NCBI GenBank assembly: GCA_029259115.1
Contig: JAPDJO010000045.1
Span: forward strand, 1-34,212
DNA: 34,212 nucleotides
From: Thermoplasmatota archaeon
GTDB lineage: Archaea; Thermoplasmatota; E2; DHVEG-1; B18-G2
Direction: 5' to 3'
Positions 1 through 34,212 of this stretch are shown piece by piece (positions within the stretch are counted from its first letter, which is position 1; each line of letters opens with the position of its first letter). The notes under the pieces are model-generated. The model had not been told where the DNA came from. It did not search any database and was given only the letters and a program-made list of their open reading frames with translations. The translations under genes were made by a program, and so were the position numbers.

Positions 1-144
1 AACAAGATTAAAGCCAGAGGAATAAAAAATCTCCTGATGGTTTACAACTCTAAATACTGTAAAAGATGTGGAGCTAAGATAAACTTTTACAGAGATAAAA
101 TCACTGGGAGAAAAACCTTCTTCTGTCCGAATTGTCAGTCATAG
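1..144 (+). CDS. C-terminal fragment of an Fpg/Nei-family DNA glycosylase (FPG-type zinc finger); 5' end lies outside the window
   Basis: Not in the ORF track. Frame +1 from base 1 reads NKIKARGIKNLLMVYNSKYCKRCGAKINFYRDKITGRKTFFCPNCQS* (TAG 142-144), matching the Fpg/Nei terminal pattern VY-x-CxxCG-x-I-x-GR-x-T-x-FCPxCQ. Confidence 0.75.
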   Translation, partial: NKIKARGIKNLLMVYNSKYCKRCGAKINFYRDKITGRKTFFCPNCQS

Positions 145-898
145 CTCTTTCAATAACTCTATCTTCTATTTCTCCTATTTTGCTCTTGAGGTTCTCATCA
201 TACTCGAAATCAAAATCATACCTTATATCTACGAGGATAAGATTTTCTGCCTTAGCGATACCAAAAAATCTCTTTTCTTCTGGTTTTTCCAAGGCTTTCT
301 TTATGTGATCTATTTCTATCTCATGGTAACCTAATTTTTCTAGGGCAGAGACTATTCTTCTGACCTGCTGCCAGATGAACGTCTGAGCAAAGAAGTTTAT
401 CGATAATAGATTATCAAATCTGTCGATAATTATATTCTTTATCTCTCTAACTGTTTTCCTTCCATCAGACTTACAAAAGTTTCTAAAATCTCTCTCACCA
501 GTAAACAGCTCAGCCCCCTTCAGAAACAGATCAAAATCAAAATCATCATCCACCTTCAGATAGTATCTGTAATGTCGCAACTTTGCAAACCTCGGATAAA
601 ACTTCTGATCAACCTCCTTGAAACCATAGAACCATACGTCATTCAGCTCTTCATTAATCTCTTTCAGAATATCCTTAGACAAATCATAGTAGCAGTCAAA
701 GGAAATTACATTTCCAAGAGCAGACACTCCTTTGTCTGTTCTACTTGCAGACCTGAATCTATTTATCTTTGGGTTATTTATCAACCCAAGAATTTCCAAG
801 GTATTGATTATGCTACCCTCTATGGTATACACATTGGGTTGCCTTGCGTAGCCATGGAAGTTTATACCATCATAGGCAAATTTTAATGCATATCTCAT
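101..898 (-). CDS. truA: tRNA pseudouridine(38-40) synthase TruA
   Basis: Motifs AYDGxxFHGYARQP, SRTDKGVSA (catalytic Asp), R-x-YRY, FTGERDFRNF, FIWQQVRRIV. Start moved to ATG 898 (MRYALKF); the longer ORF-track start overlaps gatD. Confidence 0.93.
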   Translation of the reverse strand: MRYALKFAYDGINFHGYARQPNVYTIEGSIINTLEILGLINNPKINRFRSASRTDKGVSALGNVISFDCYYDLSKDILKEINEELNDVWFYGFKEVDQKFYPRFAKLRHYRYYLKVDDDFDFDLFLKGAELFTGERDFRNFCKSDGRKTVREIKNIIIDRFDNLLSINFFAQTFIWQQVRRIVSALEKLGYHEIEIDHIKKALEKPEEKRFFGIAKAENLILVDIRYDFDFEYDENLKSKIGEIEDRVIERAMTDNSDRRRFFSQ

Positions 899-914
899 TG
901 GTGTTTGAAAGAGA

Positions 915-948
915 GGATGATTTAAATAATTAACAAGTGTTTTTAAAT
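915..948. promoter_or_regulatory. Divergent promoter region of truA/gatD with palindromic TATA-like ATTTAAAT (920-927)
   Basis: 53-bp gap between ATG 898 (minus) and ATG 952 (plus). ATTTAAAT is centred about 25-29 bp from both starts; no SD is evident. Confidence 0.45.
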
Positions 949-951
949 CCA

Positions 952-2229
952 ATGAGGGAAAAGATTTTGGCAGAATCAGGAGCAAAACCAGGAGATCTAA
1001 TAAGAATAAGAAAGAAAGGTGAAGAATTTGTTGGTATTCTTATGCCAGCACATGACTTTAGTGGAGATGATATAGTTGTTATAAAGCTCAATAATGGATA
1101 CAATATAGGGATAGAAGTAGATGATGAAACAAAGATCGAGATTTTAGAGAGAGGTGAACTGGTAAAGAGAAGGGTGCAAAAAGAAATACCTTACGATCCA
1201 AAGAAACCAACAATTTCGATTTTAGGAACAGGAGGAACTATAGCTAGTTATGTAGATTACAGAACCGGAGCTGTCCATCCAGCATACTCAGCTGAAGATC
1301 TTGCATATTCTGTTCCAGAGATATTTGATATTTGTAATGTTAAAGCTAGAGTGGTTTTTCAGCTTCTTAGTGAGAATATAAAGGTTGATAATTGGATAAC
1401 GTTGGCTAAAGAGATTGCAAAGGAGTTCAACGAGAATAAGGTGAAAGGTGTTGTAATTCCTCATGGAACTGATACAATGAGCTACACCTCTGCAGCTTTA
1501 TCTTTCATGCTGAAGAACCTTCCAGGACCAGTCGTTCTGGTTGGCGCTCAGAGATCTAGTGATAGACCATCTTCAGATGCTTATCAAAATCTTTATCATG
1601 CCTCTCTAGTCGCATCAAGATCAGATATCGGTGAGGTAGTTGTTGTCATGCATGGAGAAACATCGGATACATACGCTTTGATCCACAGGGGAACAAAGGT
1701 TAGAAAGATGCACACCTCTCGAAGGGATGCCTTCAAGAGCATAAACTCTGAACCTATAGGGAGAGTCGAGAACAACAGGATAATTATCGAAGGAGATTAC
1801 AGAAGAGCTAAAGAAGGGAAGGTGGTGGTTGATGCAAAGATATGTGATGATGTTGCTCTAGTTTACTTCTATCCTGGTATGAAACCTGAGGAGATACCAG
1901 AGAGGAGAGGCATAGTTCTGATGGGAACGGGTTTGGGTCATGTATCTAGCGATCTTATTCCAAGATTAAAAGAGTTGATAGATAAAGGATCAACCATTGT
2001 CATGACCTCACAGTGTCTCTATGGCAGAGTAAATCTTAATGTGTATTCAACCGGTAGAGATTTGATAAAGATAGGTATAATTCCAGCTGGAGACATGCTA
2101 CCAGAGGTTGCCTATGTAAAGCTCATGTGGGTTTTGGGGCATGCAAAAGATCGAGATGAGATAAAGAATCTCTTTCTTAAGAATGTCTCTGGAGAGTTGT
2201 CTCAAAGGACACTGCTACATTATCACTGA
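952..2229 (+). CDS. gatD: Glutamyl-tRNA(Gln) amidotransferase subunit D
   Basis: N-terminal KLNNGYNIG domain, asparaginase-like TGGTIASYVDYRTGAV, HGTDTM, GAQRSSDRPSSD, KMHTSRRDAF. ATG 952 preferred over GTG 937. Confidence 0.96.
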   Translation: MREKILAESGAKPGDLIRIRKKGEEFVGILMPAHDFSGDDIVVIKLNNGYNIGIEVDDETKIEILERGELVKRRVQKEIPYDPKKPTISILGTGGTIASYVDYRTGAVHPAYSAEDLAYSVPEIFDICNVKARVVFQLLSENIKVDNWITLAKEIAKEFNENKVKGVVIPHGTDTMSYTSAALSFMLKNLPGPVVLVGAQRSSDRPSSDAYQNLYHASLVASRSDIGEVVVVMHGETSDTYALIHRGTKVRKMHTSRRDAFKSINSEPIGRVENNRIIIEGDYRRAKEGKVVVDAKICDDVALVYFYPGMKPEEIPERRGIVLMGTGLGHVSSDLIPRLKELIDKGSTIVMTSQCLYGRVNLNVYSTGRDLIKIGIIPAGDMLPEVAYVKLMWVLGHAKDRDEIKNLFLKNVSGELSQRTLLHYH

Positions 2230-2232
2230 AAC

Positions 2233-3303
2233 TTATCTGGAATATCTAAATTCTATGTAACAGCTCCCCTCCTTGCTCACCATACATGGTCCAACTGGAT
2301 GGGATGGAGTGCAAATCTTGCCAAAAAGTCTGCAATCTCTGGGCTTTGCAACCCCTCTCAGTATCTCACTGCACCTGCATCCTTTGGGTTCTTCACCTTC
2401 CTCAATCCCAGACAAAATATCCTCAAAAACCTTTCTTGCGTTTCGATCCTCGAATTTCTTCTTCAGTTCCAAACCAGACTTTTCAATTACTGGAAATCCC
2501 CTCCACTTTATATCAACAACATCAAAAATCTCCTGCATGATCTTTTTCGCTCTGATATTTCCTTCAAATTTAACAGATCTCGCATATTCATTTTCAACCC
2601 TGCTTTCTCCATTCTCTATCTGCTCAATTAACATGAGAACAGCAGCTAGGACATCTAAAGGCTCAAAACCAACTATAACTTGAGGGATCTTGTACCTCTT
2701 GGATATCTCAATATAGGGCTCTACGCCTATTATCGTAGAAACGTGACCAGGCTCGATGAAACCATCCAACCTGATCTCTCCCATCTCCAAAATTGCTTTT
2801 ACCGCAGGCGGAATGAGGCGGTGGCAGGAGAGTATATAAAAATTGTCTGGTATATCAGAGAGTAGTGCCACAGCTGTTGATGGAGCGGTCGTTTCAAAAC
2901 CTACAGCCATGAAGATAACATCTTTATCTCTTCTCCTTCTTGCCATCTCGATAGCATCCTCTATACTGTATACAGGTCTTATATCTCCTCCTTTAGCCTT
3001 TGCTGTACTCAAAGAATCATTCATCCCAGGAACCTTGGTCATATCCCCATAAGTTGCTACTATCTTTCCATTTAGAGAAAGAGCCACAGCCTCCTCTATC
3101 TCTTTTGGCGTAGTTACGCATACTGGACAACCAGGACCTTCAACCACCTCTATGTTACATTCTTCAAAGATTTTGTTCAACCCAAACTTGTATATGGTAT
3201 CGTGATGCGTACCACAAACATGCATGAACTTCAACTTTTTCCTATTCCTTTTTAATCTCTCTATCAACCTACCAGCAATCTCTTTATCTCTAAAACTGAA
3301 CAT
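2233..3303 (-). CDS. hypD: [NiFe]-hydrogenase maturation protein HypD
   Basis: MHVCGTH, GPGCPVCVT, GFETTAP, PGHVS and the C-terminal Fe-S cysteines (GCRC...C-x-LFGKICTP...GPCMVSKEGSC). Confidence 0.97.
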   Translation of the reverse strand: MFSFRDKEIAGRLIERLKRNRKKLKFMHVCGTHHDTIYKFGLNKIFEECNIEVVEGPGCPVCVTTPKEIEEAVALSLNGKIVATYGDMTKVPGMNDSLSTAKAKGGDIRPVYSIEDAIEMARRRRDKDVIFMAVGFETTAPSTAVALLSDIPDNFYILSCHRLIPPAVKAILEMGEIRLDGFIEPGHVSTIIGVEPYIEISKRYKIPQVIVGFEPLDVLAAVLMLIEQIENGESRVENEYARSVKFEGNIRAKKIMQEIFDVVDIKWRGFPVIEKSGLELKKKFEDRNARKVFEDILSGIEEGEEPKGCRCSEILRGVAKPRDCRLFGKICTPSHPVGPCMVSKEGSCYIEFRYSR

Positions 3304-3526
3304 CCTTCATACCTCTAGCCATCTGTTCAAAGAGTCTTAGAGTTTCTTCTGCCTCTTCCTTGCTCAAAACCTGTATAGCAAAACCAGCATGAACAAGAAC
3401 ATAGTCTCCTAATTTTGCATCTACAAGAGATGTGTTAATCTTTCTTTTGACGCCATCTCCATAATCAACATTTGCATGTTCTTTATCTAAAATTTCGATA
3501 ACCTTGGCAGGTATTGCTAGGCACAT
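3290..3526 (-). CDS. hypC: [NiFe]-hydrogenase maturation chaperone HypC
   Basis: MCLAIPAKV N-terminus and GDYVLVHAGFAI; overlaps the hypD start. Confidence 0.97.
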   Translation of the reverse strand: MCLAIPAKVIEILDKEHANVDYGDGVKRKINTSLVDAKLGDYVLVHAGFAIQVLSKEEAEETLRLFEQMARGMKDVQF

Positions 3527-3531
3527 CTTTT

Positions 3532-4578
3532 TTACCCCTCCGGTATGACAAAGATCTCCTCATCATACTTCACTATCTTTACCGTCTCCCTGAGCTCGAT
3601 ATCTCTTGGCAGGAGAATCTCTTTCGTTTTATAACTGTCTGGATCCAGAATTAGAACATCCCTTCCTCTCTTGTTCACAACGACAGCCTCTCTGATAACA
3701 TCCTTTTTGTCCAAAACCTTGCAACTAGATATCTCATTGTGCCTAAAGTTGTAATCCTTCCAGTCATTCAAACCAACAGCCTTTATTCCCTTTGAGGAGT
3801 ACCTCCTTATGTAAAATAACCTCTCATCAATAATTATGACATCTCCTTTTCTGTATCTTGGTAATCTTAGTAGATAGGTCATCCTGTACTGCCTTACACC
3901 TTCCTTCATACCGAAAAGTTTTGGTGACTCTTTTACCTCTCCTCCAAATTCCTCCTTGAGTTGATATATCAGAGAATGCGCAACTTTTCTATCACTTATG
4001 TAAAGATCCAAACCTTTTTTCACCTTCTTTCTATCAGCTATAAAAACTCCTCTTCCGGAATCCTCAAATTCTTTCATTCTTCTTCTTAAAAATCCCTCCA
4101 TCTCTTTGATCTCTCTTTCATCAAGCTCCCTTTCATTCCCCCTTAACTGAATTATAGCCTCATAATACTTGCCCGCTTTCCTTGAACATGTTGGACAACT
4201 TACCTTATCCACTAAAATCTCGGTATACACCTCTTCTTTGACTCTATTTCCTCCTATCTCTCCTTCTATATCCACAACAACCTCATACAGAGTTTTGCCT
4301 TTCCTTCTGAACTTTACCTCAGGTCTCTTCCATGATATATTCTTTGAGATTAACAGATTATCAATAACTAACCTCTTCATAGCATCTTCAAGATCCTCTT
4401 TCAGCCACTTTCCCCTGTACTTTATTGATCCACAGGTGGAACAAACTTCGATCTTCAATCTCCCCTTCTTTATACTCGCAAATCCACCTTTCCTCGAATA
4501 ACAGTCCAAGCATAAACCATCTATCAGGTTTTCTGTTTCTTTACCGCAGTTTACACAGAATATCTTATCTTTCCTCAT
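3532..4578 (-). CDS. nmd3: Archaeal Nmd3-family ribosome biogenesis protein
   Basis: Four CxxC pairs (CVNC, CLDC, CSTC, CPTC), YYEAIIQLRG, GLDLYI, KLFGMKEG...YRMTYLLRLP. Confidence 0.9.
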   Translation of the reverse strand: MRKDKIFCVNCGKETENLIDGLCLDCYSRKGGFASIKKGRLKIEVCSTCGSIKYRGKWLKEDLEDAMKRLVIDNLLISKNISWKRPEVKFRRKGKTLYEVVVDIEGEIGGNRVKEEVYTEILVDKVSCPTCSRKAGKYYEAIIQLRGNERELDEREIKEMEGFLRRRMKEFEDSGRGVFIADRKKVKKGLDLYISDRKVAHSLIYQLKEEFGGEVKESPKLFGMKEGVRQYRMTYLLRLPRYRKGDVIIIDERLFYIRRYSSKGIKAVGLNDWKDYNFRHNEISSCKVLDKKDVIREAVVVNKRGRDVLILDPDSYKTKEILLPRDIELRETVKIVKYDEEIFVIPEG

Positions 4579-5161
4579 TTTTCCTTCTCAGTATCTCTTC
4601 TCTCCCTAGATTAAAGGCTCTGATATTTATATCTTTGTAAGGCAAACTCCTTCTTATCTCTTCCAAAAGAGTATCGTGCGAGAAAGGTAGAATATCTAGA
4701 GCAGATAGGGCGCCAAGCATGACAATATTCTTCGAAATTATATCTCCAGCCTTCTTTGCCAGGGAATTTGCATCTATTGCATAGAGTTTACAGTTCCTCT
4801 TGATCTCCTCCAGTATAGCATCTACATCTGGATATTCCACTTTCTCAAATACAACAGATGGAGGTACAACAGGATTTGTATCTGTTAGAACCACAGTATC
4901 CTTATTTGCTTTCTCTATCTCTCTTAAAGCCTCCAAAGGTTCGGTGCTAACGATACAGTCTGCAGACCCTTTAGCTATGAGAGGGGAGTTTATCTCTCCC
5001 ATTCTAACCGTGCATTTTACGCTCCCTCCCCTCTGCGCCATCCCATGCACTTCCGAAACCAGAACATTTATACCGGATCTGACAGCAGACCTTCCTAATA
5101 GAGATGCCATTGTTAGCACTCCCTGTCCACCAACTCCTGTTAAAACGATCTCCACCTTCAT
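4565..5161 (-). CDS. iorB: Indolepyruvate:ferredoxin oxidoreductase beta subunit
   Basis: GVGGQGVLT, SEVHGMAQRGGSV, EPLEALR, NIVMLGAL; 4-bp ATGA overlap with iorA. Confidence 0.95.
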   Translation of the reverse strand: MKVEIVLTGVGGQGVLTMASLLGRSAVRSGINVLVSEVHGMAQRGGSVKCTVRMGEINSPLIAKGSADCIVSTEPLEALREIEKANKDTVVLTDTNPVVPPSVVFEKVEYPDVDAILEEIKRNCKLYAIDANSLAKKAGDIISKNIVMLGALSALDILPFSHDTLLEEIRRSLPYKDINIRAFNLGREEILRRKNEER

Positions 5162-7029
5162 CTTTTTTCACCTACCTTCTCTATGGCATTGAATGGGCAA
5201 ACTTGGGTACAAACTCCACATCCATTGCATAATTCTTCGTTTATCCTCACATTTTTATCCTTGTCAAAGTAGAACGCTGGACAGCCGAATTTTAGAATGC
5301 AAATATTACAATGCCTGCATTTATCAAGATTAACTTGGTAGATAGGAATCTTTTCTCCCCTTTTTCTCTTATCCCTTATCTCCAGAAGTATGCATGGATG
5401 CTTACAGATTACAACAGCTGGTCCTTTGAAATCCAAAGCCCTTTTGAAAGCTTCTTCTGTCTCCTTTAAGTTTGTTAGATCTACGGTTTCTACGTGCTCT
5501 ATACCCAATCCCCCTACTACATCCTCTATATCTAGAGCCCTTGCCTTTTCTCCCATGCCCGTTAACTCTGACCCTGGATGTGGTTGATGTCCCGTCATAG
5601 CTGTTGTTCTGTTATCTAATATTGTTATAACACAATCGTGATTGTGATGAACAGCATCGACTATCGCTGGTAATCCAGCATGGAAGAAGGTTGAGTCTCC
5701 CATAAAAGAGATTATCTTTTGATCCGTAGCTCTTGCAAATCCACAGGCCATACCGGCATTCGATCCCATACAGAGCAGAACGTCTGCCATCTCAAGTGGA
5801 GGAGATCTACCTAAAGTATAACAACCTATATCTGTCGGATATATCGTATCCTTTGGAGCCACCTTCTTTGCTGAGTAATAGCTAGCTCTATGTGGGCAAC
5901 CTGGACACATAACTGGAGGCCTACTCGGTAGTTTGAGATCTGTTTTGCCTCCATCTGGAAGAGGATTCTTCACACCGAGAATCTTTGATATTCCAGAGAC
6001 AACAATATCTAGATTGTACTCATAGAGTCTAGAGAAATGACCGCTTCCTTTACCGTATATCTCTACCTTTATGCCAGAATCAAAAGCTATGGTTTTTAGT
6101 TTCTCCTCGAGTATTGGTTCGAGCTCTTCAAGAACTATAATTTTCTTGTGTTCTTCTAGGAACTTTCTGCAGAGATCTCTAGGAAGGGGATTGGTGAAGC
6201 CCAACTTTAGGATATCAGCATCTATGTCTAGAATATTAACAGCATCTAGAGCATAGCCAACAGATATTCCGGATGCAACAATTCCTACTCCACCACCGTT
6301 TTCTATTATCCTGTTAAATCTAGATTTCTCAGACAATTTTTCTGCTTCCTTCATCTTCTCAAGCAAAACAGGGTGCCTTGCTCTGGCTACAGATGGAACA
6401 GTAACCATGAAAGGATTCTTTTCAAACCTTCCTTTTTTCTTAGACTCCTTTATCTCTTCAATCTTTACGGGACCTCTCGTATGGGATACCCTCGTAGTTG
6501 TCCGCAAGATCAAAGGCAACCCAAGTTTTTCCGATATCTCGAAACCTTCTTTTGTCATATCTTTCGCTTCTTGAGGATTGGAAGGCTCAAGCATCGGAGC
6601 ATTGCCAAATAGAGCATAGTATCTGTTATCCTGCTCATTCTGAGAAGAATGGCAACCCGGATCGTCTGCTGTAATTATCAGATTTCCTCCTTTACAACCA
6701 ACGTACATGAATGTCATGAAAGCATCGCTTGCTACATTTAGTCCAACATGCTTCATACATGTTAGGGATCTCAAGCCAGATAGAGAAGCGGAAGCAGATA
6801 TCTCAAGAGCGACTTTTTCATTTGTTGAGTACTCAAAATAGAAGGGAACATCCTTTCCTTTTTTCTTCAAGTATCTGGCAATCTTTGAGAAGGTATCTGC
6901 GATTTCAGATGAAGGTGTTCCGGGATAGGTTGTGGCAAAATCTACGCCCGCTTCTAACGCTCCCCTGGTTATAGCTTCGTTTCCGAGTAGCAGTATCGTT
7001 TCTCCAGGTTTTGCTTCTACAATCTCCAT
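5158..7029 (-). CDS. iorA: Indolepyruvate:ferredoxin oxidoreductase alpha subunit
   Basis: LLGNEAI, YPGTPSSEI, NEKVALE, MKHVGLNVASD, SSQNEQDNR, RPPVMCPGCPHR, DIGCYTLG, TPP motif GDSTFFH..LDNRTTAMTGHQP, C-terminal 2x[4Fe-4S] cysteines. Confidence 0.96.
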   Translation of the reverse strand: MEIVEAKPGETILLLGNEAITRGALEAGVDFATTYPGTPSSEIADTFSKIARYLKKKGKDVPFYFEYSTNEKVALEISASASLSGLRSLTCMKHVGLNVASDAFMTFMYVGCKGGNLIITADDPGCHSSQNEQDNRYYALFGNAPMLEPSNPQEAKDMTKEGFEISEKLGLPLILRTTTRVSHTRGPVKIEEIKESKKKGRFEKNPFMVTVPSVARARHPVLLEKMKEAEKLSEKSRFNRIIENGGGVGIVASGISVGYALDAVNILDIDADILKLGFTNPLPRDLCRKFLEEHKKIIVLEELEPILEEKLKTIAFDSGIKVEIYGKGSGHFSRLYEYNLDIVVSGISKILGVKNPLPDGGKTDLKLPSRPPVMCPGCPHRASYYSAKKVAPKDTIYPTDIGCYTLGRSPPLEMADVLLCMGSNAGMACGFARATDQKIISFMGDSTFFHAGLPAIVDAVHHNHDCVITILDNRTTAMTGHQPHPGSELTGMGEKARALDIEDVVGGLGIEHVETVDLTNLKETEEAFKRALDFKGPAVVICKHPCILLEIRDKRKRGEKIPIYQVNLDKCRHCNICILKFGCPAFYFDKDKNVRINEELCNGCGVCTQVCPFNAIEKVGEKR

Positions 7030-7065
7030 GTTATCTCCATCCTAGAAGCCTATCGAGAGAAATTG

Positions 7066-7082
7066 GGGAAAGCATATAAATC
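7066..7082 (+). promoter_or_regulatory. BRE/TATA box for thiDN, probably leaderless
   Basis: Purine-rich GGGAAAG followed by TATAAA (7075-7080), 25-30 bp upstream of ATG 7105. Confidence 0.55.
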
Positions 7083-7104
7083 TAACGAAAGCGATTTCTT
7101 TTCG

Positions 7105-8418
7105 ATGAAAAGAATAGCACTAACGATAGCAGCATCCGATACATCAGGAGGCGCCGGGATACAGGCAGATCTAAGAGCATTTTCCATAGCTGGGGTGCAT
7201 GGATATAGTGTTATTACATGCCTAACTGCACAGACTCCAGACAAAGTTTATTCTATTATTCCTTTGGATGTAGAACATGTTGAGAATCAGGTTGAGAAGA
7301 TCCTGGATAAAGTGAGACCAGATGCAATCAAGATAGGGATGGTTTATAGCAAGGAGATATTGAGTTACATTGCCGATTTGATAGAAGATAGAGAATTGAA
7401 ACCGATTGTTGCAGATCCTGTATTTAAGGCATCTGATGGTACAGAGCTATGCGAGAAAGGTTATATTGATGTGTATAAGAGAAAGATACTCCCTTTAGCA
7501 GATCTCTTGACCCCAAACCTGGAAGAGGCAAAAATACTCGCTGGAGGGGAGATGAGTCAAAAGGATCTGCTGAAAGCCATACATGAGAAAGGAAGCAGAA
7601 ATGTGTTGCTCAAAGGAGGTCACTTTGAAGAAAAAGAATCTACCGATATCCTGTTCGATGGAAAAAATTTCTACAGATTCTCCCTCCCAAGAATCTTGGG
7701 ATACAGATGTCATGGAACAGGATGCACATTTTCATCTCTGATAGCAGGAAATCTAGCTAAAGGAAGAGGATTGAAAGAATCCATAGATCTTGCAAAAAGG
7801 GTGTTGTGGAGCATGATACTCAATTCTTACTCCATCGCTGGGAATAAAACGAGAATCCTGGGCGAACCTATCAAATTTGATATCCCTCCACCAGATCTTG
7901 GTAAGGAAGAATTTGATACATGGTTCTCTTTGAACAAAGCTGTAAAGGAGCTGATCAAGATTTTGTCACCCGAGATTATACCAGAGGTGGGTATCAACAT
8001 AGGGTATGCTCTGAGGAATGCAAAGAATAAGAACAATATCTGCGCCCTGGATGGAAGGATAACAAAGGCAAAAGCTTATGGAATACTCAAATTCGGTGCA
8101 TCAAAACACATAGCCTCTATAATTCTGACTGCAATGAAATATGACAGGAACAAAAGAAGCGCCATGAATATAAGATATTCTGAAGAGATCATCGAAAGAT
8201 TCGAGGAGAAAGGATTTTTGGTATCATATTTTGAAAGAGAGAAGGAGCCAGATCAAGAAAGATCGACCATGGAGTGGGGAACAAAAATAGCTATAGAAAG
8301 ATTGGGAAGAGTTCCTGATGTGATTTGGGATAAAGGAGGTCATGGAAAGGAACCCATGATAAGAGTAATCGGAAACGACCCTTTTGATCTCGTATCAAAA
8401 ATTAGAGAAATTCTTTAG
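7105..8418 (+). CDS. thiDN: Bifunctional HMP/HMP-P kinase and thiamine-phosphate synthase (ThiD-ThiN fusion)
   Basis: ThiD motifs TIAASDTSGGAGIQADL, KIGM, DPV, LTPNLEEA, KGGH, HGTGCTFSS; ThiN domain PEVGINI, FGASKHIA, SAMNIRY, STMEWG, GKEPMI. Start ATG 7105 (MKRIALT). Confidence 0.93.
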   Translation: MKRIALTIAASDTSGGAGIQADLRAFSIAGVHGYSVITCLTAQTPDKVYSIIPLDVEHVENQVEKILDKVRPDAIKIGMVYSKEILSYIADLIEDRELKPIVADPVFKASDGTELCEKGYIDVYKRKILPLADLLTPNLEEAKILAGGEMSQKDLLKAIHEKGSRNVLLKGGHFEEKESTDILFDGKNFYRFSLPRILGYRCHGTGCTFSSLIAGNLAKGRGLKESIDLAKRVLWSMILNSYSIAGNKTRILGEPIKFDIPPPDLGKEEFDTWFSLNKAVKELIKILSPEIIPEVGINIGYALRNAKNKNNICALDGRITKAKAYGILKFGASKHIASIILTAMKYDRNKRSAMNIRYSEEIIERFEEKGFLVSYFEREKEPDQERSTMEWGTKIAIERLGRVPDVIWDKGGHGKEPMIRVIGNDPFDLVSKIREIL

Positions 8419-8617
8419 AATAGACCTCTATGAACTTCCTGAAAGACCTGTCATATGTCTTTTCAACATCTTTCGGGAAGCAGCAAGCAGGTAGCTCTTT
8501 CCTGCTGAGATGATATCTTAGACATTCGCAGCATTTTCCTTTCTTATCACAGTATTCATAGGTGCATGGACATCGTTTCAGATTTTCCTCAATGTTGCAT
8601 ATCTCGCTCATGGACAT
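8402..8617 (-). CDS. Small conserved Cys-rich protein (DUF6485-like)
   Basis: 71 aa with CxCTYxxCxKKGKCCECLxYH...ELPACCFP...EKTYDRSF; the pattern is recalled from an uncharacterised family in anaerobes. The start could be 8611. Confidence 0.75.
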   Translation of the reverse strand: MSMSEICNIEENLKRCPCTYEYCDKKGKCCECLRYHLSRKELPACCFPKDVEKTYDRSFRKFIEVYSKEFL

Positions 8618-8693
8618 CGGAATAAAATAAATCTTTTTAAGCGTAATCTTGAAAATCCATCAGCTAGAAAATTTCAGATTGAGCATTTATTTG

Positions 8694-8710
8694 CGAAATA
8701 TTTATAAATA
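8694..8710 (+). promoter_or_regulatory. BRE/TATA promoter of alba
   Basis: CGAAATA followed by TTTATAAA (8701-8708); SD GGAGGT at 8746-8751 before ATG 8759. Confidence 0.7.
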
Positions 8711-8758
8711 GAAATTCCTTGAACCTCCTAAAAACAAATAGACAGGGAGGTAAGAAAC

Positions 8759-9052
8759 ATGGCTGAAGAGAAGGCAACTACAGAAGAGGGAACCGTTTTT
8801 GTTGGAAATAAGCCACCTATGAGCTATGTGTTGGCTGTGGTAACACAGTTCAACAGCGGCTTTAAGGAAGTGAGCATAAAGGCGAGAGGTAGAGCCATAA
8901 GCAGAGCAGTGGATACAGCGGAGATAGTGAGGAACAAGTTTGTACCAAATGCAAAAGTGAAGGACATAAAGATAGGAACAGAAACACTGACCAACGAAGA
9001 AGGTAGAACAACAAACGTATCTTCAATAGAGATTATACTCTCTACAGAGTAG
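8759..9052 (+). CDS. albA: DNA/RNA-binding chromatin protein Alba
   Basis: [39 protein letters not shown]. Confidence 0.97.
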
Positions 9053-9105
9053 GGGAGGTACAACTTTTTTGGGTTGTACCTAACCCTCAAAATTTTTATT
9101 TTTTT
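9053..9105 (+). terminator. Hairpin plus T-tract terminator after alba, between convergent genes
   Basis: Perfect 9-bp inverted repeat AGGTACAAC (9056-9064) / GTTGTACCT (9073-9081) with a T6-containing loop, followed by TTTTTATTTTTTT. Confidence 0.6.
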
Positions 9106-9109
9106 GAAA

Positions 9110-11325
<2,216 letters not shown>

Positions 11326-11362
11326 GTCTCTCACTATTTTAAATTAATTAGGGAGGGGATAC

Positions 11363-12730
11363 TCAGAATATCCCCTGCTCGACCATTGCATCTGCTACCT
11401 TTACAAAACCGCCTATGTTCGCTCCCGCTATGAGATTCTTTGGACTGTCTGCGTATTTTTCTGCATATTTCACACATGTGTTGAAGATGTTCACCATTAT
11501 GTTGTGCAGTTTCTTATCAACTTCTTCTGGACTCCACTGTGTGAACTGTGCATTCTGACTCATCTCTAAACCGCTTACAGCTACTCCTCCAGCATTTGCT
11601 GCTTTTGCTGGACCTATGATTACACCATTCTCTGTGAAGTGTTCTACCGCATCTGGGGTTGTTGGCATGTTTGCTCCTTCTACAACAGCAATGACACCAG
11701 CGTTTGCAAGCATCTTTGCATCATTGAGATCAATCTCATTCTGGGTTGCACACGGGAATGCAACATCAACCTTTCCCTCTTCCTTGACCGCTATCTCCCA
11801 TGCTTTCTTGTTGTCATAGAAATCAAGGTCAAACTTCTCTGCAACCTCCTTGAGTTTTCCTCTTCTGAGGGCTTTTGTCTCATAAACCGCATTCCATATC
11901 TCATCATTTATTCCATCAGGAAGATACATCGCTCCCTTTGAATCTGAAAGAGTTATTACCTTTCCACCGAGTTCTGTGACCTTCTTTGATGCAAACTGTG
12001 CAACATTACCGCTTCCAGAGATTGCAACCTTCATACCATTAAGGTCTTTCTTGTTGTGGAACTTTTTCAGCATCTCCATGAGATAGTATGTTGCTCCATA
12101 CCCGGTTGCTTCTGGTCTTATGTATGAACCTCCCCAGTTTAATCCCTTACCCGTGAGAACTCCTTCCCATCTGTTTACCAACTTTCTGTATGTACCGAAC
12201 AGATAACCAATTTCCCTTGCTCCTACACCAATATCTCCTGCCGGAACATCGGTGTTTGGACCTATATGTCTGAATAATTCCATCATGAATCTCTCACAGA
12301 ATCTTCGCACTTCAGAATCGCTTTTTCCATGTGGGTCAAAATCGCTTCCTCCCTTGCCGCCGCCCATCGGTATGCCTGTGAGTGCATTCTTGAAAATCTG
12401 TTCGAAACCAAGGAACTTGAGTATTCCAAGATTTACGGTTGGATGGAATCTCAATCCACCCTTATAGGGACCTATCGCACCATTGAACTCAACTCTGTAA
12501 CCTCTGTTCACATGAATTTCTCCATTATCGTCTTCCCATGTGACTCTGAACATTATCACTCTCTCTGGCTCAACGATTCTCTCGAGGATTTTCTCCTTCT
12601 GATACTTTGGATTTTTTTTCACAACTGGCATTATACTCTCTACAACCTCTCTTACTGCCTGATGGAATTCCTTCTCTCCCGGATTCTTCTCTATCACCTT
12701 TTCCATGAATGCCTCAACATCTCTGTCCAT
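11363..12730 (-). CDS. gdhA: Glutamate dehydrogenase (NADP-type GdhA family)
   Basis: EFHQAVREV, GPYKGGLRFHP, GGGKGGSDFDP, DVPAGDIGVG, RPEATGYG, GSGNVA, PCATQNE, EGANMP, KAANAGGVAVSGLEM; SD-like GAGGGAGGGA upstream. Confidence 0.97.
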   Translation of the reverse strand: MDRDVEAFMEKVIEKNPGEKEFHQAVREVVESIMPVVKKNPKYQKEKILERIVEPERVIMFRVTWEDDNGEIHVNRGYRVEFNGAIGPYKGGLRFHPTVNLGILKFLGFEQIFKNALTGIPMGGGKGGSDFDPHGKSDSEVRRFCERFMMELFRHIGPNTDVPAGDIGVGAREIGYLFGTYRKLVNRWEGVLTGKGLNWGGSYIRPEATGYGATYYLMEMLKKFHNKKDLNGMKVAISGSGNVAQFASKKVTELGGKVITLSDSKGAMYLPDGINDEIWNAVYETKALRRGKLKEVAEKFDLDFYDNKKAWEIAVKEEGKVDVAFPCATQNEIDLNDAKMLANAGVIAVVEGANMPTTPDAVEHFTENGVIIGPAKAANAGGVAVSGLEMSQNAQFTQWSPEEVDKKLHNIMVNIFNTCVKYAEKYADSPKNLIAGANIGGFVKVADAMVEQGIF

Positions 12731-12763
12731 AAATATTCCCTCCCTCTAGAATTGGGTGAGAAC

Positions 12764-12801
12764 GGTATCGATAAGTTATATTAAAGCTTTATTGGTATCG
12801 A
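12764..12801. repeat. Direct repeat GGTATCGA x2, 30-bp period, flanking the putative gdhA TATA box
   Basis: GGTATCGA at 12764-12771 and 12794-12801; minus-strand TTTAATAT lies between them. Confidence 0.45.
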
Positions 12802-12850
12802 ATAATTAAGTGGCAAAATATATAAAAATATAAATTAATATTTTGTTCTT

Positions 12851-13840
12851 ATGAAGAACAGATATTTTGTTTCAATTTTTGCAATCTTCGGAGCCATTGT
12901 AATGATATCCTTAGCATTTGTACAGCCAGTAACTGCCAAAGAGAGCGGACAAATTGATATCTTGAGGAAATATGATTCTTATCTGAAAATCGCAAGTAGA
13001 ATCGATAAAACCTTCTCTTCAGATACCTCGATCAAGATGTTGTCGGAAAAACTGTTTGAGAGCAGCAAACTTAGAGGGATAATAAATGAGATAAGGTATG
13101 CTAAAAGCTACAATGAACTCGAAAACCTAGTCATAAAATTTGTAAAAGTATTAGGAGAACAAGAAGAGTATCACAAAATCGAAAAAATTCTCGAAACTAG
13201 ATATAAGAATGAGTTGAGGAAACTAGAAAAGATAAGCAAAGATACCAGAGGCAATCCAGAAATTATAGAGTATCTCATTAGCAACTCTCTCGAGAAACGA
13301 CAGAATATAAAAGAAAATTACATCTCCCCAGTAAATTCAGGAGGAAATCCAAAATCTGGTAGATGTAAATCTATAGAAAATCTAAATAAGGAAAAATCCC
13401 AATCTCTTTCCTCAAGTGTAGCTTTCAAGAAGGACTTAGATGGCAATACCTATATATTTCTTCCAGGAATAGGATGGATTTCACTCTTAATTCTGCTTAG
13501 ATTATTGTTATCTGGAGTAGTCAGTTTTTACCTATTCATGTATAGTACAATTCTTGCTAATGTAGGTTTATGGGCTGCCATACTTGCTCAATTATTCGGA
13601 GAATCCCCTATACCGTATGAAATCCGGACGGTAATAGGGGTGATAGGTATAATTCTCTCTATTCTGCCAAGTGGTTTGATTGCAAAGACGACGACACTTC
13701 TGATAATACTTTCCATATTTGGCTATCTTTCATCCATGGGTTTCCTCTCAGGGAATCTCTTGACTAAAAATTCTTCACAACCTCGAAATTCTCAGGATGC
13801 AATTCAAAGTAATTCCTTATGGGTTCCAAAATTCTGTTAA
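12851..13840 (+). CDS. Hypothetical exported/membrane protein
   Basis: 329-aa ORF with a signal-peptide-like N-terminus (MKNRYFVSIFAIFGAIVMISLAFVQPVTA), a charged helical middle and 3-4 hydrophobic segments near the C-terminus; AT-rich TATA-like upstream region. No family recognised. Confidence 0.7.
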   Translation: MKNRYFVSIFAIFGAIVMISLAFVQPVTAKESGQIDILRKYDSYLKIASRIDKTFSSDTSIKMLSEKLFESSKLRGIINEIRYAKSYNELENLVIKFVKVLGEQEEYHKIEKILETRYKNELRKLEKISKDTRGNPEIIEYLISNSLEKRQNIKENYISPVNSGGNPKSGRCKSIENLNKEKSQSLSSSVAFKKDLDGNTYIFLPGIGWISLLILLRLLLSGVVSFYLFMYSTILANVGLWAAILAQLFGESPIPYEIRTVIGVIGIILSILPSGLIAKTTTLLIILSIFGYLSSMGFLSGNLLTKNSSQPRNSQDAIQSNSLWVPKFC

Positions 13841-14789
13841 TGTATTTCGCTGTATTTCTCTTCAAATCTAATGGATGTAATTCTCCCTCAGAAAATGCAA
13901 CCTCTAAATCGTTGTATGATTTAAAAGAGACATCTCCTCCAAATTTATCTGGTCTCTCTATCTTTATCTCATTAAACTCTGGAAATATGATGTACTTCCA
14001 TATTTCAAGAATAGGATTATTCTCTATTTCTTTCTCAGGACAATAAGCCTTCTTTATCTTTCTCTCAACATCTTCTTTACTGTCATGTATGGATATCATG
14101 GATTCCGGCTTGCTTTTGCTCATTTTCGCTTCTATAGGATTCATTCTTCCTGTTGCCTGAAGACTTGATAGGAGCGGGGTGTGCAGGGCTACTGGCTTTT
14201 TGATGCCGAGTTTACTTGCGGTATCTCTTGCAAGCATATGTGCGTGCCTTTGATCTATACCGCCATACGCCACATCCAAATCTAAGTAGAATATATCCGC
14301 AACCTGCATCACTGGGTAGAAAAGTTTGGACAAATCCTTTTCCGCTTCCTCCTCCTTCCTGCCCATTATGTCCATTGCTCTTTTTACCCTTGCTATAGAG
14401 TTTGCCTTTGCTATCTTTAGAACCAATTCCCAATATCTAGAGTCGTTAACATAATCGCTGGCATAGATAAATTTCACTTCATTTCTTTTTATCCCCATGG
14501 CTTCAAAACAATCTTCCATGTATCTGCCACATAGCCTTATCTTTTCTATATCTCCTCCGAGTTTATCATTTATATATGCATGCCAGTCCGCAAGAAGTAT
14601 GTAAAATTCAAATCCACACTCTATAAAATCTCTAATCTTATTTGCACATATCTTCCAACCTAGATGAACCAGTCCAGAGGGCTCAAATCCTATGTATGCT
14701 TTAGGTTTTTCCTTCTCCAGAACGTTTTTAAGATCTTCTACTGTGACAACTTCTACAGTATTTGATAACAGTCTCTCTAATTTTTCCAT
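13764..14789 (-). CDS. tyrS: Tyrosine--tRNA ligase (archaeal type)
   Basis: YIGFEPSGLVHLG, LADWHAYINDK, YPVMQVADI, GGIDQRHAHMLARD, KMSKS, KKAYCP, LHPLDLK. Confidence 0.97.
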   Translation of the reverse strand: MEKLERLLSNTVEVVTVEDLKNVLEKEKPKAYIGFEPSGLVHLGWKICANKIRDFIECGFEFYILLADWHAYINDKLGGDIEKIRLCGRYMEDCFEAMGIKRNEVKFIYASDYVNDSRYWELVLKIAKANSIARVKRAMDIMGRKEEEAEKDLSKLFYPVMQVADIFYLDLDVAYGGIDQRHAHMLARDTASKLGIKKPVALHTPLLSSLQATGRMNPIEAKMSKSKPESMISIHDSKEDVERKIKKAYCPEKEIENNPILEIWKYIIFPEFNEIKIERPDKFGGDVSFKSYNDLEVAFSEGELHPLDLKRNTAKYINRILEPIRNYFELHPENFEVVKNF

Positions 14790-14790
14790 A

Positions 14791-16143
14791 TCAATCCCTC
14801 GAAAGTTTCTTTACAACCTCATCAACTATCTCCTCAGCCCTTCCAATATAACTCTCTGGATCCAAGCTTCTTTTCAATTCATCTTCACTAACCAATTTAT
14901 TGATCTCTTTTTCCTTTTTGAGCACATCAAGTAAAGAGATATTTTCTACTTGAGCTTTGATTGCACATCTTCTCACTAGCTCATGAGCCTTATCTCTTGC
15001 AAGTCCCTTCTTCACCAGAAGCATCATGACAGATTCAGCCATGGGTATTCCTTTTGATCTCTCTATATTCTCTTTCATCCTCTCTGGAAAGACCCTAAGA
15101 TTGGAGAACACTTTATTCATCTGAAATATAATCCAATCAGTCAAGATGAAGCAATGAGGAATCCAAAACCTTTCACTAGAAGAATTACACAGGTCTCTTT
15201 CATGCCACTGTATAGCATTTTCGTATGCAACTTGAGACAAAGATCTAACTACTCTTGCTAATCCACAGATCTGTTCGCAAGTTATTGGATTCATCTTGTG
15301 TGGCATCGTGGATGAACCAACCTGCTTTTTAACATCAAAAGCCTCAGCAACCTCTCCTATCTCACTTCTCTGCAGATTCCTTATCTCTGTTGCAAATTTC
15401 TCCATACTTGTTGCAATATTTGCTAGAACTCCAGCAAGTTCAGCATATCTATCTCTTCCAACTATTTGAGTAGAAGCCTCCTCTGCTTTCAACCCAAGCT
15501 CCTTCATAACTATTTCCTGAATCTCTTTCGCATGTTTTCCTAGGGCTGCGCCGGTTCCGACTGCTCCTGAAATCTTGCCAACCAGCAACCTTTTCTTGCA
15601 GTCGTTGATTCTCTCTATGTGTCTATTCACCTCCATAGCATAGACGGCCATTTTTAGTCCAAAGGTTATAGGAATTGTCTGTTGACCATGCGTCCTTCCG
15701 AGCATTATCGTCTTTTTATACTTCTTTGCAAGATTTACAAGAGTTGATCTTAATTCTTTTAGCTCATCCTCTATAACTTTTAATGCATCTCTGAACTGCA
15801 ATGCATTTGCTGTGTCAACTATATCATAAGAGGTTGCACCCAGATGGATATATTTCTTTGCCTCTCCTTCGCACACCTCTGCTAAGGCTTTGGTTAAAGC
15901 CATTATGTCGTGTTTTGTCTCTTTCTCTATCTCTTTCACTCTCTCCACAGAGACGAATTTTGTGCTTGATTTCCTTGCAATCTCCTCTGCAGCTTCCTTT
16001 GGTATATTTCCAACCTTTGCATGCGCGATAGCTAAGGCACCTTCAACCTCCAAAAGATAGTTAAGTTTAGAATCTTCACTAAAGATGTCTTTCATCTCTT
16101 TCCTTCCGTATCTGAAGTCCAAAGGACAAACCAGATTTGACAT
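14791..16143 (-). CDS. purB: Adenylosuccinate lyase
   Basis: PLDFRYG, TKHDIMA, HLGATSYDIVDTA, GRTHGQ, SGAVGT, GSSTMPHKMNP, HERDLCNSSSER. Confidence 0.97.
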   Translation of the reverse strand: MSNLVCPLDFRYGRKEMKDIFSEDSKLNYLLEVEGALAIAHAKVGNIPKEAAEEIARKSSTKFVSVERVKEIEKETKHDIMALTKALAEVCEGEAKKYIHLGATSYDIVDTANALQFRDALKVIEDELKELRSTLVNLAKKYKKTIMLGRTHGQQTIPITFGLKMAVYAMEVNRHIERINDCKKRLLVGKISGAVGTGAALGKHAKEIQEIVMKELGLKAEEASTQIVGRDRYAELAGVLANIATSMEKFATEIRNLQRSEIGEVAEAFDVKKQVGSSTMPHKMNPITCEQICGLARVVRSLSQVAYENAIQWHERDLCNSSSERFWIPHCFILTDWIIFQMNKVFSNLRVFPERMKENIERSKGIPMAESVMMLLVKKGLARDKAHELVRRCAIKAQVENISLLDVLKKEKEINKLVSEDELKRSLDPESYIGRAEEIVDEVVKKLSRD

Positions 16144-16172
16144 ATCCTAATAGAAATCTAAATCGTCTTATT

Positions 16173-17042
16173 TCATTTTTGGTTATCTCTGATTACAAAA
16201 TCAACTAACCTTAAACACCTCTTAACCTCTTTGACATCATGAACCCTAACTATATCTGCACCATTAATGACTGAAAGAACAACAGCAGCTAGGGTTCCTT
16301 CTAATCTCTCGTTTATAGGTAATTGTTCGTTATCACCGCATACATTTCCTATGAAGGTTTTCCTTGAGGGACCTACAAGAATAGGTGAATCAAGAACCTT
16401 CAATTCTCTCAATCTTCTTATTATCTCACAGTTATCTTCTATACCTTTTCCTGTTCTCTTTCCAAATCCTATGCCAGGATCAAGAATTATCTTGTGCTCA
16501 TCAACTCCATGAGATATGGCAAATTCTTTCCTTTCACAAAGAAATGAAACTATTTCATGCATAACATCATTGTAAGTTGGATTAATCTGCATATCTCTTG
16601 GTGTGCCTTTCATGTGCATCAGAATTACAGGTACATCGTAATCTGCCACTACTTTCACCATGTTAGGATCAAATCTAAGTGCACTAATATCGTTCACAAT
16701 TTCAACTCCTAGTTCTATAGCCTTCTCTGCAACCTCAGATTTGTAGGTATCTATAGATACAGGAATATCTAGCTTGTCACAAATCTCTTCAAGTACTGGA
16801 ACAACCCTCCTTAGCTCCTCCTTGACCGAGATAGGTTCAGCCCCTGGTCTACTGGATTCTCCACCAACATCTATGATATCCGCTCCTTCCGCCTGCATCT
16901 GGAGTGATCTCTCAATGGCAACATCTGGATCGAGAAATCTCCCCCCATCTGAGAAGCTATCCGGAGTAACGTTCAGTATCCCCATTATGTATGTTTTTTC
17001 ACCCCATCTAAAAATCTTTTTTCCTACTTTCAGATCCTTCAT
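16173..17042 (-). CDS. folP: Dihydropteroate synthase
   Basis: IMGILNVTPDSFSDGG, DVGGESSRPG, SIDTYK, NDISA, MHMKGTP, DPGIGFGK, SRKTFIG, RVHDV; own SD GGAGG (17049-17053) 6 nt before the ATG. Confidence 0.96.
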   Translation of the reverse strand: MKDLKVGKKIFRWGEKTYIMGILNVTPDSFSDGGRFLDPDVAIERSLQMQAEGADIIDVGGESSRPGAEPISVKEELRRVVPVLEEICDKLDIPVSIDTYKSEVAEKAIELGVEIVNDISALRFDPNMVKVVADYDVPVILMHMKGTPRDMQINPTYNDVMHEIVSFLCERKEFAISHGVDEHKIILDPGIGFGKRTGKGIEDNCEIIRRLRELKVLDSPILVGPSRKTFIGNVCGDNEQLPINERLEGTLAAVVLSVINGADIVRVHDVKEVKRCLRLVDFVIRDNQK

Positions 17043-17403
17043 ATTCTTCCTCCAAGAAATCTTTTAACTCTTTGGCAATGGTCTTTATTCTTGAATGATG
17101 TCTGTATAACTTTCCAACTAAATCCTTTAGTTGTCGCAAGGTTCCCATCACAAGGATTTTGCATTTCTCATCTCTTCTTTCAAAAACATCTTTTGGAATT
17201 GCCACTTCTCCGCCTAGTGAGAGCATGTCCTGCTTTATTATTATTGCATCTATTGGATGGACATCTTTTATCAGTAAGGTTCTAAAAACAGCTTTTGGAG
17301 CCATGATCTCTATACTTTTTGGATCGCAACCTATATCCTGAATAAGTTTTCTCGCATGTTCAATGTCTGAAATCTCGATTCTTCTCAAATTACTCATACT
17401 CAT
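17008..17403 (-). CDS. Stand-alone homologue of the FolP N-terminal extension (putative dihydropteroate reductase domain)
   Basis: IG-x-D...IM-x-K...A-x-IIKQDMLSLGGEVAIPKD...GTLRQL..L..KL...IAKELK resembles, from memory, the N-terminal extension of Helicobacter/Campylobacter-type long FolP. It sits between folC and folP and overlaps both. Start ATG 17403 or 17397. Confidence 0.75.
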   Translation of the reverse strand: MSMSNLRRIEISDIEHARKLIQDIGCDPKSIEIMAPKAVFRTLLIKDVHPIDAIIIKQDMLSLGGEVAIPKDVFERRDEKCKILVMGTLRQLKDLVGKLYRHHSRIKTIAKELKDFLEEEYEGSESRKKDF

Positions 17404-18685
17404 CTGAATAATCTTTATGATATAAAATTGCTCTAGCTTCGCCAACCGTGTACAAGGAGCCAGTTATGCAGATCAAATCATCTGGTTTAGATATCTCTTT
17501 TGCTTTTGATATTGCTTCTCTAACATTCTTGGTAGAGTATACCTTGCAAACCGGGTTATGTTTTTTTACAATCTCAACAAGCTCCTCAGATTCACAAACT
17601 CTCTCGCTTTTTGGCATAGTTGTGATTATATGTTTAGCTAGAGGAGCAATCTCCTTTATCATACCGTTGATATCCTTATCACTTAGAATCCCTAGAACTA
17701 AAATCAGATCATTGTATGGAAAATCCCCCAAACTTTCAATCAAGGCTTTTATTGCACCAACATTATGAGCTCCGTCTAGCAAGATTTTTGGATTTGTAGA
17801 CACGAGTTCCATTCTTCCTGGATTGCTTGCATTTCTAACGCCTCTCTCTATGCAACCATCTGGTAAAAATACACCCATCATCTGCAGCTTTTCTATAGCT
17901 AGAACAGCTAAGGTAATATTCTCTCCCTGGAATCTGCCAAGTAAAGGCGTTTCTAACTCATAATCTCTAAAGATTCCATGCACGACAAAGCGTTGCCCGT
18001 TCAAACCAAAATCTCTTCTTTCCCATCTTCCATTCCCAGAGATAAGCTCGGCATGTTTTTTTCTTGCTATTCTATCTATCACATCTAGGGCTTTTCCTGT
18101 AGCAGATGTAATGACAGGAATTCCATCCTTGATTATTCCTGCTTTCTCTTTGGCAATATCCTCAATATTGTTTCCCAGATATTCAGAGTGATCTATCGCT
18201 ACATTTGTGATGATTGATATGATGGGAGAAACAACATTTGTAGCATCGTATCTGCCACCCATTCCTACTTCTATAACTGCAAAATCAACTTCTCTCCTTC
18301 TAAAAAATTCGAATGCAATAGCAGTGGAGATCTCAAAAAACGTGGGCTTTTCATCCATCTTCTTTGCGGCATTGAGTACAACCTTCAAAACATCAAGAAG
18401 TTCATCATCCTTTATTTCTTCTCCATTCACCACAAATCTCTCTCTCAAATGGATAAGGTGCGGGGATGTAAACAAACCAACTGTGTACCCTCCTTCTAGG
18501 AGAATAGAGCTTATAATCCTACAAATAGACCCTTTTCCATTAGTTCCACCAACATGAATAATCTTGTAGCTACTCTGGGGATTTCCAAGTTTGTCCAGGA
18601 GCTTCTTTATTCTCTCCAGACCTGGCTTTATTCCAATCCTTTTAAGTTTATACAATTCTTCTAGCAAATCATCAAGTTCTTCCAT
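17390..18685 (-). CDS. folC: Dihydrofolate synthase / folylpolyglutamate synthase
   Basis: PGLERI, IHVGGTNGKGS, FTSPHL, TFFE, EVGMGGRYDATN, DHSEYLG, EKAGIIK, PGRME, LDGAHN, TGSLYTVGE. Start ATG 18685, 1 nt after the purN stop. Confidence 0.96.
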   Translation of the reverse strand: MEELDDLLEELYKLKRIGIKPGLERIKKLLDKLGNPQSSYKIIHVGGTNGKGSICRIISSILLEGGYTVGLFTSPHLIHLRERFVVNGEEIKDDELLDVLKVVLNAAKKMDEKPTFFEISTAIAFEFFRRREVDFAVIEVGMGGRYDATNVVSPIISIITNVAIDHSEYLGNNIEDIAKEKAGIIKDGIPVITSATGKALDVIDRIARKKHAELISGNGRWERRDFGLNGQRFVVHGIFRDYELETPLLGRFQGENITLAVLAIEKLQMMGVFLPDGCIERGVRNASNPGRMELVSTNPKILLDGAHNVGAIKALIESLGDFPYNDLILVLGILSDKDINGMIKEIAPLAKHIITTMPKSERVCESEELVEIVKKHNPVCKVYSTKNVREAISKAKEISKPDDLICITGSLYTVGEARAILYHKDYSDEYE

Positions 18686-18686
18686 G

Positions 18687-19355
18687 CTAATATCCTTCGC
18701 AATAGAGAACATCAGGATACACTTCGTACTTGTCTTTCCAAGAATCTCCTGGAAGTATCCTCACCTTTCTACCTTCAATCTTTAACCTACCTTCTGCAAA
18801 TAGCTGTATAGTTCTTGGTAATAACTGATGCTCAACTTTAAGTATCCTTTCTGCCAAACTCTCTCTAGTATCATTATCCTTAACCTTGACTGCAGCCTGA
18901 AGTATTATGGGGCCATGATCGACTTCTTCATCCATAAAGTGGGTAGTGCAGCCTGTTATCTTTACACCATACCTTAAGGCATCTCCCTGACCATCTGTCC
19001 CTTTGAATGAAGGAAGCAAGGCGGGATGTATGTTTATTATCTTACCATACCATCTCTTGATAAACCAGGGAGAGAGAATCCTCATATAGCCTGCTCCGAC
19101 CACGAGATCAACATTATGCTCTCTCAGTATCTTATCTATCTCTTTTTCATGCTCCTCTCTACTCTTTCCTTCTGGATCCACAAAGTACGCTGGTATTCCA
19201 TGCTTTTTTGCTCTCTCTAAAGCATAGGCATCCTTTCTATCACTTATCACCACAGCAACATCGGCATCTATCTTTCCAGATTCGGAGTGATCTATTATGC
19301 TCTGAAGATTTGTTCCTCTGCCAGATACCAATACCCCAACCTTGATCCTCTTCAT
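18687..19355 (-). CDS. purN: Phosphoribosylglycinamide formyltransferase (folate-dependent)
   Basis: VSGRGTNLQSI, AGYMRIL, INIHPALLPSFKG, GCTTHF, DHGPIILQ, EH. Confidence 0.96.
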   Translation of the reverse strand: MKRIKVGVLVSGRGTNLQSIIDHSESGKIDADVAVVISDRKDAYALERAKKHGIPAYFVDPEGKSREEHEKEIDKILREHNVDLVVGAGYMRILSPWFIKRWYGKIINIHPALLPSFKGTDGQGDALRYGVKITGCTTHFMDEEVDHGPIILQAAVKVKDNDTRESLAERILKVEHQLLPRTIQLFAEGRLKIEGRKVRILPGDSWKDKYEVYPDVLYCEGY

Positions 19356-19378
19356 CAAAACTACTATCTGATCTAGGT

Positions 19379-20482
19379 TTAAATAGTTAAATCATTGAAT
19401 ACCTTTATAACCTCATCAAGTGGAGCATCTGTCTTAAAAGAAGTATCTCTGAAATGAGTTCTGGATACCCTGTAACCTTCCTTTTCTAGGAGTTTCATCA
19501 TCCTAAAAATCTTTGGAGGAGATCTTTTGAAATAAGATGCTAAAGCATCTATATCATAGAAAAGCGGAGGCATGTCAATCTCATCTAGACATCTATCCAC
19601 GAGTTTTTCGATATCTTTCTTGTTCCTGAAGCTCTTTTTCCTTATCACATCTCTTAATGAAACCAAAAAACCTTTGTCATGCAGATTTCCTGTCCAGAGT
19701 GGACCTACCTCCCTCTCTTTTAAATCGAAGTCATATGTTTTCAAAGTATCTATATTTTTCAAAAGCTCGTCAGCCTTTTTCGCTCCTTTTTTAACTTTAA
19801 AGTAGGCTCTCATGTAGTAATTCCTAGAATAGCTAAGTATTGGATATAAAGCCCTATCAAATCTTGCCCCTTCTCTTATTATGTGTCCTAGAAGTATCCT
19901 CAATCCTATCTCATGCATAGACCACGTCCTCAGGGGCTTTGAACCATATCTTCTAATGCAGGTCTTCCTATAGACTCCGCAGAGAGTAGCTGTATCGGTT
20001 GCTGTAACAGCTAATATGCCACCTGGAAGAACACTCCTAACAGCTATGCTTATGTAAGGGACAGGTGAACCAAAAGGGTCAATATCAATATAGTGAAATC
20101 TTTCCTTGCATAATAATACGTTCAAATCCTCGCAACTTGTCTTGATATTGGAAAGATTGCTGTGCTCTATGCTTTTCTTAGCTATCTCGATAGCTTTCTC
20201 ATTCCAATCATTTAGAATAACATTAAAATCTCCATCAACCTCGTTTGCTATCCTTAATCCTCTTGCCCCTATAGAAGCCAACCCATCCAGTATATCTATT
20301 TCTCTATCAAACTCATTTACAAGAACCTGAACAACCGCGACAGATATGTCTCTACTTTCTTCCATAGCTGGATTGTAGAAGCCATATCTAAGCTTCCTTC
20401 CAGGTCCTTTGTTTTCTAATCTCAAATCCGCAGGGACGAAAAACTCTGTATTTCCTTCTCTTACTAATTTTAGCTTCGTCAT
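19379..20482 (-). CDS. trm1: tRNA (guanine26-N2)-dimethyltransferase Trm1
   Basis: FYNPAM..SRDISV, GARGLR, ND, IDIDPFGSP, VTATDTATLCG, HEIGLRIL, GPLW, RTHF...KTDAP. Confidence 0.95.
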   Translation of the reverse strand: MTKLKLVREGNTEFFVPADLRLENKGPGRKLRYGFYNPAMEESRDISVAVVQVLVNEFDREIDILDGLASIGARGLRIANEVDGDFNVILNDWNEKAIEIAKKSIEHSNLSNIKTSCEDLNVLLCKERFHYIDIDPFGSPVPYISIAVRSVLPGGILAVTATDTATLCGVYRKTCIRRYGSKPLRTWSMHEIGLRILLGHIIREGARFDRALYPILSYSRNYYMRAYFKVKKGAKKADELLKNIDTLKTYDFDLKEREVGPLWTGNLHDKGFLVSLRDVIRKKSFRNKKDIEKLVDRCLDEIDMPPLFYDIDALASYFKRSPPKIFRMMKLLEKEGYRVSRTHFRDTSFKTDAPLDEVIKVFNDLTI

Positions 20483-20483
20483 C

Positions 20484-21044
20484 TCAGAATAGACTTGGTA
20501 ACTGATCCTTCATTATCTTTTCTATCTTGTAAGGGAGCAGATTCCTGTTTACTGGAGTTACTTCTAGGATTCTTATATCATCTCTTCTCCTTATGTCTTG
20601 AAGTAAAGGACTCCTCGATTTCTTGTGGAGAGTGAGCAGTATGGGCTTATCACTATCCAGAGCATCGATAACAACCTTGCAAAACCTCTCTGATAGCATT
20701 TCCATCTTTCCAACTTCATCGATTATTATGATATCTATACTTTCATCAGCAATAGCTCTCTCTATCGCGGGCACTCCAATCTCTTCCAGAACCTTTACAT
20801 CAACTCCATACTTTCCAACCCTTTCTCCTGTATCGAAATCCACGTGGGCAAAGATCTTTCTCTCTTTTGTTTGCCAATCCATCACATAGAAACCAACTCT
20901 ATCATTGTTCTCGATTATAGCTTCTGTAACCATTCCGCCAACTCTGTATCCACTTTCTTCAAGGTCCTTAACTATTTTTATGAGGGTATCAGTTTTGCCA
21001 ACACCAGGTAAACCTGTTATTCCTATCTTAGGGATATCACTCAT
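20484..21044 (-). CDS. Nucleoside-triphosphatase, THEP1/NTPase_1 family
   Basis: ITGLPGVGKT, GGMVT..I...RVGF, RVGKYGV, IIIDEVGKMEM. Confidence 0.93.
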   Translation of the reverse strand: MSDIPKIGITGLPGVGKTDTLIKIVKDLEESGYRVGGMVTEAIIENNDRVGFYVMDWQTKERKIFAHVDFDTGERVGKYGVDVKVLEEIGVPAIERAIADESIDIIIIDEVGKMEMLSERFCKVVIDALDSDKPILLTLHKKSRSPLLQDIRRRDDIRILEVTPVNRNLLPYKIEKIMKDQLPSLF

Positions 21045-21162
21045 TCGTAACCTGAATGCTTTATCAATTTAGAATGTTTTTGCTTAAATTTGCTAGTTTC
21101 CATATTCGTTTATAAGCGTAATTATATTCGACAAAATTAAATATCTGTTTGGATTAGTTAAA

Positions 21163-22194
21163 ATGTCTATGGAGATCTATTCAGGTTTAGAGAACAAAGA
21201 TATAACTGAGGTAATCAAGGAAAGAGCCAAAATAGTCGAGTTTGAGATAAAAAAAATACTGCTGGAAGAAAGTCCTTTTCTTCTACCAGACAGATGGTAC
21301 AAGGATGATCCAATCGTTCACTCTCTCTGGTCTGGGGGTAAGAGGTTAAGGCCTATTTTATGTCTATTTTCATGCGAAGCTGTTGGAGGAGATTGGGAAA
21401 AATCTCTGCCTACAGCTGTTGGTATCGAATTTCTTCATACTTTTACCTTAATTCATGATGATATAATGGATAAATCTGAAATCAGAAGAGGAAGACCAAG
21501 TTTACACTCTATATGGGGAGAATCGATAGCTATAACCGCAGGCGATACTTTGTACAGTCTAGCGTTCAAATCATTCCTTAAAAATGCTGAAATAGAGGGA
21601 GTTACACATGAGCAGGTTAATAGAGTTATAGATGTAGCAGTCAAAAAATGCATCTCATTGGCGAGAGGACAAACTATGGATATAATGTTCGAAAGGATAG
21701 AGAGGATAAGCATCGAAGACTACATCGAAATGGCGAGAATGAAGACATCATCCTTAATAGAACTAGCCTTGGTTGCTGGCGCCATAATAGGAGGAGGCAG
21801 CAAAGAGGAAATAAACTCTCTTGAGAAGATAGGGAGAGACATCGGGCTAGCTTTTCAAATCCAAGACGATGTTTTGGATATAGAAGGAGTAGAAACCGGT
21901 AAGCCGAGGGCAATAGATTTGAGGAGAAGGAAGAAGACATTGATGGTGATACATGCCATAGAGAATGCAGATAATCAAAATAAAAAGAAACTTCTCGACT
22001 TTATGAGAGGAGCAGATATAGATATAGAAGATGTTATCAATATTCTGGAAGAGACAGGATCAATAGACTTTGCCAAGGATAAGGTGAAGGAATTACTGGA
22101 TAGTGCTAGGAAAGAAATAAGAAATCTAAGAGAAAATGAGGGCAGATACAATATAGAGAAAACCATAGATTACATAATGAACAGAAAAAGATAG
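21163..22194 (+). CDS. idsA: Short-chain polyprenyl (probably geranylgeranyl) diphosphate synthase
   Basis: GGKRLRP; FARM HTFTLIHDDIMD with Phe five residues before DD, as in archaeal GGPPS; RRG, GQTMD, KT, SARM FQIQDDVLD. Confidence 0.88.
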   Translation: MSMEIYSGLENKDITEVIKERAKIVEFEIKKILLEESPFLLPDRWYKDDPIVHSLWSGGKRLRPILCLFSCEAVGGDWEKSLPTAVGIEFLHTFTLIHDDIMDKSEIRRGRPSLHSIWGESIAITAGDTLYSLAFKSFLKNAEIEGVTHEQVNRVIDVAVKKCISLARGQTMDIMFERIERISIEDYIEMARMKTSSLIELALVAGAIIGGGSKEEINSLEKIGRDIGLAFQIQDDVLDIEGVETGKPRAIDLRRRKKTLMVIHAIENADNQNKKKLLDFMRGADIDIEDVINILEETGSIDFAKDKVKELLDSARKEIRNLRENEGRYNIEKTIDYIMNRKR

Positions 22195-22836
22195 CTAGCG
22201 CATTTTCAACATCTTCACATAAAGAGGACCAAGTAAAACATAGAACAAGGAAGACAAGAGGAGAATCTTCACAAAAATCATATCAAAAACTTTTCCGAAG
22301 ATGAGACACATGAAAATCAGTACCAGGGCTGCTGAGCCTATGACTTTGTCTGTCTTTGGATAAGGAATTCTAGATATCATAATCACGGATAACACGATTA
22401 ATATAACGCTTATGTAGAGATAATCTTTGACAACCATGCAGGAAGTAGCTAGCAGTATGCCGGCTGCTGGCGTAGGGAGACCAACAAACCACTCCTCTTT
22501 TTTAAAAATATGAAAAGATGATAATCTAACCGCGGAGCAGACAACATATACTAGGAGAAATGGTAAAAGGTAAATTGTCTGGAAAGAAGAATAAGCTAAA
22601 AGCGAGGGCGATATCGAGAAAGAGGAAAGATCAGCTAAAGAATCGAGATTTTCTCCAAGTTTTCCGCTTCCAAACTTTCTAGCAAGTATGCCATCTGCAC
22701 CATCACTTAGTGCAGATAAAAGGATAAAGGAAAGGGCAAACCATGGTTCTCCTCTCATAATAAAGATCATGGAGATAAAACCAAATGAAAGATTTAGAAG
22801 AGAAAATATATCACCAAGTCTAAGCAATCTAATCAT
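22195..22836 (-). CDS. pssA: Archaetidylserine/phosphatidylserine synthase
   Basis: CDP-alcohol phosphotransferase motif DGADGILARKFGSGKLGENLDSLAD, RL..F, FVGLPTPAAG, MISRIPYPK; ATG 22836 overlaps the psd stop region. Confidence 0.92.
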   Translation of the reverse strand: MIRLLRLGDIFSLLNLSFGFISMIFIMRGEPWFALSFILLSALSDGADGILARKFGSGKLGENLDSLADLSSFSISPSLLAYSSFQTIYLLPFLLVYVVCSAVRLSSFHIFKKEEWFVGLPTPAAGILLATSCMVVKDYLYISVILIVLSVIMISRIPYPKTDKVIGSAALVLIFMCLIFGKVFDMIFVKILLLSSLFYVLLGPLYVKMLKMR

Positions 22837-23458
22837 TGAGCTCTGCAATCTCATCAACTCCTGCTCTTAGCTTATCATTTACTCTTATCCTCAATCTCAC
22901 TTTATCTTTTGGTAATATTAGATCCACTCTCGATCCAAATTTAATCATACCTATCCTCTCTCCCTTTGCAATATTTTTCCCCTCTTTCGCATAGCATACA
23001 ATTCTCCTTGCGAATATGCCTGCTATTTGGATAATCTTTATCTTTCCAATCTTTGTTTCCGCCAGGATAATGTTCTTTTCATTCTTTTCAGATTCTTCCG
23101 AGTATGCAGGAAAAAAATTTCCTTCAACCCTCTCTATTTTCAGAATTTTACCATCAATGGGCATCCTATTGACATGAACATCAAGAATACTCATGAATAT
23201 GGATACTTTAATCGAGTCTCCCACATCAGAATCTTTGATTTTTTCTATCTTTATGATTTTACCATCAGCCGGAGAAACAATGTTTTTTCCTATCTCTCTT
23301 TCAGGATCTCTGAAGAAAAATATCGTAAAAGCTAGGAAAACGAACATCAAAACTGATAGGATAAGGAAAAGGGAATTTGTAAATGAAATAGCTAGAAATG
23401 CTAAACCCAGAACGAAGATGAAAGAAATTATGCTCAATCCATCCTTTGCAATTCTCAT
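22829..23458 (-). CDS. psd: Archaetidylserine/phosphatidylserine decarboxylase proenzyme
   Basis: FFRDPER, SPADG, SIFMS..DVHVNR.P, QIAG..ARRI, and the pyruvoyl cleavage site GMIKFGSRVD. Confidence 0.95.
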   Translation of the reverse strand: MRIAKDGLSIISFIFVLGLAFLAISFTNSLFLILSVLMFVFLAFTIFFFRDPEREIGKNIVSPADGKIIKIEKIKDSDVGDSIKVSIFMSILDVHVNRMPIDGKILKIERVEGNFFPAYSEESEKNEKNIILAETKIGKIKIIQIAGIFARRIVCYAKEGKNIAKGERIGMIKFGSRVDLILPKDKVRLRIRVNDKLRAGVDEIAELND

Positions 23459-23459
23459 T

Positions 23460-24380
23460 CTATCGTATCACCTTCTTTAAGATTCTTTCTACAAATCCCT
23501 CCTCCCTGTATAGATTAATGGTACAGATTATCTTGTCATATAATTCTGGTATGTATTTGAACACGAGAAATACCAGAACTATTAGAGCTATAAGACTTCC
23601 AGATTTACCTATGTAATTGTGAGCCACATTCATATCTGTAATTCTATACCCCACGAGATAAACAACGGATGCATTTCTTATCAGATTGAGGAAGTATATG
23701 GTTGGTATCAGAAAAGCTATCGCAGATAACCTTCTTTTGATGTTAACCTCTCTCAGTGGTAAGATAAGACCAACAAACAAAAGCATGGACTGGATAGCTG
23801 TGCATGCGAATATTATCTCTGCTGTTGGTGAAGAGTTTCCAATGTAATCATAGCCTGCCCATATCAGGCTACCCTCAACTTTAATGTTTTTATCAAATAT
23901 CGAGTAAATCAAAGCAGAATGTCTAGCTACGACCTCTATTAAAGAATTCTTCAAGACAGAGATATAATCCATGGAGAAATAAATCAAGCCAGATATTCCA
24001 GCTACCCCTGCTAACCAGGGAAGACACTCAGCTTTCGATGTTATATCTTTATAAGCGAAATAGATCAGCAAATAAACTCCAGCTGTACAAAGGAAAGCAT
24101 TAACTATATCCCCATTCTCATAGTAATACAAGGTGTTGATCTGAGTTGACCAATAGAACGCGAAGATAATCCAACCTACAGATCTTAGGTATTTTGATAC
24201 CTTGATATTTAAGATAAAACCGACTAGAAGAAAAAACAAACTCAAGAAAAGGGGCACGGAGAGAAAATATCTTACGGTACCACTTAGAGGAAATGTAAAC
24301 ACGTATAAGCCCAAGATCACCATACCAGTAGGTAAGAGAAAGAAAAGAATCGTTTTTTCAGCATCATTTAATTTCGGCAC
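23460..24380 (-). CDS. artA: Archaeosortase A
   Basis: Multi-pass membrane protein with IIFACTAIQSM (catalytic Cys), LNLIRN (catalytic Arg) and AHNYIGKSGSLIAL; GTG start. Confidence 0.88.
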   Translation of the reverse strand: MPKLNDAEKTILFFLLPTGMVILGLYVFTFPLSGTVRYFLSVPLFLSLFFLLVGFILNIKVSKYLRSVGWIIFAFYWSTQINTLYYYENGDIVNAFLCTAGVYLLIYFAYKDITSKAECLPWLAGVAGISGLIYFSMDYISVLKNSLIEVVARHSALIYSIFDKNIKVEGSLIWAGYDYIGNSSPTAEIIFACTAIQSMLLFVGLILPLREVNIKRRLSAIAFLIPTIYFLNLIRNASVVYLVGYRITDMNVAHNYIGKSGSLIALIVLVFLVFKYIPELYDKIICTINLYREEGFVERILKKVIR

Positions 24381-24435
24381 GCATCAACAAAATCTAACAG
24401 GCTTTAATCTCATTTTTGGTCTACAACCAATTTAA

Positions 24436-24498
24436 GCGAAAATTATTTATACAACCGTTCACCTACTTTATTTAAATAAATAATTTTTATAGGAGGTG
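24436..24498 (+). promoter_or_regulatory. Promoter and SD of the KaiC/HTH/reverse gyrase operon
   Basis: GCGAAAA (BRE-like) then TTTATA at 24446-24451; 14-bp palindrome TTTATTTAAATAAA at 24467-24480; SD AGGAGGTG at 24491-24498. Confidence 0.55.
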
Positions 24499-24503
24499 GT
24501 GGC

Positions 24504-25370
24504 ATGGCAGAGACAGAGGAGAGAAAGTACTACGAACTCAGTGAAATCAGAGATAGGGCGCCAAAGTTATTCGGGGTACCAACAGGAACAAAACTAGATG
24601 AGATGTTCTGGAAGATAGAGTTTGAAGGAGATAAACCAGTGAGGAAACCTCTTGGAGGATTACCCCATCTTTCGATAATAAATTTGACTGGAATACCTGA
24701 TAGTGGTAAGAGTTTGTTGGCCGAGCAATTCACTCTCCATCAGGCGAGCGAGGGTTATAAAGTTCTATTTGTAACTGTAGAATCACCTGCAAACTTCCTT
24801 TACACATCTTTGAAAGCAAAAGCAGAATACTTGGGACTGGATTTTGATAAAATATCCAGAAACATTATAGTTATAGATGCATCGGAAAACGCTGAATTGA
24901 GAGAGGATCCTAGAGCTTTGATGGATACCATGGCATATGCTATAAGAGAAAAAAGAACAAACAATGTTGTTATAGACAGTATCACGGGATTGTACGAACA
25001 CAAGGAAATGATGGCACGCCAAATTGTAAGGCAGTTTTTCAATTTCCTCAAGAAATGGAGACAAACCTCACTGTTCGTATCTCAGAAAAGATCTGCTCAA
25101 GGAGCAGAAACCGCGGAAGCCGCAGGAGGGCTTGCTGTTGCTCACATTGTTGATGGAAGTATTGTCATGGACAAGAGACTGATAGAGAGTAAGTGGGATA
25201 TGTCTACCTATAAGCTACCGATAGGTAGCGTTTTGAGAACAATAAGGATAGATGGTTGCAGATTAACAGGGCATGACACAAGAACATGGGTTTTTGAGAT
25301 AAGTGAGGGTGGAACTATAGAAATAATATCTCCTCTGGAAGAATTTATAAAGAGGAAGGAGGTGATGTGA
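24504..25370 (+). CDS. Single-domain KaiC-like (RecA-fold) ATPase, thermophile AF_0795-type family
   Basis: GVPTG..LDEMF, GGLP, Walker A GIPDSGKS, TVESP, Walker B VVIDSITG, SQKR, AAGGLAVAHIVDG, RIDGCR. Confidence 0.88.
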   Translation: MAETEERKYYELSEIRDRAPKLFGVPTGTKLDEMFWKIEFEGDKPVRKPLGGLPHLSIINLTGIPDSGKSLLAEQFTLHQASEGYKVLFVTVESPANFLYTSLKAKAEYLGLDFDKISRNIIVIDASENAELREDPRALMDTMAYAIREKRTNNVVIDSITGLYEHKEMMARQIVRQFFNFLKKWRQTSLFVSQKRSAQGAETAEAAGGLAVAHIVDGSIVMDKRLIESKWDMSTYKLPIGSVLRTIRIDGCRLTGHDTRTWVFEISEGGTIEIISPLEEFIKRKEVM

Positions 25371-25372
25371 AT

Positions 25373-25960
25373 ATGGAGGTTATAAATACAGCGGTGAGAG
25401 AAATAGATGTAGATGCTCTCGCTGAGCAGGTGTTCTATGAATCGATAAACATACTTGGAGGTCTAAGAAAGCTGATAGAGTACAGAAATCTAACATGGCT
25501 TCCAAGCTTGGCTGAAGCAGCCTATGCTGTAGTGATGAAGGAAGAATTGATGAAGACTCACAAAGAGATAGCGTTTGATCTGGGATTGACTCCGCAGACT
25601 GTGCAGAATATACTCAGAGCGGATGCGCAAGAAGTGGAGAAGTTTATAAAGGGAGAGATAGAAAAAGTGGATGAGCACAAGGCTGGAGGAATAGCCAAGC
25701 TGGCTTACGAGAGAGTAAAGAAGGACAAAAGAATAACAATGAAGGAGAAGGAGTTAGAGGTATTGGGTGTTGACTGGGCAATAAAGGTTTTGACCAGATT
25801 AAGAGGAACGGATTTTCCTCTAGATAAAGAACAACTTTTGGAAAGGTTAAAGGGGGTGGTTATCAAAGATAAGCCTTTCGAGGAGATAGTTAATGAAATA
25901 AAGTTTCCTGTCAATACTCCTGCAGAAGTTCTTAAAGAGATAAAGAGAGTAATCGGATAG
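25373..25960 (+). CDS. KaiC-associated HTH regulatory protein
   Basis: LGGLRKLIEYRNLTWLPSLAEAAY motif, HTH THKEIAFDLGLTPQTVQNILRA, EHKAGGIAKLAY, plus a small C-terminal domain (DFPLDKEQL...FPVNTPAEVL). SD GGAGGTGA (25358-25365) favours ATG 25373 over GTG 25367. Confidence 0.82.
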   Translation: MEVINTAVREIDVDALAEQVFYESINILGGLRKLIEYRNLTWLPSLAEAAYAVVMKEELMKTHKEIAFDLGLTPQTVQNILRADAQEVEKFIKGEIEKVDEHKAGGIAKLAYERVKKDKRITMKEKELEVLGVDWAIKVLTRLRGTDFPLDKEQLLERLKGVVIKDKPFEEIVNEIKFPVNTPAEVLKEIKRVIG

Positions 25961-25961
25961 T

Positions 25962-28900
25962 ATGATACCGGTGATCTATGAAAATCTATGCCCAGTGTGC
26001 AGAGGAGATATCAGAGAGGAAGAAATAGTTGAAAAGAGATGCATCTTGAAGGATATCCCTCTATCTCTCATCTATCATTCCAAAGATGAAAAAGAGATTG
26101 AAGAGTTGTTTGAGAAGGTAATCGGAAAACCTAGAGAAATTCAGAGATTCTGGATAAGGAGGATATCTAGTGGCGAGAGTTTTGCAGCGGTAGCTCCGAC
26201 GGGAATAGGAAAAACTGTGTTTGGTCTGATTATCTCTTTATTCTTTTCTCTCAAAAATAAAAAAAGCTATGTGCTCGTTCCTACCACAATCTTGGCAAAT
26301 CAGTGTTTAGAAAATATAGAAAAGTTTTGCAGAGCCATTAATAAGAGTGTAGGTGTAAACTCAGATGGAGATATAAGAGTGGCATTTTACCACGGAAAGA
26401 TGAAAAAGGCGGAAAAGGAAAAGTTCGTAGAGATTTTGGAGAGAGACAATTTTGACATCCTAATAACGACAACTCAGTTTCTTTCCAAGAATTTCAGTAT
26501 GATCAAAGACAAAACTTTCGATTTCATATTTGTTGATGATGTTGATGCAATTTTGAAAGGTTCAAGAAATGTTGACAAGATCCTCACCCTTTTAGGTTTT
26601 AGAAGGGTTGGCAAGAAATGGGAAGGCGAGAAGAAAGGCGTACTCATGGTATCAACCGCTACTGCTAAAAAGGGAAAAGCAACGATACTTTTCAGAGAGC
26701 TTCTTGATTTTGATGTTGGTTCATCTTTCTTTACTATAAGGAACATAGATGACATATTTGTTGGCGAAGAAAAGGAAGAGGAGATAAAGAAAATAATGAA
26801 AAAGATGAGGAAGGGAGGTATAATATATGCTAGAACCTCTGAAGAAGCAGAGAGATATTACGAGATTCTGAAAAGAGAGTTCAAGATAGGGATAGCCATA
26901 TCTAGGAAGAAGAACGAGTATGAGAAGTTTGAGAGAGGAGAGATTGATTTTCTTATTGGTACGGCATCCTATTATGGGACGCTCATAAGAGGTCTTGATC
27001 TTCCCGAGAAGATAAGGTATGTTATATTCATCGGTTTGCCTGTTTTGAGAATAGATTATGAGAATATCACACCCTCTCTCCTCAGAATAATCGCATTATC
27101 ATTCAAGAAGAATGAGAGGGTTAGAGAGTATATCCCGATTTTACCAAAACTAGAGAGAGACCCTAAAAAGTTTGAAGAGTTAAAAAGGCTGATAGAGGAG
27201 ATATCAAAGGAGGAGAAGAGTGAAGACCTTGTTATTAGCGAGGGAAAAATACTCTTTCCAGATATAAGAACATACATACAAGGATCTGGTAGATCATCGA
27301 GATTAACAGAAAGGGGACTAACGAAGGGTGCCTCATTCATTTTTGAGAACGATAAAGACTTGGTTGAGGCTTTCAAGAAGAGAGCATCTTACTATGATAT
27401 AGAAATAAAACATGTAGAGGATGTTGATCTAGATAAGATCAAGAGAGAGATAGATAAGAGTAGAGTAAAAGGAGAGTATCGAGATTTGATCAAACCCGCT
27501 TTGCTCATAGTCGAGAGTCCAACAAAAGCCAAACTAATTTCTAGGTTCTTCGGAAAGCCAAGCGTCAAGATCTATGGAAATATAATTGCCTATGAGATAC
27601 CGACAGAGAGGTACATACTTCTCGTTACCGCCTGCCTTGGGCATGTTGTAGATCTCACAACAGATAGGGGCTTTCATGGAATTGAGGTGGTTGATAATGG
27701 CTTTGTTCCAATATATACATCTATAAAAAAATGCAAGAGTTGCAACTATCAGTATACTCAAGAGGGAGCATGTCCGAAGTGTGGAAGCGAAGATATAATA
27801 GATTCAAAGGATAGAATAGAAGATCTCAGAAGGCTTGCATCAAAGGTTAGTCTGGTTATTGTGGGAACAGATCCAGATGCTGAAGGGGAGAAGATAGCAT
27901 GGGATCTTCATAATTTCCTTAGTCCTCTAGTAGATGTCAAAAGAGCAGAGTTTCATGAGGTGACACCTAGAGCTATAAGGGAAGCGTTGAGCAATCTCAG
28001 AGAGATTGATTTGAATAGGGTAAAGGCTCAGATAGTAAGGAGAATAGAAGACAGATGGATAGGCTTTGTTTTGTCCCAGAGATTATGGAAGGTATTTAAC
28101 AGAACAAATCTCTCCGCTGGGAGAGTTCAAACCCCTGTACTGGAATGGATTATCGAGCAGGAGAAGAGGTATAGAAAGAAGAGAAGGGTTAGTTTTCTGC
28201 CCGATATTGGATTGGAGATTGAGGAAGATATAGGAAGGGAAGCAGATGTTGAGATTGAGCTAATATCAGAAAAAAAGGAAGAGAAACATCCTTTACCACC
28301 ATACACCACAGACGAACTCTTGAAGGATGCAAGCAGGATACTGAAGATATCTTCGTTGGAAGCCATGAGGCTGGCGCAAGATCTCTTTGAAAATGGTCTT
28401 ATAACCTACCATAGAACAGACTCAAGTAGAGTGAGTGATTTTGGTTTAAGGGTTGCAAAGGAGTATCTGGGAGGCGATTATCTAGGCAGATTATGGGGCA
28501 TGGAAAAGGCAGCAGAAGGTGCACACGAGTGTATAAGACCCACAAGATCTTGGGATAAACACATGGTGCAGAGGATGATTTATGAGAAGGTGATTTCTCC
28601 CGAAAATATAACCAGAAAACATCTCGCACTTTACGATCTTATATTTAGAAGATTTATGGCGAGCCAGTGTAGAGAGTTTTATGTTATTACCAAGAAATAT
28701 AGAATCAAGATAAATGGGAGAGAGGTTGAAGAAGAGAGGATAGTGGAAGCTCAGGGAAAAGCCTTTGAGCTGTATAGAAGTATCCAGGTCAAGAAAGAAT
28801 TGCCTGTTGGTAAATTCAGAGTGAAGGTTGAGACCAGATTTGTTCCAGAAGGTTATCCTTACACTCAAGCCGACATAGTAAGACTGATGAAGGAGAGAGG

Positions 28901-29156
28901 TCTGGGGAGACCATCAACCTATGCAACCATAATAGAGAAGCTGTTTGATAGAGGGTATGTGTATGAAAGAAAGAGGTTTCTCTTTCCCACAATTCTCGGA
29001 AAGAAGGTAAATTACTTTTTGAATAAAAACTATAGTGATTTTATCTCTGAAGAGAGAACGAGAATACTCTATGGAAAGATAGATGAGATAGAGGAAGGAA
29101 AAAGAGATTACATGGAAACACTCGAAGATCTATATAGCGAGATCAAAAGAATATGA
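25962..29156 (+). CDS. rgy: Reverse gyrase
   Basis: SF2 helicase-like N-half (APTGIGKT, DDVD, STAT, RGLDLP, YIQGSGRSSR) fused to a topoisomerase IA half (IVESPTKAK, DPDAEGEKIA, SAGRVQTP, catalytic GLITYHRTDS, GAHECIRPT, GLGRPSTYA). Confidence 0.97.
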   Translation: MIPVIYENLCPVCRGDIREEEIVEKRCILKDIPLSLIYHSKDEKEIEELFEKVIGKPREIQRFWIRRISSGESFAAVAPTGIGKTVFGLIISLFFSLKNKKSYVLVPTTILANQCLENIEKFCRAINKSVGVNSDGDIRVAFYHGKMKKAEKEKFVEILERDNFDILITTTQFLSKNFSMIKDKTFDFIFVDDVDAILKGSRNVDKILTLLGFRRVGKKWEGEKKGVLMVSTATAKKGKATILFRELLDFDVGSSFFTIRNIDDIFVGEEKEEEIKKIMKKMRKGGIIYARTSEEAERYYEILKREFKIGIAISRKKNEYEKFERGEIDFLIGTASYYGTLIRGLDLPEKIRYVIFIGLPVLRIDYENITPSLLRIIALSFKKNERVREYIPILPKLERDPKKFEELKRLIEEISKEEKSEDLVISEGKILFPDIRTYIQGSGRSSRLTERGLTKGASFIFENDKDLVEAFKKRASYYDIEIKHVEDVDLDKIKREIDKSRVKGEYRDLIKPALLIVESPTKAKLISRFFGKPSVKIYGNIIAYEIPTERYILLVTACLGHVVDLTTDRGFHGIEVVDNGFVPIYTSIKKCKSCNYQYTQEGACPKCGSEDIIDSKDRIEDLRRLASKVSLVIVGTDPDAEGEKIAWDLHNFLSPLVDVKRAEFHEVTPRAIREALSNLREIDLNRVKAQIVRRIEDRWIGFVLSQRLWKVFNRTNLSAGRVQTPVLEWIIEQEKRYRKKRRVSFLPDIGLEIEEDIGREADVEIELISEKKEEKHPLPPYTTDELLKDASRILKISSLEAMRLAQDLFENGLITYHRTDSSRVSDFGLRVAKEYLGGDYLGRLWGMEKAAEGAHECIRPTRSWDKHMVQRMIYEKVISPENITRKHLALYDLIFRRFMASQCREFYVITKKYRIKINGREVEEERIVEAQGKAFELYRSIQVKKELPVGKFRVKVETRFVPEGYPYTQADIVRLMKERGLGRPSTYATIIEKLFDRGYVYERKRFLFPTILGKKVNYFLNKNYSDFISEERTRILYGKIDEIEEGKRDYMETLEDLYSEIKRI

Positions 29157-30083
29157 TCAATAGGGGTACTTCTTTCCAAGAACTTCTGTAGAGCTTAATG
29201 CAGCAATAGCTCCTTCAGCACATGCAGTAACTATCTGTCTCACTCCTCCAGTTATATCTCCAGCAGCATATACTCCTTTAAGACTGGTTCTCTGATTTTT
29301 ATCAACCTTCACATAACCGTATTCATCCATCTCCAATCCTAGAATTTTGGCTAACCTATTCTCAGGATCTTCACCAATAGCGATAAACAGTCCATCTATT
29401 TCGAGAATTTCTTCATTCCCGCCATCTTTATTCTCAAGAATGACTTTCTCCACCCTTTCTTTTCCTTCTATCTTTTTAACAACCCTATTCAATAGAAACT
29501 TCACACCTTTCTCCCTTGCTTCCTCCTGCAAAACCTTCTCTCCCCTTAGCATGTCTCTTCTATGAATCAAATAAACATCCTTACAGCCTATCTGCTTGAG
29601 ATATATGGCATCTAACAGAGCGGTATTCCCTCCTCCAACGACAGCTACTTTTTTACCTCTAAAGAAGAATCCATCGCATGTTGCACAATAGCTTACTCCT
29701 TTTCCAGATAATTCGTCTTCACCTTCGACACCGAGTTTTTTCGGTTTGCTACCAGTAGCCAATATTATAGCTTTAACGAGGTAATCATCTTTGGATGTTT
29801 TCACCACAAATCCGTCATCTCTTTTCTCTATATTGCTAACCTCCTCACCAAGATGAAAATCTGCATACCTCTTTGCATGTTCCAGAAACTTGTTTGTCAA
29901 TTCTGCACCAGATATCTCTGGAAAACCAGGATAATTCTCTATCTTTGGGGCTGTAAATGTTAATCCTCCTCCCATCCCTCTATCAAAAACTACAGCCTTT
30001 ATTCCTGATCTTCCAGCATATATGGCTGCTGCACATCCTGCGGCGCCTGCTCCTATTATTGCCAACTCAAAATCTTTGTTCAT
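29157..30083 (-). CDS. trxB: Thioredoxin reductase
   Basis: GAGAAG, IENYPGF, GVSYCATCDG (redox CxxC), GGGNTA, HRRD, GVYAAGD, QIVTA. Confidence 0.93.
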   Translation of the reverse strand: MNKDFELAIIGAGAAGCAAAIYAGRSGIKAVVFDRGMGGGLTFTAPKIENYPGFPEISGAELTNKFLEHAKRYADFHLGEEVSNIEKRDDGFVVKTSKDDYLVKAIILATGSKPKKLGVEGEDELSGKGVSYCATCDGFFFRGKKVAVVGGGNTALLDAIYLKQIGCKDVYLIHRRDMLRGEKVLQEEAREKGVKFLLNRVVKKIEGKERVEKVILENKDGGNEEILEIDGLFIAIGEDPENRLAKILGLEMDEYGYVKVDKNQRTSLKGVYAAGDITGGVRQIVTACAEGAIAALSSTEVLGKKYPY

Positions 30084-30092
30084 TCTTATCCC

Positions 30093-30599
30093 TCAAAACT
30101 CTATACCTTCAACAGCATCTACACTTGATCTTTTTACTTCTTTCATTTCTGTTACAATATCTGCCAACTCTATTAGCTTTTCATCAGCATATCTTCCTGT
30201 TAGAATCAGGTTTGTTTCCTCGGGTTTCGATTTTATCAGATCTATGACATCCTCAATTGGTATCAAGTTTGTATGACAAGCTATGTTTATCTCATCCAAG
30301 ATCAACAGGAAAGGCTTCTCCTTCAATTTTTCCTTTGCAAAGTTTAATGCTTCCCTTGCCAACCTTTTATCCTCATCATCGGGATTTGATAGATCAACAA
30401 AATCCTTTCTTCCAAACTGATGGATTTCATAGTTTGGGAGCACATCCTTTATAAGGTATTCTCCGGTATCTTTCCTTCCTTTCATGAATTGGATTATAAC
30501 AACTCTTTTACCATGGGCTATACTTCTAAGTGCTACTCCTAAGGAAGCTGTGGTTTTTCCTTGAGCTTCACCGGTATAAACAATAACTCTGCCCTTCAT
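30093..30599 (-). CDS. cobO: Cob(I)alamin adenosyltransferase (CobO/BtuR type)
   Basis: YTG..GKTTASLG.ALR, IQFMKG, GE, LILDEI, LILTGR, ADIVTEM, GIEF. Confidence 0.92.
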   Translation of the reverse strand: MKGRVIVYTGEAQGKTTASLGVALRSIAHGKRVVIIQFMKGRKDTGEYLIKDVLPNYEIHQFGRKDFVDLSNPDDEDKRLAREALNFAKEKLKEKPFLLILDEINIACHTNLIPIEDVIDLIKSKPEETNLILTGRYADEKLIELADIVTEMKEVKRSSVDAVEGIEF

Positions 30600-30603
30600 C
30601 CTA

Positions 30604-33246
30604 TCATGCTATTATGCATTCATTCCATCCACATTCCTTGCACACTAGACAGTTTCCTTCGTGAACCAGATATACACTTCCGCAAATTGGGCATCTTTCT
30701 ATTTCATCGCTTTTTCTAGATGGTGTTTTTTCTATTTCCAGCCTATCTTCAGTTGATATTATCGGAGGTTTCGCTTCGATCTCCTTCTCTCCCTCGCTTA
30801 TCTTTATGTATTTCTTCATCCACTTATTCTTCTCCAAGATCTCTTTCAGCCACTTCATCGCAAACTTGGAAGGTTTAGCCTTAACCTTTCTCTCCTTGCT
30901 TGATGGTACGCTCAAAACTTGTTTGCTCTTTGATCCATCTCTATAGACTGTAACTCCTTTGCAACCCATCGCATGCGCTATCAGATATGCCTGCTTAACA
31001 TCCTCAACGCTTACATCGTTGGGCATGTTTATTGTTTTTGATATCGAATCTGTCGTAGCTCTCTGCAAGACTGCTTGCGCAACCAAATGATCCAGCCAGT
31101 GTATATCATAGGCTGTGACAAAAACCTCCTTTATATCCTTGGGTATCTCATCTATACCTTGGACACTTCCATAGTTTTCTGCGATCTTCTTCAGTATCTC
31201 ATCGCTGTATAATCCCTTCTCCTTCAGCTTCTCCTCAAATACAGGATCAACATAGAAGAAGGATCCTGCGGTTACTTTTTTCTCATAGACGAGAGCAAAT
31301 ATTGGTTCTATTCCATTACTTGTATCTGCAATCATAGATATTGAGCCTGTCGGCGCCATCGTAGTAACCATCGCATTTCTCACTCCATACTTCCTGATCT
31401 GGTTCACTATTTTATCCCAGTCGAGGGTCCATAGCTCTCTGTGGTAGTAAAGATCTATGGGTAATTTACCTTCAGGATAATCGCTCTCGTTGAACAGAGG
31501 GAATGGACCTCTCTCCTGAGATAGTTTTATGGATTCTTCGTATGCATGATAGGTTAAATGCTCAGCCAATTTTCCCATGAACTCAAAACCTTTCTCAGAG
31601 TTATATCTTATTCCTAATTTGAAGAGGAGATCCGCAAGTCCCATGATTCCTAGACCTATCCTTCTCGTCTCCTTTGTCGCTTTATCTATCGCCTTTATTG
31701 GATAGTTGTTTATTGTTATAAGATTGTCAAGAGCTCTTGTTACAAGATGAACAACCTCTCTAAATCTATCCCAGTCAAACTTTGCTTCTCCATCCTCGAT
31801 CTTAACGAACTTGGCAACGTTTATACTTGCAAGGTTGCAGGATTCATAGGGATAGAGAGGCTCCTCTCCACACGGATTTGTAACCCTTATGGGACCATTT
31901 CTCGCATTTATTAGGACATTTCTTCTGTTTATGTTGTCAAAGAATAGCACCCCTGGATCTGCAGATAGCCATGCATGATATGCTATGGAGTGAAAGAGAG
32001 TATTTGCATTCACCTCCTTCCAAACCTTCCTTGTTCTTGGATTTATGAGAGGATAGTTTGCATTGTTAGCCAGATATTCCCAAAAATCATCCCATATGCC
32101 AACAGAGATGTTGAAATTCTCTAACACTCCTTCTCTCTCCTTGGCTGATATGAATTTCTCTACATCTGGATGCCATATCTCTAGAATGCCCATATTTGCT
32201 CCTCTTCTCACTCCTCCCTGTTTTACCACATCAGATACTGTATCGATTATCTTCATGAAAGAAACTGGTCCAGAAGCCTTTCCCATAGTTGATCTCACTA
32301 TATCTCCTTCTGGTCTTATCTTGGAGAAGTTTATTCCAGTGCCTCCGCCTGCCTTTTGTATTAAAGCTACTTCCTTGGCGGTTTCCATTATTGATTCTAT
32401 GCTGTCATCAACATCCAGGGTAAAACATGCTGAGAGCATTCCTAATCTTCTTCCAGCATTTACTAAGGTTGGGGTATTTGGAAGAAAGACTTGATTTATC
32501 ATCAGATCAAAGTATTTGTCCGCTAATTTCTCATATTTATCAAAAGCCCCGCTTTTTAGCATTGCCATCAATTCATCAAAGCTAACTTTCATCTTTCCTT
32601 CATTTGCAAGCTCCTCGTAAGCAGCTATGAATCTCTCTAGGTGCCATTTCGTCAATTGATACTTTCCTATGCTTATTTTCTTATCTAGGGCATCGAGATT
32701 GCTGAGATAAGAGGATAAGGCTATTGGGGGTTTGTAACCGCCATCTTTACTGTAAATTCTCTCGTCATACAGTATCTCTGGCAGAACCATCGTTATAGCT
32801 ACTCTCTGGAACAACTCTCTCGGAGATTCGATGACGTTTCCATCTTCATCCTTTATGAGATATCTGAATGCCAATACTCTAAGTGCATTTACACTAAATC
32901 TCTTGTCTATATCGTCTAGTTTATCCTTATTCAGTATCCTCTTCTTCTCCTCTCTTATCTCAGCCTTTTTCTGTCTGTAAAGAATGTAAGCTTTAGCAGT
33001 CTTGGCATGACCATGTTCTATCAAAACCTTCTCAACGATATCTTGGATCTCCTCTACCGTAGGTATCTTCTTTTCTCCATATCTTTTCTCGAGTTCCTTT
33101 ACAACCTGATCTGAGAGAAACTTTGCTCTTTCCCTATCCTTTCCTCCAACCGCTAGTACCGCTTTGAAGATCGCATTTGTTATCTTCTCCTGATCAAAGT
33201 CAACTATCCTTCCATCTCTTTTCTCTATCTTAGTTATTTTTACCAT
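30604..33246 (-). CDS. nrdJ: Adenosylcobalamin-dependent (class II) ribonucleotide reductase with ATP cone
   Basis: ATP cone (KRDGRIVDFD.EKI..AI), PNTPTLVNAG, LSACF, GGGTG, QGGVRRGANM, TNPCGEEPL, RRIGLGIMG, APTGSIS, SKTINMP, YRDGS, C-terminal Cys-rich tail. Confidence 0.96.
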   Translation of the reverse strand: MVKITKIEKRDGRIVDFDQEKITNAIFKAVLAVGGKDRERAKFLSDQVVKELEKRYGEKKIPTVEEIQDIVEKVLIEHGHAKTAKAYILYRQKKAEIREEKKRILNKDKLDDIDKRFSVNALRVLAFRYLIKDEDGNVIESPRELFQRVAITMVLPEILYDERIYSKDGGYKPPIALSSYLSNLDALDKKISIGKYQLTKWHLERFIAAYEELANEGKMKVSFDELMAMLKSGAFDKYEKLADKYFDLMINQVFLPNTPTLVNAGRRLGMLSACFTLDVDDSIESIMETAKEVALIQKAGGGTGINFSKIRPEGDIVRSTMGKASGPVSFMKIIDTVSDVVKQGGVRRGANMGILEIWHPDVEKFISAKEREGVLENFNISVGIWDDFWEYLANNANYPLINPRTRKVWKEVNANTLFHSIAYHAWLSADPGVLFFDNINRRNVLINARNGPIRVTNPCGEEPLYPYESCNLASINVAKFVKIEDGEAKFDWDRFREVVHLVTRALDNLITINNYPIKAIDKATKETRRIGLGIMGLADLLFKLGIRYNSEKGFEFMGKLAEHLTYHAYEESIKLSQERGPFPLFNESDYPEGKLPIDLYYHRELWTLDWDKIVNQIRKYGVRNAMVTTMAPTGSISMIADTSNGIEPIFALVYEKKVTAGSFFYVDPVFEEKLKEKGLYSDEILKKIAENYGSVQGIDEIPKDIKEVFVTAYDIHWLDHLVAQAVLQRATTDSISKTINMPNDVSVEDVKQAYLIAHAMGCKGVTVYRDGSKSKQVLSVPSSKERKVKAKPSKFAMKWLKEILEKNKWMKKYIKISEGEKEIEAKPPIISTEDRLEIEKTPSRKSDEIERCPICGSVYLVHEGNCLVCKECGWNECIIA

Positions 33247-33264
33247 AACCGATCCCCTATGTTT

Positions 33265-33326
33265 TTGTCAGAACTCAAGATCCTCATCATAGCCAGAGGC
33301 TCAGTGAGGGTTCGCTCATCATCCGA
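33265..33326 (-). ncRNA. Box C/D methylation-guide sRNA; D guide predicted to direct Cm34 of tRNA-Leu(CAA)
   Basis: Minus strand: C box ATGATGA (33322-33316), 11-nt guide GCGAACCCTCA, D' box CTGA (33304-33301), spacer GCCTCTGGCT, C' box ATGATGA (33290-33284), 12-nt guide GGATCTTGAGTT, D box CTGA (33271-33268). All four boxes are perfect with canonical spacing. The 5' and 3' ends are approximate. Confidence 0.92.
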
Positions 33327-33345
33327 TAGAGCATAGCATTCATGG

Positions 33346-33360
33346 ATATAAAGCTTCTTT
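33346..33360 (-). promoter_or_regulatory. TATA box for the C/D sRNA (and probably nrdJ)
   Basis: Minus strand AAAGAAGC-TTTATAT (TATA at 33352-33346), ending 23 nt upstream of the C box. Confidence 0.65.
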
Positions 33361-34212
33361 ATCCCATAAATTTCCATATCGTACCTCTCCATATTCTCCT
33401 AGCCTCGTTCACATCTATGGAGATCAATTCCTTTCCCCTGCCCAAGAATTTTATCTCTTTCCCTACTGTTTTCCCTGTCATTTGGAATGGTACTTTATGA
33501 TGGGAAAGGACTCTTTCAACCTCCTCTCTGTTTTTACCCTCAACCTCTATTATCCACCTAGTGTTACTCTCCGAGAACAGCTTGAAATCATCCCTTAGAT
33601 TTTCGTTGATTCCATCTAGACTTATCTCCACTCCAATATCTCCACCTATGGAGCTTTCTGCTATCGCTATAGCTAATCCGCCATCACTTAGATCATGACA
33701 GCTTTTTATTTTACCGTTCCATATAAGCTCAAGCAAGGCATCCATACTTCTCTTCAAAAGCTCAACGTCTACTCTTGGTACTTTACCTCCTTTTAAACCC
33801 ATCACCCTGTAATACTCTGAACCACCCATTTCCCTCTCTGTTTCTCCCACAAGATAGATGTAGTTCCCATCCTCCTTGAAGTCAGAGGTTACGCATTTCC
33901 TTATATCAGGAACAATGCCTATCCCCGTTATCTGCGGCGTCGGCGGTATCGCTCCTGCTGCACTTTCATTGTAAAAACTCACGTTTCCGGAAATGAATGG
34001 TAATCCCAAAGCTTTTGCAACATCTGCAAGACCTCTACAAACCTCGTAGAAATCACCCATCACCTCTGGCTTTTCCGGATTGCCAAAGTTCAAACAATCC
34101 AGCAAACTATCGGGCTTCGCTCCAGCTGCTACGAGATTTCTGCACACTTCATCAACTGCAGAGCATGCGCCCCAGTATGGATTGAGTTCCGTGAATTTTG
34201 GGTTTATATCAG
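33359..34212 (-). CDS. purL: Phosphoribosylformylglycinamidine synthase subunit PurL, 3' part (runs off the window edge)
   Basis: Frame open to the edge (DINPKFTELNPYWGACSAVDEVCRNL...); DCLNFGNPEKPE, SGNVSFYNE, HDLSDGGL, LFSES. Confidence 0.95.
   Translation of the reverse strand, partial: DINPKFTELNPYWGACSAVDEVCRNLVAAGAKPDSLLDCLNFGNPEKPEVMGDFYEVCRGLADVAKALGLPFISGNVSFYNESAAGAIPPTPQITGIGIVPDIRKCVTSDFKEDGNYIYLVGETEREMGGSEYYRVMGLKGGKVPRVDVELLKRSMDALLELIWNGKIKSCHDLSDGGLAIAIAESSIGGDIGVEISLDGINENLRDDFKLFSESNTRWIIEVEGKNREEVERVLSHHKVPFQMTGKTVGKEIKFLGRGKELISIDVNEARRIWRGTIWKFMG

What the first reader, a model, noticed from the sequence alone, without database searches (positions are those of the whole stretch)
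33265..33326. Unannotated box C/D sRNA whose two guides both look tRNA-directed
Seen: perfect C, D', C' and D boxes with 11- and 12-nt guides. The D guide GGAUCUUGAGUU is complementary to (G/A)ACUCAAGAUCC, the anticodon arm typical of archaeal tRNA-Leu(CAA). The established D+5 rule places the 2'-O-methyl on C34, the wobble base; a guide for this site is known in Pyrococcus. The D' guide GCGAACCCUCA is complementary to GAGGGUUCG, a T-stem/T-loop sequence, and D+5 lands on G52. Inference: one RNA may bind the same tRNA-Leu at both arms, or modify a second set of tRNAs at an uncommon T-stem position.
Basis: partly seen in the sequence, partly recalled or inferred. Interest (0 to 1): 0.72.

Follow-up and report, generated by a model that had tools for sequence, protein, structure and literature searches.

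The report
Guide RNA pairing with tRNA intron
This is a real archaeal methylation-guide RNA: one arm is the known guide for the wobble base of a leucine tRNA, and the other arm matches the intron of the methionine tRNA precursor rather than a tRNA T-arm.

Summary
The box C/D sRNA is real. It lies on the minus strand (33326..33265) with four perfect boxes and 11- and 12-nt guides. It is the only such four-box hit in the 1.4-Mb genome, against 0 in 5 shuffles.

The D guide reading holds. It forms 10 Watson-Crick pairs (guide positions 2-11) with the genome's tRNA-Leu(CAA), and D+5 falls on C34. This job is already known from Pyrococcus abyssi sR47. The C'-box/D-guide/D-box motif occurs across many archaeal phyla.

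The D' reading (T-stem G52) does not hold. No predicted tRNA contains GAGGGUUCG, and T-arms reach at most 8 Watson-Crick pairs plus one G:U.

The best conserved complement lies inside the 26-nt intron of the pre-tRNA(CAU), probably elongator Met, 13 nt 3' of C34. In 40 of 42 Thermoplasmatota genomes with both genes, guide and intron pair at the same place. Compensatory double changes occur at five guide positions; position 4 is 23 C:G, 12 U:A and 0 others.

A 16S rRNA hairpin is a weaker, non-covarying second match, and the only same-genus 16S fragment lacks it.

What the intron pairing achieves (methylation of an intron G, or chaperoning) is inferred, not shown. I found no description of it in the searchable literature.

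The parts
33265..33326 (-).
   Evidence: Sequence. Rfam snoPyro_CD 32.3 bits over 33265-33326. One copy in 39 of 41 order genomes.
33316..33322 (-). C box AUGAUGA
   Evidence: RUGAUGA in all 40 aligned homologs.
33305..33315 (-). D' guide GCGAACCCUCA (11 nt). It pairs with intron nt i11-i20 of pre-tRNA(CAU) at G000:C13:9082-9182. D'+5 falls on intron G i14.
   Evidence: 10 contiguous Watson-Crick pairs. Covariation across genomes.
33301..33304 (-). D' box CUGA
33291..33300 (-). D'-C' spacer GCCUCUGGCU, forming a short hairpin (GCC/GGC) that closes the internal C'/D' motif
   Evidence: A closing helix of at least 2 bp is seen in 40 of 40 homologs and of at least 3 bp in 36 of 40. Pair types vary and spacer length runs 10-35 nt.
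33284..33290 (-). C' box AUGAUGA
33272..33283 (-). D guide GGAUCUUGAGUU (12 nt). It pairs with tRNA-Leu(CAA) positions 30-41. D+5 falls on C34.
   Evidence: own tRNA at G000:C1:46098-46183. (27 of 27 relatives). P. abyssi sR47 precedent (PMC3413156 passages).
33268..33271 (-). D box CUGA
33346..33352 (-). TATA-like UUUAUAU about 24-27 nt upstream of the sRNA 5' end; a possible own promoter (inferred)
   Evidence: Read from the sequence. Similar A/T-rich TTAAAT-like elements lie about 30-35 nt upstream of the C box in other Thermoplasmatota loci. No promoter scan was run.
30604..33246 (-). Downstream gene: ribonucleotide reductase. Its start codon is 19 nt after the sRNA's 3' end as delimited.
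   Evidence: ORF. Pfam Ribonuc_red_lgC 541.8 bits, ATP-cone 90.9 bits.
33359..34210 (-). Upstream gene: C-terminal part of an AIR-synthase-family (PurL-like) protein, open at the window end
   Evidence: ORF. Pfam AIRS and AIRS_C.

Best explanation
This is a box C/D methylation-guide sRNA of the Pyrococcus sR47 type, in a Thermoplasmatota archaeon. With L7Ae, Nop5 and fibrillarin, its D guide pairs with the anticodon arm of tRNA-Leu(CAA) and directs 2'-O-methylation of wobble C34. That step is inferred here; it was shown in vitro for P. abyssi sR47. Its D' guide is not T-arm directed. It pairs with a conserved tag (GAGGGUUCGC here) inside the canonical intron of pre-tRNA(CAU), probably elongator tRNA-Met. 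That pairing has been kept by compensatory evolution. By the N+5 rule the sRNP would methylate an intron G (i14, 17 nt 3' of C34) on the precursor or the excised intron. Shown: the pairing and its covariation. Inferred: that methylation occurs, and what it is for.
For: Anatomy and rarity. Machinery: fibrillarin (255 bits) and Nop5 (142 bits) are encoded in the genome.

D guide: 10 Watson-Crick pairs at positions 2-11 with the own tRNA-Leu(CAA), N+5 on C34, and the same in 27 of 27 relatives. sR47 of P. abyssi methylates C34 of tRNA-Leu(CAA) in vitro (PMC3413156 passages; PMC5558902 passages).

D' guide: a genome-wide scan gave 6 non-self sites with at least 10 of 11 Watson-Crick pairs. One lies in a tRNA gene, in the intron of pre-tRNA(CAU) at G000:C13:9130, again at positions 2-11.

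Across 35 genomes with both genes, the best match always lies 13-15 nt 3' of C34. Watson-Crick counts are 11 (4 genomes), 10 (18), 9 (9), 8 (3) and 7 (1).

Per-position pairs:
- Position 4: 23 C:G, 12 U:A, 0 other.
- Position 2: 6 C:G, 25 U:A, 4 other.
- Positions 5, 7 and 8: one double change each.
- Positions 6 and 9: never vary.

Mean Watson-Crick pairs are 9.6 for own pairs, 8.59 when guides are dealt to other genomes (0 of 2000 permutations reach 9.6), and 6.1 for shuffled introns. Five further genomes of other families in the class give 9-10 Watson-Crick pairs at the same place, with position 11 also covarying. In G056 the intron lacks the tag and the guide has diverged to AAGAAUUCCUU.
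Against: No RNA-level evidence for a discrete sRNA, for Cm34 or for any intron methylation. The RNA-library contigs that cover the region cannot show a transcript.

Methylating a nucleotide that is spliced out has no obvious use.

A 16S rRNA hairpin ([A/U]GAGGGUUCGG near nt 61) also matches the guide in 12 relatives. In G034 it pairs slightly better (10 Watson-Crick + 1 G:U against 10 Watson-Crick).

The window's own genome holds no rRNA. Family-level rRNA evidence rests on one partial SSU on a 3-kb contig of G001.

In G195 (another class) the guide keeps GAACCCUUU but the intron has no tag.

Related genomes are not independent, so the permutation figure overstates significance. The Met (rather than Ile2) identity of the tRNA(CAU) is by analogy only.
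Confidence: 0.72

Rival explanations
1. The D'-intron pairing is selected for binding, not for methylation. The sRNP acts as an RNA chaperone or timer on pre-tRNA(CAU). In the window's genome the target (i11-i20) overlaps two alternative structures: an intron-internal hairpin (CUCAGC/GCUGGG) that sequesters the UGGG needed for the central helix of the bulge-helix-bulge splice motif, and the outer helix G(i2):C(i20), C(i3):G(i19). Binding would shift the precursor between non-spliceable and spliceable folds.
For: RNAfold of the anticodon arm plus intron predicts the intron-internal hairpin. By hand, CUCA (32-35) pairs with UGGG (i21-24) to give a canonical 3-4-3 bulge-helix-bulge with splice sites after A37 and before A38. 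ARAGORN also calls a 26-nt intron. The identity of the N+5 nucleotide is not fixed (G in 34 genomes, A in G046). The target is removed from the mature tRNA, so a methyl group there cannot act in translation.
Against: The guide has the full geometry of a catalytic guide. Positions 3-9 are paired in all 35 genomes and position 5 is always Watson-Crick, next to a perfect D' box. Nothing prevents methylation. The structural argument is hand-made and was worked out for one genome only.
Confidence: 0.3
2. The real D' target is 16S rRNA: the 5' strand and loop of a hairpin near nt 61-71 ([A/U]GAGGGUUCGG; helix 6 by position, a recalled label). The intron match is incidental or secondary.
For: The site is present in 12 of 14 SSU 5' regions read. 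The window's guide would form 10 Watson-Crick pairs with the UGAGGGUUCGG version. In G046 the SSU hairpin reads GAGAGUC and partly follows that genome's diverged guide (7 Watson-Crick + 2 G:U by hand). G034's guide position 11 and G021's position 2 fit the SSU better than the intron.
Against: The SSU site is invariant across the order while the guide changes. CCU-type guides give only 7 Watson-Crick + 2-3 G:U on the SSU, including a G:U next to the methylation site, against 9-11 Watson-Crick on the intron. The intron has more Watson-Crick pairs in 9 of 13 comparable genomes, equal in 4 and fewer in 0. G001, of the same genus and with the identical guide, has a different hairpin there and no match in its partial SSU (best score 4.5). 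Three LSU rRNAs give nothing better than score 8.
Confidence: 0.12
3. One reading: the D' guide pairs with the T-stem/T-loop of tRNAs (GAGGGUUCG) and methylates G52, either on tRNA-Leu(CAA) itself or on a set of tRNAs.
For: 15 of 41 predicted tRNAs contain GGGUUCG. Val(CAC) and Thr(UGU) T-arms give 8 Watson-Crick + 1 G:U, and Phe and Thr(CGU) give 8 Watson-Crick. A T-stem-directed guide exists elsewhere: Pyrobaculum sR64, G51 (PMC6009581 passage).
Against: GAGGGUUCG is in 0 of 41 tRNAs. A58 blocks pairing of the guide's 5' end. tRNA-Leu(CAA) is not among the 15 best tRNA matches. Guide positions 2 and 4 vary across relatives in step with the intron, which a conserved T-arm would not explain.
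Confidence: 0.04
4. Tethering: the intron tag docks the sRNP on pre-tRNA(CAU) so that the D guide, which matches the similar anticodon loop only at positions 2-6 (ACUCA), can also methylate C34 of tRNA-Met.
For: No separate guide for C34 of this tRNA was found in the genome. The tag sits at a constant 13-15 nt from C34. The D guide pairs at positions 1-6 with GACUCA, including N+5 on C34.
Against: Only 7 Watson-Crick + 2 G:U with 3 mismatches overall. In the other families guide position 1 is G or A, which removes one pair. T. acidophilum elongator tRNA-Met is listed with Cm32 and Cm56 but no Cm34 (PMC4307237 section 2.1). Only about 5 nt would link the two target segments.
Confidence: 0.06

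Closest known systems
Pyrococcus abyssi sR47 (box C/D sRNA; D guide directs Cm34 of tRNA-Leu(CAA))
   Same: Same class of RNA, same box order, a 12-nt D guide against the same tRNA site. The substrate oligo printed in PMC3413156 contains GACUCAAGAUCC, which is the window's target apart from the last base. Thermococcus loci found with the same C'-D pattern show the family is shared.
   Different: The D' guide differs: Thermococcus loci carry CCUCGGCAG-type D' guides, for which two pattern tests found no tRNA-intron complement. Here the D'-C' spacer is a 10-35-nt hairpin, not a short loop. Rfam's Pyrococcus model scores below threshold. I could not read the primary sR47 papers (PMC92551 is not held).
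Guides for C34 of elongator pre-tRNA-Met that pair across the exon-intron junction (Pyrococcus sRNA listed in PMC7994747; Haloferax sR-tMet, Joardar 2011, recalled, not read)
   Same: A trans-acting box C/D sRNA that needs the intron-containing precursor of tRNA-Met.
   Different: Those guides cover the anticodon loop and place N+5 on C34. Here the duplex lies wholly inside the intron, 13 nt 3' of C34, and N+5 falls on an intron nucleotide.
Box C/D sRNA encoded in the pre-tRNA-Trp intron of Euryarchaeota (PMC11408192 section 3.3; PMC7994747)
   Same: It links a tRNA intron with the C/D machinery. This genome also has one: tRNA-Trp with a C/D-box intron at G000:C10:22612-22755.
   Different: There the intron is the guide and exons are the target. 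Here the intron is the target of a guide encoded elsewhere.
Pyrobaculum sR64, D guide to G51 in the T-stem of 16 tRNA families (PMC6009581 passage)
   Different: The window's D' guide does not fit T-arms as well as the intron and covaries with the intron. That study scanned mature tRNA and rRNA only, so an intron-directed guide would have been scored as an orphan.

Membership tests
Archaeal box C/D sRNA | C box RUGAUGA and D box CUGA near the ends, internal C' and D' boxes in the order C-D'-C'-D | tested here: met
   All four boxes are perfect. This is the only such hit in the genome, with 0 in 5 shuffles.
Archaeal box C/D sRNA | Guide spacers of about 10-12 nt between C and D' and between C' and D | tested here: met
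   11 and 12 nt. The D' guide is 11 nt and the D guide 12 nt in all 40 homologs.
Archaeal box C/D sRNA | Scores as a member with a curated covariance model | tested here: inconclusive
   RF00095 gives 32.3 bits, E 4.8e-05, full-length alignment, but below the gathering score of 45. Nothing at gathering thresholds.
Archaeal box C/D sRNA | Partner proteins (fibrillarin, Nop5, L7Ae) encoded by the organism | tested here: met
   Fibrillarin 255 bits. Nop5 domain 142 bits. L7Ae was not searched.
Archaeal box C/D sRNA | Expressed as a discrete RNA of about 50-70 nt bound by L7Ae | not testable with these tools
   Contigs of two RNA libraries from one sample cover the region but cannot show ends, strand or transcription.
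sR47-type tRNA-Leu(CAA) C34 guide | D guide complementary to tRNA-Leu(CAA) positions about 30-41 with N+5 on C34 | tested here: met
   Own tRNA: 10 Watson-Crick + 2 G:U. 27 of 27 relatives.
sR47-type tRNA-Leu(CAA) C34 guide | Cm34 actually present in tRNA-Leu(CAA) | not testable with these tools
   No modification data for this lineage. In P. furiosus the predicted site was not among those detected in the tRNAs analysed (PMC7668247 passage).
tRNA-Met C34 guides (sR-tMet type) | Guide places N+5 on C34 of pre-tRNA-Met | tested here: not met
   D'+5 falls on intron nt i14, 17 nt 3' of C34.
T-arm-directed tRNA guides | At least 9-10 bp complementarity to a T-stem/loop shared by tRNAs | tested here: not met
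   Best T-arm match is 8 Watson-Crick + 1 G:U. GAGGGUUCG is in 0 of 41 tRNAs.

The most novel reading that the evidence does not exclude
The intron of elongator pre-tRNA-Met in this archaeal class carries a conserved docking tag for the second guide of the tRNA-Leu(CAA) wobble-methylation sRNP. The pairing is kept by co-evolution because the sRNP controls folding, splicing or the fate of the intron. This would be the first trans-acting box C/D guide aimed wholly at the interior of a tRNA intron, and a functional reason for keeping that intron. An unchecked note of this scan (e1-6879276) reports a Lokiarchaeal Leu(CAA) guide whose second guide also pairs with a tag in tRNA introns, so the arrangement may have arisen more than once.
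Probability: 0.35. Interest if true: 0.8.

Novelty: new variant of a known kind. Interest (0 to 1): 0.6.

Why it matters
Many archaeal box C/D guides are 'orphans', and tRNA-directed sRNAs are described as using one guide while the other has no target (PMC7994747 passage). The large Pyrobaculum survey scanned mature tRNA and rRNA only (PMC6009581 passage).

Here an apparent orphan guide of the best-studied tRNA-guide type has a co-evolving partner in a tRNA intron. If that is general, some orphan guides may be explained by searching precursors.

It also offers a testable reason why the tRNA-Met intron persists, and a possible link between sRNPs and tRNA splicing.

The D guide part is ordinary. 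It extends a known Pyrococcus guide to Thermoplasmatota and, by motif, to many archaeal phyla, where Rfam thresholds miss it.

Tried and rejected
1. rRNA in the window's genome: no SSU or LSU found, so own-rRNA targets could not be scanned. Three relatives' LSU rRNAs gave nothing above score 8.

2. tRNA-Leu(GAG) variable arm (UAGGGGUUCGC: 9 Watson-Crick + 1 G:U + 1 mismatch) was the best hit among ARAGORN tRNAs. I set it aside because the intron match is better and covaries. I did not test that arm in relatives.

3. Other lineages with the same D guide:
- Thermococcus, two gapped patterns in 5 genomes: only control-level noise or non-tRNA hits.
- Nitrosopumilus, a gapped pattern in 5 genomes: 0 hits.
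- Nitrosopumilus, exact 9-mer in 2 genomes: only coding-looking sites and the sRNA's own antisense.
These tests are narrow and do not exclude intron or other targets there.

4. G195 (another class): the guide is kept but the intron has no tag. The 26 genomic sites for AAGGGTTCA showed no structured RNA apart from the sRNA's antisense. G047, G048/G176 and G145: no pre-tRNA(CAU) retrieved. The G049 tRNA locus reads N.

5. A separate guide for C34 of tRNA(CAU): 8 loose motif hits in the own genome, none with C or C' boxes.

6. D guide against pre-tRNA(CAU): nothing better than score 7.5.

7. Expression: two RNA-library runs of one sample have contigs over the region. Contigs cannot show a discrete RNA, and DNA carry-over is not excluded.

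8. MFE folding of the whole pre-tRNA did not give a cloverleaf. The splice-motif layout is therefore hand-derived.

9. Rows dropped from the guide/intron table: G040 (tRNA cut by a contig end), G005, G025, G027 and G029 (no pre-tRNA found), G010 (no sRNA found), G009 (neither).

10. Literature: six searches that ran found no paper describing a C/D guide to the interior of a tRNA intron. Subscription papers, PMC92551 (not held) and all supplements were not seen.

Full report
THE OBJECT

On the minus strand, window 33326..33265 reads UCGG-AUGAUGA-GCGAACCCUCA-CUGA-GCCUCUGGCU-AUGAUGA-GGAUCUUGAGUU-CUGA-CAA.

It sits in a 112-nt gap between two genes on the same strand. These are an AIR-synthase-family (PurL-like) gene ending at 33359 and a ribonucleotide reductase gene starting at 33246. 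A TATA-like UUUAUAU lies about 25 nt upstream (read; inference).

A strict four-box pattern hits once in the 1.40-Mb genome and never in 5 shuffles. Rfam reports nothing at gathering thresholds. With relaxed thresholds the Pyrococcus C/D model aligns end to end at 32.3 bits, below its cut-off of 45. Fibrillarin and Nop5 are encoded in the genome. The genome is a 94-contig assembly, 39% G+C, with no rRNA genes found.

CONSERVATION

The C'-box/D-guide/D-box motif occurs exactly once in 39 of 41 genomes of the order. The reversed control pattern occurs in none.

In all 40 homologs parsed, the D'-C' spacer (10-35 nt) closes into a hairpin with varying pair types: at least 3 bp in 36 of 40, and at least 2 bp in 40 of 40. 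The internal motif is therefore a stem-closed kink-turn rather than a short loop.

A scan of one genome per species found the motif in 120 listed stretches, with about 580 estimated. Records are titled Nitrosopumilaceae, Micrarchaeota, Thermoplasmatota, Thermococcus, Heimdallarchaeota, Hadarchaeota and others, plus four bacterial-labelled hits: three lack a C box upstream, and one (L160) carries a Nitrosopumilus-type sRNA.

The D' guide is lineage specific. It is CGAACC(C/U)UU-type in Thermoplasmatota-labelled records, CCUCGGCAG-type in Thermococcus and CCUAUCCCU-type in Nitrosopumilaceae.

In an even sample of 151 genomes of the phylum, the full pattern was found in 19: own order 10 of 11, other families of the class 6 of 15, other classes 3 of 125. 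'Not found' there may only mean diverged boxes.

D GUIDE

The genome's tRNA-Leu(CAA) (G000:C1:46098-46183) reads GACUCAAGAUCU at positions 30-41. Guide positions 2-11 form 10 Watson-Crick pairs, positions 1 and 12 are G:U, and the fifth target nucleotide is the first anticodon base, C34.

Of 30 loci retrieved from relatives, 28 were tRNA-Leu(CAA), all with the identical 12-mer. In 27 of 27 that also have the sRNA, positions 2-11 are Watson-Crick, while guide positions 1 and 12 vary freely. The target never varies, so this is conservation, not covariation.

The function is known. The D guide of P. abyssi sR47 directs methylation of C34 of tRNA-Leu(CAA) in vitro (PMC3413156 passages; PMC5558902 passages). 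A review lists four Pyrococcus sRNAs aimed at position 34 of Leu(CAA), Leu(UAA), Met and Trp tRNAs (PMC7994747 passages). This half of the finding is correct and already known in kind.

D' GUIDE: THE T-ARM IDEA FAILS

Among 41 ARAGORN tRNAs, none contains GAGGGUUCG. GAGGGUUC occurs only in the T-arms of Phe and Thr(CGU), where A57 follows.

The best T-arm matches are 8 Watson-Crick + 1 G:U, with both guide ends unpaired. The best tRNA match overall was the variable arm of tRNA-Leu(GAG): 9 Watson-Crick + 1 G:U + 1 mismatch. tRNA-Leu(CAA) is not among the top 15.

D' GUIDE: THE INTRON

A scan of both strands of the genome gave 6 non-self sites with at least 10 of 11 Watson-Crick pairs. Four lie in long open frames and one upstream of a gene. 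One (G000:C13:9130, CGAGGGUUCGC) lies in a tRNA gene that ARAGORN had missed.

That gene is a tRNA with anticodon CAU and a 26-nt intron after position 37. ARAGORN with introns allowed also calls a 26-nt intron, though it mislabels the anticodon.

Guide positions 2-11 form 10 contiguous Watson-Crick pairs with intron nucleotides i11-i20, the same 10-bp register as the D guide. D'+5 is intron G i14.

The tRNA is neither initiator-like nor obviously Ile2. I call it elongator tRNA-Met because T. acidophilum elongator pre-tRNA-Met has a canonical intron (PMC4307237 abstract and section 2.1). This identity is an inference.

COVARIATION

I retrieved the homologous pre-tRNA from relatives and all sRNAs. 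In 35 genomes with both (34 of the order, one with a partial tRNA, plus a Methanomassiliicoccales-titled genome, G046), the best guide match in the anticodon loop plus intron always starts 13-15 nt 3' of C34.

Watson-Crick pair counts are:
- 11 pairs: 4 genomes
- 10 pairs: 18 genomes
- 9 pairs: 9 genomes
- 8 pairs: 3 genomes
- 7 pairs: 1 genome

Per position:
- Position 4: C:G in 23 and U:A in 12, never anything else.
- Position 2: C:G in 6, U:A in 25, unpaired or wobble in 4.
- Position 7: G:C instead of A:U in G007.
- Positions 5 and 8: double changes in G046, whose guide is ACGGACUCUUG and whose intron reads AGAGAGUCCUG.
- Positions 6 and 9: never vary.

Mean Watson-Crick pairs are 9.6 for own pairs, 8.59 when guides are dealt to other genomes (0 of 2000 permutations reach 9.6), and 6.1 for shuffled introns. 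Relatives are not independent, so these numbers are descriptive only.

Five more genomes from two other families of the class give 9-10 Watson-Crick pairs at the same place, and position 11 follows too: G:C in G113, A:U in G150.

There are two exceptions. In G056 the intron is 21 nt without the tag, and the guide has diverged to AAGAAUUCCUU. In G195 (another class) the guide is kept but the intron has no tag.

In total, 40 of 42 genomes with both genes show the pairing. Rows dropped from the table are G040 (tRNA cut by a contig end), G005, G025, G027 and G029 (no pre-tRNA found), G010 (no sRNA) and G009 (neither).

THE rRNA RIVAL

All 12 SSU 5' regions read from the other two families of the order carry [A/U]GAGGGUUCGG at about nt 61, in a hairpin GAGGG-UUCGG-CCCUC.

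The window's guide would form 10 Watson-Crick pairs with the U-version. But the site does not change when the guide does. Genomes with CCU-type guides get 7 Watson-Crick + 2-3 G:U on the SSU, against 9-11 Watson-Crick on the intron.

Over 13 genomes with SSU, sRNA and pre-tRNA, the intron has more Watson-Crick pairs in 9, equal numbers in 4 and fewer in none. In G034 the SSU adds one G:U.

G001, from the window's genus and with the identical guide, has a different hairpin and no match in its partial SSU (model positions 4-828, on a 3-kb contig). G046's SSU hairpin (GAGAGUC...) partly follows its diverged guide, so a secondary rRNA role is not excluded in some lineages.

WHAT THE PAIRING MAY DO

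By hand, the window genome's precursor forms a canonical bulge-helix-bulge. C32-A35 pairs with intron UGGG (i21-24). The bulges are U36 A37|A and A A|A38. An outer helix joins G(i2):C(i20) and C(i3):G(i19).

RNAfold prefers an intron-internal hairpin, CUCAGC/GCUGGG, that would sequester the UGGG. The D' target overlaps both alternatives. Binding could therefore influence splicing, but this is inference from one genome.

The plain expectation from the N+5 rule is 2'-O-methylation of i14 on the precursor or on the excised intron. No separate guide for C34 of this tRNA was found. T. acidophilum elongator tRNA-Met is listed with Cm32 and Cm56 only.

EXPRESSION

Contigs from two RNA libraries of one sample cover the region, and DNA contigs do so too. 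This shows neither a discrete RNA nor its strand.

PRIOR KNOWLEDGE

In the six literature searches that ran and the passages read, tRNA introns appear in three roles: as hosts of C/D guides (tRNA-Trp, Nanoarchaeum tRNA-Met), as part of junction-spanning targets for C34 of tRNA-Met, or not at all.

The Pyrobaculum survey scanned mature RNAs only. I found no description of a trans guide aimed at the interior of a tRNA intron. The primary Pyrococcus papers and all supplements were not available to me.

An unchecked note of this scan (e1-6879276) reports a similar second-guide/intron-tag pairing in Lokiarchaeia.

VERDICT

The D guide interpretation is confirmed and already known. The D' guide interpretation is replaced by a co-evolving pairing with the pre-tRNA(CAU) intron, whose function remains to be tested.

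Noticed in passing
G000:C10:22612-22755 (not in the window): tRNA-Trp(CCA) gene whose 68-nt intron carries C, D', C' and D-like boxes: the classic euryarchaeal intron-encoded C/D guide. ARAGORN mislabels it Arg(cct).
   Followed up: no
L264-L271, L273-L276 (SSU rRNA of relatives, about nt 61-71): A 16S hairpin [A/U]GAGGGUUCGG-CCCUC shares the GGGUUCG core with the tRNA-Met intron tag, and G046's hairpin partly follows its diverged guide. It is unexplained whether the intron tag mimics this hairpin.
   Followed up: partly
L288 (G056) with the row for G056: In one same-class genome the tRNA(CAU) intron is shortened to 21 nt without the tag, and the sRNA's D' guide has diverged to AAGAAUUCCUU while the D guide is intact. 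This looks like joint loss of tag and guide constraint.
   Followed up: partly
L052-L167 (Nitrosopumilaceae loci) and L056, L061, L091, L103, L135, L141, L144, L170 (Thermococcus loci): The same Leu(CAA) D guide is joined to other conserved D' guides: CCUAUCCCU with a degenerate D' box in Nitrosopumilaceae, and CCUCGGCAG in Thermococcus. Simple pattern tests did not find their targets.
   Followed up: partly
G000:C1:1699-1822 and G000:C4:81621-81737: Two nearly identical intron-containing tRNA genes (ARAGORN: His gtg) that differ only by a 7-nt stretch inside a 51- versus 44-nt intron containing a GGGGCUUCGCCCC hairpin.
   Followed up: no
window 33283: In one RNA-library run, about half the contig depth at this base shows C>T on the plus strand. 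That is G>A at D-guide position 12, the unpaired position that also varies among relatives (AGAUCUUGAGU in the other family).
   Followed up: no
whole genome G000: Only one locus in the genome has four perfect C/D boxes, so any other C/D sRNAs must have degenerate internal boxes. No rRNA genes are in the assembly, and ARAGORN without intron mode finds no CAU-anticodon tRNA.
   Followed up: no
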